Positions 1 through 50,756 of a stretch of DNA of 50,756 nucleotides are shown here, in pieces; positions within the stretch are counted from its first letter, which is position 1; each line of letters begins with the position of its first letter. The position numbers and the translations under genes were made by a program. The DNA comes from Patescibacteria group bacterium (GTDB lineage: Bacteria; Patescibacteriota; Minisyncoccia; Phycocordibacterales; DATDWN01): contig JAZKJH010000001.1 in assembly GCA_040384485.1 (NCBI GenBank), forward strand, positions 1 through 50,756, in the 5' to 3' direction. Below the pieces are notes generated by a model that saw only the letters and a list, made by a program, of their open reading frames with translations, did no database searches and was not told where the DNA came from.

Positions 1-192
1 AATAGCTATAACTATTGTAGAAATAAATATTATTTTTTCTGCTCCTCTTTTAGTGTGATGTCCAGAAGAAAAACCATCTCCTCCACCAAATGCTCCTCCA
101 GCTCCGGCTTCTGACTGTTGTATAAGGATGCCCAAGATAAGTAGGACGGACAACACTATTTGTATATAAGGAATACTTTCAGCGATACTCAT
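1..192 (-). CDS. secG: Preprotein translocase subunit SecG (runs off the window edge; not in the ORF track)
   Basis: Manual translation from ATG at 192: MSIAESIPYIQIVLSVLLILGILIQQSEAGAGGAFGGGDGFSSGHHTKRGAEK... TM helix, then the Gly-rich ILIQ..GxGGAFGG linker and TKRGAEK, typical of SecG. Confidence 0.9.
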   Translation of the reverse strand, partial: MSIAESIPYIQIVLSVLLILGILIQQSEAGAGGAFGGGDGFSSGHHTKRGAEKIIFISTIVIAI

Positions 193-309
193 GATGGGTC
201 TAATAGTATCAGAATTGTAGAAATACGCAAATACCTCGAATAATGCTACTTATTGGAGTTTGGGTGCCATATGCTATAATTTGGACATTAAAATAATTAA
301 ACAATAGTA

Positions 310-879
310 ATGAACTTTATAAAAACAAATTTGAAATGGGTGGTTATTATAGGTATCGTAGCAATCCTAGCCTTGTGGGCAACGGCTGGTTATAACTCTT
401 TTGTGACTATGGGGGAGAAGATTGATGGACAGTGGGCACAAGTGGAAAGTCAGTATCAAAGAAGATTTGATTTGATTCCAAATATAGAAGCGACTGTGAA
501 GGGAGAATTGAAACAAGAGCAAGAAATTTTCTTAGCTATAGCTGAGGCAAGAACAAGGTACTCGGGAGCAGTGACGACAGAGGATAAAGTTAAGGCTGCT
601 TCTCAAGTTGAGTCAGCTCTAGGAAGACTGCTCGTGATAACAGAAAATTATCCAGTACTACAGTCTTCAAGAGCGTTTTCTGATCTGAGAATAGAACTAT
701 CTGGCACAGAAAACAGAATTGCTGTTGAGAGAATGAACTACAACAACTTGGTTCGGGACTTCAATGCAAGTGTAAAACAATTCCCTAGATTTATTCTAGC
801 AGCGCTGTTCGGTGTAGATGCTAGATCATATTTTGAGATTACAGAAGGGGCTGAAACAGCACCAAAGGTAGAGTTTTAA
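310..879 (+). CDS. lemA: LemA family protein
   Basis: N-terminal TM anchor; YNSFV, QYQRRFDLIPN, ENYPVL, ENRIAVERMNYN motifs. Confidence 0.95.
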   Translation: MNFIKTNLKWVVIIGIVAILALWATAGYNSFVTMGEKIDGQWAQVESQYQRRFDLIPNIEATVKGELKQEQEIFLAIAEARTRYSGAVTTEDKVKAASQVESALGRLLVITENYPVLQSSRAFSDLRIELSGTENRIAVERMNYNNLVRDFNASVKQFPRFILAALFGVDARSYFEITEGAETAPKVEF

Positions 880-890
880 TCTCAATCTAA

Positions 891-1757
891 ATGAAAAAGG
901 TTTTTCTAGTATCGCTTCTGTTGTTGCCAGTATTTGCCGCAGCTTTTACTGTGCCAGATAAACCTAGTACCTATGTAAATGACTATACGGGAATACTGGC
1001 CTTGTCTGCAGAACAGGAAGCGATACTGGAGGAAAAAGTTGCTAACTTCGAGAAATCAACTACCAACGAAATCGCAGTTGTTGTTATAAACAGCCTAGAA
1101 GGAGATACTATAGAAAACGTAGCCCAGAATATATTTACAGCATGGGGAATAGGAAAGGCCGATAAAAATAACGGAGTATTGGTTCTAGTTTCTGTAGATG
1201 ATAGACAAGCTAGAATTCACACTGGATATGGAGTAGAGGGAGATTTACCAGACCTGGCGACATACTATATCCAACAGGATTTTATGATACCGGCATTCCG
1301 AGAAGGGAATTATTTTCTTGGAATTGATAACGGTCTGGATAAAATAATAGAGGCTTTGGGTGGGGCAAATATAGTTCCCGAAGGATACACCAAACAGAGT
1401 TCAAGTGGAATAAACATTGAGATGCTTTTGTTTTTTGGGTTTATTGTTTTTGAAGTGTTGTTCTCGATGCTCGCAAAAAGTAAGTCGTGGTGGGGTGGGG
1501 GTGTTGTCGGTGGAGTCTTGGGAGGGGGAATTATTTGGTATTTTGGTCTAGCATTTTTAGCAGGAATATTTGCTTTTGTTGTGCCAGTAGTTATCGGACT
1601 TATTATTGACTACTTCGTTTCCAAAAGTTATGGACATGCAAGGTCTCTCGGAACCTATCCTTGGTGGATGGGTAGAGGAGGTGGGAGTGGTGGCGGAGGA
1701 TTTGGTGGGTTTGGAGGAGGTATGTCTGGAGGTGGCGGGAGTTCAACTAGATGGTAG
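891..1757 (+). CDS. TPM domain (YgcG-like) membrane protein
   Basis: Signal peptide; VNDYTGIL, EIAVVVI, WGIGKADKNNGVLVLV, GYGVEGDLPD; TM helices; Gly-rich GGGFGGFGGGMSGGGG tail. The lemA-TPM pairing is common. Confidence 0.92.
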   Translation: MKKVFLVSLLLLPVFAAAFTVPDKPSTYVNDYTGILALSAEQEAILEEKVANFEKSTTNEIAVVVINSLEGDTIENVAQNIFTAWGIGKADKNNGVLVLVSVDDRQARIHTGYGVEGDLPDLATYYIQQDFMIPAFREGNYFLGIDNGLDKIIEALGGANIVPEGYTKQSSSGINIEMLLFFGFIVFEVLFSMLAKSKSWWGGGVVGGVLGGGIIWYFGLAFLAGIFAFVVPVVIGLIIDYFVSKSYGHARSLGTYPWWMGRGGGSGGGGFGGFGGGMSGGGGSSTRW

Positions 1758-1771
1758 TGTAATTCAAATTT

Positions 1772-2275
1772 ATGACCATATCAGAAATAAAAGATAAAGA
1801 ACTGCACAGAATAGCGACCACAACTTTGGTTTATAAACCTGACTTTACTTACCTAATTACTAAACGAGCAATGCATAAAAAAGTTATGCCGGGTAAATGG
1901 ACTATTCCAGGTGGTGGTTTGAGTACTGACGACTACGTAAATACTCCAAGTAGCACTGAAGGTGCAAAACAGTGGTATGGGTCTTTGATTACATCACTAA
2001 AAAGAGAGTTAAAGGAAGAAGTAAATCTTGAGATAGGAAAACCAGAACTGCTTACAGATTTAACATTTGTTCGACCAGATGGTGTGCCAGTATTAGTTTT
2101 GAGTTATTTTGCAGCATATGTTTCTGGAGAGGTGAGCATTGATCAAGATATAGATGGAGACACAACTGATTTTGCTTGGGTTACGCTTGAACAAGCAAAA
2201 AACTATGATTTAATAGATGGAATTTGGGATGAGATAAGGGAGGTGGAGGAGATATTGAAAAGCCGTGGATTATAG
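1772..2275 (+). CDS. Nudix hydrolase with an insertion in the Nudix box
   Basis: PGKWTIPGGG ... KRELKEEVNL; FAWV near the C-terminus. Confidence 0.85.
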   Translation: MTISEIKDKELHRIATTTLVYKPDFTYLITKRAMHKKVMPGKWTIPGGGLSTDDYVNTPSSTEGAKQWYGSLITSLKRELKEEVNLEIGKPELLTDLTFVRPDGVPVLVLSYFAAYVSGEVSIDQDIDGDTTDFAWVTLEQAKNYDLIDGIWDEIREVEEILKSRGL

Positions 2276-2291
2276 CCTGAAAATAAATATT

Positions 2292-2378
2292 GGAGAGTTC
2301 GCATAGTGGTCTAGTGCGCCACCTTGGAAAGGTGGTGTGGGGGAAACTCCACCAAGGGTTCAAATCCCTTACTCTCCG
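2292..2378 (+). tRNA. tRNA-Ser (anticodon GGA), long variable arm, CCA not encoded
   Basis: Acceptor GGAGAGT/ACTCTCC-G; anticodon arm CCACC-TTGGAAA-GGTGG; variable arm GTGGGG-GAAA-CTCCAC; T arm AAGGG-TTCAAAT-CCCTT. Confidence 0.95.
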
Positions 2379-2402
2379 CATAAGAATGGTAAAATATATC
2401 AC

Positions 2403-2774
2403 ATGGCCTTACTAGATTTAAAACTAAAAATTGTTATAGAAAATCCAAAGGGAACATATAAAAAGTTTGCTGACTCTTTGGACGAGTACCCTATATTGGG
2501 TGTAACTTTCCCAACTCATTATGGGTACATTGATGGATATGCAAGTGAGGATGGACACGATTTAGACTTGTTTATCGGAAGTGGTGACGTACACGGTATC
2601 ATGAGAGTAAATCGGGAAGAGGAGGGAAAACATTATATAGAAACAAAAATCCTACTATATGTAACTGAAAGTGAGTATCTAGAAATAGAAAAAGAATACA
2701 AACTAGTTATAGCTGCAATGCGAAAAGTGAATGAAAATGAAGTAACTGAAATTATCTCAGGATTTAAAAGATAA
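2403..2774 (+). CDS. Short family-I inorganic pyrophosphatase-like protein
   Basis: IVIENPKG...FPTHYGYIDGYASEDGHDLDLF resembles the IE.PKG / P.NYG / D.DP.D core. Start moved to ATG 2403 because the track start overlaps the tRNA. Confidence 0.7.
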   Translation: MALLDLKLKIVIENPKGTYKKFADSLDEYPILGVTFPTHYGYIDGYASEDGHDLDLFIGSGDVHGIMRVNREEEGKHYIETKILLYVTESEYLEIEKEYKLVIAAMRKVNENEVTEIISGFKR

Positions 2775-2789
2775 TGGTAAAATAATATT

Positions 2790-3683
2790 ATGAAAAATAT
2801 ACAAAAAAGTTTTATTTTACCCCTAATCCTAACTGTAATCATGCTGTTGTTGGCTGGTGGGGGCTTAGCTTTTTATAAGAGTCAAAAAAAGCTTTCTTCT
2901 ATAAATAATCAAGATTTTGCAATAGTAGAAGAAAATAACGAACGACTATCTTTAGCTGATGAAGCGATATACGACACTCTTGCTAAGGGAGCTTATACTC
3001 TAGAAAATGTGTTTATTGGTCCTTGCGGGGAGAGACCATGCGACACAACTCCTGACGAAGTTGGTTGGACTGCAGTTGAAAACAAAGAAGGAGGTTATAG
3101 GATAAATTTGTCCGATACGATTCTGAAGTCATATTTTGGTAATGCTGAAGACAAGGGAACTTATAATCAGATGGGTAAATTTGGTTCCAATCTCTATTTT
3201 GTAAGTGGTGATGAGGGGGCTATCTATGAAGTCAGGTTAAGTGAAAAAAAGATAGTGCGTTTGTATCAGAACAAAAACTTTTTTCCGACTCAGCAGAACG
3301 ATATGTGGTTTAAAGATGGGCAAATTATAACTGTATGGAACAAAGATAAAAATGATCATTCCCCGGAAGGCAGGCTTGTTTCGATTGATCTTTCTACATC
3401 ACCATATAAAACAAGAGTATACGAGTATAATGTTTTAGACGGCTATCCAGATCCGGCGGATCGTCAGTATATTAGCGATTGGTCACAGTATATTAACTTT
3501 ACAGGAGATATTGTAACTGCAAAAGGTAATTCTGACCTGATTTGGATAATACCAAACTACTTTGGTAACGAAATAGGACTAACATGGAGATACCCACTAA
3601 TAAACTTGAAATCCGGGGAAGTACAGTATAAAGCAAAGTATGAAATTAGGGAGGCGGACACGCCAAGTAGTATGTATCTTTAG
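2790..3683 (+). CDS. Hypothetical N-terminally anchored exported protein
   Basis: One N-terminal TM helix, then a beta-rich soluble region with CGERPC; no family recognised. Confidence 0.75.
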   Translation: MKNIQKSFILPLILTVIMLLLAGGGLAFYKSQKKLSSINNQDFAIVEENNERLSLADEAIYDTLAKGAYTLENVFIGPCGERPCDTTPDEVGWTAVENKEGGYRINLSDTILKSYFGNAEDKGTYNQMGKFGSNLYFVSGDEGAIYEVRLSEKKIVRLYQNKNFFPTQQNDMWFKDGQIITVWNKDKNDHSPEGRLVSIDLSTSPYKTRVYEYNVLDGYPDPADRQYISDWSQYINFTGDIVTAKGNSDLIWIIPNYFGNEIGLTWRYPLINLKSGEVQYKAKYEIREADTPSSMYL

Positions 3684-3731
3684 TAAGCAATTTAATTGTT
3701 TAACGACATATAAGTAGGATAGTAGAAAAAT

Positions 3732-4181
3732 ATGGACAAACTAGAAATAAAAAAATTGGCTCAACAAATAGCTCAGGAAGGATATTTGATGAGTCTTGGC
3801 ACATTGGATGATGGCGGGGTGTGGGTAGCCGATGTGATATATATTGCTGATGAAAATTTTAATTTGTATTGGATGTCTTTGCCGAGTGTAAGACACTCAA
3901 AAGCAATAGAGGTAAATAATAAAGTTGCATGCACAGTTACAGTTAGTTGGGAAATTAACAAAGAAAGAGCTTTGCAGATAGAAGGTGTTGCTGAAAAAGT
4001 TGAGGGTCCAATATTTGAATTAGAGAAAAAAATAGAATTAAAAAAGGGGAAAGAGATGCCAAAAGTAGCCGGAGAAGTTTTAGGAAAAGGGCACTCGTGG
4101 TATGTGATACGACCGTCAAAAGTAGAGCTTATTCACAGTGAGTTGTTTGGATATAAAAAACAGATAGTGGATTTGTCTTGA
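3732..4181 (+). CDS. Pyridoxamine 5'-phosphate oxidase-like (FMN split-barrel) protein
   Basis: LMSLGT..GGVWVADVIY, LYWMS...RHSKAIEVNNKVACTV, LQIEG pattern. Confidence 0.85.
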   Translation: MDKLEIKKLAQQIAQEGYLMSLGTLDDGGVWVADVIYIADENFNLYWMSLPSVRHSKAIEVNNKVACTVTVSWEINKERALQIEGVAEKVEGPIFELEKKIELKKGKEMPKVAGEVLGKGHSWYVIRPSKVELIHSELFGYKKQIVDLS

Positions 4182-4281
4182 ATTGACAAAATGTCTTAAA
4201 TGTTACAGAATAAAAAAGGATTGGATTTTGGGTCAGAAGGCTTAAATTTGAGTAATTTCTTAAACCAGTGGAGGTAGTACA

Positions 4282-5136
4282 TTGACTTTGAACGAGCTTT
4301 TGCAAGTTGGTGATCGAGTCGTTTTCCAGGTGGACCCTGAACGACGCAGGTGGAGTGGTGACTATGCAGATATTCCCGACGGCACCGTAGGTGTGGTTTG
4401 TGGTTTCGATGATGGAGTGATTTACAGGCCCAGAGTGCAGTCGTTTGGGAGAGAGACAGGCGCCTATTATCGTAGAGGTGGTAGTCGAATCTGGCTACCA
4501 GATGGACGAATTGTGTCTGGGGAACACAACATCAACATGGTCGATCGTGAAGAGGAACGCCGTCGCGACGCAGCAATGCGTAGCGTAAGTGGCGTGCTCG
4601 TGATTCCGGAAATTCGCCTGGGGGATCTTCCTCCAACTTTGTTTTGGGAACAAGACAAGGTTTCGGTGCAAATGCTGGGCGAAAACATTCTTGAGACGAT
4701 GACCGTCGGTCGTATTGATTACGGCAATATGTACAAGCGCCGCATGGACGGTTCACCTTGGCCATTCTACGATTTGAATTATGCCACAGGTGGTTCCACC
4801 GCCGCGGAAGAGTCCTGGATCACACTCATCGAACGAGGTAATCTTTGGAAACTCCATCACAACGAACCTCTCAAGTTTGCCAACTTGAAAGAAGAAGCCG
4901 ATTTCTTTTCGGAAATCGGGGAGGTGGAAGAGGTGCGGAACCCCGCAAACGAACTTTACAGTTGGAGGAAGAATGAAGTGGTTGAGGCTATCAAGACTGG
5001 CCTCGCTCACGGATTTTTTGTCACGGATGAACTGTTCGGTGTGGGACACTACGTCAGTGCCAAGCGTTTTAAAAACGAAGAGTTAGGCGCTCGTGTAGCC
5101 AAGGCAACTCTAGAGGGACTTGGCGTCACGGTATAA
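4282..5136 (+). CDS. Hypothetical accessory protein (284 aa, TTG start)
   Basis: Long ORF with GGAGG at 4270-4274 and a terminator at 5152; visibly GC-richer; LQVGDRVVF and WEQDKV segments suggest SH3-like barrels (inference). Confidence 0.75.
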   Translation: MTLNELLQVGDRVVFQVDPERRRWSGDYADIPDGTVGVVCGFDDGVIYRPRVQSFGRETGAYYRRGGSRIWLPDGRIVSGEHNINMVDREEERRRDAAMRSVSGVLVIPEIRLGDLPPTLFWEQDKVSVQMLGENILETMTVGRIDYGNMYKRRMDGSPWPFYDLNYATGGSTAAEESWITLIERGNLWKLHHNEPLKFANLKEEADFFSEIGEVEEVRNPANELYSWRKNEVVEAIKTGLAHGFFVTDELFGVGHYVSAKRFKNEELGARVAKATLEGLGVTV

Positions 5137-5151
5137 AAAGTTTTTCAATGC

Positions 5152-5187
5152 AGCGTCTGTGGACTTTTGTTCACAGACGCTTTTTTT
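5152..5187 (+). terminator. Intrinsic terminator
   Basis: AGCGTCTGTG/CACAGACGCT stem followed by a T run. Confidence 0.85.
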
Positions 5188-5231
5188 AAATAAAATCGCT
5201 GAGGTATAATATGCTGATTGTTTTGTTTAAT

Positions 5232-5264
5232 AAAAAACCAGTGACGTTTTGCCTCACTGGTTTT
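5232..5264 (-). terminator. Intrinsic terminator of the 5283..5675 gene
   Basis: AAAACCAGTGA/TCACTGGTTTT 11-bp stem with a flanking A run. Confidence 0.75.
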
Positions 5265-5282
5265 GTGTTTCAATATTTCGAC

Positions 5283-5675
5283 TTAATCTGCATTGGAAGG
5301 TGTTTTGTATGTACAAGACACTTTGTTTTGACGAAGGTCCTCGACGATTTTATCGACCAGTTCAATGGTCAGAACCTTGGACTGGTCAACTTCCTCACCA
5401 TCTGGGTTAAGTTGTTGTGATGCAAAACTGGTCCGGCTTGCAAAGTCTCGCGCCATTACTTCTTGCAACGATCGAAGAGTCTCCTCAACAGCCTCAATGG
5501 CCTGTTCTGCTGTTTCAGCATAGGGTTGTGAGGTTATCAGTGGCTTAAAGTTGTGTCCGGGACCCCGAAGGATTCCGATGGCAAACTTTTCACCTGCTTT
5601 TTCCTGTCCAATGACAATGTGTAAGTCGTGTGGATTGGTGTAGATTTCGAGCGCGGTGAGCATACGGATACCCAT
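5283..5675 (-). CDS. Hypothetical accessory protein (130 aa)
   Basis: AAGGAG at 5685-5680, own terminator, protein-like composition. Confidence 0.75.
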   Translation of the reverse strand: MGIRMLTALEIYTNPHDLHIVIGQEKAGEKFAIGILRGPGHNFKPLITSQPYAETAEQAIEAVEETLRSLQEVMARDFASRTSFASQQLNPDGEEVDQSKVLTIELVDKIVEDLRQNKVSCTYKTPSNAD

Positions 5676-5727
5676 AGTTCTCCTTTTCTAAGGTAAAACC
5701 TAGCACCATAGAGCTATAAAGTCTAGT

Positions 5728-5760
5728 AAAAATGCCGTACGGGTTACGTAACGGCATTTT
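5728..5760 (-). terminator. Intrinsic terminator of the 5765..6016 gene
   Basis: AAAATGCCGT/ACGGCATTTT stem. Confidence 0.75.
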
Positions 5761-5764
5761 GGTT

Positions 5765-6016
5765 TTATAAGGGAAGATCAGGGAATTCCTTCCGTAAAAT
5801 CTCGGTGTTCAGGTTCATGTCCACTCGAAATCTTTCAGCGAGGTCTACGATTATTTGAGCTTCCATATAGGTCTGGCATTTGGCAATAACCACTCCGTCA
5901 CTAGCCAACACTTCCCATGACCAGTCTCGGTCAATGCGCCAGGGAAGCGGGTGTTCTCGGAGTTGATTTGCAAACACTGGAACCAGTGCTAAGGCATCTC
6001 TCTTTTCAAGTTCCAT
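5765..6016 (-). CDS. Hypothetical accessory protein (~83 aa)
   Basis: AAGGAG at 6028-6023 is best spaced for ATG 6016 (track start GTG 6019); Trp-rich HPLPWRIDRDWSWEV. Confidence 0.7.
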   Translation of the reverse strand: MELEKRDALALVPVFANQLREHPLPWRIDRDWSWEVLASDGVVIAKCQTYMEAQIIVDLAERFRVDMNLNTEILRKEFPDLPL

Positions 6017-6062
6017 CACGGACTCCTTTCTTATATCAACTTACCAGATATCTTTGAAATAA

Positions 6063-6090
6063 ATAAGCGATGTGAGGGCACATCGCTTAT
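6063..6090 (-). terminator. 12-bp hairpin terminator overlapping the stop of the 50-aa ORF
   Basis: ATAAGCGATGTG-AGGG-CACATCGCTTAT perfect stem. Confidence 0.7.
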
Positions 6091-6239
6091 CGGTCGTCTC
6101 GAGCGTTAATAATTATCGCTAAGTCGTGAGCTGTGACTTTGCCGCTCCGTTCTGTTTCGGACAGCATTGCTTTAGCTTTTTTCTGCCATGCACTCTGGTC
6201 AATCATCAGTCGTTTTTCTGAGTCAGGTTTTTGAGGCAT
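6087..6239 (-). CDS. Small hypothetical protein (50 aa; below track cutoff)
   Basis: GGAGGAG at 6248-6242; MPQKPDSEKRLMIDQSAWQKKAKAMLSETERSGKVTAHDLAIIINARDDR*; terminator at the stop. Confidence 0.65.
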   Translation of the reverse strand: MPQKPDSEKRLMIDQSAWQKKAKAMLSETERSGKVTAHDLAIIINARDDR

Positions 6240-6309
6240 TTCTCCTCCACCTACAATGCTAATACATAGTTAACTTAAAAACAAACTGTGTGTATGTTAA
6301 AATATATTC

Positions 6310-6660
6310 ATGAAAAACGAAAAACGTAAAAAAGGAGATAAATTTTTTTGGATAGGTTTTATTTCAGGAATTATTTTTAGAGTTATACCATTTTTTGCAA
6401 CAGCGGATACATATCCTGAGCTTGCTCAATTTGTTCCATTGTTCGATATCTTAGGTTTCGTTTCTTTGGTAATACTTATGTATGGTTGTATTTTGGTTTT
6501 ACAATCAAAAAACCGACATTGGGCATGGGCTCTTTTAATATTAATTTTAAACATTTTCGGTGTGATTATTATCTACATGCTTAAAGACGAATCAGAAGCG
6601 GTAACACCAACACCAGTGCCTGCACAAACTCCCGTTAAGGATATTGATCAGATTTCCTAA
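6310..6660 (+). CDS. Hypothetical 3-TM membrane protein
   Basis: Hydrophobic helices; KNRHWAW-L...NIFGVIIIYMLKD; -10 TAAAAT 6 nt upstream. Confidence 0.75.
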   Translation: MKNEKRKKGDKFFWIGFISGIIFRVIPFFATADTYPELAQFVPLFDILGFVSLVILMYGCILVLQSKNRHWAWALLILILNIFGVIIIYMLKDESEAVTPTPVPAQTPVKDIDQIS

Positions 6661-6680
6661 ACTTTTAAAGTATTTTATTG

Positions 6681-6826
6681 CCGACGTAGAGCGAGCGAAA
6701 TGAGAAAGTAACCTTTATCATTTCCGAGCCGAGGAGAGCACTATAAGGTATTAAAATACCCGAGGCGTGCCTCGTCCCAAGTATGAGCGAAGCGAATATA
6801 ATCTTGGGCCCAGGGCTTGCCCTGGG
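6681..6826. repeat. Cluster of five back-to-back inverted repeats (REP-like intergenic element)
   Basis: Stems at 6697-6724, 6747-6760, 6761-6774, 6776-6808 (encloses GCGAAGC at 6787-6793) and 6809-6826. Confidence 0.6.
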
Positions 6827-6852
6827 GTATGATACCTTTTATAATTAAAAGA

Positions 6853-7788
6853 ATGTTAAAGTTATTCAAAAACATTCTTCTTTTAGTTTTAGTATTTGGC
6901 CTTGGATTTTACTTTCGAGCTGATTTGGTTATGTTTAAAAACCAAATGCAGGCGAGATATTTTCCATGCAAACAACCTATTTCATACAGCTTGAACTCTT
7001 TTGATGCTCGTTTCGGTATATCAGAGGAGTATTTTATCGAAGCTTTGAAAGACGCTGAAGAGATATGGGAAAAGTCGTCTGGGATTGATTTGTTTGTGAT
7101 GGAGGAAGAAGGTCAGGTGGGCGTTAGTTTGATTTATGACACAAGGCAAGCTACTACAAAAAAACTAAAAGATATAGGAGAGGTTGTAGAGGAAAGTAGA
7201 GAGTCATATGACGCTATGAAGAGTCAGTACAACTCAGTAGTTTCAACTTACAAAAGAATGGAATCAGAATTTAACACAAGAGTTGACCGGTTTGAGTCGC
7301 GTAAGGTTCAGTACGAAAATGATGTTAGAGCTGCCAATAAAAGAGGAGGAGCAACTAAGGCAGAGTATGAAAGACTAAACACAGAAAAAGTCTATTTGGA
7401 AAAAGAGGTAATAGAAATAAACAAATTACAAACTCAGTTAAATGCAATGGTGGGTAATGTAAACAGCCTTGCTCGGTCACTTAATGATCTTGCAAAAAAA
7501 CTAAATATAAATGTGGATGAATTTAATGAAGTAGGGGGCACTTTGGGTAGCGAGTTTGAGGAAGGAACCTATATACAAGATGCAGAAGGACAAAGAATAG
7601 AAATCTATCAGTTTGAAGATAGGACAAAGTTAGTTAGAGTCTTGGCCCATGAGTTAGGGCACGCACTAGGTCTCGACCATGTAGAAGATACCAATGCAAT
7701 AATGTATTATTTGAATAACGGGGCAAATGAAAGTCTAACAGCAGCTGATCTGTCGGCATTGAAAAAACATTGTGGAGTAACTCAATAA
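6853..7788 (+). CDS. Matrixin-like (M10) zinc metalloprotease with a long coiled-coil insert
   Basis: VLAHELGHALGLDH, Met-turn NAIMY, N-terminal TM. Start set at ATG 6853. Confidence 0.88.
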   Translation: MLKLFKNILLLVLVFGLGFYFRADLVMFKNQMQARYFPCKQPISYSLNSFDARFGISEEYFIEALKDAEEIWEKSSGIDLFVMEEEGQVGVSLIYDTRQATTKKLKDIGEVVEESRESYDAMKSQYNSVVSTYKRMESEFNTRVDRFESRKVQYENDVRAANKRGGATKAEYERLNTEKVYLEKEVIEINKLQTQLNAMVGNVNSLARSLNDLAKKLNINVDEFNEVGGTLGSEFEEGTYIQDAEGQRIEIYQFEDRTKLVRVLAHELGHALGLDHVEDTNAIMYYLNNGANESLTAADLSALKKHCGVTQ

Positions 7789-7792
7789 ACTC

Positions 7793-8911
7793 GTGGCAAA
7801 ATACAACAAAATACAAAAGATAGTATCAACAAGTCCAATAATGAAATGGTTTGAAAGAAATGAACGCAGAGTTTCCACCTTTTTCTTGCTTACCGGTTTT
7901 GTGGTGGATTCTTTTACCTTGAAAAGGGTAGACTCATTGTTTGAAAATCTTTGGACTGTAGGTCTTATACTCGGAGCTTCAGTCTGTATGGTGCTGATGC
8001 ACCACCTTGAGAGACACACTGGGGACGAAAATGACCCGACTAAGCTCCGGTTTTGGTTGGTAAACATGCTTCAGTTTTTCTTCGGAGGATTATTGTCTGT
8101 TTTTCTTATTTTCTATTTTCGAAGTAGTGACTTTTTTGTGAGCTGGCCATTCTTTTTGATTTTGGCTGTTGCAATAATCGCAAACGAGAGATTGAAAGGA
8201 CACTACGTTCGTTTAACTTTTCAGATGTCACTTTTGTTCTTAGTAACTTTTTGTTCAGCCATATTTTTGATACCGGTTTTAACTCACAAGATAGGTGTTG
8301 AGACTTTTGTATTGGCAGGATTATTAAGTATTATTTTTATTTGGATACTAATCAAGATAATCGCAAGGATGAATCCAAAAGATTATGCTAGAAGTAAAAA
8401 TATGCTCATCGTTTCTGTGGGCGGCATTTTTATTATTATGAATTTTTTGTATTTCAATAACTGGATGCCGCCGATACCGCTGTCTTTAAAAGATTCTGGA
8501 GTGTATTACGACATACAAAAGCAAGGTAATGGACAGTATATAGGAAGGTACGAAAAGACAGACTGGAAAGCTTACTTTGTTTTGTATGACAATTTCAGAA
8601 TAAACTCTGGCGAAAGTGTTTATGTATATAGTGCAGTGTTTTCTCCAACAGACCTCAATACAACAGTAAAGCATGTTTGGCAGTATTACGACCCAGGTTC
8701 CAAGGATTGGGTAAATTACAGCACAATTGAGCTACCTTTAGTTGGGGGCAGAAGTGGGGGGTTCCGAACGTATTCAGTCAATTCTAATCTAATGCTTGGA
8801 AAATGGAGGGTAAATGTAGAAAACATAAGAGGGCAAGTGGTAGGGAGAATTCGTTTCAATGTCGTGCAGACCACCAGCTTTATTCCAACAGAAACAAAAA
8901 TACTTGAATAA
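7793..8911 (+). CDS. Multi-pass membrane protein with C-terminal DUF2914-like domain
   Basis: About 7 TM helices, then VYVYSAVFSP..VKHVWQ..GGRSGGFRTYS..GKWRVNVE. Confidence 0.8.
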   Translation: MAKYNKIQKIVSTSPIMKWFERNERRVSTFFLLTGFVVDSFTLKRVDSLFENLWTVGLILGASVCMVLMHHLERHTGDENDPTKLRFWLVNMLQFFFGGLLSVFLIFYFRSSDFFVSWPFFLILAVAIIANERLKGHYVRLTFQMSLLFLVTFCSAIFLIPVLTHKIGVETFVLAGLLSIIFIWILIKIIARMNPKDYARSKNMLIVSVGGIFIIMNFLYFNNWMPPIPLSLKDSGVYYDIQKQGNGQYIGRYEKTDWKAYFVLYDNFRINSGESVYVYSAVFSPTDLNTTVKHVWQYYDPGSKDWVNYSTIELPLVGGRSGGFRTYSVNSNLMLGKWRVNVENIRGQVVGRIRFNVVQTTSFIPTETKILE

Positions 8912-9009
8912 AGTTGTACACATTTTTTTTGACTTACGTAGTTAATAATGTTATTTATATTTGGGGCAATACGAAGCATTGGGCTTCTAAACGTGTTCTT
9001 TGAGGTGTT

Positions 9010-9843
9010 ATGAAAAGATTGTTTTTGGCGCTCGTTCTCTCCGCTCTGGTCGTAGCCATTACGCAGGCTGCCAGTCTCACTTTCACTGTGACTCCGTCCA
9101 CTCCACTGGTTTTTGGAACCGGTGGAAACAATGTGGTTGGTGTCCTGCAAGACTCGGCACCCGGCTTTGCTTCAGGAAGCTTGGCTTCCAACGGCATCGC
9201 CAAAACCGACACGTATCTCACTCCCGAATCATTGTTCGGTGGGCGAGAAGTTTCGCTTGGCGAAGTTGCCGGCATGAGCTACTGGACCAAGAAGGGCACC
9301 ACTCATGCAGTTGATCTGCGGGATTGGTACATGGTGATCTACACCAAACCATACGTCGGTGACAAAAGTACACCGACCTGGTACGGCAGCCGTATTGGTG
9401 CCGAACCGTATTTTGCGTCAAGCATGAACGCTCCGGCAGGAATCTGGAACGAATGGTCCACCGAAGCCGATGAAAATCAGCTCAGGTTTTTCGAGTCTAC
9501 TCAGGGTGCACCGGGTGCCAACTTTGGTACCTACAATGACCCGAGTTGGTCGACGTTGCTGAGCGGTAATTCGCTTTCAGGACATGCGTATGCTGGGCAG
9601 AAGGTTTTATTCTTCTCCCTTCAGACCGCTAGCTCCTGGGCAGCCGGATTTACTGGCCAGCTGGACGGACTCCGTATTGAACTCACTGACGGCTCTGTAG
9701 CCAAGGTGAACTTCGAGGCGGTTAACGTCGCGACCGACGCCGGATCGTGCAAGAAAGATGGTTGGCAGACTTTGTTCCGTGCTAACGGAACCGGCTTCAA
9801 CAACCAGGGTGATTGCGTAAGTTACGTAAACACCGGGCGATAA
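9010..9843 (+). CDS. Secreted hypothetical protein with C-terminal CKKDGW...NQGDCVSY motif
   Basis: Signal peptide; GAGGTG SD at 9002-9007; GC-rich codons; terminator at 9851. Confidence 0.8.
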   Translation: MKRLFLALVLSALVVAITQAASLTFTVTPSTPLVFGTGGNNVVGVLQDSAPGFASGSLASNGIAKTDTYLTPESLFGGREVSLGEVAGMSYWTKKGTTHAVDLRDWYMVIYTKPYVGDKSTPTWYGSRIGAEPYFASSMNAPAGIWNEWSTEADENQLRFFESTQGAPGANFGTYNDPSWSTLLSGNSLSGHAYAGQKVLFFSLQTASSWAAGFTGQLDGLRIELTDGSVAKVNFEAVNVATDAGSCKKDGWQTLFRANGTGFNNQGDCVSYVNTGR

Positions 9844-9850
9844 CATCTAC

Positions 9851-9890
9851 AGTACCTATCAACTTTTCGAAGTTGGTAGGTACTTTTTTT
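9851..9890 (+). terminator. Intrinsic terminator
   Basis: AGTACCTATCAACTT-TTCG-AAGTTGGTAGGTACT plus T run. Confidence 0.9.
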
Positions 9891-9929
9891 AATCTAGACT
9901 TTTTGTTTCTTGTGGTAGATAATATCTGA

Positions 9930-10604
9930 ATGCTAAAAAATATATTTTATAGTGTGTTAATAATTGCAGCAGTTTGTGTGGGAGGTTATTATTTTTTTAC
10001 TTCACCAAAAGAGGATTTAAATATAGAAAATTTGGGTATTGATAATTATGGATACAATAACGCTAGCACGACAGGAGAGTTCGGGGAGATTGTTACTCCT
10101 GCAGAAGAAGAGGTAGTTAATACTAATAATAAAAAATCAAACATGATCACAATAGAGACAAATCACGGAAAAATAGTTATTGAAACCTATAACTCTGATG
10201 CTCCGAACACAGTTAATAACTTTATTACTCTAGCCAACAAAGGGTATTACAACGGACTTACATTCCATAGAGTTATAAAGGGGTTCATGATCCAAGGTGG
10301 AGATCCAAATGGTAATGGTACTGGTGGACCAGGGTATCAGTTTGCTGACGAGCTCAATCCAAGCACTACTAGCTATAAAGCTGGATACAAACAGGGTGTT
10401 GTAGCGATGGCAAATGCAGGTCCGAACACAAACGGCAGTCAGTTTTTCATAATGCACCAGGACTATCCTTTACCTAACAACTACACTATATTTGGTAAAG
10501 TTGTTTCAGGTCAGGAGGTGGTGGACAAGATAGCGAACGTTCAGGTGGGAGCAAACGACAAGCCAGTGACTCCAGTTATAATGAAAACTGTTTCAGTCGA
10601 ATAG
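9930..10604 (+). CDS. Cyclophilin-type peptidyl-prolyl isomerase, membrane-anchored
   Basis: FHRVIKGFMIQGGDPNGNGTGGPGY, AMANAGPNTNGSQFFI, YTIFGKV. Confidence 0.95.
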   Translation: MLKNIFYSVLIIAAVCVGGYYFFTSPKEDLNIENLGIDNYGYNNASTTGEFGEIVTPAEEEVVNTNNKKSNMITIETNHGKIVIETYNSDAPNTVNNFITLANKGYYNGLTFHRVIKGFMIQGGDPNGNGTGGPGYQFADELNPSTTSYKAGYKQGVVAMANAGPNTNGSQFFIMHQDYPLPNNYTIFGKVVSGQEVVDKIANVQVGANDKPVTPVIMKTVSVE

Positions 10605-10611
10605 AAGTTAA

Positions 10612-10642
10612 AAAGCGCACTAGATACAATCTAGTGCGCTTT
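10612..10642. terminator. Bidirectional terminator between convergent genes
   Basis: AAAGCGCACTAGA/TCTAGTGCGCTTT 13-bp stem. Confidence 0.8.
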
Positions 10643-10645
10643 AAG

Positions 10646-10846
10646 TTAGGGGTTATGAGTGCAATCAAAGCAATTCTCCTCGCCCTGGTATTCCTCCACT
10701 TTGTCGATGTACACAAACCCCCACAAAAGTCCGGTTTCCTCCTTTTTGAACCTTTTTAAGAAGTGCCTCCGACAAGTTACTTCCAGGTTTACTCCTATGG
10801 TTAGGCGTATCTTTTGAGGTGGATTATCCAAATCTATGGCTATCAT
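10646..10846 (-). CDS. Small hypothetical protein (66 aa), possibly Zn-binding
   Basis: Upstream TATAAT and GGAAGG; CRRH...CFDC; ends at a shared terminator. Confidence 0.55.
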   Translation of the reverse strand: MIAIDLDNPPQKIRLTIGVNLEVTCRRHFLKRFKKEETGLLWGFVYIDKVEEYQGEENCFDCTHNP

Positions 10847-10933
10847 TGGGTGTTTTCCTTCCGGAGCTGATTATAGAGTTATTTTAGCTAAGGTCAAATG
10901 ACCCCTAATCCACATTTAATCCACACTTAATAC

Positions 10934-10963
10934 TTGACTTTTCGGATTAAAGGGTGATATAAT
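10934..10963 (+). promoter_or_regulatory. Sigma70-type promoter of the RRM gene
   Basis: TTGACT (10934-10939), 18-nt spacer, TG-A-TATAAT (10958-10963). Confidence 0.7.
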
Positions 10964-11067
10964 ATACCCAATGTAAGTTATCTCGTAGGTTTTCTTTCGT
11001 AAAGTTTGAAAAAGAAGAGAAGCTAGTCGCCTTACAGTTTTAAAATAAAGACTAGGTTTAAAGTACA

Positions 11068-11382
11068 ATGGCAAAGAAGCTATACGTTGGAGGTATTTCA
11101 TACTCTACTCCTGAGAGTGGATTGAGAGATGCATTCGCACAAGTTGGTGAAGTTCTTTCAGCAACTATTATCATGGACAAAATGACAGGCCGATCAAAAG
11201 GATTCGGTTTCGTTGAAATGGCTAATGATGCAGAAGCAGATGCAGCTATCGAAAAATGGAATGGCCAGGAACTAGACGGACGAAAGCTTACAGTAAATGA
11301 AGCACGACCTATGGAACCAAGAGCTCCTAGAACAGGTGGAGGTAACTTTGGAGGAAACGACAGAGGAGGCCGAACTTGGTAG
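11068..11382 (+). CDS. RRM-domain RNA-binding protein (Rbp-like) with Gly-rich tail
   Basis: RNP2 KLYVGGI, RNP1 SKGFGFVEM, GRKLTVNEARP. Confidence 0.95.
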   Translation: MAKKLYVGGISYSTPESGLRDAFAQVGEVLSATIIMDKMTGRSKGFGFVEMANDAEADAAIEKWNGQELDGRKLTVNEARPMEPRAPRTGGGNFGGNDRGGRTW

Positions 11383-11457
11383 TCAGCTTGGACAGTCTTA
11401 CGATTGTTTAAAACAAAAAACCGCTTATGGCGGTTTTTTGTATGTTAGAATATATGA

Positions 11458-11904
11458 ATGATAAAAGCTAAAACCTTACTATTTTTAATTTTTCTGGCGG
11501 TAATTGCTCTGGTGCTGTCTAGTCTTTTGTTGAAAATCGAGTACAAAGATGTGGTTATTGTTGGAGGTAAGACATTCCTCGTAAAAACTGCCGATACGGA
11601 TGACGAACGGATGTTAGGATTGAGTGGTACAAAAAAGCTTTCCACACGAGAGGGTATGTTTTTTGTGTTTTCAAGGGACGCCCGACACAGCTTTTGGATG
11701 AAAGACATGTTGTTTTCAATAGATATTATTTGGATTGATAAAAATTTTGAAATAGTCCACATAGAAAGGGATGTAAACCCAGAAACTTTCCCAAAAGTAT
11801 TTGGGGGAGAAGTAGAATCAAGGTATGTTTTGGAGATTTTGTCTGGTCAGGCAGAGCAACTTAATTTAAAAATCGGAGACAGTGTCACATTTATAAAAAA
11901 ATAA
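11458..11904 (+). CDS. DUF192 family protein
   Basis: ADTDDERMLGLS, GMFFVF, FWMKDMLFSIDIIWI, YVLEI. Confidence 0.9.
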   Translation: MIKAKTLLFLIFLAVIALVLSSLLLKIEYKDVVIVGGKTFLVKTADTDDERMLGLSGTKKLSTREGMFFVFSRDARHSFWMKDMLFSIDIIWIDKNFEIVHIERDVNPETFPKVFGGEVESRYVLEILSGQAEQLNLKIGDSVTFIKK

Positions 11905-12088
11905 GCCAAACCAACCTTATTGTTAGTACTTTTTGAGAGCCATTCTTTACATTGACTCCAATCTATTTTGTGGGTAGCAAAACAAAAGTTATCCACTTTT
12001 TTTTGCCACTAAATAAGTTACAATTACATAACAAATTTCATTGTTTTTGTTTCTTTTTTATTAAAAATTTAAATTTTTTATCAAATCT

Positions 12089-14446
12089 ATGTCAAAAAAC
12101 GCCAAAAAAGTAGTAAAAGTAGCAAAAGTTACTAAAATAGTTGCAAAAGTTCCTACCAAGGCGGTCACTAAAACTCAGTTGATAAAAAATGTTGAAAAAA
12201 GAAACGGACAAGTAGCTCCTTTTGACATAGAAAGAGTTGCTGTAGCTATCCATAAAGCCATGATAGCTTCTAACGAAGGTTCTCGCGAGGAGGCAGAGAT
12301 GGTGGCTAACAAAGTTTTGGCTGATTTATTCAGAATTTCAAAAAAACACCCAAATTTTGTTCCTACTGTAGAGGGTATCCAGAACTCAGTTGAGAAAGAG
12401 CTTATGTTATCTGAGTACGTAGCTACCGCCAAGTCATATATTCTTTACCGAGACGAGAGAAACAAACTTAGATTCAAAGGAATAGAAGTGCCAGAGAAAG
12501 TTAAGAGACTAGCTGAGGACTCAAAAAAGTTTTTCAAGAATCCTTTGGGAGAATTTATCTACTACAGAACATATTCAAAATGGATTGGGGAGGAAAATAG
12601 AAGAGAGACATACATCGAAACGGTAGACCGATACATGGCATTCATGAAAGAGAACTTGGGGAGTAAACTAAAGGATGCTGAGTATAAAGAAGTAAGAGAG
12701 ACTATCCTAAACCAGGATGCGATGCCTTCCATGAGACTTTTGCAGTTTGCAGGACCTGCAGCAAGGACAACAAACGTGTGTGCATACAATTGTTCATTCA
12801 TTGCTCCAGAATCTTGGAAGGATTTTTCAGAGGTTATGTACATTTCGATGTGTGGTACTGGGGTAGGTTTTGCTGTTCAAAGTGAGAACGTTCAAAAGCT
12901 TCCACAAATAATGAAGCAGACCGGCAAGAAACTTCCAACTCATGTTATAGATGACAGTAAGGAGGGATGGTGTGATGCGCTGACTTTGGGCATGGAAACA
13001 TGGGCGGGGGGACAGGACATTGATTTTGATTTTTCTACACTTCGACCAGCAGGAGCGAGATTAAAAACTATGGGAGGTAAGTCATCAGGTCCTGAGCCAC
13101 TAAGACAACTACTTTCTTTTACAAGAACAAAAATGTTAGCTAGACAAGGAAGAAGACTAGAAAACATTGATGCGCACGACATACTTTGTAAAATAGGTGA
13201 GATAGTGGTTTCAGGAGGAGTTAGAAGAAGTGCCATGATCTCTCTTTCTGATTTGAACGACGATGATATCAGAGATGCTAAAGCTGGTCAGTTCTGGAAC
13301 ACAGAACCACAAAGAGCACTTGCTAACAACTCTGCAGTTTATGAGGTAAAGCCAACCAACACAGAATTCCTAGATGAGTGGATTTCTCTTATGAAGTCAG
13401 GTTCAGGAGAACGAGGTATTTTCAACAGAGAAGGATTGAAGTTTACCTTGCCAGAAAGAAGACTTGCTCAGTTCAAAGGCGGAGAAATGCCAAGTTGGGG
13501 AACAAACCCATGTGGAGAGATTATTCTTCAATCAAAACAATTCTGTAACTTGTCAGAAATAGTAGCTAGATCCCACGACACAGAAGCAAGCTTGATAAAG
13601 AAAATGAAAGTAGCGGCAATTCTTGGAACATACCAGGCAACACTCACTCATTTCCCATACCTGTCAAAGAAATGGCAAGAGAATTGTGAAGCAGAAAGAC
13701 TTTTGGGAGTTTCTATTACAGGACAATGGGATTGCCCAGTTGTACGAAAACCAGAAGTTCTAAGAAAACTTAAAGCTGAGGCAATAAAAATAAACAAAGA
13801 GTATGCAAAAAGATTTGGCATCGGTCAGTCAACATGTATTACTTGCGTTAAGCCTTCAGGAAACTTGTCACAAACAGTAGATTCTTCTTCTGGTATGCAC
13901 CCAAGACATTCTGCCTACTACATAAGACGAGTTCGAATCGCTTCAACGGACGCATTGTTCAAGATGCTAAAAGACCAAGGGGTACCTTTTCATCCAGAAG
14001 TTGGACAGACTATGGAGAATGCAACTACTTACGTATTGGATTTCCCAGTAGCGTCTCCAGACAAGTCTTTGTTTAAAGACGACCAGAATGCGATAGAACA
14101 GCTTGAATACTGGAAGGTGCTAAAAGAGAACTATACAGAGCACAACCCATCAACTACGATCTCTATAGGAGATGAAGAGTGGATAGATGTTGCCAACTGG
14201 ATTTACAAGAACTGGAATATTGTGGGTGGACTTGCTTTCCTTCCTCGCTCAAACCATATCTACCAACTTGCTCCATATGAATCAATAGATAAGAAGAGAT
14301 ATGAAGAGTTGATGAAGCGGTTTGAGCACATAGACTTCTCTAAGATAGTGACTTACGAGGCAACTGATGAGCTAAACCAAAAGGCGGAGTTGGCTTGTGT
14401 GGGAGGTGTTTGCTCTATAGACGACATACCTGTAGAAACTAAATAG
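12089..14446 (+). CDS. nrdJ: Class II (adenosylcobalamin-dependent) ribonucleotide reductase with N-terminal ATP cone
   Basis: ATP cone VEKRNGQVAPFD; YNCSF, GGVRRSA, TNPCGEI, FCNLSE, TCVKPSG; C-terminal CVGGVC; no adjacent beta-subunit gene. Confidence 0.82.
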   Translation: MSKNAKKVVKVAKVTKIVAKVPTKAVTKTQLIKNVEKRNGQVAPFDIERVAVAIHKAMIASNEGSREEAEMVANKVLADLFRISKKHPNFVPTVEGIQNSVEKELMLSEYVATAKSYILYRDERNKLRFKGIEVPEKVKRLAEDSKKFFKNPLGEFIYYRTYSKWIGEENRRETYIETVDRYMAFMKENLGSKLKDAEYKEVRETILNQDAMPSMRLLQFAGPAARTTNVCAYNCSFIAPESWKDFSEVMYISMCGTGVGFAVQSENVQKLPQIMKQTGKKLPTHVIDDSKEGWCDALTLGMETWAGGQDIDFDFSTLRPAGARLKTMGGKSSGPEPLRQLLSFTRTKMLARQGRRLENIDAHDILCKIGEIVVSGGVRRSAMISLSDLNDDDIRDAKAGQFWNTEPQRALANNSAVYEVKPTNTEFLDEWISLMKSGSGERGIFNREGLKFTLPERRLAQFKGGEMPSWGTNPCGEIILQSKQFCNLSEIVARSHDTEASLIKKMKVAAILGTYQATLTHFPYLSKKWQENCEAERLLGVSITGQWDCPVVRKPEVLRKLKAEAIKINKEYAKRFGIGQSTCITCVKPSGNLSQTVDSSSGMHPRHSAYYIRRVRIASTDALFKMLKDQGVPFHPEVGQTMENATTYVLDFPVASPDKSLFKDDQNAIEQLEYWKVLKENYTEHNPSTTISIGDEEWIDVANWIYKNWNIVGGLAFLPRSNHIYQLAPYESIDKKRYEELMKRFEHIDFSKIVTYEATDELNQKAELACVGGVCSIDDIPVETK

Positions 14447-14660
14447 TTTTACACAAAAGGTCCCCCAACACGGGGGATTTTTTGTTATAATAAATAGGTT
14501 GTTATGGTTAAAAACTTTTATTCCCCAAAGTCTTTTTAGACCCACATAAATCGCTGGGGCGATTTTGTTCTGTCTCGCGCCGTCGCGCTGCGAATGTTCT
14601 AAAAACACTTCGGCTCAACAAGTTTTTTACAAAAAATTATTTATTAATGAAAATTAAAAT

Positions 14661-15686
14661 ATGAAAATCAGAGTAGCTATAAACGGAGGGGGAAGAATAG
14701 GCCGGGCATTTTTAAGAATCGCTAATAAACGTGATGATGTAGAGGTGGTTGCTATAAACGACCTTGGAAACATCGACAACATCGCTTATCTTATTAAATA
14801 CGACACAGCTTACGGTAGAGAGTTCAAAGAAGTAAAAGTTTCAGAAGATAAAAAACATATCAAAGTAGATGGAAACGATATTGTTTTTCTAAGTGAAAAA
14901 GAACCAAGTAATCTTCCATGGAAGGATTTGAATATTGATGTAGTTGTGGAGTCTACAGGTTTTTTCACTTCATACGAAAAAGCTCGAGCTCATGTAACCG
15001 CGGGAGCCAAGAAAGTTGTTATCACTGCTCCTGCAAAAGACAACGCGAGTGCGGCAGATGAAGGAACTATACTTATGGGTGTGAACTGCGATACTTTGAA
15101 TGAGAAAGTTGTCACTTCAAATGCCAGCTGTACAACAAATGCTGGAAGTCCTGTTCTAGCTATTTTGGATAAAGCACTGGGTATAGAAAAAGCAGTTCTA
15201 AACACTGTGCACGGATATACAGCAAGTCAGGGTCTAGTAGATGGTCCCAACGCAAAAGATTTTAAAGAAGGAAGAGCTGCTGCACAGAACATTGTTCCTA
15301 CTTCAACAGGAGCTGCAAAAGCAGTAACAAAAGTTATGACTCATCTGGAAGGTAAGTTTGATGGTATTGCTATTCGTGTGCCAGTTGTAGCGGGTTCAAT
15401 AGTAGATATCACTTTTATATCAAAGAAAAACACTACAGTTGAGGAAGTAAATCAAATTTTGAAAGAGGCAGCGGGAGATAAACACTGGGCTAAAATATTT
15501 TCTGTTACAGAGGACCCAATAGTCTCATCTGACATTCTAGGGAGTGAGTTCGCATCCATTGCTGACTTGGGGCTTACTCGAGTTATTGATGGCAATTTGG
15601 TAAAGGTTATGGCTTGGTATGATAATGAAATGGGGTATACGTATTCGTTGATGGAACATGTAGTTAAAACAGCTAGTTTTATTTAA
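14661..15686 (+). CDS. gap: Type I glyceraldehyde-3-phosphate dehydrogenase
   Basis: VAINGGGRIGR, SNASCTTN, WYDNEMGY. Confidence 0.97.
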   Translation: MKIRVAINGGGRIGRAFLRIANKRDDVEVVAINDLGNIDNIAYLIKYDTAYGREFKEVKVSEDKKHIKVDGNDIVFLSEKEPSNLPWKDLNIDVVVESTGFFTSYEKARAHVTAGAKKVVITAPAKDNASAADEGTILMGVNCDTLNEKVVTSNASCTTNAGSPVLAILDKALGIEKAVLNTVHGYTASQGLVDGPNAKDFKEGRAAAQNIVPTSTGAAKAVTKVMTHLEGKFDGIAIRVPVVAGSIVDITFISKKNTTVEEVNQILKEAAGDKHWAKIFSVTEDPIVSSDILGSEFASIADLGLTRVIDGNLVKVMAWYDNEMGYTYSLMEHVVKTASFI

Positions 15687-15687
15687 T

Positions 15688-15864
15688 ATGTCTACAAAAA
15701 GTAAAATTTTATTGTTTGTTCTATCGTTGCTGATAGTTAGTATCTTTATTCCAATTATCCCGACTTTTAAAGAAGTTTGTTATAACGGTGGTGTTGTGTA
15801 TAACCCTGCTGGATGTCCTTCATCTGGGTATGAAATTAATTTTAAAAAATTATTTTCAATATAA
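15688..15864 (+). CDS. Small membrane protein (58 aa; below track cutoff)
   Basis: MSTKSKILLFVLSLLIVSIFIPIIPTFKEVCYNGGVVYNPAGCPSSGYEINFKKLFSI*; fills the gap-rpiB interval, starting 1 nt after the gap stop. Confidence 0.6.
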   Translation: MSTKSKILLFVLSLLIVSIFIPIIPTFKEVCYNGGVVYNPAGCPSSGYEINFKKLFSI

Positions 15865-15880
15865 TCTCTATTAGCAAATT

Positions 15881-16330
15881 ATGAAAATATTTTTAGCCAG
15901 TGATCATGCAGGGTTTCAACTCAAAAATGAGATAAAAGAATATCTTATTTCTTTGGAGCACTCTGTAACTGATTTTGGTCCAAAGGAATATGATCATGAT
16001 GATGACTATCCAGATTATATTTCACTCGTTGCTAGTGAAATATCCAAATCAAACCATGCCCTAGGTATTGTTTTTGGTTGGTCTGGACAAGGAGAGGCTA
16101 TGGTAGCCAACAGATTTAAAAATGTGAGGTGTGCACTATACTACGGGGGCAACAAACACATACTTACTCTTTCTCGTGAACACAATAATGCAAACGTTCT
16201 TTCTGTTGGGTCGCATTTTGTGACGACCCAAGAAGCAAAGGAAGCCGTCAGTTTGTGGCTCGGAACAAAATTTAGTGAGGAAGAAAGACACACGAGAAGA
16301 ATTAAAAAGATCGATAACCTAAACAACTAG
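15881..16330 (+). CDS. rpiB: Ribose-5-phosphate isomerase B
   Basis: IFLASDHAGFQLK, DDDYPDY, SREHNNANVL. Confidence 0.93.
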   Translation: MKIFLASDHAGFQLKNEIKEYLISLEHSVTDFGPKEYDHDDDYPDYISLVASEISKSNHALGIVFGWSGQGEAMVANRFKNVRCALYYGGNKHILTLSREHNNANVLSVGSHFVTTQEAKEAVSLWLGTKFSEEERHTRRIKKIDNLNN

Positions 16331-16333
16331 ATA

Positions 16334-16648
16334 ATGAAAAAACTTTATTATACATTGGCTTATATAATTTTGTTAGGAATACCTTCCTTGGTGTTGTCAA
16401 AGTTTGTGGATGTGGAATTAAAGTCACTTGTATTTACAGTGCTGGCTTCTATAGTAGTAGGTCAAGTATTGGAAATATGGGCAGTAAGACATGGCAAAAA
16501 GGATAGATCTTTCGTATGGGATTATAGTTCCAAATTCATACTCGGGCCAAAAATTTTTGATATACCCATTGAAGATTTTATTTTGTTTCTAATTTTGACC
16601 CCGATTTTTATAGTATATTTTTATGAGTTTATTAATACATTTATATGA
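16334..16648 (+). CDS. Lycopene cyclase domain-like (CrtYc/Yd-type) small membrane protein
   Basis: 3 TM helices with WDY...ILGPKIFDIPIEDFILF. Confidence 0.65.
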   Translation: MKKLYYTLAYIILLGIPSLVLSKFVDVELKSLVFTVLASIVVGQVLEIWAVRHGKKDRSFVWDYSSKFILGPKIFDIPIEDFILFLILTPIFIVYFYEFINTFI

Positions 16649-17313
16649 TTGTAATCCCAGCGATAATCCCTCACACTAAAGAGCAATTAGAAAGTGAGAT
16701 AAAAAAAGTAAAAAATTTTTGTGAACTTATTCAGATAGACATTACTGACGGAGTTTTTGTGCCTACTAAAACTTGGCCATTTAACGGACGGGATGCTGAT
16801 TATTGGGAAAAAATAAAAGGAGAGGAAGAAGGTTGGCCGTATTGGCTAGACGTAGAAGTGGAACTACACTTGATGATAAAAAACCCTGAGGAAACCTTGG
16901 TTGAATGGATTAAAACTGGGGTTACTTGCATAGTTGCCCACATAGAATCAACAGATGATTTTCAGGGAGTTATAGATATTTGTAGAGAAAACTCGGTTGA
17001 TGTAGGTTTGGCAATAAAACCCTCCACAGATATTTCACGAATCGAAAACTTTGTATCTCAAACTGATTTTATTCAAGTAATGGGTAGTGATATGTTGGGT
17101 AAACACAATGTTGAATTGGATGACAAGGCAATTGTGATGATTAAAAAATTGCGCGCTACGTACCCAGAGAGTATAATTGCTATTGATATAGGAGTTGACG
17201 AAGATACTGCAGAAATTTTGGTGGATGCGGGAGTAGATAAGTTTGTTTCTGGAGGATTTATTTTAGATTCCAACGATCCAGGTGGTGCATTCGAGAACCT
17301 TTCTTCTTTTTAA
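16645..17313 (+). CDS. rpe: Ribulose-phosphate 3-epimerase
   Basis: IQIDITDGVFVP, ELHLMIKNP, AIDIGV, FVSGG. Confidence 0.9.
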   Translation: MIVIPAIIPHTKEQLESEIKKVKNFCELIQIDITDGVFVPTKTWPFNGRDADYWEKIKGEEEGWPYWLDVEVELHLMIKNPEETLVEWIKTGVTCIVAHIESTDDFQGVIDICRENSVDVGLAIKPSTDISRIENFVSQTDFIQVMGSDMLGKHNVELDDKAIVMIKKLRATYPESIIAIDIGVDEDTAEILVDAGVDKFVSGGFILDSNDPGGAFENLSSF

Positions 17314-17316
17314 ATT

Positions 17317-18216
17317 ATGGATAACAACCTAACTGACGAAAAAATAAATTTTTTGACAGAAAAGGCTCGTGATATACGAGTGTCTATTATAGAGATGCTA
17401 GTTGCGGCTGGATCGGGACACTCAGCCGGTCCTCTCGGCATGGCAGATATTTTCACAACGCTTTACTTTCACGTATTAAAACATGATCCTAAGAAACCAG
17501 ATTGGACTGACAGAGATAGACTTGTTTTATCCAACGGGCACATAGCACCCGTCCTGTACGCCACAATGGCTCACAGTGGGTACTTTCCTGTTTCTGAGCT
17601 TCTAACCCTACGAAAATTTAAATCTAGGTTACAAGGTCACCCGCATAGGGATTTTTTACCAATGCTTGAAAATAGTTCGGGGCCACTAGGTTCTGGTTTG
17701 TCGCAAGCTGTTGGGATGGCATTGGCTGACAGGATAGATAAAGGTAAATCTAATAGTAGATTTTTCTATTGTTTAACTGGAGACGGGGAACTAGACGAGG
17801 GTCAAAACTGGGAAGCTATTATGCTTGCGGGAAAAGAAAGAATAGGAAACCTTATTGCAATAGTTGATAGAAATAATATTCAGATAGATGGTTATACGGA
17901 AGATGTGATGCCTCTCGAGTCTCTTACGCATAAGTTTGAAAGTTTTGGATGGCATGCAGAAGAAATCAATGGTCATGATTTTGAAGAAATAGTATCTGCA
18001 ATCGGACGAGCACAAGCAGTCTTTGATGGGCCTAGTGTGATCATTGCCAGAACTATTCCTGGTAAAGGAGTTTCTTATATGGAACGTGATTACAAATGGC
18101 ATGGTAACCCACCCGGAACAGAAATAAAAGGAGAACCGCCAAAGGATGAGCAAGTGAAGATTGCTTTGCATGAGCTGAGAACCCTTGGCGGACAAATAAG
18201 GGGCGAACACGAATAA
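17317..18216 (+). CDS. tktA: Transketolase, N-terminal subunit
   Basis: GSGHSAG, DRDRLVLSNGH, LQGHP, GDGELDEGQNWEA. Confidence 0.95.
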   Translation: MDNNLTDEKINFLTEKARDIRVSIIEMLVAAGSGHSAGPLGMADIFTTLYFHVLKHDPKKPDWTDRDRLVLSNGHIAPVLYATMAHSGYFPVSELLTLRKFKSRLQGHPHRDFLPMLENSSGPLGSGLSQAVGMALADRIDKGKSNSRFFYCLTGDGELDEGQNWEAIMLAGKERIGNLIAIVDRNNIQIDGYTEDVMPLESLTHKFESFGWHAEEINGHDFEEIVSAIGRAQAVFDGPSVIIARTIPGKGVSYMERDYKWHGNPPGTEIKGEPPKDEQVKIALHELRTLGGQIRGEHE

Positions 18217-18219
18217 CAT

Positions 18220-19218
18220 ATGCTTAATCAAACTCAAAAATTAAATCCGAAAATATTTGATAAAGATGTGGAACAAGTTCCCATCCGAAAGGGTTTTGGG
18301 GAAGGCTTGTTAGAAGCTGGGGAGAAAAACTCTCAAGTTGTTGGACTTTGTGCAGACCTTACTGAGTCAACTCAGATGCATTTGTTTAGAAATAAATTTC
18401 CAGAAAGATTTATACAGATGGGTGTTGCAGAACAAAACTTGGCGTCAGTGGCGTCCGGTATGTCAGCAATGGGGAAGATCCCTTTTATGAGTAGTTACGC
18501 AATGTTTTCTCCTGGTAGAAACTGGGAGCAGATACGAACTACTATTTGTTATAACGATAGAGCGGTAATAATAGCTGGAAGTCATGCGGGTATTTCTGTT
18601 GGTCCTGACGGTGGGACTCATCAAGCTATCGAAGACCTAGCAATTACTCGGGTTATTCCAAATATGGTTGTCATTTCCCCTTGTGACAGCATAGAAGCCA
18701 AGAAAGCTACCTTGGCCTCTGCTGAGTTAGGTAAACCGGTTTATATTCGTTTGGCACGTGAAAAAACTCCAGTCATAACTACCACAGATTCTCCATTTGA
18801 AATAGGAAAGGCTCAGCTTTTGTATGGTGAGAGAGAAGACAGGGCAGATGTTGGAATAGTTGCTACCGGAGCCTTGGTTCTCAAAGCTTTGAAAGTTGCA
18901 GAGAGACTAAAAAAAGAAGGAATTGCTGTAAAAGTTTTAAATATTTCAACTATAAAACCTATCGACGATAGAATGTTAGTCCAACTTGCTAAAACAACCG
19001 GCGCAATAGTTACTGTTGAAGAACATCAGGTTGCAGGAGGTTTGGGTTCTGCCGTAGCAGAAGTATTAGTTCAGCAGATGCCTGTTCCAATGGAGTTTAT
19101 TGGTGTCAGAGACTTGTTCGGGCAGTCAGGGAAGCCAGAAGAATTGTTGGAACATTATGGGATATCTGAATCAAACATAGTTTCCGCTTCTAAAAAAGTC
19201 ATAGGTAGAAAAGTCTAA
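18220..19218 (+). CDS. tktB: Transketolase, C-terminal subunit
   Basis: MGVAEQN, VGPDGGTHQAIED, TVEEHQVAGGLG. Confidence 0.95.
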   Translation: MLNQTQKLNPKIFDKDVEQVPIRKGFGEGLLEAGEKNSQVVGLCADLTESTQMHLFRNKFPERFIQMGVAEQNLASVASGMSAMGKIPFMSSYAMFSPGRNWEQIRTTICYNDRAVIIAGSHAGISVGPDGGTHQAIEDLAITRVIPNMVVISPCDSIEAKKATLASAELGKPVYIRLAREKTPVITTTDSPFEIGKAQLLYGEREDRADVGIVATGALVLKALKVAERLKKEGIAVKVLNISTIKPIDDRMLVQLAKTTGAIVTVEEHQVAGGLGSAVAEVLVQQMPVPMEFIGVRDLFGQSGKPEELLEHYGISESNIVSASKKVIGRKV

Positions 19219-19223
19219 AAATA

Positions 19224-19314
19224 CCCTATCTACGTTGTTGGATTTCGGTAAAATAATTTTCATTTTATATTTATAAAGCTCAAATTATTTTCCTCATCCG
19301 CCTAGTATCTAAGG
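19224..19314 (+). repeat. Nested-hairpin intergenic element, copy A
   Basis: ATCTACGTTGTTG...GCTCA...TTTCC...CGCCTAGTATCT; stems AAAATAATTT/AAATTATTTT and TTTAT/ATAAA; homologous to 25118..25207. Confidence 0.7.
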
Positions 19315-19352
19315 CATTTTTAAACTTTTCTGAGAAAATCATTAAAAGTGTT

Positions 19353-19380
19353 AAAGGACGATGTGAGAACATCGTCCTTT
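19353..19380 (-). terminator. 12-bp hairpin terminator of the 19384..19749 gene
   Basis: AAAGGACGATGT-GAGA-ACATCGTCCTTT. Confidence 0.75.
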
Positions 19381-19383
19381 GTA

Positions 19384-19749
19384 TTAAGTAGGGAACTCTA
19401 TCTCATCGAGTTTATAGTCGGCGAGAATTGGTAGCACGATATCAAGGATTGCTGGTGTTGATTTTGTATCAACTTCCAGCATTTTTGTGACGATCTGATC
19501 GATTCTTACTTTGCCAGTGTAGGGCAGACCGTTTTCTTCACAGAAGTATCTTGCACCTTCTATGTAAAACCCAACGTGCTGAACACCAGGCTCTTCTTTG
19601 TAGTTCCTCTCGAGAAGGGTTAGATTTTTGGTGATAGAAACTTCTGTCACGGAGCAATCTTCGGTTTGTGCTCTGATGCAATCCAGTGCACTGTCGTAGC
19701 AAGAAAACGGAACAAATTCACAAATAGCTGGTAGAACCAAACTTCCCAT
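19384..19749 (-). CDS. Hypothetical accessory protein (121 aa)
   Basis: AGAGG upstream (19763-19759), own terminator; no family recognised. Confidence 0.65.
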   Translation of the reverse strand: MGSLVLPAICEFVPFSCYDSALDCIRAQTEDCSVTEVSITKNLTLLERNYKEEPGVQHVGFYIEGARYFCEENGLPYTGKVRIDQIVTKMLEVDTKSTPAILDIVLPILADYKLDEIEFPT

Positions 19750-19801
19750 TATTGTTTACCTCTAAAAATTTATTATAACAAATTTTTTGCAACAACTGCA
19801 A

Positions 19802-20788
19802 TTAAATTTGTTGGATTTTGTATGATTCTGGAGCTTTCGCTAGATAATCTCGGATTTGTTCCATTGTTAGTAAGCCTTTCTGTGCTCCAACTTGCTGTAC
19901 AACAGACATGGAGTTGAGTGGGGCCCATGTCATAGCTGTTTCGAGAGATTCACCAAGAGCTAGTGCTGAAACAATAGTTGAAGCAAAAGCGTCTCCGGCC
20001 CCAGTTCTTTCTATTGGTGTGTGGGGATATACGGGCATAAAAAACATTTTATTTTCTCGAGTATTGTATCCGTAGGCCCCAGCAAATCCATCCGTAATAA
20101 TCACTATTTTAGGGCCTAGATTTGCAAATGCCTTTAGGAGGGTAGGTAAGTCCCTCGTGGATTCATTGAGTATGTGCTGAGCCTCCTCAACATTACAGAA
20201 AAATATTTCGGTATTTTTATATATTTTTTCTAAAACGTCTTTTCCAAGTTTTATCTGAAATGTTCCTGGCTGGAAAGACAGTTTTACTTCAGGATTTTTC
20301 TCTAGGAAATCAACAATTTCCATATGAAAGGGTAGAGAGTTTTCTCCCAAAGAAGAAAGATAAATCCATTTTGGAGATTCTACTTCATCCAAACTATAAT
20401 TGAATTCTTCATGCTTGATTAGGATAGTTCTGTCCATCTTGTACCATAAGACATAGTGGTAGTTTGTTTTTTTGTCGCCGTCAATTCTTATGTAGTCAGT
20501 ATTAACACCTTTTTTCTGTAGCTCAGCCAAACAGTCTTTGCCATTCTGATCCCCCCCTACATAAGAAAGAAGTGCTGAGTTAAGTCCTAATTTGCTCGCA
20601 GACACAGCTGCGTTTGCGCTGTTTCCAACGGCGTTGCAAACCTCCACGGATTCAAAAGGCACCTTGTCTCCATACCGAACAGCTAGCATATCTTCGCCTT
20701 TTGAATTTTTTAATACTTCTGCATCATTTAGTCTGATAAAAGCGTCAACAACCGTATCTCCTATAGCAAGAATATCAATATTTTTCAT
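19802..20788 (-). CDS. PfkB family carbohydrate kinase
   Basis: VGNSANAAVSASKLG; ERTGAGDAF. Confidence 0.93.
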   Translation of the reverse strand: MKNIDILAIGDTVVDAFIRLNDAEVLKNSKGEDMLAVRYGDKVPFESVEVCNAVGNSANAAVSASKLGLNSALLSYVGGDQNGKDCLAELQKKGVNTDYIRIDGDKKTNYHYVLWYKMDRTILIKHEEFNYSLDEVESPKWIYLSSLGENSLPFHMEIVDFLEKNPEVKLSFQPGTFQIKLGKDVLEKIYKNTEIFFCNVEEAQHILNESTRDLPTLLKAFANLGPKIVIITDGFAGAYGYNTRENKMFFMPVYPHTPIERTGAGDAFASTIVSALALGESLETAMTWAPLNSMSVVQQVGAQKGLLTMEQIRDYLAKAPESYKIQQI

Positions 20789-20834
20789 AAAAATAGTATA
20801 GCATGTCTTTTTATGCCTGTGCTACAATATTATT

Positions 20835-21704
20835 ATGACTAAAACATTGAGAGAATGCGTGAACGAGGCAAGAGAAAAAAAGGTAGCCATTGGGCATTTT
20901 AATATTTCAAATCTAGAAGGTTTGTGGGGGGTGTTTAGAGCGGCCCAAGAGTTAAATGTTCCTATTATTATCGGAGTTTCAGAAGGAGAGAGAGATTTTG
21001 TGGGAGTACGACAGGCTGCCGCTTTGGTAAAAAGTATAAGAGAGGAGTTTAACTATCCTATTTTTCTAAACGCAGACCACACTTATTCGTTTGAAAGAGT
21101 AAAGGAAGTAATAGATGCTGGATTTGATTCTGTTATTTTTGATGGAGCAAAACTTTCTTTTGAAGAAAATGTTTCAATAACAAAGCGATGTGTTGACTAT
21201 GCTAGAGCTTCTGGGAGAGATGTTCTTGTAGAAGCAGAGCTCGGCTTTATTGGAACATCTTCAAAAATTCTTGATGAGATACCAGAGGGGGTTTTGCTCG
21301 ACGAAAGCTCACTTACCGATCCAGTAAAAGCAAAAGAGTTTGTGGATGCAACAGGAGTCGATATGCTGGCTCCTGCTATAGGGAACTTTCACGGCATGCT
21401 TCGTGGGGGAGTTGATCCAAAACTAAATATAGAGAGAACAAAAGCTATTAGTGACGCGGTGGGTATTCCACTTGTGCTTCACGGTGGTTCAGGTAACTCG
21501 GAAGATGATTTCAAGCAGGCTATAGCGAACGGAGTGTCTATTGTTCATATAAATACAGAGATTCGTGTGGCTTATAAACAAGGTTTGCAGGCAGGTCTTA
21601 CAGAAAACCCAGATGAAGTTGCACCATATAAGTTTTTGAAACCTTCAGTGAAAGCTGTACAGGATGTGGTTGAGAAAAAGTTAAAATTCTTTAATAACCT
21701 TTAA
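20835..21704 (+). CDS. fba: Class II fructose-bisphosphate aldolase
   Basis: FLNADH, VEAELG, IGNFHG, LVLHGGSG, INTE. Confidence 0.93.
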   Translation: MTKTLRECVNEAREKKVAIGHFNISNLEGLWGVFRAAQELNVPIIIGVSEGERDFVGVRQAAALVKSIREEFNYPIFLNADHTYSFERVKEVIDAGFDSVIFDGAKLSFEENVSITKRCVDYARASGRDVLVEAELGFIGTSSKILDEIPEGVLLDESSLTDPVKAKEFVDATGVDMLAPAIGNFHGMLRGGVDPKLNIERTKAISDAVGIPLVLHGGSGNSEDDFKQAIANGVSIVHINTEIRVAYKQGLQAGLTENPDEVAPYKFLKPSVKAVQDVVEKKLKFFNNL

Positions 21705-21707
21705 AAT

Positions 21708-22682
21708 ATGCCGAAAATTTATATTGCTCAGAGAATTCCAGAGATCGGTATTAAAATGCTACAAGATAAAGGCTACGAGGTAGATTTAAACCCAGACGAA
21801 CACAAAATACTTTCTAAAGAGGAGCTACTCAGTGTTTTGAAAGCAAACTCATATGATGCAGTTTTGAGTTTGCTTACTAACAAAATAGACAGCGAGGTTT
21901 TTGATACATCTCCTACTACCAAAATATTTGCTAACTACGCAGTGGGTTATAACAACATAGATGTAGTTGAGGCCAATAAAAGAGGGATCACTGTCACAAA
22001 CACTCCTGGAGCCCTCACAGACGCTGTAGCTGAGCACACGGTAGCACTGCTTTTGTCAGTTACGCTACGAGTAACAGAATCGGATAAGTACTTGAGGGAG
22101 GGAAAGTTTAAAGGTTGGGAACCGTTGGGATTTTTCGGTCTTGATTTAAAAGGGAAGACTGTGGGAATACTTGGGGCTGGCAGGATAGGTTTCAGGGTCG
22201 CCGAGATACTGAAAAAAGGTTTTGAAATGAACATTGCATATTATGATGTAAAGAAAAGCGAATTTTTCGACAATGATTTAGGTGCCGAGTTTTATGAAAG
22301 TCCTGAGGAGCTTATGAAAAACTCTGATGTTGTTTCTGTGCATGTACCTCTTTTAGACTCTACAAAACATTTGATAAATACAGAAAGGCTCCAGCTGATG
22401 AAGCCGACAGCGTTTTTGCTCAACACATCCCGTGGTCCAGTGGTGGACGAGGCTGCACTAGTAAAAGCTTTGCAAAACAAGATTATTGCTGGAGCAGGGC
22501 TCGATGTATTTGAGAATGAACCCTCTCTAGCCATAGGTTTGGCGGAACTTCCGAATGTAGTGATTACTCCTCATATCGCTTCAGCTACTAAACCAGCTCG
22601 GGAAGGAATGGCTGTGCTTGCCGCTCAAAATATAATAGATTTTCTAGACGGAAAAATACCTCAGAATAAAATAGTCGCCTAG
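21708..22682 (+). CDS. D-2-hydroxyacid dehydrogenase (glyoxylate reductase/D-glycerate dehydrogenase-like)
   Basis: AVGYNNID, GILGAGRIG, NTSRG, GLDVFENEP, TPHIAS. Confidence 0.92.
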   Translation: MPKIYIAQRIPEIGIKMLQDKGYEVDLNPDEHKILSKEELLSVLKANSYDAVLSLLTNKIDSEVFDTSPTTKIFANYAVGYNNIDVVEANKRGITVTNTPGALTDAVAEHTVALLLSVTLRVTESDKYLREGKFKGWEPLGFFGLDLKGKTVGILGAGRIGFRVAEILKKGFEMNIAYYDVKKSEFFDNDLGAEFYESPEELMKNSDVVSVHVPLLDSTKHLINTERLQLMKPTAFLLNTSRGPVVDEAALVKALQNKIIAGAGLDVFENEPSLAIGLAELPNVVITPHIASATKPAREGMAVLAAQNIIDFLDGKIPQNKIVA

Positions 22683-22721
22683 GGCTTGTCATTTTTGATA
22701 TTTTTCTATATACTAGCCCTT

Positions 22722-23357
22722 ATGTTTACTTTAGATGCACAAACAAGAGATAAGTCTCAAAATCTAGATACTCTTAGAAACGAGGGCAAAATGCCTGCAG
22801 TTTTCTACGGTAAGAAAAATGAGTCTACTCCAATAACTATTACTCAAAAAGAATTTATAAAAGTTTGGAAAGCAGCAGGTGAGTCGGGAGTAGTTGCTAT
22901 TAAAACTGACAAAGGTTCTGTTGATACTCTTATAAAAGATATCGCAGTTGACCCTGTAACAGATTTACCAGTACATGCTGACTTTTATGTTTTCGAAAAA
23001 GGAAAGAAAATAGAAGTTTCTGTTCCTCTAGAATTCGTTGGTGTTTCTCCTGCAGTTAAAGACTTGAGTGGAAACTTGGTAAAAGCTCTCCAGGAGCTAA
23101 AAATCTCAGCCGATCCTCAACACATTCCACATGAAATTACTGTAGATATCTCAACTCTTGTTGATTTCGACAGTCAGATAGTAGCTGGAGATCTAAAACT
23201 TCCTACTGGCGTTGAGTTGGTAGAGCTAGCTACAGAAGTAGTTGCAGCGGTTGCTCGTCCTAGAGAAGAAAAAGAGGAAGAGTCAGCACCTGTTGACCTA
23301 TCAGCTATAGAAGTTGAGAAGAAAGGTAAGAAAGAAGAAGAAACTCCTGCCGAATAA
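22722..23357 (+). CDS. rplY: 50S ribosomal protein L25 (CTC type)
   Basis: RNEGKMPAVFYG, PVHADF, VPLEFVGVSPAVK, acidic tail. Start set at ATG 22722. Confidence 0.95.
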   Translation: MFTLDAQTRDKSQNLDTLRNEGKMPAVFYGKKNESTPITITQKEFIKVWKAAGESGVVAIKTDKGSVDTLIKDIAVDPVTDLPVHADFYVFEKGKKIEVSVPLEFVGVSPAVKDLSGNLVKALQELKISADPQHIPHEITVDISTLVDFDSQIVAGDLKLPTGVELVELATEVVAAVARPREEKEEESAPVDLSAIEVEKKGKKEEETPAE

Positions 23358-23436
23358 CAAAAGGCCCCTTACAGGGGCTTTTTCTGTGTAAGAAATGGGT
23401 ACCAAAACCGTCATTTAAAGTGTATAATATTTTAAT

Positions 23437-24798
23437 ATGTTCACAAAAAAACTTGTCATGCTGTTTTTCGTGTTCCTACTCTCGTACGGGAGCGTTTTTG
23501 CTATTACAAAGGAAGAGCAAGAGGCTATTTGGAGAGCAGAGCTTGAACAAACCGAAAAGGACATAGCTGAATGGCAGAAAATACTCAATAGTTCAAAGGC
23601 AAACACAGCTTCTTTGCAACAAGAAGCGGCAACTTTGAATGCCAAAATAAAACAAGCCCAGGCTTTCATTAAAAAAAGAAATATCGAAATAGAAAAGCTT
23701 GGTAAGGAGATTACTCAAAAAACTGCAAATATAAAACAACTGGAAGAAAAGATCGATAGAGGACATGAATCTCTAGCGCAACTGCTTAGAAAAACTAAAG
23801 AGATAAACGAAGCTTCTGTATTAGAGGTAGTTTTGGGTAACCAAGACGTTTCAGAATTCTTTTCTGATATTGACTCCTTCCAGACCATAAGAAAAGACTT
23901 GGCTGTATTGTTTGACGACATACGAGAAAATAAAGCTTTGAATCAGAAAGAAAAGGACCTTTTGGATAAGAAAAAAAACCAGGAGTTAGACACCAAGATG
24001 GCTGCTGAAGCTCAGAAAAAGGAAGTAGAAAAGAATGAAAAAGAAAAGCAGTATCTTATAAAGGTTAATAAAACTCAAGAAAAAACATATGAGCAGGTTC
24101 TTTCAGAAAGACAAAAGAAGGCTGCACAAATCCGAGCCGCTTTGTTTAGTTTGAGAGACTCGGCCGCCATACCTTTCGGTGATGCTTTGAAATACGCAGA
24201 AGCAGCAGGCGCTAAAACTGGTGTACGTCCTGCTTTCCTTTTGGCAATTCTTACTCAAGAAAGTAATCTTGGGGCAAACGTAGGTTCGTGTTTGGTAGGG
24301 AATCTTCAGAATGGAGACGGAGCAGGAAAGAATACTGGTAACCCATTCCAGCAAGTTATGAAAGCTCCTAGAGACACTGTGCCTTTTGAAACAATAACAA
24401 CTCGTTTGGGCAGAGATTGGAAAACAACTCCGGTATCTTGTCCTCCTGGAGCAACATATTATTCCGGCAGAGGCTTTGGAGGAGGAATGGGGCCATCACA
24501 GTTCATACCTTCTACTTGGGAGTTGTTTAAAGGAAAGGTGGGAGCAGCTGTTGGTGTGGGTGGAGACTATGCAGACCCGTGGAACCCGGAACACGCTTTT
24601 ATGGCGACTGCTATATATATGAAGGAGCTAGGTGCTCAGTCAGGTTCCTATACTGCAGAGAGAAATGCTGCCTGTAAATACTACTCTGGTTCAGCTTGTT
24701 CATCTACTCGAAAACCACCAAACATGTTCTACGGTAACAGCGTTATGACTATTTCTGAGAATATCCAGACAACTATGATAGATCCTTTGAAAATATAG
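23437..24798 (+). CDS. Exported coiled-coil protein with C-terminal lytic transglycosylase (MltB/SLT-like) domain
   Basis: Signal peptide; ~220-aa coiled coil; ILTQES; GGMGPSQFIPSTW; ADPWNP. Confidence 0.85.
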   Translation: MFTKKLVMLFFVFLLSYGSVFAITKEEQEAIWRAELEQTEKDIAEWQKILNSSKANTASLQQEAATLNAKIKQAQAFIKKRNIEIEKLGKEITQKTANIKQLEEKIDRGHESLAQLLRKTKEINEASVLEVVLGNQDVSEFFSDIDSFQTIRKDLAVLFDDIRENKALNQKEKDLLDKKKNQELDTKMAAEAQKKEVEKNEKEKQYLIKVNKTQEKTYEQVLSERQKKAAQIRAALFSLRDSAAIPFGDALKYAEAAGAKTGVRPAFLLAILTQESNLGANVGSCLVGNLQNGDGAGKNTGNPFQQVMKAPRDTVPFETITTRLGRDWKTTPVSCPPGATYYSGRGFGGGMGPSQFIPSTWELFKGKVGAAVGVGGDYADPWNPEHAFMATAIYMKELGAQSGSYTAERNAACKYYSGSACSSTRKPPNMFYGNSVMTISENIQTTMIDPLKI

Positions 24799-24845
24799 CT
24801 CATTTGCAAAATTGGAGACTTTTTGGTAGAGTAGGGAAACTAAAA

Positions 24846-25112
24846 ATGAAAAAAGATATACACCCAAAGAATTATAGACCAGTATTATTCGTTGATAACT
24901 CAAACAACGAGGAATTTATCCTATCTTCTAGTGTAGCAACTGGAGAAACTGCTAAAGCAAAAGATGGAAAAGAATATCCACTTTTCAGACTTGAAATCTC
25001 AAGTACATCACACCCTTTTTATACTGGAAACGAAAAGTCACTAGATACCGCTGGAAGAGCTGAGAAGTTCCGTGCTCGAGTAGCAACTGCTAAAGCTAAG
25101 AAAACTAAATAA
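24846..25112 (+). CDS. rpmE: 50S ribosomal protein L31, type B (Cys-free)
   Basis: MKKDIHPKNYRPV, EISSTSHPFYTG, GRAEKF. Confidence 0.95.
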   Translation: MKKDIHPKNYRPVLFVDNSNNEEFILSSSVATGETAKAKDGKEYPLFRLEISSTSHPFYTGNEKSLDTAGRAEKFRARVATAKAKKTK

Positions 25113-25117
25113 ACCAA

Positions 25118-25207
25118 CCCCATCTGCGGTGTTGCTGTTTAAGTTTATTCGTTCACCGTATTTTTATACGGCTCACTCATAAACTTTCCAGCGCCTAGCA
25201 TATGGGG
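25118..25207 (+). repeat. Nested-hairpin intergenic element, copy B
   Basis: CCCCATCTGCGGTGTTG...GCTCA...TTTCC...CGCCTAGCATATGGGG; stems AAGTTTAT/ATAAACTT and CCGTAT/ATACGG. Confidence 0.7.
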
Positions 25208-25271
25208 CTGTTTTATTTGTTTTCTATGTGGTACATTTATTTTACCTATTTTAGAGGAACAAAAACACTCC

Positions 25272-26246
25272 ATGGATTTAGAAAAATTTTTACAGAACCC
25301 AAAGACTTCTTATTTAGCTGAGAGTTATAGGAAACTAGAAAAAGATGAATTAGCTACGAAGGAAATGATAGAGAGTGATCCAGCACTTACTGATTTGGCT
25401 ATGGGAGAGTTGGAATCCATAAAGCTTCAAATGGACGCAATTTTAAAACAGATGGAGGAGATTATGGTTGAGGAGGAAAAAGAAGAGGAGTTTCCAAACG
25501 AGATTATTCTAGAAGTCAGAGCCGGAGCAGGAGGCGAGGAGGCATCACTGTTTGCTGAAGAGCTAGCTCATATGTATACCAGATACGCTGAAAACAATGG
25601 TTGGGGAGTTATGGTTATAGATGAATCTCGTAGTGCAGTAGGTGGGTACAAAGAGGCTTCTTTTGAAATACGAGGAAAAGATGTTTACAAAAAACTTAGA
25701 TTTGAAACTGGGGTGCATAGAGTTCAGAGAGTTCCTGCCACTGAGAAAATGGGAAGAGTGCATACTTCTACTGCTACCGTGGCGGTATTGCCAGTTAGAA
25801 AGAAAACTACTTTTGAAATAAAACCAACTGACTTGGAAATAGAAACTTCACGTTCTGGTGGTGCTGGAGGACAAAACGTAAACAAAGTTGAAACAGCTGT
25901 TCGTATTATTCACAAACCAACAGGGATTGATGTGCGCTCGACTTCACAAAGAAACCAGTTGAAAAACAAGGAAATGGCGATGTCTATTTTGATGGCAAAA
26001 TTACAAGCCAAACAAGACGAGGAAGAAGCAGCAAAGCATTCAGCAGACAGAAAAAGCCAAATAGGGACGGCTGATAGGTCAGAAAAGATACGTACCTACA
26101 ATATTCTCCAGGACCGTATCACTGACCACAGAATCAAGCAGTCATGGCACAACATCGAAAAGATACTTGCTGGGGGAATAGAGCCAGTTTTGGAAGCAAT
26201 GGCTAACTTTGATGGTACAGCCGAGGGTGGTTCGGATGACGAATAA
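25272..26246 (+). CDS. prfA: Peptide chain release factor 1
   Basis: GGQ motif (GAGGQNVNK); PAT specificity tripeptide in RVQRVPATE. Confidence 0.93.
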
Positions 26247-26319
26247 GACTCATTTTGGGCTTTAAAATAAGGGTTGCATGATATCGTAGTTTCTGGTAGG
26301 ATTACTGCCATAACAAAAT

Positions 26320-27054
26320 ATGGACAAAACAAACAATACAGCTAGTTTAAAGACAGATAACAGCGTTGTAGACGCTCTTTTTTCTGTAGGTGCTCACTTC
26401 GGTTTTACAAAATCACGAAGACACCCATCTGCAAAACCTTTTATTTTTGGTGTTAAGAACAAGATTGAGATTTTCGATCTAGAAAAAACACAGGATTACC
26501 TTTCAAAGGCTTGTGAATTCGTAGAAACAATAGCTGCAAAGAATGGCGCTATCTTGTTTGTAAGTGGAAAAAGTGAGGCAAGAGATGCTATTACAAACGC
26601 TGCTGAGAGTATAAATCAACCTTTCGTAGCCGGAAGATTTATCGGTGGAACATTAACTAACTTTCCTGAAATCAAGAAAAGAGTTGAAAAACTAGAAACT
26701 TTGGTATCTCAGAGAGAAAAGGGAGAATTGGCAAAATACACAAAGAAAGAGAGACTACTTATAGACAGAGAGATTGAAAGACTAAAGAAATTTTTTGCGG
26801 GACTAAGTTTGATGAAAAGTCTTCCACAAGCTGTATTTATCGTAGACAGTAAAAAGGAGCATATTGCTGTAAAAGAAGCTAAAATGATGGGAATTCCAGT
26901 TATCGCTCTTTGTGGGACTGACAACAACCTAAATGATGTAGATGTTGCTATCCCTGCAAACGATTCTTCAAAATCAAGCATCACATTCTTCCTAGAGAAG
27001 GTAAAGGAAGCCTACAAAGCTGGACAGATGAAAAAACCTACAACTGTAGTATAA
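26320..27054 (+). CDS. rpsB: 30S ribosomal protein S2
   Basis: GAHFG, RFIGGTLTNF, AVKEAKMMGIPVIA, PANDS. Confidence 0.97.
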   Translation: MDKTNNTASLKTDNSVVDALFSVGAHFGFTKSRRHPSAKPFIFGVKNKIEIFDLEKTQDYLSKACEFVETIAAKNGAILFVSGKSEARDAITNAAESINQPFVAGRFIGGTLTNFPEIKKRVEKLETLVSQREKGELAKYTKKERLLIDREIERLKKFFAGLSLMKSLPQAVFIVDSKKEHIAVKEAKMMGIPVIALCGTDNNLNDVDVAIPANDSSKSSITFFLEKVKEAYKAGQMKKPTTVV

Positions 27055-27127
27055 TAAACCAAGGACCATTTAATGGTTTTTTGGTTTGTTTTGTGCTCGT
27101 TTATAAGCTAAATTTCTCAATAAAATT

Positions 27128-27721
27128 ATGACAAGTGAAATATCAATCGACTTAGTTAAGGAACTTAGAGACAAGACTGGAATATCTATAATGCAGTGTC
27201 GAAAGGCTCTAGAAGAGACAGCTGGTGATATGGAAAAAGCCATAATTCTTTTGAGAAAGAAAAGCTCAGACGTGGCAAATAAAAAAGAGGGAAGAACTCT
27301 TGGTGCCGGTGCAATAGCAACATACGTTCACAATACAGGCTCTGTGGGGACTATGGTAGAGCTTTTGTGTGAGACTGACTTCGTAGCTAATAACGAGGAG
27401 TTCAAGCAAATTGCCCGAGATATCGCTATGCACATCACAGCCTCAAATCCTCAGTTTCTAAAGAAAGAGGAGATAGATGAAAAATCAATGGCATTAGCTA
27501 CAGAGATGCTTTCCAAGGAACTAGAGGGCAAGCCTGAGGACATGAAAGCTAAAATCCTTGAAGGTAAACTTTCAGCATACTGGAGCGACAAAGTTTTGTT
27601 AGAGCAGGCTTTTATTAAAAATCCTGACATGACTATACGAGGACTTTTGGACGGGGCTGTTCAGAAATTTGGTGAAAAGATAGAGCTATCACGATTCACA
27701 AGATACTCTGTTTCTCAGTAG
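27128..27721 (+). CDS. tsf: Elongation factor Ts (short form)
   Basis: VKELRDKTG...CRKAL, ELLCETDFVA, LLEQAFIK. Confidence 0.97.
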   Translation: MTSEISIDLVKELRDKTGISIMQCRKALEETAGDMEKAIILLRKKSSDVANKKEGRTLGAGAIATYVHNTGSVGTMVELLCETDFVANNEEFKQIARDIAMHITASNPQFLKKEEIDEKSMALATEMLSKELEGKPEDMKAKILEGKLSAYWSDKVLLEQAFIKNPDMTIRGLLDGAVQKFGEKIELSRFTRYSVSQ

Positions 27722-27739
27722 ATTCTTAACTAAAACAAC

Positions 27740-28120
27740 ATGACAACAGTAACTATAGTGTTTATATCTTCGTTTTTGGCTATTCTATTTATGATAGCTA
27801 GAAAAGTTGTAGAAATTAAGGTAGGTCAAACACACTTTTTTTCAAAACTTTTTGTTAAGGGTGATGAAAGAATCCATAAAATCGCTGCTTTCTTTATATA
27901 CAAATATAACCGATACAAAAAAATATCTAATATTTTTGTATTTGAATTTTTACCATCGTATCTATACGAGATCTTGGTAAAGTCAAAAGATTATGTTTCA
28001 AAGAAATACTACACTGCAGGCGACGGTTTTAGAGGCAGAAGAATCCTTCGAAGTAATGGATCAGTGTCTTTCTTCTTGGAGCGATTAGCTTCTGAAAGAA
28101 AGGTTGAAAAAAAGTTTTAA
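27740..28120 (+). CDS. Hypothetical membrane-anchored basic protein
   Basis: N-terminal TM helix; follows tsf on the same strand. Confidence 0.7.
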   Translation: MTTVTIVFISSFLAILFMIARKVVEIKVGQTHFFSKLFVKGDERIHKIAAFFIYKYNRYKKISNIFVFEFLPSYLYEILVKSKDYVSKKYYTAGDGFRGRRILRSNGSVSFFLERLASERKVEKKF

Positions 28121-28148
28121 GAATGTTAGATTATATAGGTTCCGTTTT

Positions 28149-28225
28149 GCCACTTTAGCTCAGTTGGCTAGAGCAGCCGTTTTGTAAACGGCAGGTCGTC
28201 AGTTCGAATCTGACAAGTGGCTCCA
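28149..28225 (+). tRNA. tRNA-Thr (anticodon TGT), CCA encoded
   Basis: GCCACTT/AAGTGGC-T-CCA; GCCGT-TTTGTAA-ACGGC; GTTCGAAT. Confidence 0.97.
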
Positions 28226-28251
28226 AAAAAAATACCCGTTAGGGTATTTTT

Positions 28252-28938
28252 TTATCTCTCTGTACTTGTAGCTGTTTTAGCTTTAAGTATTGTCTGTAGT
28301 TCCGGTATAGCTTCCTCCAAATCCTCTACGCTCTGGAAGCCGTAAAATGCCTGCTCCTTGAAGAATATAGCTGGTAGGGTACTCTTTACCTTGTTTATGT
28401 TTATAAGTGTTTTTACGGCAGATAAATCAGTATTATAGTCAAAAGAATAAACCCGTAGTTCTGGATAGGTCTCACGAAGTCTGGTTAGAACGAAACCTTG
28501 TTTTTCACAGTCTTCACATGTGTCGTCTGTAGAGTAAAAGTAAATTATTGATAGGGGAGTTTTTTTACACTTCTCGCTTATCTTGTTCATTAAAAGATAG
28601 TCTTTGATTTGTAGTAATGCGTAGTATTTTTTCAAAGTTATAACTTCATCATCCTTAACACCCCTATCTTTCTCTGCATAGGCTAGCTTGGATTCAAGCT
28701 CACCAAGCTCACTAGAAAGTGCTCCAGTTGTGACTTCCTTACAAGACGACTCCTCAAGTAGGGCGAACTGAGTTTCTGAGGAGAGTATGTCAATAGATAT
28801 TGTATCTTGGATGTTTCTTATCTCAGCTAGTTTTTTATTACTAAAGTATGTGCTTAACATGACTGCCGTAGCAAAAATAACCACCGTAATGATGAAGGAG
28901 AATATATATTTTTTCCAATTTATTTCATTTTGTCTCAT
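28252..28938 (-). CDS. Membrane-anchored protein with C-terminal thioredoxin-like CxxC domain
   Basis: N-terminal TM, helical region, IIYFYS..CEDCEKQGFVL, VYSFD, LPAI. Confidence 0.7.
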   Translation of the reverse strand: MRQNEINWKKYIFSFIITVVIFATAVMLSTYFSNKKLAEIRNIQDTISIDILSSETQFALLEESSCKEVTTGALSSELGELESKLAYAEKDRGVKDDEVITLKKYYALLQIKDYLLMNKISEKCKKTPLSIIYFYSTDDTCEDCEKQGFVLTRLRETYPELRVYSFDYNTDLSAVKTLININKVKSTLPAIFFKEQAFYGFQSVEDLEEAIPELQTILKAKTATSTER

Positions 28939-28948
28939 AGTGTTGTTT

Positions 28949-30196
28949 TTATCTCCACTTAACTTTCATCCCGAAAATAGCGTTAAAGGCTGCTTTTGCC
29001 ATCCATATCGGAGCTATAAAGATATACAAAGTTAGGAAATAAATCAAATCCATGCCGAATCTGACTTTTTTCTCAGACATTTTTCTTGAGGCTGTTAGCA
29101 TGGCCAAGGTACCGCTTAGAGCTACTAGTCCGATAATAGATACAACTTCTGTGTTCAAGTAAAACCAATCAAACTTGATGCCATCAAAAGACCAGTTAAA
29201 ACCAATAGTACTTATTTCGTTGAACTTCTGAATCCCCATATTAATGATGTTTATAACTGTCACGGTAGTTAAGAAAAGAACTGAAACAAAAGAGATACTA
29301 GCCATAGGGAGAATAAAAGCACCCAAGTTGCCGTATTCCTTTTTGAAAAACAACTCTTTATAGTCCATAGCATTTTTCAAGAATCCATGTGACCATCTCG
29401 TTCTTTGGGTTAGTAGTCTTCCAAAAGAGTTTGGGGGAACTGTATATACAAAAGCTTTGTGAGCATGGGCAATTTTAAAACCATTTTTCTGCATACGTAG
29501 GGCAATTTCTATATCCTCAGTATTGTGCGCGTGTCGGTAACCTCCCAGTTTATCGAAAACCTCTTTTCTGAATATAGAAAAAGGCCCAGGTGTAATGTAT
29601 ACAGACTGCATGTATTGGAACATTTTTCTGGTGAAAATACCGAAACCGTACTCGACTTTCTGGAGTAACTGTAAGGGACCTTTTGGTTGCCAAAGTTTGA
29701 TAGAAGGAGCTACGGCCATAGTTTCTTTGTTTTGGAAGTATGTGACTATTGTTTTTAAGGCGTCCTTGTGAACATACGAGTCAGCATCTAGGCATCCCAC
29801 TAGTTCTGTATCTAGCTTAGATATTCCGTAGTTTAGGGCGGTGTACTTTCCACCGTTTTCTTTGGTGTGCAGTATTATCTGAGGATTGTTCTTGAATTTC
29901 TGAATTCTTTCCCAAGTTTTATCTGTAGAACCGTCGTCCACTATCATTATTTTCAGCTTATTTTTAGGATAATCTAGATTTAAGAGAGAGTGAATGGTTC
30001 TAGAAACAGTGTTCTGCTCGTTCCAGCATGGAACAATAACTGTTACAGACGGGTGTCTTTTTACTCCATTGGCAACCATAACCTCTTCTTTCTTCATCTC
30101 AAGTCGGTTCTCAAAGTAGGATATAAGAAGAAAAACCTCGAAATTTACCGAGGCGAAAAGAAATACATAAGTGATAATGTTGGCTACATCTCCCAT
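28949..30196 (-). CDS. Processive GT2 glycosyltransferase (PgaC/IcaA-like)
   Basis: IVPCWNE, VDDGSTD, KENGGK, LDAD, TEDIE, QRTRW, TM helices. Confidence 0.92.
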   Translation of the reverse strand: MGDVANIITYVFLFASVNFEVFLLISYFENRLEMKKEEVMVANGVKRHPSVTVIVPCWNEQNTVSRTIHSLLNLDYPKNKLKIMIVDDGSTDKTWERIQKFKNNPQIILHTKENGGKYTALNYGISKLDTELVGCLDADSYVHKDALKTIVTYFQNKETMAVAPSIKLWQPKGPLQLLQKVEYGFGIFTRKMFQYMQSVYITPGPFSIFRKEVFDKLGGYRHAHNTEDIEIALRMQKNGFKIAHAHKAFVYTVPPNSFGRLLTQRTRWSHGFLKNAMDYKELFFKKEYGNLGAFILPMASISFVSVLFLTTVTVINIINMGIQKFNEISTIGFNWSFDGIKFDWFYLNTEVVSIIGLVALSGTLAMLTASRKMSEKKVRFGMDLIYFLTLYIFIAPIWMAKAAFNAIFGMKVKWR

Positions 30197-30252
30197 ACGC
30201 CCAATACTAGCACTTTTTGGGCATTTTTCAATTAGTTTGTTATAATCGTTTT

Positions 30253-30993
30253 ATGAAAGAAAATGAGGAAATAAAAGGTCATTTGCACCCTTTGACTCAC
30301 ACAATGTTTCAAATAAACCAGATCTTTACTGATCTAGGGTTTACTATCGCGGAAGGTCCAGAAATTGAGACAGAATTTTATAACTTTGACTCGCTAAATA
30401 TCCCAGAACATCATCCAGCTCGGGATATGTGGGATACATTTTGGCTGGAACCTTTGAATGCAAAAAAACTTTTACGAACCCACACCTCTCCGGTGCAAGT
30501 TAGATTCATGGAACAGCACAAACCGCCTTTGCGCATCATTGCTCCTGGTAAAGTGTTTCGACATGAGGCAACTGACGCTACTCACGAAGCTCAGTTTTAC
30601 CAGCTAGAAGGTTTGGTGGTGGGAGAAAATATTTCTCTGGCACATTTAAAAGGCACACTTGAGGAATTTTTTGAAAAGTTTTTTGGTAAAAAAACCGAGC
30701 TTAGGCTTCGACCAAGTTATTTTCCATTCGTTGAGCCAGGAGTTGAAATAGACGCTTCTTGTTTTAAGTGCTCCGGAAAAGGATGCTCTACATGCAAAGG
30801 AACGGGATTTATAGAAATAATGGGAGCTGGGGTGGTGCATCCTAGGGTTTTGGAAAGTAGCGGAATTGACTCTCGAAAATACTCAGGCTTCGCTTTTGGT
30901 TGTGGAATAGACAGACTAGTGATGCTTAAATACGGTGTGGATGATGTTAGATTACTTTATTCCGGAGATCTAAGACTTACTAATCAATTCTAA
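30253..30993 (+). CDS. pheS: Phenylalanine-tRNA ligase alpha subunit, lacking the N-terminal coiled coil
   Basis: [44 protein letters not shown]. Confidence 0.95.
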
Positions 30994-30995
30994 AT

Positions 30996-32903
30996 ATGAA
31001 AGTATCTTATAACTGGTTACAAGAATATATAAAAAATCCATTACCTAAAGTTGAGGAGCTTTCACGTGCTTTAACTATGCACTCCTTTGAAATAGAAGGT
31101 GTGGAAGATATGGGTCATGATTCTGTTATTGATGTAAAAGTTTTACCAAACAGAGCTTCTGATTGTCTTTGTCATTTTGGAGTGGCCAGTGAAGTTGCAT
31201 CTGTTTGTAATTTAGAGAGGATTGAGCTATTAGAGACCCCGACTTTGTCAAAAACTGAGAAAATTAACCTATCTTTGAACACAAAACAGTGTGAAAGGGG
31301 CTTCATGATTCTAGTTCGAGATGTGAAGGTCGGAGAAAGTCCAGAATGGCTTCGAGAGAAGCTGGCTATATTGGGACAGCGTTCTATTAACTCTGTTGTT
31401 GACCTTACCAACTATTTAACTTTTGCCTTCGGACATCCGATGCATGCTTTTGATGCAGAAAAAATTTCTCTAGATAAAAATTTTAACTATCAATTAAATA
31501 TAAGACACGCGAAGGACGGAGAAAAAATAACTTTGTTAAATGGAACAGAGTACAGTCTCACAGAAGACATGGTGGTTATTGCTGATGATGAAAAAGCTTT
31601 GGATGTGGCAGGAGTAATGGGCGGAGACGATAGTAAGGTGACAGAGAGCACAAAGAATATTATTCTGTCCATGTCTCATTTCAACCCAGTTTCAATACGA
31701 AAAACAGCAAAAAAACTTGGTTTAAGAACAGAGGCTTCACACCGATTTGAAAACGGGCTTTCCAGGTCATTAGCTGAAAGGTCTTTACCATATCTCTTAA
31801 AAAACATTTTAGAAATAACAGGAGGAATTGTTGATGGTATGGTAGAGGAAGAACCTTTGAAAGAAGTTATTAGAAAAATTCCCATAACTTCCAAAAAAAT
31901 TAGCACTATTTTAGGTTTTGAAGTTAGTGACGAAGAGATAATATCTATTCTAGCGAAACAAAGAATATGGGCAGGACAATCTGAAGAAGGTTTGGTGGTG
32001 AGCGTGCCCAAAGACAGACTCGATATAACCATAGAAGAAAGTGTGGCAGAAGAAGTGGGGAGGATATACGGCTACGAAAACATCAAACCGAAAAAATTTA
32101 CTGACACACCAGCACTTGGTTTAAATGTTAGATTTTTTGTGGCTGATAAAATTCGAAATGTTTTGGTAAAAAGTGGTTATTCCGAAGTTTATACCTATGC
32201 TTTTGTAAAAGGAGGAGAGGTAGTAATAGCAAATGCACTTTCTGGTGATAAAAAATATTTGAGAACAAACCTCGGTAATGCTATGGGGGAAGCCTTGGAG
32301 GAGAATTTTAAGCACTTGGATTTACTGGGATTGAAGGAGTTAAAAATGTTTGAAATAGGTACAATATTTAAAAAGGAAGAAGAGGGGATGCACTTGTGCC
32401 TCGGTGTAAAATATCCAAAAGGTAAAAAGGGAAATGTAGATGAGGAAGTGGCTAGAGTTATTAACTTGATTGAAAGTGAACTCGACGTTTCTCTTGGGGA
32501 TATTTCTATTGTCGGAGGAGTGGCGGAGTTTAACCTAAATAGAGTTCTTGAAAACATCACTGCTCCAGCAGAATACGGAAAGGATTTGTGGGATATAGAG
32601 ATAAATGATAACTTTCTATGGAAGACTATTTCCCCGTACCCGTTTGCAGTAAGAGACGTAGCTGTATTTGTTCCGAATGAGGTTAGTGTAGAAAAAGTTA
32701 TAGAATTGATAAATAAAAACATAAATTCTCTTGTTGTAAGACTTTCTTTGTTCGATACTTTTGTAAAATCTGAAAAAACTTCTTACGCATTTAGACTCGT
32801 TTTTCAAGCATCTGACAGAACCCTTACTGATGAAGAAATAAACGCAGTTATGAACCCAATATATGAAAGTTTGAAGGGAGAAGAGGGGTTTGAAATACGT
32901 TAA
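30996..32903 (+). CDS. pheT: Phenylalanine-tRNA ligase beta subunit, short form
   Basis: MKVSYNWLQEY, PNRASDC, VVDLTNY, EEVGRIYGY, FDX-ACB RDVAV/SYAFRL. Confidence 0.95.
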   Translation: MKVSYNWLQEYIKNPLPKVEELSRALTMHSFEIEGVEDMGHDSVIDVKVLPNRASDCLCHFGVASEVASVCNLERIELLETPTLSKTEKINLSLNTKQCERGFMILVRDVKVGESPEWLREKLAILGQRSINSVVDLTNYLTFAFGHPMHAFDAEKISLDKNFNYQLNIRHAKDGEKITLLNGTEYSLTEDMVVIADDEKALDVAGVMGGDDSKVTESTKNIILSMSHFNPVSIRKTAKKLGLRTEASHRFENGLSRSLAERSLPYLLKNILEITGGIVDGMVEEEPLKEVIRKIPITSKKISTILGFEVSDEEIISILAKQRIWAGQSEEGLVVSVPKDRLDITIEESVAEEVGRIYGYENIKPKKFTDTPALGLNVRFFVADKIRNVLVKSGYSEVYTYAFVKGGEVVIANALSGDKKYLRTNLGNAMGEALEENFKHLDLLGLKELKMFEIGTIFKKEEEGMHLCLGVKYPKGKKGNVDEEVARVINLIESELDVSLGDISIVGGVAEFNLNRVLENITAPAEYGKDLWDIEINDNFLWKTISPYPFAVRDVAVFVPNEVSVEKVIELINKNINSLVVRLSLFDTFVKSEKTSYAFRLVFQASDRTLTDEEINAVMNPIYESLKGEEGFEIR

Positions 32904-32985
32904 TTTAAGCTGTATTTTGGGAGGATTATCCACTAGCTTCCATAGGTATTTTTTGATATAATTAACCTTATAAAACAAACAAAAT

Positions 32986-35070
32986 ATGGCTAAAGAAAAG
33001 GAAGAAAAAAAGGCTAAAGCTGGTAGTTACGGAGCGGATGCAATACAGATTCTAGAGGGCCTAGACCCGGTTAGAAAGCGACCTGGTATGTACATTGGTA
33101 CAACTGGACTAGACGGTCTACATCACCTTATATGGGAAATTTTTGACAACTCAAGGGACGAAGCCATGGGTGGTTTTGCAAACGACATTGAAGTAACTCT
33201 ATTACCAGGAAACAGAATACGAGTCACTGACAACGGACGAGGCATTCCAGTCGACATACACAAACAAACAAAAGTTTCAGCACTTGAAACTATTATGACA
33301 ACCCTCCATGCTGGAGGAAAATTCGGAGGTGAAGGTGGTGGGTACAAAGTTTCCGGAGGACTACACGGAGTTGGTGCATCCGTTGTAAATGCCCTTTCTG
33401 TTTACTGTAAAGTAACTGTTCACAAGGACGGAGGCGTTTACATGCAAGAGTATTCTCAAGGTAAGAAAAAAGCTGCAGTAAAGAAAATTGGTTCAACAAA
33501 GCAAAACGGAACTATCGTTGTGTTCGAGCCCGATGCAACTATATTTCCAATCATTGAATTCAATACAAAAAGAGTTATCGATCACTTGAGACAACAAGCT
33601 TACTTGGTAAAAGGTCTACGTATTACCGTAAACGATGCTAGTAAATACGAGGGTAAAATCGATGAGGCTGGGACATTCAAAATCTCTGACCTGGGACTAG
33701 AGATTCCTTCCATGTCATTCTATTTCGAAGGGGGTCTACTTTCTCTTGTGAAGTTTTATAACAGTACACAAAAACCTGTTCATAAAAATGTTTTTTATGT
33801 AGAAAAGAAAACAAACGAGTACGAGTCAGTAGAAGTGTCTCTTCAATATGTTGATGATATTTCTCCTAGAATACTCGGGTTCGCAAACAACATCCATACT
33901 CCAGAGGGGGGAACACATGTGACTGGTTTCAAAACTGCTCTTACTCGAACACTAAATGCATATGGAAGAAAGAACAATTTAATTAAAGAAAGTGAAGACA
34001 ACTTTACTGGAGACGACGTACTCGAAGGACTAACTGCAGTTATCTCTGTAAAACTTCAAGAGATTCAGTTCGAAGGTCAAACTAAAGCAAAGCTTGGTTC
34101 AGTTGAAGCACAAAGTTCTGTGAATACAGTTTTCTCAGAAGCTTTTAACTATTTTCTAGAAGAAAATCCAGATGATGCCAAAGCAATAATAAATAAAGTA
34201 GTTCTAGCTTTGAAGGCACGAAAGGCTGCAAAGGCTGCGAAAGACTCAGTGCTTCGAAAAGGTGCATTGGAGGGAATGACTCTGCCTGGAAAACTAGCAG
34301 ACTGTCAGTCAAAATCAGCTGAAGACTCTGAGCTCTTCATTGTAGAGGGAGACTCTGCGGGAGGTTCTTCAAAAATGGGACGAGACAGAAGAACTCAAGC
34401 CATACTACCTCTTCGAGGAAAAATTCTAAACATTGAGAGAGCAAGACTTGATAGAATGCTTGAGTCAGAACAAATTAAAAACATGGTTATTGCTTTTGGA
34501 ACCGCGATAGGGGATACTTTCGACATTTCTAAACTTAGATATCACAAAATAATCATAGCAACCGACGCCGACGTGGACGGAGCGCACATAAGAACTCTTA
34601 TTTTGACTTTGTTATACAGATTCTTTAAACCACTTATAGATGGAGGATTTGTGTATATCGCTCAACCACCACTATACAAAGTAAAGAAAGGTAAAGAGAT
34701 TTTCTACGCGTACACTGACGAAGAGAAAGCAAAAATAGTTGGCAAGGAAGTTGTTGCAGAAATAACTGAAGTTGAAGAAGTGCAACCAGAAGGTGAAGAG
34801 GTAGAGGAGGAAGAAACAGACAAGAAAGGTAAAAAGGACGAAAAGAAAGTTGCCAAGATTTCTATCCAAAGATATAAAGGTCTCGGAGAAATGAACCCAG
34901 ATGAGCTTTGGGAAACTACTATGGACCCAGCAAGAAGAATACTTAAACAAGTGGCTGTAGGGGATGCAGTCGCTGCTGACAAAGTGTTTGATATCTTGAT
35001 GGGAACTGATGTTCCGGCTAGAAAGTCGTTTATACAATCAAATGCTACTTCAGCAAATTTGGATATTTAG
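32986..35070 (+). CDS. gyrB: DNA gyrase subunit B
   Basis: VRKRPGMYIG, GGLHGVGASVVNALS, EGDSAGG, DADVDG, QRYKGLGEMN. Confidence 0.97.
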   Translation: MAKEKEEKKAKAGSYGADAIQILEGLDPVRKRPGMYIGTTGLDGLHHLIWEIFDNSRDEAMGGFANDIEVTLLPGNRIRVTDNGRGIPVDIHKQTKVSALETIMTTLHAGGKFGGEGGGYKVSGGLHGVGASVVNALSVYCKVTVHKDGGVYMQEYSQGKKKAAVKKIGSTKQNGTIVVFEPDATIFPIIEFNTKRVIDHLRQQAYLVKGLRITVNDASKYEGKIDEAGTFKISDLGLEIPSMSFYFEGGLLSLVKFYNSTQKPVHKNVFYVEKKTNEYESVEVSLQYVDDISPRILGFANNIHTPEGGTHVTGFKTALTRTLNAYGRKNNLIKESEDNFTGDDVLEGLTAVISVKLQEIQFEGQTKAKLGSVEAQSSVNTVFSEAFNYFLEENPDDAKAIINKVVLALKARKAAKAAKDSVLRKGALEGMTLPGKLADCQSKSAEDSELFIVEGDSAGGSSKMGRDRRTQAILPLRGKILNIERARLDRMLESEQIKNMVIAFGTAIGDTFDISKLRYHKIIIATDADVDGAHIRTLILTLLYRFFKPLIDGGFVYIAQPPLYKVKKGKEIFYAYTDEEKAKIVGKEVVAEITEVEEVQPEGEEVEEEETDKKGKKDEKKVAKISIQRYKGLGEMNPDELWETTMDPARRILKQVAVGDAVAADKVFDILMGTDVPARKSFIQSNATSANLDI

Positions 35071-35116
35071 CTAAGTGTTAAATAAAATAAAAACCGCCTG
35101 ATGGCGGTTTTTATTT

Positions 35117-35344
35117 TTAAGCTTCTGTGTGCGGTACCTCGTGGACTTTCGTGTCCGGTTTGTTCGGAACTATCAAAATAGCTATGATGTAACCAATAGC
35201 AGCTGGCACGATAGCCGTAACTACAGCTAGGATAATGTACCCCAAACGTAGGATTGTAGAATCAATATCAAAGTATTCTCCAAGTCCTCCTATAACTCCA
35301 GCCACAACTTTGTCCTCTTTGCTTTTGTATAATTTTTTTGTCAT
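35117..35344 (-). CDS. pspC: PspC domain protein
   Basis: KKLYKSKEDKVVAGVIGGLGEYFDIDSTILRL. Confidence 0.9.
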   Translation of the reverse strand: MTKKLYKSKEDKVVAGVIGGLGEYFDIDSTILRLGYIILAVVTAIVPAAIGYIIAILIVPNKPDTKVHEVPHTEA

Positions 35345-35348
35345 ATAA

Positions 35349-36593
35349 TTATTTTTTATTCTTTATTTCAGTTAATAATCTACTCAATAACTCGTCTTTG
35401 CTCATCTGTCCTAACTGTCCAGCATCACGAGACTCAAGAGTTATTTTATCAGCTTCTATTTCCTTGTCACCTAGAACTATCCAATAAGGTGTTTTGTTGT
35501 TTTTTGCATCACGAACCTTTGTTCCCAGGTTTTCTTCTTCGTTTGAGAGCTCTGCTCTAATGCCGTTTTCAATGAGCATGTCGTACACTGTCTTGGCGTA
35601 TTCATTGTGACTCTCTCTGACAGGAATAACTTTTATTTGTGATGGGGATAGCCACAGCGGGAATGCTCCATTGAAATGCTCAATTAGAAAGGCCATAATT
35701 CTTTCCAAGGCTCCGATAGAAGAACGGTGAATAACAGACGAGCAGAGTTTTTTCTCGCCATCTTTATCTATATAGGATAGCTCAAACCTTCCTGGTGCTA
35801 GAAAGTCGTACTGAACTGTAAAGGCAGTATTTTCCAAACCTCGTACATCTTTCATTTGAACATCTATTTTTGGACCATAGAAAGCTGCCTCGTCTTCCGC
35901 TTCAGTAAATCTAACATCTTGGTTCTGCAAAACTTTTCGCAGAACTCCCTCAGCTTCTTCCCAAGCCTTATCATCTTTGAAGTATTTTTTCTCATCTGTT
36001 CTGCTGCCAAGGGAAAGTCTGTACCAGAAGTCTTCTCCTTTTTTCAAACCAAATACACCTGCAACATAAGTAATTAGCTCTAATGCTTTTTGTACCTCTG
36101 ACATGGACTGTTCTGCGTCTGCACAAAGTATATGTGCGTCTGCTAAACAGAAAGAACGAACTCGAATAAGTCCGGAAAGGTTTCCACTCGCTTCATACCG
36201 GTATAGCTTTGCCATCTCCGCTATACGCATAGGTAGTTCTTTGTATGTATGGGGTTTAGATAGGTAGAGCTCGTAGTGGTGCGGACAAGTCATCGGACGC
36301 AACATAAATTCTTCGCCATCGATATCGATAGGCGCGTACATCGTGTCTTTGTAGTAAGGGTAGTGGCCTGACTTTTTGTATAGGTCTAGTTTTGCAATAT
36401 CTGGAGTAGAAACATGTTTGTAACCTCGCTTTATTTCTTCATCCACGATAAATCTTTCAAGCTCTCTTCGGATCGTCGCTCCTTTGTCCGTATAGAGTGG
36501 CAGACCTTTGCCTACAACATCAGAAAAAGTAAACAGCCCTAGTTCTTTGCCAATGACTCGATGGTCATTTTTATCCATTTCATTTGGTTCCAT
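35349..36593 (-). CDS. thrS: Threonine-tRNA ligase lacking the N-terminal TGS and editing domains
   Basis: Begins at DHRVIGKELGLF; RPMTCPHH, LIRVRSF, AFYGPKID, IHRSSIG; C-terminal anticodon-binding domain. Confidence 0.95.
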   Translation of the reverse strand: MEPNEMDKNDHRVIGKELGLFTFSDVVGKGLPLYTDKGATIRRELERFIVDEEIKRGYKHVSTPDIAKLDLYKKSGHYPYYKDTMYAPIDIDGEEFMLRPMTCPHHYELYLSKPHTYKELPMRIAEMAKLYRYEASGNLSGLIRVRSFCLADAHILCADAEQSMSEVQKALELITYVAGVFGLKKGEDFWYRLSLGSRTDEKKYFKDDKAWEEAEGVLRKVLQNQDVRFTEAEDEAAFYGPKIDVQMKDVRGLENTAFTVQYDFLAPGRFELSYIDKDGEKKLCSSVIHRSSIGALERIMAFLIEHFNGAFPLWLSPSQIKVIPVRESHNEYAKTVYDMLIENGIRAELSNEEENLGTKVRDAKNNKTPYWIVLGDKEIEADKITLESRDAGQLGQMSKDELLSRLLTEIKNKK

Positions 36594-36610
36594 ATTTTTG
36601 TTTTTTTATA

Positions 36611-36763
36611 AATTAAAATCGCCTCGACAAAAAATGATAAATCACTTTTTGTCGGGGCGAGTCTAGTTTCGCGGTTCCACCCAACTTTGGTCTTTGTGTT
36701 TTGTAGATTAGCCCTTAGGTTCCATGCGGAATAGTGGTTGGTAGCCACTACAATTTCTACAAA
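36611..36763 (-). promoter_or_regulatory. T-box riboswitch leader of thrS (miniature Stem I)
   Basis: T-box GGGTGGAACCGCG (36682-36670); antiterminator GTTGGG-[TGGAACC]-GCG/CGC-CCCGAC; terminator 36660-36619 plus U run; Stem I TTTGTAGA/TCTACAAA; TG-C-TATACT promoter ending at 36768. Confidence 0.85.
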
Positions 36764-36879
36764 CTAGAGTATAGCACTGCATTTTTTAAAGTACAAGATA
36801 TGGGTTGTATTTTTATGGTTATATTGTATTATCTTACTCGGAAGGTGGTAATAATAAAACCATGAAAAAGAAGTGACAC

Positions 36880-37458
36880 ATGCTTCATACACTCAGTAGG
36901 CATGCGCTAGAGAGAGTTAATGGACGTCTTACTTTGTATCCAGTCGAGGTGCTAAGGATTCTCAATGCAGGCAAATACATTTTGCTTGGAGAAGAAAATA
37001 AGAGAATAATTCATAAGCTGTTCTATAGTAAGCCAGATGACGATTGTTTTGTAGCGGTTTGTGCCAAATCTGACGGCACTGTTATAACAGTACTCCCTTC
37101 GCAGTACCACAAAATATGGCCACTTAAGTACGGCACACTTAGGAGAGCAGAGGAAATAGTTTGTGGGCGTGTTCATAAAAGAGATGTAAGTGTGAACCAA
37201 CCTTTGTCAAAAAAGATTGGACATGACAAGATTTATGTCTTTTTCACATCAAATAATTGGAATGGAAAAACTAAAAGCATAAAAGCTGGAAGTTTAGAAG
37301 TTTCAACTTTCGGTGATGATCTAGATTTGGTTTCGAAGAACCCGACAGCTAAAACTAGAGTTGCTAGGATGCTTACAAAGCTTTTTCCAGGACATGAGAT
37401 TAGCCAAGTTACTCTTCGGTTTGGTAAGGGAATAAAAAAGAGCACAATGGTTTTATAA
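36880..37458 (+). CDS. Hypothetical protein; N-terminus resembles DUF4258/RelE-like fold
   Basis: LSRHALERVNGR ... FVAVC..DGTVITVLP; terminator at 37470-37495. Confidence 0.65.
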   Translation: MLHTLSRHALERVNGRLTLYPVEVLRILNAGKYILLGEENKRIIHKLFYSKPDDDCFVAVCAKSDGTVITVLPSQYHKIWPLKYGTLRRAEEIVCGRVHKRDVSVNQPLSKKIGHDKIYVFFTSNNWNGKTKSIKAGSLEVSTFGDDLDLVSKNPTAKTRVARMLTKLFPGHEISQVTLRFGKGIKKSTMVL

Positions 37459-37497
37459 AGGGAATTTCCAAAACACCGATTAAGCTCGGTGTTTTAT

Positions 37498-40400
37498 TTA
37501 TAGTGCCTTAACTTTATCAATCAAAATGCTTTTTTCACCATTGCGAGTAGAGAAAGTTCCTTTTACAACCACACAACTTTCCTTTACTAGAATATCTTGG
37601 AATTCCTCCAATACTTTTGGGAAGACCACTGCTTCAACTGAGTCAGACATATCGGAGATTTTTAGAAAAATCATTTTGTCTCCCTTTTTAGTCATTATTT
37701 CCCGTATGTCCTCAATGATTCCGCCAAAAACTACAGTCATTTTATCTTTACCAATTTCTTTTATTTTTCTTATGTTTGTGTCGCGTTTTTCAAATTTTTC
37801 TTTAAATGAGTCTAATGGGTGTCCAGAAATATATAAGCCGAGTAATTCTTTTTCCCACATGAGACGGTCAGCGGCATTGTACGAAGGAACTTTTTCAAGA
37901 GTGATTTCTACAACTCTATTTTGTTCTGCAATACCTGCAAACAAAGAAGTCTGGTCACTTTCTTTGGACCGTTCCTCTTTATGATATGTAAGCATTGTAT
38001 CGAGGTTGTGGAGCATAGTCGCACGTCCATCTTCACCAGGTACAAAAGAATCCAATGCTCCAGTTTTTATAAGAGACTCGAGAGATTTTTTGTTCAGATT
38101 TTTATCTTTTATTCTGCTTAGGAAATTTGAAAGGGAAGTAAAAGGTCCATTCTTCTTTCTTTCGTCTATTATGGAAGTTGCAATTCCTTCACCGAAGTTT
38201 TTTATAGTTGTTAGTCCAAACCGAATAGAATCTTTTTGTCCGTCTATTCCTTTTATTACAGTGAATCCCTCAAAAGATAGGTTTACATCAGGTGGAAGAA
38301 CTGGAATATCCATTCTTTTACACTCACTGATTATTTCAGCAATCATATCGGTGTCTCCGGACTCTGCGGTAAGAACAGCTGACATATAAATAGCAGGGAA
38401 GTTAGCCTTCATGTATGCAGTCTGGTAAGCCACCTTTCCATAACTTGCTGCGTGAGCTTTGTTGAAACCGTAACCCTGGAAAGGTTCAAAAAGTTTCCAG
38501 ACCAGCTCCGCTTTTTCTCTCGTCATTCCTCCATGGCTAATACATCCATCCACGAACTTAACATGTTGTTTTGCCATTTCTTCCGGGATTTTTTTACCGA
38601 TAGCTTTTCGGAATTTGTCTACTTCTCCCCAAGTGTAACCCGCCACCTCGATAGCAGTCATCAGCAAGTCATCCTGGTACACCAACACCCCAAATGTTTT
38701 ATCCAAAAAGTTTTTCATTTTCGGGTGCATGTAAGTTATAGGTTTTCTTCCATGCTTTCTTTCTATGTATTCGTTGATGTTATCCATAGGTCCAGGTCGG
38801 TATAGTGCCACCATAACGTTGATGTCGAAAATAACAGTAGGTTTAAGTTCTTTTAGCGCTCTCGTCATTCCGTCACCGTTTAGTTGGAACAAACCTACAG
38901 TTTCTCCCCGAGCCAGCATTTCAAAAGTTTTTTTATCATCTATTGGTACATTTTCTATGTCCACGGTTATTCCATCGAGTTTCTCTGTAATTTTTACTGC
39001 ATCAGCAAGTATGGAAAGGTTTCTGATGCCCAAAAAATCGAACTTTAAAAGTCCCACTCCGTCCTCTCCAACAGAGTTCATGTCGTATTGAGTAATTATT
39101 TTGTTATCACCCTTTGTATCATATTGGAGAGGTACATAATCAGTTAGTGGAGTAGGGGAAATAACAACCCCAGCGGCGTGAACAGAGATGTGCCTCGCAC
39201 AACCTTCTATCTTCTTTGCCATATCCATAATTTTTCGAACATCAGGCTCTTTTTTATACCGGTCCTTTAGTTCAGGAGTTTCTTTCAGTGCTCGTTCTAG
39301 TGTCATTGGGAAACCTTGGGCACCCATCGGGATAAGTTTTGCTATTGAATCACCTAGACTGTATGGAAACCCAAGTGCACGAGTTACGTCTCGCACGGAA
39401 CCACGTGCTGCCATAGTACCGAAGGTACCAATCTGAGCTACCTTGTCTATCCCGTACTTGCTACGAGCATAGTCTATAACCTCATCGCGTCTGTTATCGG
39501 CGTAGTCCATGTCCACATCGGGCGCAGATGGTCGTTCTGGGTTTAGGAATCTTTCAAACGGAAGGTTGTACATCAAAGGATCCACGTTGGTGATGTGAGA
39601 CAGATAAGTAACCAATGAACCTGCCACCGAACCTCTGATGGTGGTTAGAATTCCATTTTTGTGAGCAAAGTCCAAGAGGTCTGACACCACAAGAAAGTAC
39701 GGCGCATAACCTTTTGTTTTTATAACTTCCAGTTCGTAGTTCATTCTTTCAAGAATTTCTGGAGTTCTTTGCAGACCTCTTGTTTCAATTCCTGCTTCAG
39801 TGATGCGTCTTAGTTCGTCATCATATGACAGTCCACTTTCCACTATATAGTTTGGCAAAAACCATTTTCCAATGGAGATTTCTACGTTACACCGGTCAGC
39901 TATTTTTATAGAATTTTCTAGAGCTTCAGGAAGTTTTTTAAAATATTTTTCTGCAGTTTTGTCAGATATAAAAGAAAAATCGTCATCTCCTTCTTCCAGT
40001 TTTTCATCGTTTTGAGATTGGACCGCTACTAATGTGTCTCTGGCAGCCCGGTCCTCTAGGTTTATGTAATACACATCATGAGCAGCGACTAGAGGAATAT
40101 TGTTTTCTTTTGCAAAAGTCACTACTTTTTGCATATTATCTTCGTGACCTTTTATTTCTGGATGGTGAGTTACCTCTAGAAAAAAACGAGGACCATTTTC
40201 AGTTTCCTTAAATGTGTTTTTGTACCAAGCAAGCCTTTCTCCCGCCTGTTCAGTGTGCGCCATTTTAATAGACTGCAGGATATCACTAGAAAACGAAGGA
40301 GCGATAGCAATAATACCCTCGTTATATTTTTCTAACAGCTCGCGGTCTAAACGAGGCTTGTAGTAGAACCCTTCCATGTGAGCAAGAGTCACGAGTTTTA

Positions 40401-40707
40401 TCAGGTTTTTGTAGCCGATATCGTTTTCTGCAAGCAAAACTAGTCTAAAGCGGTCCTTATCTATACTTTGTTTGTCGTGACGAGTTCTGTAGGCAACATA
40501 TGCATCTATTCCAATGATCGGTTTTACTCCTTTCTTTTTACAAGCCTGGTAGAACTCAATAGCTCCATATAAGTTGCAGTTATCAGTGAGAGCCAAGGCG
40601 GGCATATCATACTTTTTTGCCATATCTACCAACTCGTCTATTTTTGGCAGAGCGTTCAGTAGGGAGTAGTTTGAGTGGGTGTGCAAGTGGACGAATTTTG
40701 CGGACAT
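37498..40707 (-). CDS. dnaE: DNA polymerase III alpha subunit
   Basis: FVHLHTHS, RGSVAGS, PDVDMD, KFDFLG, FNKAHA. Start set at ATG 40707. Confidence 0.97.
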   Translation of the reverse strand: MSAKFVHLHTHSNYSLLNALPKIDELVDMAKKYDMPALALTDNCNLYGAIEFYQACKKKGVKPIIGIDAYVAYRTRHDKQSIDKDRFRLVLLAENDIGYKNLIKLVTLAHMEGFYYKPRLDRELLEKYNEGIIAIAPSFSSDILQSIKMAHTEQAGERLAWYKNTFKETENGPRFFLEVTHHPEIKGHEDNMQKVVTFAKENNIPLVAAHDVYYINLEDRAARDTLVAVQSQNDEKLEEGDDDFSFISDKTAEKYFKKLPEALENSIKIADRCNVEISIGKWFLPNYIVESGLSYDDELRRITEAGIETRGLQRTPEILERMNYELEVIKTKGYAPYFLVVSDLLDFAHKNGILTTIRGSVAGSLVTYLSHITNVDPLMYNLPFERFLNPERPSAPDVDMDYADNRRDEVIDYARSKYGIDKVAQIGTFGTMAARGSVRDVTRALGFPYSLGDSIAKLIPMGAQGFPMTLERALKETPELKDRYKKEPDVRKIMDMAKKIEGCARHISVHAAGVVISPTPLTDYVPLQYDTKGDNKIITQYDMNSVGEDGVGLLKFDFLGIRNLSILADAVKITEKLDGITVDIENVPIDDKKTFEMLARGETVGLFQLNGDGMTRALKELKPTVIFDINVMVALYRPGPMDNINEYIERKHGRKPITYMHPKMKNFLDKTFGVLVYQDDLLMTAIEVAGYTWGEVDKFRKAIGKKIPEEMAKQHVKFVDGCISHGGMTREKAELVWKLFEPFQGYGFNKAHAASYGKVAYQTAYMKANFPAIYMSAVLTAESGDTDMIAEIISECKRMDIPVLPPDVNLSFEGFTVIKGIDGQKDSIRFGLTTIKNFGEGIATSIIDERKKNGPFTSLSNFLSRIKDKNLNKKSLESLIKTGALDSFVPGEDGRATMLHNLDTMLTYHKEERSKESDQTSLFAGIAEQNRVVEITLEKVPSYNAADRLMWEKELLGLYISGHPLDSFKEKFEKRDTNIRKIKEIGKDKMTVVFGGIIEDIREIMTKKGDKMIFLKISDMSDSVEAVVFPKVLEEFQDILVKESCVVVKGTFSTRNGEKSILIDKVKAL

Positions 40708-40721
40708 GAGATGATTATAGC

Positions 40722-41318
40722 ATGAAAAAAATAGTGGGTATTGACGAGGTTGGAAGGGGTCCTTTGGCCGGCCCTGTGACGGTGGGGATTGTGGTTTGTG
40801 AGCAAAACATCTACAAAAAACTCCAGAAAAGAGGGGACTTACCAGGTGTTGGGCTGGATAGTAAAAAACTCTCACAGAACGATAGAGAAAAGTATTCGGA
40901 CATGCTAAAAACTATAGATATTAAATACTTGGTAGTAGACATTTCCAATAAACACATAGATTCAAAAGGTATCTCGGTATGTATAAAGAAAGCTATTACT
41001 GATGGACTAAAAAAATTAAAACTAAACCCAAAAGAATGTGAAGTGTTGCTCGACGGCGGATTGAAAGCCCCAACTGAGTTTGTAAAACAAAGGACGATAA
41101 TAAAAGGGGATGAGAAAGAGAAAATAATAGCCTGGGCATCTATATTAGCCAAAGTTCATAGGGACGCTTTGATGGTAAAACTCGACAAAAAGCACCCGGA
41201 ATATGCTTTTCAGTTGAATAAAGGATACGGAACTTTGAAGCACAGAAACGCTATTAAAAAGCATGGTTTATCAGCGGTTCATAGAGGAAGTTTTTGTAGG
41301 TCTGTTTTAGTAAGTTGA
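40722..41318 (+). CDS. rnhB: Ribonuclease HII
   Basis: GIDEVGRGPLAGP, DSKKL, LLDG, IAWASILAKV, KGYGT. Confidence 0.95.
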   Translation: MKKIVGIDEVGRGPLAGPVTVGIVVCEQNIYKKLQKRGDLPGVGLDSKKLSQNDREKYSDMLKTIDIKYLVVDISNKHIDSKGISVCIKKAITDGLKKLKLNPKECEVLLDGGLKAPTEFVKQRTIIKGDEKEKIIAWASILAKVHRDALMVKLDKKHPEYAFQLNKGYGTLKHRNAIKKHGLSAVHRGSFCRSVLVS

Positions 41319-41352
41319 TTATTTTGGGCGTATGTGATAATCTTTCAAAACT

Positions 41353-41580
41353 ATGGTAGTACGAATGCGACACACAAAAAGCCAGCGAAACAGGACACGA
41401 TCTCATCATCGTTTGGTTAAACCTGCTGTAACAGTAGATGCGGAGACAAAAGTTCCACACCTACGACACAGAGCGTCTCTTGTAACTGGTAAATATAAAG
41501 GAAGAGTTGTAATAGACCTTCAGAAGAAACTAGATAAGAAAACCAAAAAAGCGAAAGCGGCGAGTAAAGAAGGAAGGTAA
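41353..41580 (+). CDS. rpmF: 50S ribosomal protein L32 (Cys-free)
   Basis: MVVRMRHTKSQRNRTRSH...HLRHRA...GKYKGRVV. Confidence 0.9.
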   Translation: MVVRMRHTKSQRNRTRSHHRLVKPAVTVDAETKVPHLRHRASLVTGKYKGRVVIDLQKKLDKKTKKAKAASKEGR

Positions 41581-41612
41581 AAAATAATTCACCAGAGATG
41601 GTGAATTATTTT
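41581..41612. terminator. Intrinsic terminator after rpmF
   Basis: AAAATAATTCACCA-GAGA-TGGTGAATTATTTT. Confidence 0.8.
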
Positions 41613-41690
41613 TTATGTGGATAGTATCGGAGGAATTTTATTGATAATAAAAATATTGCCTGTTATACTAAATATATAGTTATTTAAACA

Positions 41691-42581
41691 ATGGCAAACA
41701 GGCACCTTTCCAGATCCATAGTTTTACAAACTCTCTTTGAGTGGGACTTTGATGACAAAAATTCTACTCCAGTTGAAGATATTTTTAATAGAAATGTAAC
41801 TGAATTCGCACCTGGTCACGGTGATGGGCCTTTTATGCAAACTCTACTTTCTGGAATAATAGAAAAACAGAAAGACATAGACCTGATTATCGAAAAAGCA
41901 GCTCCTGATTGGCCAATAGACAAAATAAGTGTAATGGATAGAAACATCTTAAGATTAGGTCTTTATGAGCTACTTTTTTCAGATAGAAGTCAGGTGCCAC
42001 CAAAAGTTGCTATTAACGAAGCTATTGAACTAGCCAAAGCATTTGGAGGAGAAACTTCTAGTAAGTTTGTTAACGGAGTTTTGGGTGCCGTATACAAAGA
42101 ACTTGGGGAGCCAGGAAAAGAAGAAACTTCAAAACCAAAAAAAAACGATAACAATAAACCTGTTCTGACAGAACATCTAGGTGGGGCGGTTGTGTATGCA
42201 AAAGATGGAGAGGAAATATATCTCGCTTTGGTTCATGATGTATTCGGTAAATGGACTCTTTCAAAAGGGAAAATGGAACCAGGAGAAGACCTAGAGGTTG
42301 GTACAAAAAGAGGCATAAAAGAAGAGTTAGGTTTAGATGTTGAGATAAAAGAAAAGCTTGGAGAAAATGAATACATTGCCTACCACCCAGAAAAAGGTAA
42401 AACTAAAAAGCACGTCGTTTATTATTTAGTAGAATCTCCATTTAAGGATTTAGTAAAAGAAGAAAAGGGGGGCCTAGATGATGCACGATGGTTTAAACTT
42501 CAGGATATATTAGATTTAAATTTTTATAACGACATCCTTCCTTTGGTAACAAAAGCTATAAATATCCTGCTAAAAAAATAA
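41691..42581 (+). CDS. nusB: NusB fused to a C-terminal Nudix domain
   Basis: RHLSRSIVLQTLF, DRNILRL, VAINEAIELAK, FVNGVL; then WTLSKGKMEPGE...RGIKEELGL. Confidence 0.93.
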   Translation: MANRHLSRSIVLQTLFEWDFDDKNSTPVEDIFNRNVTEFAPGHGDGPFMQTLLSGIIEKQKDIDLIIEKAAPDWPIDKISVMDRNILRLGLYELLFSDRSQVPPKVAINEAIELAKAFGGETSSKFVNGVLGAVYKELGEPGKEETSKPKKNDNNKPVLTEHLGGAVVYAKDGEEIYLALVHDVFGKWTLSKGKMEPGEDLEVGTKRGIKEELGLDVEIKEKLGENEYIAYHPEKGKTKKHVVYYLVESPFKDLVKEEKGGLDDARWFKLQDILDLNFYNDILPLVTKAINILLKK

Positions 42582-42593
42582 TTTATACTGACA

Positions 42594-42623
42594 TTGACAT
42601 ACTCTAAAAACTATATATAGTAT
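42594..42623 (+). promoter_or_regulatory. Promoter with overlapping palindrome for the three-gene operon
   Basis: TTGACA 42594-42599; TATAGT 42616-42621 inside palindrome ACTATATATAGT (42610-42621); SD AAGGAG 42647-42652. Confidence 0.6.
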
Positions 42624-42662
42624 TACTTGGCTAGTTTTTTGACAGGAAGGAGTAGTTAGTAA

Positions 42663-43424
42663 ATGACAGAAGAAAGAGAAGAAGTCTTCAGGGGCCACTT
42701 CAATGAATGTTTCATTCATATGAAGGAACGCTTTGAAGCAACTTCAGCGCCGCGTTCCAAGAACAGACTTAAACCTCTTAAACCTCTCATGGATTTTTGT
42801 GGGGTGGAGGAAAACACTGTTCGGAATTGGCTGAGAAAAGAGGATCCGAATATCTGTGGGGAACTGTATGTCAGGGTAACCTGTTTTCTGGACCTTAACG
42901 GATACAAGGTTATCGAGTTCGAACGGTGCGACAAGGGAATTCGAAACTTTGTCGAACTGATCGCCTATCGGGTCATTTCGGTTGAAGATGCTTTGAACAT
43001 ACTTCATATGCCCCGCATCTCTGGTTTATTTGCCATGTTCCGTGGTGACCGAGGTGTCAGTTCGGAAAGGCATGCGAAGATGTGGGACTTTTGGAAGAGT
43101 ACCCGAAACGAGATTTTTCAAAAGAAAAAGATGGCAGCTGAAAAGTATCGTCTCAGTTTTCTTTCCAGAAGCAAGGAAGTAGACAAGCCGATTGAAGAAA
43201 TGGTTCGTGCGATGGCTGAACCAACATCTTCAATCGAATCTCGCCGTACTGCTACTATGTACATCATGTATGGCTTGCGATCGCTACTTGATGAAGGAAT
43301 TTTGAAAAATCTTTCAGCAGAGGAGCTTGGCGACCTGTCCCATGAAGATGTGTTGTGTGTGAGCAGTCTTTCTGCCCACTTCAGCACCCTTGCTTCGGAT
43401 ATTGTCCGGAAAAAGGCGGGATGA
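42663..43424 (+). CDS. Hypothetical protein with two XRE/Cro-like HTH segments
   Basis: LMDFCGVEENTVRNWLR and SVEDALNILHMPRISGLFAMFRG are HTH-like by pattern. Confidence 0.7.
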   Translation: MTEEREEVFRGHFNECFIHMKERFEATSAPRSKNRLKPLKPLMDFCGVEENTVRNWLRKEDPNICGELYVRVTCFLDLNGYKVIEFERCDKGIRNFVELIAYRVISVEDALNILHMPRISGLFAMFRGDRGVSSERHAKMWDFWKSTRNEIFQKKKMAAEKYRLSFLSRSKEVDKPIEEMVRAMAEPTSSIESRRTATMYIMYGLRSLLDEGILKNLSAEELGDLSHEDVLCVSSLSAHFSTLASDIVRKKAG

Positions 43425-43427
43425 TAT

Positions 43428-43694
43428 ATGGCAGACGAGATATACGTCGCCATCGTTCAAAAAGTGTTTCCAGAGGGGAAACATGGCCCATACGCCAAAG
43501 CGCGGTCAGAAGAAGTCGCTGGATCGATTACGTTTTCTCTCGACATTTCGGTGTGGAAAGAAGATCGTACTCCTCAAGAAGGTGACAAAGTTGTTCTAAG
43601 TAAGGTTCGAGGGAAGCGTGCCGGGTGGCGCGCAGAGAGTGGGCGGTTTTTCAAACCGTCCGATGAAAGACAGCAGACAGGAGTCGAGAGATGA
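43428..43694 (+). CDS. Small cold-shock-like OB-fold protein (88 aa)
   Basis: YVAIVQKV / GKHGPY / ITFSLDISVW / PQEGDKVVL / GWRAESGR parallel the five CSD strands (inference). Confidence 0.65.
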   Translation: MADEIYVAIVQKVFPEGKHGPYAKARSEEVAGSITFSLDISVWKEDRTPQEGDKVVLSKVRGKRAGWRAESGRFFKPSDERQQTGVER

Positions 43695-44503
43695 AAGTGT
43701 TGAGAACGGTTACGGTAAAGCTGAGTGATCTAAAAGTAAACCTCTTCGTGCGTAAGTCGCTGGATCAGGACCATGTCCTGCACCTCGCGGAACTCATCGA
43801 AGCAGGCGTTGAGATGAATACTCTCATTCAAGTCACCGAAGACATGAATGTGATTGACGGGCGGCACCGTAAGGAGGCCTATGACCTGGCCAAGAAAACC
43901 GAGGTCAGGGTACAAGTCCTTCGAATGGATGACGAAAGCGAACTCATCGGTTATGCCTACCGGGCAAACACCGGAGTGTCCAAGCTTCCGACTTCGGCGG
44001 ATACCGATCACACGATCATGCTCCTTCTTGAAAAGGGGGAAAGCATGAAGCGTATCGGTGAGCTTCTGGGTTTGCCGACGAGCGTGGCTCGCAAGTACGC
44101 AATGGAAGTCAAGTCGCGTATGGCTCGGGCCAAGTTGCAGCGAGCTGTGGATGCAGTCACGGAGGGTGGTCTAACCACCGTCAAGGCTGCAGAGCAGTAC
44201 GGCGTCGATCTCGACAAACTCAAGGAGTCCTTGTCCGGACGCCGGAAGAAGGGGAAGAAGGGGGTTGCTGAAATCCTCGCCAATCTCGGTCGAAACCAGA
44301 GGTCGCACAGTCAGAAGGTTGCGAATGCTCTTCGCAGCCTTCAGGACAAGTACGAGGATGGGGATGTGGTCGAACGTCAGGTTCGCCAAATTCTTCAGCA
44401 CATCGAGGAAGGAAACGCCCGCTCTGCTCGCAGTTTGACGGAGTGGAAGAAGCGCTTCGATGCCATCACAAATAAGTCAGCGAGTCTGAAGAAGTCCGCT
44501 TAA
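43691..44503 (+). CDS. ParB/Srx N-terminal domain protein with two HTHs
   Basis: VKLSDLKVNLFVR, VIDGRHRKEAY, AYRAN; HTHs SMKRIGELLGLPTSVARKY and LTTVKAAEQYGVDLDKLK; ATGA overlap with the upstream gene. Confidence 0.8.
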   Translation: MKVLRTVTVKLSDLKVNLFVRKSLDQDHVLHLAELIEAGVEMNTLIQVTEDMNVIDGRHRKEAYDLAKKTEVRVQVLRMDDESELIGYAYRANTGVSKLPTSADTDHTIMLLLEKGESMKRIGELLGLPTSVARKYAMEVKSRMARAKLQRAVDAVTEGGLTTVKAAEQYGVDLDKLKESLSGRRKKGKKGVAEILANLGRNQRSHSQKVANALRSLQDKYEDGDVVERQVRQILQHIEEGNARSARSLTEWKKRFDAITNKSASLKKSA

Positions 44504-44556
44504 CTTTTTCAGCAATTATGTTCTTTACCTACTGTATAAGGTACAGTAGAGAGCTT

Positions 44557-44587
44557 AGCCCTGCACGTTTCGTGCAGGGCTTTTTTA
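44557..44587 (+). terminator. Intrinsic terminator of the three-gene operon
   Basis: AGCCCTGCACG-TTT-CGTGCAGGGCT plus T run, preceded by hairpin CTACTGTA/TACAGTAG (44529-44549). Confidence 0.85.
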
Positions 44588-44631
44588 TTGTATAAATCAG
44601 TATTTTGTGGTAGTGTATTGGTAAATATTTT

Positions 44632-45321
44632 ATGGATTTTGGTGAGTTTCAAAACAAAATAGGTACTAACTTTAAGGATGTTTCTCTGTTGAAGCAGGCT
44701 TTTGTGCATCGCTCATATATCAACGAAAACAGATCTTCTGGACTAGAACACAACGAAAGATTGGAGTTTTTGGGAGATGCTGTTCTAGAGCTTGTTATAA
44801 CAGACTTTCTTTTTAATAAATACAAAGACAAGGCAGAGGGGGAACTTACCGCTTACCGTTCAGCGCTAGTGAATGCTGACACCTGTGCCAAAATTGCTAC
44901 TGACTTAGACATGGGGAGTTATTTACTGCTGTCTAAAGGTGAAAGTAAGGATATGGGTCGTGCGCGACAGTATATTTTGGCAAACGCCCTCGAAGCTCTT
45001 ATCGGTGCAATTTATATTGACGGAGGCTATGATTCCGCCAAAAGTTTTATAGAGAAAAACTTTACTCCAAAAATTGAAAACATTATTTCTGAGGGAAGTC
45101 ACGTAGATGCAAAAAGTTTATTTCAAGAAAAAGCACAAGAGTTTGATGGCATTACTCCATTATATAAAACGATAAAAGAAACTGGTCCAGATCACGACAA
45201 AAAGTTTACAGTGGGGGTCTACATAGGAAAAGACTTGATGGCAACGGGGGAAGGTAAGTCTAAGCAGGACGCGGAGCAAGATGCAGCTCGCAAAGCTATT
45301 GAGACTCGAGGTTGGAATTAA
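44632..45321 (+). CDS. rnc: Ribonuclease III
   Basis: HNERLEFLGDAVL, ANALEALIGAI, dsRBD GPDHDKKF. Confidence 0.97.
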   Translation: MDFGEFQNKIGTNFKDVSLLKQAFVHRSYINENRSSGLEHNERLEFLGDAVLELVITDFLFNKYKDKAEGELTAYRSALVNADTCAKIATDLDMGSYLLLSKGESKDMGRARQYILANALEALIGAIYIDGGYDSAKSFIEKNFTPKIENIISEGSHVDAKSLFQEKAQEFDGITPLYKTIKETGPDHDKKFTVGVYIGKDLMATGEGKSKQDAEQDAARKAIETRGWN

Positions 45322-45369
45322 TAACTGAATAAAAAATAAAATAACCCTAAAAACAGGGTTATTTTTATG

Positions 45370-45399
45370 TTGACAAAATGGCAATAAAAGTGGTATAAT
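45370..45399 (+). promoter_or_regulatory. Near-consensus sigma70 promoter of the accessory transporter gene
   Basis: TTGACA (45370-45375), 18-nt spacer, TG-G-TATAAT (45394-45399); SD AAGGAG 45405-45410. Confidence 0.75.
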
Positions 45400-45416
45400 A
45401 ATAGAAGGAGAAATCA

Positions 45417-45821
45417 ATGACTGATTTTCAGATCAAGGCTGTTGTCGCCGGATTTTGTTTCGGTGTTTGGCCACTCATCATGAATAAAAGTGGTTTGAGC
45501 GGAGGCATGAGCTCTGTCGTTCTCACCATTATTGTACTGATGGTGGTAGGCTCAGCGAGTTGGAGTGAGCTCGGAAAGGTTGCAAACGTCAACTGGATTG
45601 TTGTGGTTACTGCGAGCATCATCTCGGGCATCGGCCTACTCATGTTCAATCGCGGGATCGCAATCACTGCGGCACAGGAAGTGAGCGTTTTCTTTCTCAC
45701 GGTTCTGCTGGCTCAGATGCTCGTTCCTGCTCTTTACCACGTTTTTCAAAATGGAATCAGCACTTACAAGTTGATTGGGTTTGGTTGTGCAGCACTGGCA
45801 GCCTACTTTCTCAATAAGTAA
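45417..45821 (+). CDS. Small DMT/EamA-like membrane transporter (single repeat)
   Basis: 134 aa, 4-5 TM helices, KLIGFGCAALAAYFL ending. Confidence 0.7.
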   Translation: MTDFQIKAVVAGFCFGVWPLIMNKSGLSGGMSSVVLTIIVLMVVGSASWSELGKVANVNWIVVVTASIISGIGLLMFNRGIAITAAQEVSVFFLTVLLAQMLVPALYHVFQNGISTYKLIGFGCAALAAYFLNK

Positions 45822-45899
45822 CAGCACACAACAGATAAGCACACGCTTTTCTCGGGTGTGCTTTTTTGTTATCCAAAATTTTTGCTATAATATGCCCAC

Positions 45900-48146
45900 A
45901 TGTACCTGAAGAGCATTGAATTAAACGGTTTCAAATCATTCGCAAAAAAAAGTGAATTAACTTTTACTTCAAAGGTTTCTGCTATTGTAGGACCAAACGG
46001 TTCTGGTAAATCCAACGTGGCTGAGGCATTTCGTTTTGTGCTTGGAGAACAGTCTATTAAATCCCTTCGAGGTAAAAAAGGAGAGGATCTTATTTTTAAT
46101 GGAGCGGGGGATTTGCCACGTGCTAACAGGGCTAGTGTAAAAATAGTTTTTGATAACTCCACCAAGTTTTTGCCAATTGATTTTGACACAGTCACATTGG
46201 AACGTATTGTTCATCGAGACTCTGTAAATGAATATTTGATAAACGGGTCTCAAGTGCGACTCAAAGACATTATTGAGCTTCTAGCTTCTGCACACATAGG
46301 TTCATCTGGGCATCATATTATTTCGCAAGGAGAAGCTGATAGAATATTGAACGCAAGTATTAAGGAGAGAAAAGCAATGATAGAGGAGGCTCTTGGTCTT
46401 AAAGTCTACCAATACAAAAAAGTAGAGAGTGAGAAGAAACTTTCCAAAACAAAAGAGAATATTGCTCACGTGGAGTCTCTTAGACGTGAGATAGCCCCAC
46501 ATATCAGGTTTCTTAAAAAACAAGTCGAAAAAGTAGAGAAAGCATTAGAGCTTCGAAAAGAACTAGAGACAGAAGCTTTGGAATATTGCAGAAGAGAAGA
46601 TGAGTATATAAAACTGGAAACAAGCAAGATTGAAGATATTAAAAAACCTTTGTTAGAACAACAACGAGCTCTTGAAGAAGAACTGACTAATGCAAAGAAA
46701 GTTTTGAGTGAAGGAGAGTCGCAAGACAAAAAAAGTGACGAACTACTTTCACTAGAAAGTGCGATACACACTTGTCGAAATGAAAAAGACGCTTTGTTTA
46801 GAGACTTTGGACGAATTGACGGAGAGATATCTTCTTTGATTAGAATGATAGAGAAACAGGAACGGGTCGCGAGTTCACACGAATACAAAACAGTTCCTTT
46901 GGTCTCTGTAGAAGGTGTGAGATCGCAGATCGAAAAGAAGATACAGGAAGTTAGGTATTCTCAGGACTTTTTTGTATTAATAAAAACACTTGATGATGTA
47001 TATCGCTTAGTGAGTGATTTTATTGAACAAAATAAAGACAAGGTAGACATGTCACTTTTGGTTGATGCCCAGAAAGACATTGAAGCACTTCGTGTTTCTA
47101 AGCAGGGTATTGAACAAAAAATACAAATTATTCAAACAAAGGAAAAAGAACTAGAAGTTTCCTATAACAGACTTAAGGAATCAATTGAGAAAGAAAAAGA
47201 TTCAAACAGAGACGCTGAAAAAGCAGTTTTTAGAATAATGACTGAGGCTGGGGAAACTCGAAATAGTTTAAAACTTATCGAAAGTGAAGAAGATCTACTG
47301 CGAATGGTAAAAGAAGATTTTAGAAGAGAGTTAACTGAACTAGGTGTGCTTTTGGGTTCCCATATACTTCAGTATGCTTCACTTACCTTTGATTTTAGCG
47401 AATCGAGAAGTGCCCAGGAAGAAAGGAGAAGGAAACTAGAAAAAATCAAAATTCGCTTGGAGGATTCCGGTGCTGGTTCTGCAGGAGATGTAATGAAAGA
47501 ATATAAAGATGCTACAGAAAGAGATGAATTTTTACAGAAGGAACTAACGGACTTGGACAACTCTGCCAAGTCACTTAACGAGCTTATCCAAGAACTTGAT
47601 CTGAAACTGGGAACAGAATTCCGAAACGGAATAGACAAAATCAATACTCAGTTTAGGGAATACTTTGCGATGATGTTCGGTGGAGGAACAGCAGAATTAT
47701 CTGTTATTAAAACTCAAAAAAGAAAAAAACTCAGCGATGAACTTATGGACGTAGAGGGTAGCGAAGAGTTTATAAGTGACGAACCAGAAGAAGATGGTAT
47801 TGAAATAGAAGTAAACCTGCCAAAGAAAAAAGTAAAAGGACTCATGATGCTTTCTGGAGGAGAAAGAGCCCTGACTTCTATCGCTTTGCTTTTTGCTATA
47901 TCTCAAGTAAACCCACCGCCATTTATCATACTAGATGAAACAGATGCAGCGCTCGACGAAGCTAATTCAAAGAAATATGGAGATATGGTAGAAAATTTAT
48001 CAAAATTTTCTCAACTTATTGTTATTACTCACAACAGAGAAACCATGTCACGAGCGGGGATATTGTACGGCGTTACTATGGGTTCAGGGGGTGGTTCCAA
48101 GTTACTTTCTGTTGCATTCGAGGAAGCAGTTTCGACTGCAAAATAA
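45900..48146 (+). CDS. smc: Short SMC-family ATPase (748 aa)
   Basis: LNGFKSF, GPNGSGKSN, IISQGE, LSGGE, ILDETDAALD, VITHN; near rnc as in rnc-smc loci. Confidence 0.9.
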   Translation: MYLKSIELNGFKSFAKKSELTFTSKVSAIVGPNGSGKSNVAEAFRFVLGEQSIKSLRGKKGEDLIFNGAGDLPRANRASVKIVFDNSTKFLPIDFDTVTLERIVHRDSVNEYLINGSQVRLKDIIELLASAHIGSSGHHIISQGEADRILNASIKERKAMIEEALGLKVYQYKKVESEKKLSKTKENIAHVESLRREIAPHIRFLKKQVEKVEKALELRKELETEALEYCRREDEYIKLETSKIEDIKKPLLEQQRALEEELTNAKKVLSEGESQDKKSDELLSLESAIHTCRNEKDALFRDFGRIDGEISSLIRMIEKQERVASSHEYKTVPLVSVEGVRSQIEKKIQEVRYSQDFFVLIKTLDDVYRLVSDFIEQNKDKVDMSLLVDAQKDIEALRVSKQGIEQKIQIIQTKEKELEVSYNRLKESIEKEKDSNRDAEKAVFRIMTEAGETRNSLKLIESEEDLLRMVKEDFRRELTELGVLLGSHILQYASLTFDFSESRSAQEERRRKLEKIKIRLEDSGAGSAGDVMKEYKDATERDEFLQKELTDLDNSAKSLNELIQELDLKLGTEFRNGIDKINTQFREYFAMMFGGGTAELSVIKTQKRKKLSDELMDVEGSEEFISDEPEEDGIEIEVNLPKKKVKGLMMLSGGERALTSIALLFAISQVNPPPFIILDETDAALDEANSKKYGDMVENLSKFSQLIVITHNRETMSRAGILYGVTMGSGGGSKLLSVAFEEAVSTAK

Positions 48147-48188
48147 AAACACCGCACAGGATTAAACTCCTGTGCGGCGCGTGTCTTT

Positions 48189-48413
48189 TCAGTGCTTCAG
48201 TTTGCAGAAGCAAGAGGGAGGAAAGTGCCGAGGCACTCCCTGCCCGTCGGTGATCGGTAGGTCGCCTGGACCTGGCGAGAGGATGAGCCCCTCGATGTCC
48301 ACTGCGACTACCAAGAGTTCACCCGGTCGTCGCTGACCAATACCAACCTCTCGCATTTGGAGAACCGTATCGCCTGGAGCGATCGGTTCTACCGGCTCAA
48401 CTCGTCGATTCAT
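48189..48413 (-). CDS. Small hypothetical accessory protein (74 aa)
   Basis: AAGGAG at 48424-48419; GC-rich; hairpin CCGCACAGG/CCTGTGCGG downstream; IAPGDTV...LLVVAV beta pattern. Confidence 0.6.
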   Translation of the reverse strand: MNRRVEPVEPIAPGDTVLQMREVGIGQRRPGELLVVAVDIEGLILSPGPGDLPITDGQGVPRHFPPSCFCKLKH

Positions 48414-48534
48414 CTGCTCTCCTTAAATTTTGTCCAATTACAATTATACAATACATGTAGTTATTATGCAAACAAAATATATCCCCCGATTTGACTTTGA
48501 TGCTATCAGAGAATAAACTCCAAAAGGAGGTTGT

Positions 48535-48747
48535 ATGGCTAGTAAAAGGCGACTTCGACGGAGAAGTTGTAAGAACAAGATTCGTCATCATGACCAGACC
48601 AGTGCAGTAAATCATTTGATCGGGCTCGGAATTAAGAGGCAAGGACACCATACATACAAGTGTGGGTTTTGTTCCGGTTGGCATGTTGGCCGTCCAGACA
48701 AGAAAATGCGACAGATTTTGAGTTCAAAAAAACCTAGTGTCAGATGA
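48535..48747 (+). CDS. Small basic Cys/His (Zn-ribbon-like) protein (70 aa)
   Basis: AGGAGG at 48525-48530; SCKNKIRH...YKCGFCSGWHVG. Confidence 0.7.
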   Translation: MASKRRLRRRSCKNKIRHHDQTSAVNHLIGLGIKRQGHHTYKCGFCSGWHVGRPDKKMRQILSSKKPSVR

Positions 48748-48764
48748 CCTAGGTTTTTATTTTT

Positions 48765-50708
48765 TTATTCTGTGACTAAGGAGTAATCTAGAACTCTTCT
48801 TTCCATGTCAGCCGAGACAACCTTGAATTTAATAGTATCTCCCAAAGTGTATTTCTTTCCGGTCTTGTCTCCTTTGATCGTGTAGTTTTTCTCATCTAGT
48901 GTGTAGTAGTCGTCGCCCAGGTCTCGGATTTTTATCATACCTTCACATTTAGTTTCCTTTTCTTCTACATACATGCCCCATTCAGTAACTCCTGTTATTG
49001 TTCCCAGGAAAGTTTCTCCTACATGCTCTAACATGTATTCTACCTGTTTGTATTTAATACTTGCTCTTTCTGCATCAGAAGCTTTTTTCTCAAGTTCAGA
49101 GGATTCCAAACAAATTCTTTCAAACTTCTGGTACTCATCTTGCTCGACTTTGCCACCCTTCAGTTCTCTTTCTAGGAATCGATGCACAAGTAAGTCCGGG
49201 TAACGCCTGATAGGGGAAGTAAAGTGAGTGTAATAAGTAAAAGCTAACCCAAAGTGACCAATATTTTTTGTAGAGTAAACCGCCTTTGCCATGCTTCGGA
49301 TAGTAGCTGTTTTGATCAATTCTTCATTTGGAGTTCCTTCTACTTCTTTGAGAAGGTTGTTTATGTCTCTAGAAGTTACCTTACCGTCTTTGTTGTTTAA
49401 GTTAAACCCAAGTGCTTTTAGGAATATTGCCAAGTTTTCAATTCTATCTACATCTGGTGCTCCGTGGATTCGATATACTGACTGCTTACCCTTTGCGATA
49501 TCTTTGTTTTGAGACATGAATACGAACTTTGCTACAGCTCGGTTTGCCAAAAGCATATACTCTTCAACTAGTTTGTGTGTATCAAGTCTACTTTTTTTGT
49601 AAACTTTTATCGGTTTGCCTTTTTCGTCTAGTACGAATTTTACTTCTTCTGTTTCAAAAGCAATAGCACCATTTCCGAATTTCTGAGCTTCTAGTTTTTT
49701 TGCTATTTCGCGAAGTTTCCGTAGTTCTACTTGGTATGGTCCATTTTGTTTGCCGTCTATAACTTCTTGGGCATCTTCGTATGTAAATCTTTTATCACTG
49801 TGAATAACAGTTCTGCCAAACCATTCCTCCAGAACTTTTCCTTCACCTGTCATTTTAAACACAGCTGAAAAAGTAAACTTGTCTTCATTCGGGTTGAGTG
49901 AACACAAGTCGTTCGAAAGAACTTCTGGAAGCATAGGAATAGTTCTGTCTACCAAGTAAACCGACAAACCTCTTTTTTCAGATTCTCTATCTAGCGCAGT
50001 GCCAGGAGTAACAAAATGAGACACATCCGCAATGTGAATTCCAATCTCAAAAGTGTCGTCTCCAAGGTCCACAAATGAAATAGCGTCGTCAAAGTCTTTT
50101 GCATCAAAAGGGTCGATAGTCATTGTAGTAACTCCACGCATGTCCCTTCGGTTCTTTATCTCATCTGCAAAAGTGTTTTTGTATTCTTTTTTTATTTTCT
50201 CTGCTTCTTGCTCAACTTCGTGGGGGAACTCTATTCTAAAACCTTTTTCCAGAACAATAGATTCCATTTCGGTGTTGTTTTCGCCCTTTTGCCCTATAAC
50301 TTTCAAAACTTTGCCTTCTAGGGTTTCCCAGTCCGATATTTTTACTAAAACTTTTTGCCCGTCAGTAGCTCCAGAATCAGGGGACAGGAAAATATCCACA
50401 TACATTCTTTTGTCATCTGGTTTTACATATGTTTTTCCATCCTGTGTTTCGACAACACCAACAAATTCATCTCTTTTTCGCTCCATAATCTGAACAACTT
50501 TTCCTTGTTGTCGATTTCGGATTTTTTCTTTAGTAGTCTCGATTTGTACTATATCTCCGTGAAAAGCACGGTTCACATACTGAGGCTGGATTTCTATACT
50601 GTCTTCTCGGTCTTCTATGTCGAAAAACCCTACACCCTTGCTATTTATACTGATTGGACCCACGAAAAGTTCTTCTTTCATAAGGGGCATTCTAACATAG
50701 TTGACCAT
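48765..50708 (-). CDS. rnr: Ribonuclease R
   Basis: TIDPFDAKDFDDA, GIHIADVSHF, YTHFTSPIRRYPDL, C-terminal S1 domain. Confidence 0.96.
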   Translation of the reverse strand: MVNYVRMPLMKEELFVGPISINSKGVGFFDIEDREDSIEIQPQYVNRAFHGDIVQIETTKEKIRNRQQGKVVQIMERKRDEFVGVVETQDGKTYVKPDDKRMYVDIFLSPDSGATDGQKVLVKISDWETLEGKVLKVIGQKGENNTEMESIVLEKGFRIEFPHEVEQEAEKIKKEYKNTFADEIKNRRDMRGVTTMTIDPFDAKDFDDAISFVDLGDDTFEIGIHIADVSHFVTPGTALDRESEKRGLSVYLVDRTIPMLPEVLSNDLCSLNPNEDKFTFSAVFKMTGEGKVLEEWFGRTVIHSDKRFTYEDAQEVIDGKQNGPYQVELRKLREIAKKLEAQKFGNGAIAFETEEVKFVLDEKGKPIKVYKKSRLDTHKLVEEYMLLANRAVAKFVFMSQNKDIAKGKQSVYRIHGAPDVDRIENLAIFLKALGFNLNNKDGKVTSRDINNLLKEVEGTPNEELIKTATIRSMAKAVYSTKNIGHFGLAFTYYTHFTSPIRRYPDLLVHRFLERELKGGKVEQDEYQKFERICLESSELEKKASDAERASIKYKQVEYMLEHVGETFLGTITGVTEWGMYVEEKETKCEGMIKIRDLGDDYYTLDEKNYTIKGDKTGKKYTLGDTIKFKVVSADMERRVLDYSLVTE

Positions 50709-50756
50709 TTTGGGCTATTCTGTTAGTATAACCCTCATGTTAAAGATACGATTACA

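Follow-up and report, generated by a model that had tools for sequence, protein, structure and literature searches.

Rod-shaped hairpins on the strand opposite to the mRNA behind tkt and rpmE of a Patescibacteria genome belong to a large and apparently undescribed family

Several classes of short repeats and structured sites are known at or near bacterial gene ends. The ERIC (IRU) sequences of enterobacteria are imperfect palindromes of ~127 bp, dispersed in gene-adjacent transcribed intergenic regions, with a structure conserved by compensatory change, no known transposase and a presence that varies among relatives. REPs and REPINs are extragenic palindromes found in many copies past stop codons, which evolve as populations with compensatory changes and whose active and mobile form is presumed to be a folded DNA single strand; REPs measure 20-40 nt, carry a conserved 5' GTAG, often form inverted doublets and are typically species-specific, and their genome holds a cognate RAYT gene (HUH Y1), usually flanked by REPs. 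Correia/NEMIS, RUP and BOX elements are small non-autonomous long hairpins of ~100-150 bp in or near transcripts, which may affect termination or processing, and which bear conserved terminal inverted repeats and target duplications of TA or other sequence. PATE, derived from IS200/IS605, have distinct left- and right-end hairpins and, on the 5' side of the left end, a constant target of 4-5 nt; in insertions of the IS200/IS605 type, the active strand enters the lagging-strand template. The integron attC site is located at the 3' end of an ORF, its functional strand is antisense to this ORF, and its structure and unpaired bases are conserved with variable stems; such sites form arrays beside intI.

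The present elements lie in a stretch of 50,756 nucleotides from a Patescibacteria group bacterium (contig JAZKJH010000001.1), hereafter the window. The original prediction described two copies of ~90 nt in one orientation, each 5 nt past a stop codon (19216-19218 and 25110-25112), and both are present there with all of the shared sequence blocks that it listed. The extent was underestimated, the hairpins being really ~125 nt long, and the overlap with the stop codons and the A/U tracts were therefore overlooked. The strand also has to be reversed with respect to that description, since the better-folding, evolutionarily selected strand is the minus strand. The features of copy A, followed by those of copy B, are listed below.

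19207..19331, minus (folded strand): copy A, full rod-shaped hairpin of 125 nt, bounded by the outermost enclosing pair of the MFE structure
19196-19337, minus: covariance-model match of copy A, 112.6 bits
19216..19218, plus: stop codon of the transketolase C-terminal subunit gene (tkt, 18220-19218), inside the foot of hairpin A (ORF list, fold)
19299..19305, minus: conserved internal-loop strand CUAGGCG of copy A (plus-strand spelling CGCCTAG)
19228..19240, minus: opposite loop strand and tandem G.A block of copy A, CAACAACGUAGAU (plus strand ATCTACGTTGTTG)
19264..19277, minus: apical stem-loop of copy A, an AU-rich variant of the family's CCGUAC-loop-GUACGG
25099..25225, minus (folded strand): copy B, full rod-shaped hairpin of 127 nt (fold)
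25090-25230, minus: covariance-model match of copy B, 120.7 bits, with just 18.9 bits on the plus strand
25110..25112, plus: stop codon of rpmE (L31, 24804-25112), inside the foot of hairpin B (ORF list, fold, Pfam Ribosomal_L31 in L001)
25192..25198, minus: conserved loop strand CUAGGCG of copy B
25122..25134, minus: CAACACCGCAGAU loop and G.A block of copy B
25156..25171, minus: apical stem-loop of copy B, CCGUAU-loop-AUACGG, with a GAGUGAG / UGAACGA tandem-G.A collar on both sides
25203..25225, plus: outer 3' arm and U-rich tract of copy B (GGGGCTGTTTTATTTGTTTTCT), homologous to the corresponding arm and U tract in the relative L122, whose rpmE terminator is plain

The feet of the two hairpins take in the last 3-4 codons and the stop codon of rpmE and of tkt, the latter matching Pfam Transket_pyr/Transketolase_C. 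At these full limits, A-rich and U-rich tracts flank both copies and U-rich tails are found on both strands; the claim that a clean U tract is lacking thus holds within the narrower limits only. The copies share 52% identity overall. Among the 46 pairs of the family model, 19 are the same in both, one is changed on one side, 22 are changed on both sides and still pair, and four fail, which corroborates the compensatory changes proposed at the outset. Both copies fold far better than shuffled sequences (z from -3.2 to -8.6), and the minus strand folds better than the plus strand (-27.1 vs -17.2 kcal/mol for A, -45.2 vs -35.8 kcal/mol for B).

The two copies fall within an extensive and apparently undescribed family of rod-shaped hairpins of ~125-140 nt. 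A strict motif scan recovered 118 loci or more, from Patescibacteria, Ca. Limiplasma, Negativicutes, Geobacteraceae and other groups, and the covariance model gave 129 matches in 713 kb, ~28 of them diverged copies; in 95 kb of loci chosen by their PrfA protein and not by the motif there were 4 matches, about one per 24 kb. For A and B the model gives E values between ~1e-26 and 1e-28, and the window contains no other genuine match to it. Pairing is kept in 87.7% of the cells of a 116-member alignment, as compared with 35-41% in slid controls, and the covariation score of 0.579 (0.195 in shuffles) was reached in none of 500 shuffles. The original expectation of a dispersed, multi-copy family under selection for structure, as opposed to a recent duplication, is supported. 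Comparison with Rfam 15, which took in hammerhead, twister and hairpin-type ribozymes, SRP and 6S, returned only two tRNAs at the gathering threshold over the whole window. Copies A and B fall in no Rfam family: up to E 10 they gave low scores only, the single one below E 0.1 being STnc400 (E 0.013), which matches 19320-19390, outside the hairpin, and copies from other phyla gave nothing at the gathering threshold or at E<=0.1. No match to the family was found among viral contigs and plasmids, nor any account of it in the literature searched.

The anatomy of the selected strand, complementary to the neighbouring mRNA, is that of one continuous hairpin whose conservation is internal. The outer stem is variable, with columns 9-17/134-142 the most variable (4-6 pair types each). 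From the foot upwards, an A/U-rich part (UAAAAU/AUUUUA) comes next, then a stem of ~8 bp with a tandem G.A/A.G above it, and then a stem of three base pairs (UGC/GCA or UAC/GUA), which leads to a near-invariant internal loop, 5'-UAGGC / 5'-AACAAC. Beyond this loop come a 4-bp stem, a second tandem G.A, a variable stem of 6-7 bp, the GAGUGAG / UGAACGA collar with two more tandem G.A, and the CCGUAC-loop-GUACGG tip. Each of the four tandem G.A sites is present in 53-109 of 116 copies, and the diverged copies show covariation between U.C and G.A at the edge of the loop. CUAGGCG and CAACAACG, the two conserved strands, lie opposite one another without pairing, and AAC belongs to the 3' half of the folded strand; the invariance of CUAGGCG is imposed by the scan pattern, diverged copies reading YNAGRCG. 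The foot has no conserved GTAG; GUAG occurs solely in the 16 of 116 copies that have the U variant of CGCAGAU. No tetranucleotide is fixed in the flanks.

It is the gene-complementary strand that carries the conserved fold, so that the element appears to be something other than a mere terminator or a usual 3'-UTR RNA. On the selected strand, G-U wobbles outnumber A-C by 524 to 105 and G.A outnumber C.U by 253 to 55. The gene-antisense strand folds better in 113 of 116 copies (-53.6 vs -38.4 kcal/mol, a mean gap of 15), and ordinary terminators of the same window pair in a nearly strand-symmetric manner. About 88% of the copies share a common polarity, with a same-sense upstream stop codon 4-25 nt ahead of the motif in ~100 of 114 copies, and another eight adjoin a stop codon with reversed polarity, their fold being gene-sense. 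The upstream genes represent 112 different Pfam families, mostly housekeeping. The suggestion of a structured 3'-UTR RNA is not supported, the mRNA-sense strand being the badly paired one, with C.A, C.U and U.C mismatches. We regard it as quite improbable that a sense-strand 3'-UTR RNA, or an elaborated intrinsic terminator, stabilises or terminates the upstream mRNA. Such a role would agree with the place directly past the stop in gene orientation, the U-rich tails of the window copies and the position of the rpmE core in the apex of a pre-existing terminator; however, the mismatches are recurrent, the sense fold is the weaker one, copy B loses most of its score on the sense strand, and the terminator scan made no call at either window copy. 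Copies between co-transcribed genes, such as rplJ-rplL, likewise argue against efficient sense termination. The resemblance to bidirectional intrinsic terminators is nevertheless real in the window genome, where a long hairpin with an A tract before it and a U tract behind it follows right past the stop and the rpmE outer arm is homologous to a relative's plain terminator; the differences are a stem five times longer, conserved internal loops, strongly strand-asymmetric pairing, GC-rich members without U tracts and, in L084, a separate terminator after the element.

The Limiplasma locus L084 is informative, since its order of gene stop, element and canonical bidirectional terminator implies that the mRNA-sense transcript alone should contain the element. 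The certain transcription in the mRNA sense favours the sense-strand role. The order of the parts weighs against a directional guard acting on antisense RNA, as antisense transcripts would stop short of the element. In the latter explanation, a host cis-element at the gene 3' end would terminate or process transcripts entering from downstream by convergent read-through or from divergent or spurious promoters, and the weaker complementary hairpin would let, or help, the sense transcript end. It accounts for the selected strand, the anchoring at stop codons, the polarity and the bias towards housekeeping genes, as well as for the A-/U-rich flanks on both strands of the window copies, the back-to-back copies seen in some intergenic regions, and the wobble-preserving or compensatory changes between near-orthologous copies. 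We nonetheless consider it unlikely: the GC-rich copies of Limiplasma and Negativicutes have no U tract on either strand, presence varies among close relatives, and a simple hairpin would suffice, so that the conserved loops would require a dedicated factor.

It can also be asked whether the copies are independent small-RNA genes, or whether the sense-oriented minority yields 3'-UTR-derived sRNAs pairing with the loops of mRNAs that carry antisense copies. The covariation is RNA-like (G-U, tandem G.A, a purine-rich folded strand) and ~8 copies lie in gene-sense polarity directly past a stop codon, but no -10 peak stands at a fixed distance from the element, no promoter was called, including in the window, the gap from the hairpin to the next co-directional start is often just 10-40 nt, and in L084 a terminator lies immediately upstream. 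A small-RNA function is therefore decidedly improbable.

The similarity to attC extends to the ORF 3'-end position, the ORF-antisense folded functional strand, the conserved structure with free stem sequence and the conserved unpaired bases. These traits would suit a recombination site on which a site-specific enzyme, for instance a tyrosine recombinase, acts in folded single-stranded form, as with the attC bottom strand or the attP hairpin of CTX phage. However, no R''/R' (RYYYAAC/GTTRRRY) or L''/L' boxes close the hairpin, the conserved loop strands do not pair, the copies are dispersed behind core housekeeping genes and not in cassette arrays, and no integrase was found in any locus examined; we reject an attC proper and hold a recombination site of this kind to be highly improbable.

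The element turns over between relatives. The presence/absence check suggested for the rpmE 3' end showed that, at the rpmE-prfA site, the element is present in the window, L121 and L124, a plain terminator with a homologous 3' arm in L122, and a different structured element in L120 and L123. In L120, the stop of fba and the ATG that follows are separated precisely by a 176-nt insertion containing a copy, where the window has 3 nt; in this one clean filled/empty comparison (window and L121 empty), no target duplication was found at the junctions. Copies at the same gene end of different genomes are not nearest relatives, and copy A of the window shares 83% identity with one that lies behind a different gene in another genome. 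Near-orthologous copies differ mostly by wobble-preserving or compensatory steps, with one in-situ compensatory change between near-identical orthologues (L030/L067 vs L107).

We propose, with a probability of roughly 40%, that the family is a non-autonomous, structure-dependent mobile repeat comparable to REPIN, ERIC or Correia, which passes through a single-stranded intermediate and lodges in stop-proximal 3' UTRs or terminator hairpins. A trans-acting enzyme would recognise the single-stranded selected strand through the conserved loops and the GUAC stem. The intermediate is likelier to be ssDNA than RNA, two folded molecules that sequence cannot separate; the absence of a -10 peak at a fixed distance and of any promoter call, and the order of the parts in L084, speak against an RNA made in the folded orientation. 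The repeat would land in one polarity, in a stop-codon-proximal 3' UTR or at the apex of an existing terminator hairpin, and would then be carried along as an extension of that hairpin; in the present AT-rich genome, the A/U-flanked element probably doubles as a bidirectional terminator. Family membership, structure, selected strand, position, polarity and turnover are established by the data, and mobility, the kind of intermediate, the enzyme and any terminator role are inferred. A REP/MITE-like single-strand element, as first suggested, is still the best general description, but the family lacks REP anatomy and is not a strict MITE. The ERIC traits outlined above recur in this ~125-nt rod; the differences are the absence of sequence similarity, the spread over several phyla, the largely fixed polarity, a foot that overlaps the stop codon, and invariant asymmetric loops together with four tandem G.A pairs. 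Homology to ERIC/IRU was rejected, as 5,426 complete E. coli genomes, a species that carries ERIC copies, gave no blastn match to copy B. The likeness to REP/REPIN includes the many-copy palindromes past stops, the compensatory population evolution and the presumed folded single strand, but the family consists of one ~125-nt hairpin without the 5' GTAG and with loops conserved across phyla, and a REP/REPIN of the usual anatomy was rejected. The family resembles Correia/NEMIS, RUP and BOX in size, hairpin form and location, and differs by its variable termini and the lack of duplication in L120; a MITE derived from a DDE transposase was rejected on these same two grounds. As regards PATE, the family shows a single continuous hairpin and no fixed flanking tetranucleotide.

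The mobile reading has to accommodate the lack of conserved termini and of target duplication, and a polarity opposite to that expected of the IS200/IS605 type if genes run with replication; the folded strand is antisense to mostly co-oriented genes, and GC skew did not separate the polarities of replication and transcription. In line with the original statement, no transposase appears in the 10 unannotated window ORFs scanned against Pfam. In the loci examined, no copy has a linked transposase, reverse transcriptase or recombinase, and no PF01797 domain (RAYT, Y1 HUH) occurs among the called genes of L120-L124 or those 10 ORFs. With near-invariant loops across phyla and in-situ compensation, a function selected by the host agrees at least as well as selfish spread, if not better. 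It is conceivable, though on balance rather unlikely, that the element is not selfish and that the host maintains it as a polarity-defined gene-end signal common to distant phyla and read by a conserved protein as an antisense-polarity single strand. The rod with its four tandem G.A and two invariant loops, as template DNA or antisense transcript, might then stop or process transcription entering essential genes, or manage replication or topology at 3' ends. Should this be true, a second, unrelated structured family with the same sites and strand preference would point to general, unrecognised antisense-strand gene-end modules in Patescibacteria.

If the mobile-repeat reading holds, the family would rank among the widely distributed structured nucleic-acid motifs of bacteria that await characterisation, with motif matches in at least three named phyla besides Patescibacteria and an estimated few dozen copies per Mb genome. 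Current categories do not easily accommodate selection that acts on the mRNA-complementary strand precisely where housekeeping genes end. The covariance model, the conserved loops and a cultivable carrier, Anaerospora hongkongensis DSM 15969, offer handles for the study of gene punctuation in small genomes, and allow a test of gene-end signals at the level of ssDNA or antisense RNA and of the spread of non-autonomous repeats without a visible transposase. Unmasked copies will yield spurious small ORFs and mislead terminator and sRNA prediction in Patescibacteria MAGs.

The original prediction described two diverged copies of a hairpin element with compensatory pairs, after the tkt and rpmE stop codons; this description holds and the shared sequence blocks it named are all present in both copies, but the limits and the strand have to be corrected. 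Folded with extra flank, each copy forms a single, longer rod, and the structure resides on the strand opposite to the one first described, namely the minus strand of the window, antisense to the adjacent gene.

19207-19331, folded strand minus: copy A, one unbranched rod of ~125 nt
19216-19218: stop codon before copy A, of the C-terminal half of a split transketolase
25099-25225, folded strand minus: copy B, one unbranched rod of ~125 nt
25110-25112: stop codon before copy B, of rpmE; prfA lies downstream of copy B

In the predicted folds, the foot of both hairpins includes the upstream gene's last three to four codons and its stop codon, facing a U-rich arm. Both copies fold far more strongly than dinucleotide shuffles on either strand (z down to -8.6), with minus versus plus strand energies of -27.1 vs -17.2 kcal/mol for copy A and -45.2 vs -35.8 kcal/mol for copy B. 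Although the two share only 52% overall identity, 19 of the 46 pairs of the family covariance model (CM), which was built from 116 members, are unchanged between them and 22 have changed on both sides and still pair, with one one-sided difference and four failed pairs. A (112.6 bits) and B (120.7 bits) are the only CM matches in the window, and the sense strand of copy B scores 18.9 bits.

Searching one genome per species for the strict motif ATCTNCGNTGTTG-N25-50-GCTCA-N8-30-CGCCTAG gave at least 118 matching loci. Two of these, from Pirellula (L039) and Lysobacterales (L075), are chance motif matches that the CM does not recover; the remaining listed loci hold hairpins of one common design. 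The listed carriers are Zambryskibacteria-, Kaiserbacteria- and Paceibacterota-type MAGs of Patescibacteria, Candidatus Limiplasma and other Clostridia, Negativicutes including the cultivable isolate Anaerospora hongkongensis DSM 15969 (L017 and L081), Geobacteraceae, Dormibacterota and a few MAGs titled Proteobacteria. The window PrfA is 80-93% identical to Zambryskibacteria/Parcubacteria proteins, including some from MAGs titled 'uncultured Candidatus Saccharibacteria' at NCBI, whose organism names look unreliable, so the titles may overstate how widely the family is spread within Patescibacteria. Loci under that title include L048, L052 and L072 (CAZQVT010000001.1), and one PrfA linked to it (P0009) is 86% identical to the Zambryskibacteria-like PrfA of the window. 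Across 713 kb of fetched loci, the CM gave 129 matches, about 28 of them diverged copies missed by the pattern; some genomes reach 3-6 copies per 8 kb, and 95 kb of loci fetched by PrfA, not chosen by motif, contained four matches, about one per 24 kb. The same pattern had no match in viral contigs, and none was found in plasmids or E. coli genomes.

The rod is strongly supported by the alignment of 116 members, in which 87.7% of cells pair, vs 35-41% after shifting the partners by 1-3 columns, and double changes occur in 39 of 46 pairs; the covariation score is 0.579 vs 0.195 in column shuffles, none of 500 reaching the observed value. At paired positions of the selected strand, G-U/U-G cells outnumber A-C/C-A cells (524 vs 105), as do G.A cells C.U cells (253 vs 55), and this strand folds better in 113 of the 116 copies (mean -53.6 vs -38.4 kcal/mol). 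Ordinary terminators of the window are nearly symmetric, differing by 0.5-5 kcal/mol with the sense strand usually favoured, so the asymmetry is specific to the hairpin element. Mutational bias is a poor explanation by inspection, since sense-strand deamination would leave the opposite pattern and could not make conserved G.A pairs. Tandem 5'-GA/3'-AG pairs are conserved at four positions (outer site GA in 109 and AG in 100 of the 116 members, inner sites 53-95). The internal loop, 5'-UAGGC opposite 5'-AACAAC, was fixed by the search pattern; among the diverged copies that the CM added, it loosens only to about YNAGRCG/CAACAARG, with an edge pair that alternates between U.C and G.A, both sides switching jointly. 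By inspection, a hammerhead (UGA-stem-GAA near the tip) was set aside in view of the unbranched rod and the lack of an Rfam match, a K-turn because no tandem G.A adjoins a 3-nt bulge, and a small ORF through the element because its length and frame vary while the stems covary.

The position of the element is equally constrained. A gene on the same strand as the original reading lies on its 5' side in about 100 of 114 listed copies, ending 4-25 nt before the ATCT block, with the stop codon within the hairpin or at its foot. The stop-to-motif distance peaks at 9 nt, where the UAA stop is part of the element's own UAAAAU, and at 17-22 nt, and the rule also applies to Limiplasma and Negativicutes copies. 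Eight copies have the opposite polarity; they too adjoin a stop codon. Beyond the element, at variable distance, 57 copies have a co-directional gene and 36 a convergent one. Upstream genes of the listed loci represent 112 Pfam families, most of them housekeeping, including RNase Y (5), EF-Tu, transketolase, L10 and UppP (3 each), with FtsZ, GyrB, sigma-70, S12, aminoacyl-tRNA synthetases and glycogen phosphorylase among the others. GC skew is positive at 85 loci and negative at 24, the 14 discordant loci splitting 7 vs 7, a division that cannot separate replication from transcription polarity because 8-kb skew tracks the coding strand. Either the mechanism of insertion or selection against the strongly folded strand within abundant mRNAs could account for the 12:1 polarity. 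Ordinary short hairpins between A and T tracts, of the bidirectional-terminator type, end many further window genes, gyrB among them (9851-9884, 11413-11440, 19352-19380, 35084-35117 and 41577-41615); in other genomes the hairpin element takes this place after gyrB. A 121-aa ORF without a Pfam match converges on copy A (19384-19749, minus strand) and is apparently missing from the relative L120.

Comparison of relatives around rpmE-prfA (L120-L124) reveals turnover. The element is present in this spacer in L121 and L124 (PrfA 87% and 79% identical), and L122 (84%) has a plain terminator only, whose 3' arm with its U tract (GGGGCTATTTTATTTGG) is homologous to 25203-25220 of the window, so at rpmE the element core occupies the apex of a terminator that was already there. 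L120, the closest relative (93%), and L123 (82%) have at the same gene-end site a Y-shaped element of a second multi-copy family, unrelated to the first, with a Y core within an outer stem TAACGAA...TTCGTT and a run of Ts after the stem; this element too folds better antisense to rpmE (-54.6 vs -43.7 and -50.6 vs -42.0 kcal/mol).

L120:7603-7752 and L123:9846-10000: Y-shaped element at the rpmE-prfA spacer
L113:3091-3180, L124:5000-5052, L048:4641-4743, L121:395-477 and L032:4109-4169: further copies of the Y-shaped element

In L120, moreover, a 176-nt insertion (4009-4184) extends precisely from the fba stop to the next gene's ATG, a gap of 3 nt in the window (21705-21707) and 10 nt in L121. 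It contains a diverged family copy (67.5 bits) and an extended -10-like, promoter-like TGCTATAAT; comparison with the window and L121 revealed no target duplication, and the insertion resembles a cassette of terminator plus promoter that would split an operon. Copy A shares 83% identity with one that follows a TPM-domain gene in a different genome, but only ~50% with those after tkt in L037 and L083; copies at one gene end across genomes, not being nearest neighbours, do not behave as orthologues. Together these observations indicate gain, loss and replacement, through mobility of some kind or an exchange of modules, and speak against copies simply inherited vertically at fixed sites.

We therefore favour, with a probability of roughly 0.4, a non-autonomous, structure-dependent mobile repeat. 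Selection would act on a single-stranded form with polarity antisense to the host gene, more probably ssDNA than RNA because RNA of the folded polarity is probably rarely made, and the repeat would lodge in stop-codon-proximal 3' UTRs or terminator apices. None of the fetched DNA revealed a mobilising enzyme, and 1 Mb of loci held no orphan half-elements flanking a gene, as an autonomous version would have. The family probably belongs to the known broad type of dispersed structured intergenic repeats, with no match in any catalogued family searched: Rfam returned none for the window at the gathering threshold, for copies A and B at E<=10, or for other-phylum copies at the gathering threshold and E<=0.1, and searching the literature by exact sequence and by topic turned up no description of it. 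ERIC/IRU, REPIN and Correia-type elements are the closest in working, yet the family fails the defining tests of each, and, if the adjacent genes run with replication, its polarity is opposite to the IS200/IS605 rule. An attC-like recombination site, which has the antisense-strand logic at ORF ends in common, fails its own defining tests and is very improbable.

Loop invariance across phyla and near-identical orthologous copies that differ by one in-situ compensatory change keep a host function alive. A new kind of gene-end signal has a real, though smaller, chance, and an antisense-RNA guard at the gene end is somewhat less likely again. In Limiplasma L084 the glgP stop is followed by the element and then by a canonical bidirectional terminator, an order that puts the element within the sense 3' UTR and would stop folded-polarity transcripts just short of it. 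A sense 3'-UTR or terminator role is unlikely. GC-rich copies have a U tract on neither strand, so the element is not an intrinsic terminator in general. Copies A and B, AT-rich and flanked on each side by A and U tracts, may also serve as bidirectional terminators. The hairpin often lies just 10-40 nt from the next co-directional start codon. Independent sRNA genes are slightly less probable still, given that, in the folded orientation, the copies scanned show no -10-like peak at any constant upstream distance and that no promoter was called beside copies A and B.

A Kaiserbacteria-type MAG (L107) has five copies in 8 kb, at 3510-3652(-), 3680-3821(+), 5106-5248(-), 5284-5424(+) and 6011-6146(-), including two back-to-back pairs whose members point apart, one of them in an apparent divergent promoter region and not after stop codons. 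The copy at L036:7354-7576 (minus strand; 72 bits) carries an extra ~80-nt insertion of small hairpins in its apical loop, suggesting that the tip tolerates or attracts nested insertions. In Candidatus Limiplasma, L004:1757-1879 (plus strand) is a sub-threshold match to the L20 leader (46.2 bits vs gathering 58.7, E 3e-6). Small RRM-type binders of single-stranded nucleic acid are uncommon in bacteria; the genome that carries copies A and B encodes a 104-aa protein matching the RRM_1 RNA-recognition motif (E 8e-21) at 11068-11382 on the plus strand of the window.

Follow-up and report, generated by a model that had tools for sequence, protein, structure and literature searches.

ParB-type CTP switches do far more than segregate chromosomes, and most orphan ParBs are uncharacterised (PMC12704722). 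On mobile elements, orphan ParB-like proteins work as NTP-gated clamps in transcriptional control, in some cases together with partner proteins (PMC12704722, PMC12409273, PMC13370423), and the NTP specificity of ParB-like proteins is not predictable from sequence (PMC12704722). In KorB–KorA of the IncP plasmid RK2, a small HTH repressor holds a ParB-like sliding clamp that depends on CTP, while BisD–BisC of ICEclc and HerB/YfjB of the F-plasmid leading region are ParB-like clamps that activate or reprogramme transcription; BisD depends on a partner protein (PMC12409273, PMC13370423).

The locus considered here belongs to a Patescibacteria group bacterium (contig JAZKJH010000001.1), of which a stretch of 50,756 nucleotides, referred to as the window, was analysed. 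It consists of three open reading frames on the forward strand, namely ORF1 (42663–43424, 253 aa), ORF2 (43428–43694, 88 aa) and ORF3 (43691–44503, 270 aa), with a 3-nt gap at the ORF1–ORF2 junction and an ATGA overlap at the ORF2–ORF3 junction, so that the three-gene operon described in an earlier note, made from the sequence alone, was reproduced in its coordinates, sizes and junctions. The cassette is best read as a horizontally transferred accessory operon of CPR/Patescibacteria, the ORF1–ORF3 core of which also occurs in one phage.

Equipped with its own conserved promoter, leader and terminator, the three-gene cassette is an autonomous unit. The promoter (42594–42621, forward strand) combines a −35 box TTGACA, a 16-nt spacer and a −10 box TATAGT, agreeing with the consensus at 11 of its 12 positions; in an alignment with three related loci (L001, L014 and L032) the −35 box does not vary, upstream of it similarity ends, and an exact TTGACA precedes ORF1 in 24 of 33 loci. 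A second TTGACA lies in a leader element (42639–42655, forward strand) immediately 5' of the Shine–Dalgarno sequence GGAAGGAG, itself 5' of the ORF1 ATG. The leader GTTnTTTGAnAGGAAGGAG is kept in related loci, and TTGA[AC]A falls at most 35 nt from the ORF1 start in 15/32 cassettes versus 32/453 background genes (binomial p ~1e-9), making the leader element with its second TTGACA a candidate for an operator, a half-site for loading or an element of an RNA leader. At the 3' end, a first hairpin (44529–44549, forward strand; CTACTGTA-TAAGG-TACAGTAG), present once in the window where 0.01 copies are expected by chance, forms part of the minimum-free-energy fold and is followed by an intrinsic terminator detected by a terminator scan (44557–44588, forward strand; stem region 44557–44581), with an 11-bp GC-rich stem and then a T-tract. 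The 3' end folds with a dG of −35 kcal/mol (z = −6.2; 0 of 200 shuffles fold as well), and an equivalent strong hairpin stands directly 3' of ORF3 in most related loci. The promoter, ribosome-binding site and double-hairpin end proposed from the letters alone are thus all borne out.

Rfam gave no match at gathering score in the non-coding parts, and a palindrome resembling an operator across the −10 box (ACTATATATAGT) was rejected (p 0.31), upstream palindromes not being enriched overall. Palindromes in the window are single-copy, TTGACA-type hexamer repeats being the only enriched element, and no parS-like palindrome was found conserved inside the cassettes or significantly enriched upstream of ORF1. 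An internal parS was likewise discarded, since no palindrome is conserved in position, and CGGTTTnnCAAACCG at the end of ORF2 (7/33 loci) tracks the RFFKP codons.

The cassette differs from its surroundings in composition, as had been noticed at the outset: GC is 0.45–0.56 within it versus 0.33–0.40 outside, and GC3 reaches 0.47, 0.47 and 0.64 in ORF1, ORF2 and ORF3 versus 0.25–0.37 in adjoining genes (0.55 for the whole cassette versus 0.32). It does sit between nusB and rnc, the upstream neighbour being a NusB–NUDIX fusion and the downstream one RNase III, a position peculiar to this genome, as the trio lies 3' of rnc in its relatives. No ParA, integrase or tRNA gene occurs within several kb of the cassette, in agreement, as to ParA and integrase, with the earlier note, which had also reported no adjacent parS or toxin; adjacent ParA is absent from the flanks of the window cassette and from every related locus. 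The same note had pointed to an atypical SMC 1.4 kb away. An SMC-like gene indeed begins at that distance downstream, and also lies near the trio in three related genomes; a functional tie was nevertheless rejected, the proximity being synteny within one clade and other loci having no SMC nearby.

ORF3 comprises a ParB/Srx N-domain (residues 1–95), HTH units at 102–126 and 163–182, and a C-terminal pair of long helices (192–269). Its AF2 model (pLDDT 87.8) matches 6sdk, 7bnr, 7ol9 and 8qa9 in Foldseek at E 5e-7 to 1e-5 over ~200 columns, i.e., ParB-CDP, ParB-CTPgS, Noc and KorB (KorB–KorA co-crystal), with further matches to PadC, sulfiredoxin and SerK; the ParB/Srx fold, the two HTHs and the helical tail originally recognised by eye are therefore present. 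More than 195 homologue clusters exist, some homologues carrying a precomputed PF02195 match; Pfam HTH_psq matches ORF3 at 3.7e-5, and hhalign aligns it to Spo0J at E 1.1e-3 with Box II in register.

The N-domain motifs (NLFVR, DGRHRKEA and AYRAN) depart selectively from those of canonical ParB. Box II GxxRxxA is kept, with G57, R60 and A63 aligned to Spo0J GERRFRA, and G57, R58, H59 and R60 are invariant across 26 ORF3-family sequences. Box I (NPxQPR) is not matched in full, the ORF3 segment N17-L-F-V-R21 keeping Asn and Arg and replacing Gln, and of Box III (ENLQR) only the Asn is conserved in A-Y-R-A-N93-T, which has neither Glu nor Arg. ParB hydrolyses CTP by means of the Gln of Box I and the Glu and Arg of Box III; with these residues absent, ORF3 may switch slowly, work with a different nucleotide or fail to cycle. 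Given that Box II is kept, ORF3 may be nucleotide-gated. The LG-R/K-GL ParA-binding motif is absent from its N-terminus, MKVLRTVTVKL.

ORF1, always immediately 5' of ORF2/ORF3, belongs to a new family of tandem-HTH proteins in which a set of His and Cys residues is conserved. An N-terminal tandem-HTH domain (approximately residues 1–160) is followed by a variable linker and C-terminal helices; the domain carries H12, C16, C46 and C74, the His and Cys residues being 87–100% conserved, and this Cys3–His set is probably a metal or redox site. The AF2 model of the N-domain (pLDDT >90) contains two three-helix units, and Pfam matches within the family are weak (HTH_3 in 6/31 members, best E 2e-4; HTH_17 in 3, 2.5e-6; also HTH_23), which together support two HTH-like segments, as first read from the sequence. 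The window protein itself has no Pfam match, a fold search of its domain against the PDB and BFVD yielded nothing significant, and no Rep family or Rep fold was matched. Selection on ORF1 is purifying (dN/dS 0.16–0.22).

ORF2 is modelled as a five-stranded OB-fold; its basic motif RKKRAGWRA is invariant, and its tail carries PSDEQ. Foldseek relates the model to IF1 (TM 0.62–0.65), CspD (0.70), RPA70N and SSB, with matches at E ~3e-3 and a moderate model confidence (pLDDT 65–85). The cold-shock-like character attributed to ORF2 in the earlier note consequently holds for the OB-fold but not for sequence membership in the cold-shock family: Pfam CSD matches 0 of 27 family members at E <= 1, S1 likewise none of the 27, the window protein has no Pfam family, and the RNP1 and RNP2 motifs are absent. 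ORF2 may serve as an OB-fold adaptor or nucleic-acid-binding subunit. Natural ORF1–ORF2 fusions occur (L039, L040, P0125, L097, L106 and L107), and the OB domain is also a portable N-terminal module of unrelated larger proteins, including fusion proteins of 160–516 aa and a cadherin-like protein of 1590 aa, the latter a fusion that poorly matches a purely nucleic-acid-binding role.

The trio recurs well beyond this genome. The order ORF1–ORF2–ORF3 is kept in ~28 of the 32 loci counted at species level and in ~50 of the 80 from metagenomes, and the same gene order in dozens of independent loci indicates a cassette beyond chance, with synteny at variable loci as the earlier note had envisaged. 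Genes overlap by 4 nt or 1 nt in related loci, typical of translational coupling. Wherever the host is named it is a CPR bacterium, and the distribution is patchy, with two-gene variants without ORF2 and one ORF3-only variant. All three genes are intact in dozens of lineages and under purifying selection (dN/dS 0.05–0.25). A supposed recurrent fourth small ORF downstream was dropped, as it is not conserved between loci; in one locus, a PIN-domain gene adjoins the trio.

Signatures of mobility accompany this recurrence. Flanking genes are unrelated from locus to locus and are housekeeping genes rather than members of defence islands, while cassette GC3 exceeds that of neighbours by a mean of +0.12 (34 loci) and lies below host GC3 in GC-rich hosts. 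Between related genomes, cassette proteins are 32–62% identical versus 55–82% for neighbouring housekeeping proteins, ORF1 diverging much faster than the latter, and different candidate phyla have cassette copies in common that are 72–73% identical. A Gp23-type phage contig bears the ORF1–ORF3 pair, and more distant ORF3 relatives are located in phage replication and recombination modules; the genes 5' of phage or L045 ORF3-like genes showed no remote ORF1 homology. No recombinase was found in the flanks of the window cassette or related loci, and flanking repeats were significant in 0/31 loci (inverted) and 1/31 (direct). A terminal inverted repeat around the cassette (42572–42588 / 44590–44606) was accordingly attributed to chance. 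The notion of a circular episome, raised by three homologues on contigs of exactly 2268 bp, was also abandoned, because their layouts differ and they are linear fragments, making the shared length a coincidence.

Comparison with catalogued systems supports the view that the trio lies outside them. NCBIfam, Pfam, PHROGs and PADLOC returned no described system above threshold: in PADLOC-DB v2 the best ORF3 match was PDC-S04 at E 0.014, ORF1 and ORF2 had none, and family-wide matches were noise, and neither ORF1 nor ORF2 had a significant match in NCBIfam, PHROGs, Pfam or defence models. PDB sequence searches with all three families gave HTH-level noise only, and those with ORF1 and ORF3 profiles did not find KorB, KorA, BisD or BisC chains. 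An identity with TIGR-Tas/tasParB was rejected, there being no Nop domain and no tandem array of 30–40 nt period in the window. In the literature searched, no described system with this trio was found.

The explanation given about an even chance of being right is that the cassette, acquired by horizontal transfer, encodes a DNA clamp and regulator of three subunits that is gated by nucleotide, in analogy to KorB–KorA or BisD–BisC. ORF1, ORF2 and ORF3 would form a DNA-binding complex in which the OB-fold adaptor ORF2, fused to ORF1 in some genomes, would bind ORF1, while ORF3 dimers would take up nucleotide via the conserved GxxRxxA patch and then close as a clamp on DNA, by analogy with KorB–KorA, BisD–BisC, Noc and HerB. 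ORF1, proposed as the sequence-specific partner of the ORF3 clamp, would supply specificity or retain the clamp at certain sites, the TTGACA repeats in the cassette's own promoter and leader probably among them, and the complex would repress or remodel transcription or DNA access, its own expression included. Its purpose would most plausibly involve a conflict or mobile-element function, e.g., silencing or excluding incoming DNA. The cassette encodes DNA-binding proteins only and carries no payload. A bolder elaboration, to be entertained with considerable doubt, would make it a CPR- and phage-specific nucleotide-gated nucleoprotein switch of a class not recognised before, active in genetic conflict, e.g., in silencing or excluding incoming DNA. 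Its clamp, having lost canonical CTP hydrolysis, would be controlled instead by a redox- or metal-sensing tandem-HTH subunit, and its OB domain would be a new portable targeting module which, in other CPR proteins, directs a range of unrelated effector domains to that same ligand.

Several other readings draw on the same evidence. That the trio is a new anti-phage defence or superinfection-exclusion system, in which the clamp and its HTH/OB partners recognise invading DNA and coat or silence it or trigger abortive infection, and which phages carry as the core pair to compete with other phages, is a rather unlikely proposition, although patchy distribution, variable loci, foreign GC3, ORF1 divergence far exceeding that of housekeeping neighbours, phage-borne homologues, the single adjacent PIN-domain gene and the many unrelated C-terminal domains to which the OB domain is joined, a pattern seen in polymorphic effector families, all speak for it; no PADLOC model rises above noise, no nuclease, TIR or pore-former effector is recognisable, and the neighbours are not defence islands. 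This rival concerns purpose and is compatible with the clamp mechanism. A toxin–antitoxin-like addiction module, with one protein (e.g., the ParB/Srx or OB protein) toxic and the HTH protein an autoregulating antitoxin, would account for the persistence of a payload-free cassette and would suit a compact, autoregulated-looking operon that opens with an XRE-like HTH gene, is tightly coupled and bears a horizontal-transfer signature without mobility genes; ParB/Srx-fold proteins can moreover show nuclease or NTPase activities in plasmid conflicts, as in the case of Osa (cited in PMC12045711, ref. 113). Given that ORF3 is built as a full clamp, with N-domain, HTH and dimerisation helices, and not as a compact toxin domain, that two-gene variants without ORF2 and an ORF3-only variant exist, and that no known toxin or antitoxin family is matched, such a module is improbable.

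Lower still stands a chromosome segregation or organisation device, i.e., a ParA-less ParB loading the nearby SMC or otherwise organising the CPR chromosome: the ParB-like fold of ORF3 and the SMC-like gene 1.4 kb away, in the window and three related genomes, invite it, whereas SMC proximity is confined to one synteny-conserving clade and absent at all other loci, ParA and the N-terminal ParA-binding motif are lacking, no parS-like sites were found in the window, patchiness, foreign GC3 and fast evolution are unlike a core segregation factor, and phage copies exist. An integrated mini-replicon or plasmid/prophage remnant, decaying or occasionally active, with ORF1 as a Rep-like initiator, ORF2 as an SSB-like protein and ORF3 as a partition protein, is scarcely credible. 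The foreign composition, the ORF3 relatives in phage replication modules and the SSB and RPA among the OB-fold matches speak for it. Against it, purifying selection acts on every gene of the trio, intact copies are spread over dozens of lineages, the surroundings contain neither iterons nor terminal or att-like direct repeats, nor an integrase or further phage genes, the short contigs are linear fragments rather than circles, and ORF1 matches no Rep family or fold.

Should the nucleotide-gated clamp and regulator prove correct, the cassette would offer a compact, recurrent, three-component version of the ParB-type switch, in which both partner families are without a model in Pfam or NCBIfam, and an ORF3 clamp without the usual hydrolysis residues would be a natural test of gating without CTP turnover. 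Very few regulatory, defence or mobile-element systems are recognised in CPR bacteria, and a horizontally moving module common to phage and CPR bacteria gives access to gene flow and conflict among these uncultivated organisms. Reuse of the OB domain at the N-terminus of many unrelated proteins additionally suggests a common ligand or machine in CPR cells.

Set beside described systems, the trio resembles each in part. TasParB of TIGR-TasA loci likewise combines a ParB-like gene, a conserved small operon, variable loci and an occurrence in CPR-type bacteria and phages (PMC12045711), but the trio has no Nop-domain Tas protein and no TIGR dual-repeat or stem-loop array nearby. With cold-shock/S1/IF1-type OB proteins, ORF2 shares a modelled five-stranded barrel that superposes on IF1 and CspD (TM 0.62–0.70), while bearing its own signature of GKHGPYA, TFSL, RKKRAGWRA and PSDEQ. 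ORF3 resembles canonical chromosomal ParB/Spo0J and Noc in its N-domain fold and HTH arrangement, in Box II GxxRxxA and in what it retains of Box I (Asn and Arg) and Box III (Asn). It departs from them in lacking a ParA partner and the motif for binding ParA, in having lost Gln from Box I and both Glu and Arg from Box III, and in its C-terminal domain; neither a parS nor an NBS site was found, and the trio is accessory and horizontally transferred rather than core.

Further parallels come from mobile elements. In BisD–BisC and HerB/YfjB, as in the trio, an orphan ParB-like protein of mobile DNA joins a GxxR motif for nucleotide binding to an HTH and a novel dimerisation/activator domain (PMC12409273, PMC13370423), but the partners are of other families, and ORF3 is much smaller and the trio not part of an ICE or plasmid backbone. 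The KorB–KorA co-complex 8qa9 is among ORF3's best fold matches by query TM-score, and the two systems have in common a clamp with a ParB-like N-domain and HTH, co-operonic with a separate HTH DNA-binding partner, and a setting in mobile DNA; by the same analogy, autoregulation of the trio is likely. There are also differences: no sequence similarity to KorB or KorA is detectable, ParA (IncC) is missing and an OB-fold subunit is added, ORF1, with 253 aa, a tandem HTH and a Cys/His set, is unlike the 100-aa KorA, the C-terminal domain of ORF3 is a helical hairpin, catalytic CTPase residues are missing, and an OB-site-like palindrome was not found in trio loci. Synteny, fusions, signatures of horizontal transfer and a phage copy nonetheless fit a clamp co-operonic with a dedicated partner on mobile DNA, which would place the trio alongside these systems as a functional analogue only.

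The three-ORF operon described in the earlier note was confirmed in every detail, including its ORFs, junctions, promoter, Shine-Dalgarno sequence, hairpins, GC content and flanks. ORF1 (42663-43424, 253 aa), ORF2 (43428-43694, 88 aa) and ORF3 (43691-44503, 270 aa) lie on the forward strand; 3 nt separate the first two, and the second and third overlap by ATGA. They are preceded by a near-consensus forward promoter (42594-42621, TTGACA-16-TATAGT, 11/12 positions) and by a Shine-Dalgarno sequence, GGAAGGAG, 5' of ORF1. On the same strand 3' of ORF3, a first hairpin (44529-44549) and then a GC-rich intrinsic terminator (44557-44581) fold jointly at -35 kcal/mol (z = -6.2), and a strong terminator directly 3' of ORF3 recurs in most loci. 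The GC content of the cassette is 0.45-0.56, against 0.33-0.40 outside, the excess falling chiefly at third codon positions (GC3 0.55, and 0.64 for ORF3 alone, versus 0.25-0.37 in neighbour genes). The cassette is flanked by a NusB-NUDIX fusion and RNase III and, in line with the reported absence of an adjacent ParA or integrase, neither of these nor a tRNA was found near it in the window.

In alignments to related loci, conservation of the cassette extends to a leader element and the promoter's -35 box, and similarity is lost to the left of that box. The promoter contains TGACA/TTGACA hexamers, which reappear immediately 5' of the ORF1 Shine-Dalgarno sequence (window 42589-42644; upstream regions of loci L001-L044), and a second TTGA[AC]A copy directly 5' of that sequence is present in 15/32 cassettes versus 7% of background genes (about 7-fold, p about 1e-9). 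This leader copy may serve as an operator, a loading half-site or an RNA leader element.

Structural modelling bears out the ParB/Srx and HTH assignment previously made for ORF3. Pfam returned a single match for the protein, HTH_psq (3.7e-5), and none to ParB; its family comprises over 195 clusters (50-61% identity), and some of these have PF02195. The AlphaFold2 model (pLDDT 87.8) matches B. subtilis ParB-CDP, M. xanthus ParB-CTPgS, Noc and KorB, including the KorB-KorA co-complex, at E values of 5e-7 to 1e-5 over approximately 200 columns that take in the ParB/Srx N-domain as well as the HTH domain, and ends in two long helices (192-222 and 228-269). In a profile alignment with Spo0J (E 1.1e-3; reference sequence identical to the 6sdk chain), G57-R-H-R60-K-E-A63 pairs with the Box II sequence GERRFRA, Box I reads N-L-F-V-R with loss of its Gln, and Box III keeps its Asn alone, Glu and Arg being lost; the N-terminus carries no ParA-binding motif. 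By its fold, the kept Box II, the losses in Boxes I and III and the missing ParA-binding motif, ORF3 qualifies as an 'orphan ParB' as PMC12704722 uses the term. Judged from these motifs, nucleotide binding is plausible and canonical CTP hydrolysis doubtful.

The two HTH segments proposed for ORF1 are likewise recovered: the model folds the N-terminal 160 residues into a helical domain containing two HTH-like units (pLDDT above 90), and weak HTH_3, HTH_17 and HTH_23 matches occur in several family members, the window protein itself having no Pfam, PDB or fold match. H12, C16, C46 and C74 are conserved at 87-100% in a family whose mean identity is only about 32%, which suggests a putative metal or redox site.

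For ORF2, the proposed cold-shock-like OB fold holds as to the fold and fails as to the family. Modelled within a natural ORF1-ORF2 fusion from a shallow alignment (pLDDT 65-85), it forms a five-stranded barrel that superposes on IF1 (TM 0.62-0.65), phage CspD (0.70), RPA70N, SSB and HIN domains; on this model the protein is an OB-fold that by sequence lies outside the cold-shock family, with a Pfam match in 0/27 members. Its signature (GKHGPYA, TFSL, VW-E, RKKRAGWRA, PSDEQ) is strongly conserved. The OB domain and PSDEQ linker also stand, highly conserved, at the N-terminus of many proteins of 160-516 aa (P0143-P0293; loci L066, L072, L079, L080, L083, L102, L119, L122, L126 and L136), whose C-terminal domains are mutually unrelated and without Pfam match and whose genes have no ORF1 or ORF3 nearby; in one 1590-aa protein (P0223) it is combined with cadherin-like and Ig domains. 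The domain appears to be portable, serving for targeting or as an adaptor towards a putative ligand.

The three genes usually occur together. Their order is kept in about 28 of 32 species-representative genomes found through ORF3, with junctions mostly of -4, -1 or +3 nt, and about 50 of the 80 metagenome loci that ORF2 retrieved have the complete trio, prevalences that are lower bounds because the locus scans rely on exact peptide patterns; the expected synteny at variable loci is thereby upheld. ORF2 is missing in three of the 32 loci, and ORF3 stands alone in one distant locus. Natural single-protein ORF1-ORF2 fusions (L039, L040, P0125, L097, L106, L107) argue that the two are subunits of one complex, and dN/dS values of 0.05-0.25 indicate purifying selection on all three genes. 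The named hosts are MAGs throughout, and the labels Gammaproteobacteria, Methylomirabilis and Anaplasmataceae are probably binning errors.

Flanking genes are unrelated across most loci (e.g., mraZ/lysS, queA/SIMPL, rnc/SMC). The window's neighbour proteins are 55-82% identical to those of the Zambryskibacteria/Parcubacteria MAGs L001, L014 and L032, which have the same order of dnaE, rnhB, rpmF, nusB-NUDIX, rnc, SMC-like and RNase R genes; on these grounds the window is assigned to a Zambryskibacteria-like CPR bacterium. In these MAGs the trio lies 3' of rnc, and only in the window between nusB and rnc. Within this clade the cassette proteins have diverged far more than their housekeeping neighbours (identity 32-42% for ORF1 and 52-62% for ORF3, versus 55-82%); in contrast, Lloydbacteria L017 and Nomurabacteria L025, which belong to different candidate phyla, have copies sharing 72-73% identity. 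The GC3 of the cassette is on average 0.12 above that of neighbour genes (27/34 loci above +0.05); where the host is GC-rich, it falls below the host value. An ORF1-ORF3 pair (41% and 45% identity) is present on a 107-kb phage contig that has a Gp23-type capsid gene, and more distant ORF3-like genes with unrelated partners occur within replication/recombination modules of fourteen further viral contigs; viral contigs yielded no ORF2. At the loci examined, the cassette is not accompanied by a recombinase, tRNA target, terminal inverted repeats or target duplications.

In one phage contig (L051:8476-12495), two ORFs of 473 and 433 aa match consecutive parts of one DNA polymerase family (phrog_17 545-829 and 838-1232) and enclose a 119-aa ORF and an ORF3-like ParB gene; this is a split polymerase gene with a ParB-like gene in between, reminiscent of free-standing homing elements. 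The sole conflict-type neighbour observed is a PIN-domain gene immediately 3' of the trio, on the opposite strand, in a metagenome contig (L013:1685-2080).

Several features near the cassette merit mention. The NusB protein with a C-terminal NUDIX hydrolase domain (41691-42581, 296 aa; PF01029 and PF00293) recurs in related Zambryskibacteria-like genomes with 79-82% identity. The gene at 45417-45821, between rnc and the SMC-like gene, encodes a predicted membrane protein of 134 aa and is likewise atypical in composition (GC 0.48, GC3 0.55); L001, L014 and L032 have no counterpart at that position, so it may also have been acquired, as a second such gene beside rnc. The SMC-like protein (45900-48146) is short compared with typical bacterial SMC (748 aa; relatives 755-787 aa) and 66-69% identical within the clade. 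Another short GC-rich stretch (48000-48600, 0.49-0.52) lies at the 3' end of its gene and in the spacer that separates it from the convergent RNase R gene. The DnaE ORF (37498-40875, reverse strand), listed with a GTG start and 1125 aa, is about 33 aa longer than its 1092-aa orthologues; the true start is probably further in, because the added stretch runs into the start of the divergently transcribed RNase HII gene (40722).

What the analysis shows for the cassette are its folds and motifs, its synteny and fusions, and the signatures of selection and transfer; that the proteins form a complex, are gated, regulate their own expression and serve a given purpose is inferred. The best-supported reading, held at about even confidence, makes the trio a ParB-type DNA clamp and regulator of three subunits, gated by nucleotide. 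ORF3 dimers would bind nucleotide through GxxRxxA and close on DNA; ORF1 would provide sequence specificity or clamp holding, possibly at the TTGACA repeats in the cassette's own promoter and leader; and ORF2 would be an adaptor attached to ORF1. KorB-KorA, BisD-BisC, Noc and HerB offer analogues (PMC12704722, PMC12409273, PMC13370423).

As to purpose, defence or exclusion, which is compatible with the clamp mechanism, appears unlikely, and an addiction module more so. Chromosome organisation, at which the earlier note had hinted through the nearby SMC-like gene, is rated very improbable, and that gene's closeness reflects clade synteny only; least probable of all is a mini-replicon or remnant.

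Comparison with known systems agrees with the claim that the trio belongs to none described: ParABS is ruled out, as ParA and a ParA-binding motif are missing and no parS was found; TIGR-Tas is ruled out, as Nop protein and arrays are missing; a transposon was rejected; neither PADLOC nor NCBIfam assigns a family; and this gene set is not described in the literature searched. By analogy, the proposed clamp would resemble the partner-assisted ParB-like clamps of mobile elements in mode of action, from which it differs in a clamp without the usual hydrolysis residues, in two partner families without a curated model, and in the addition of an OB subunit.
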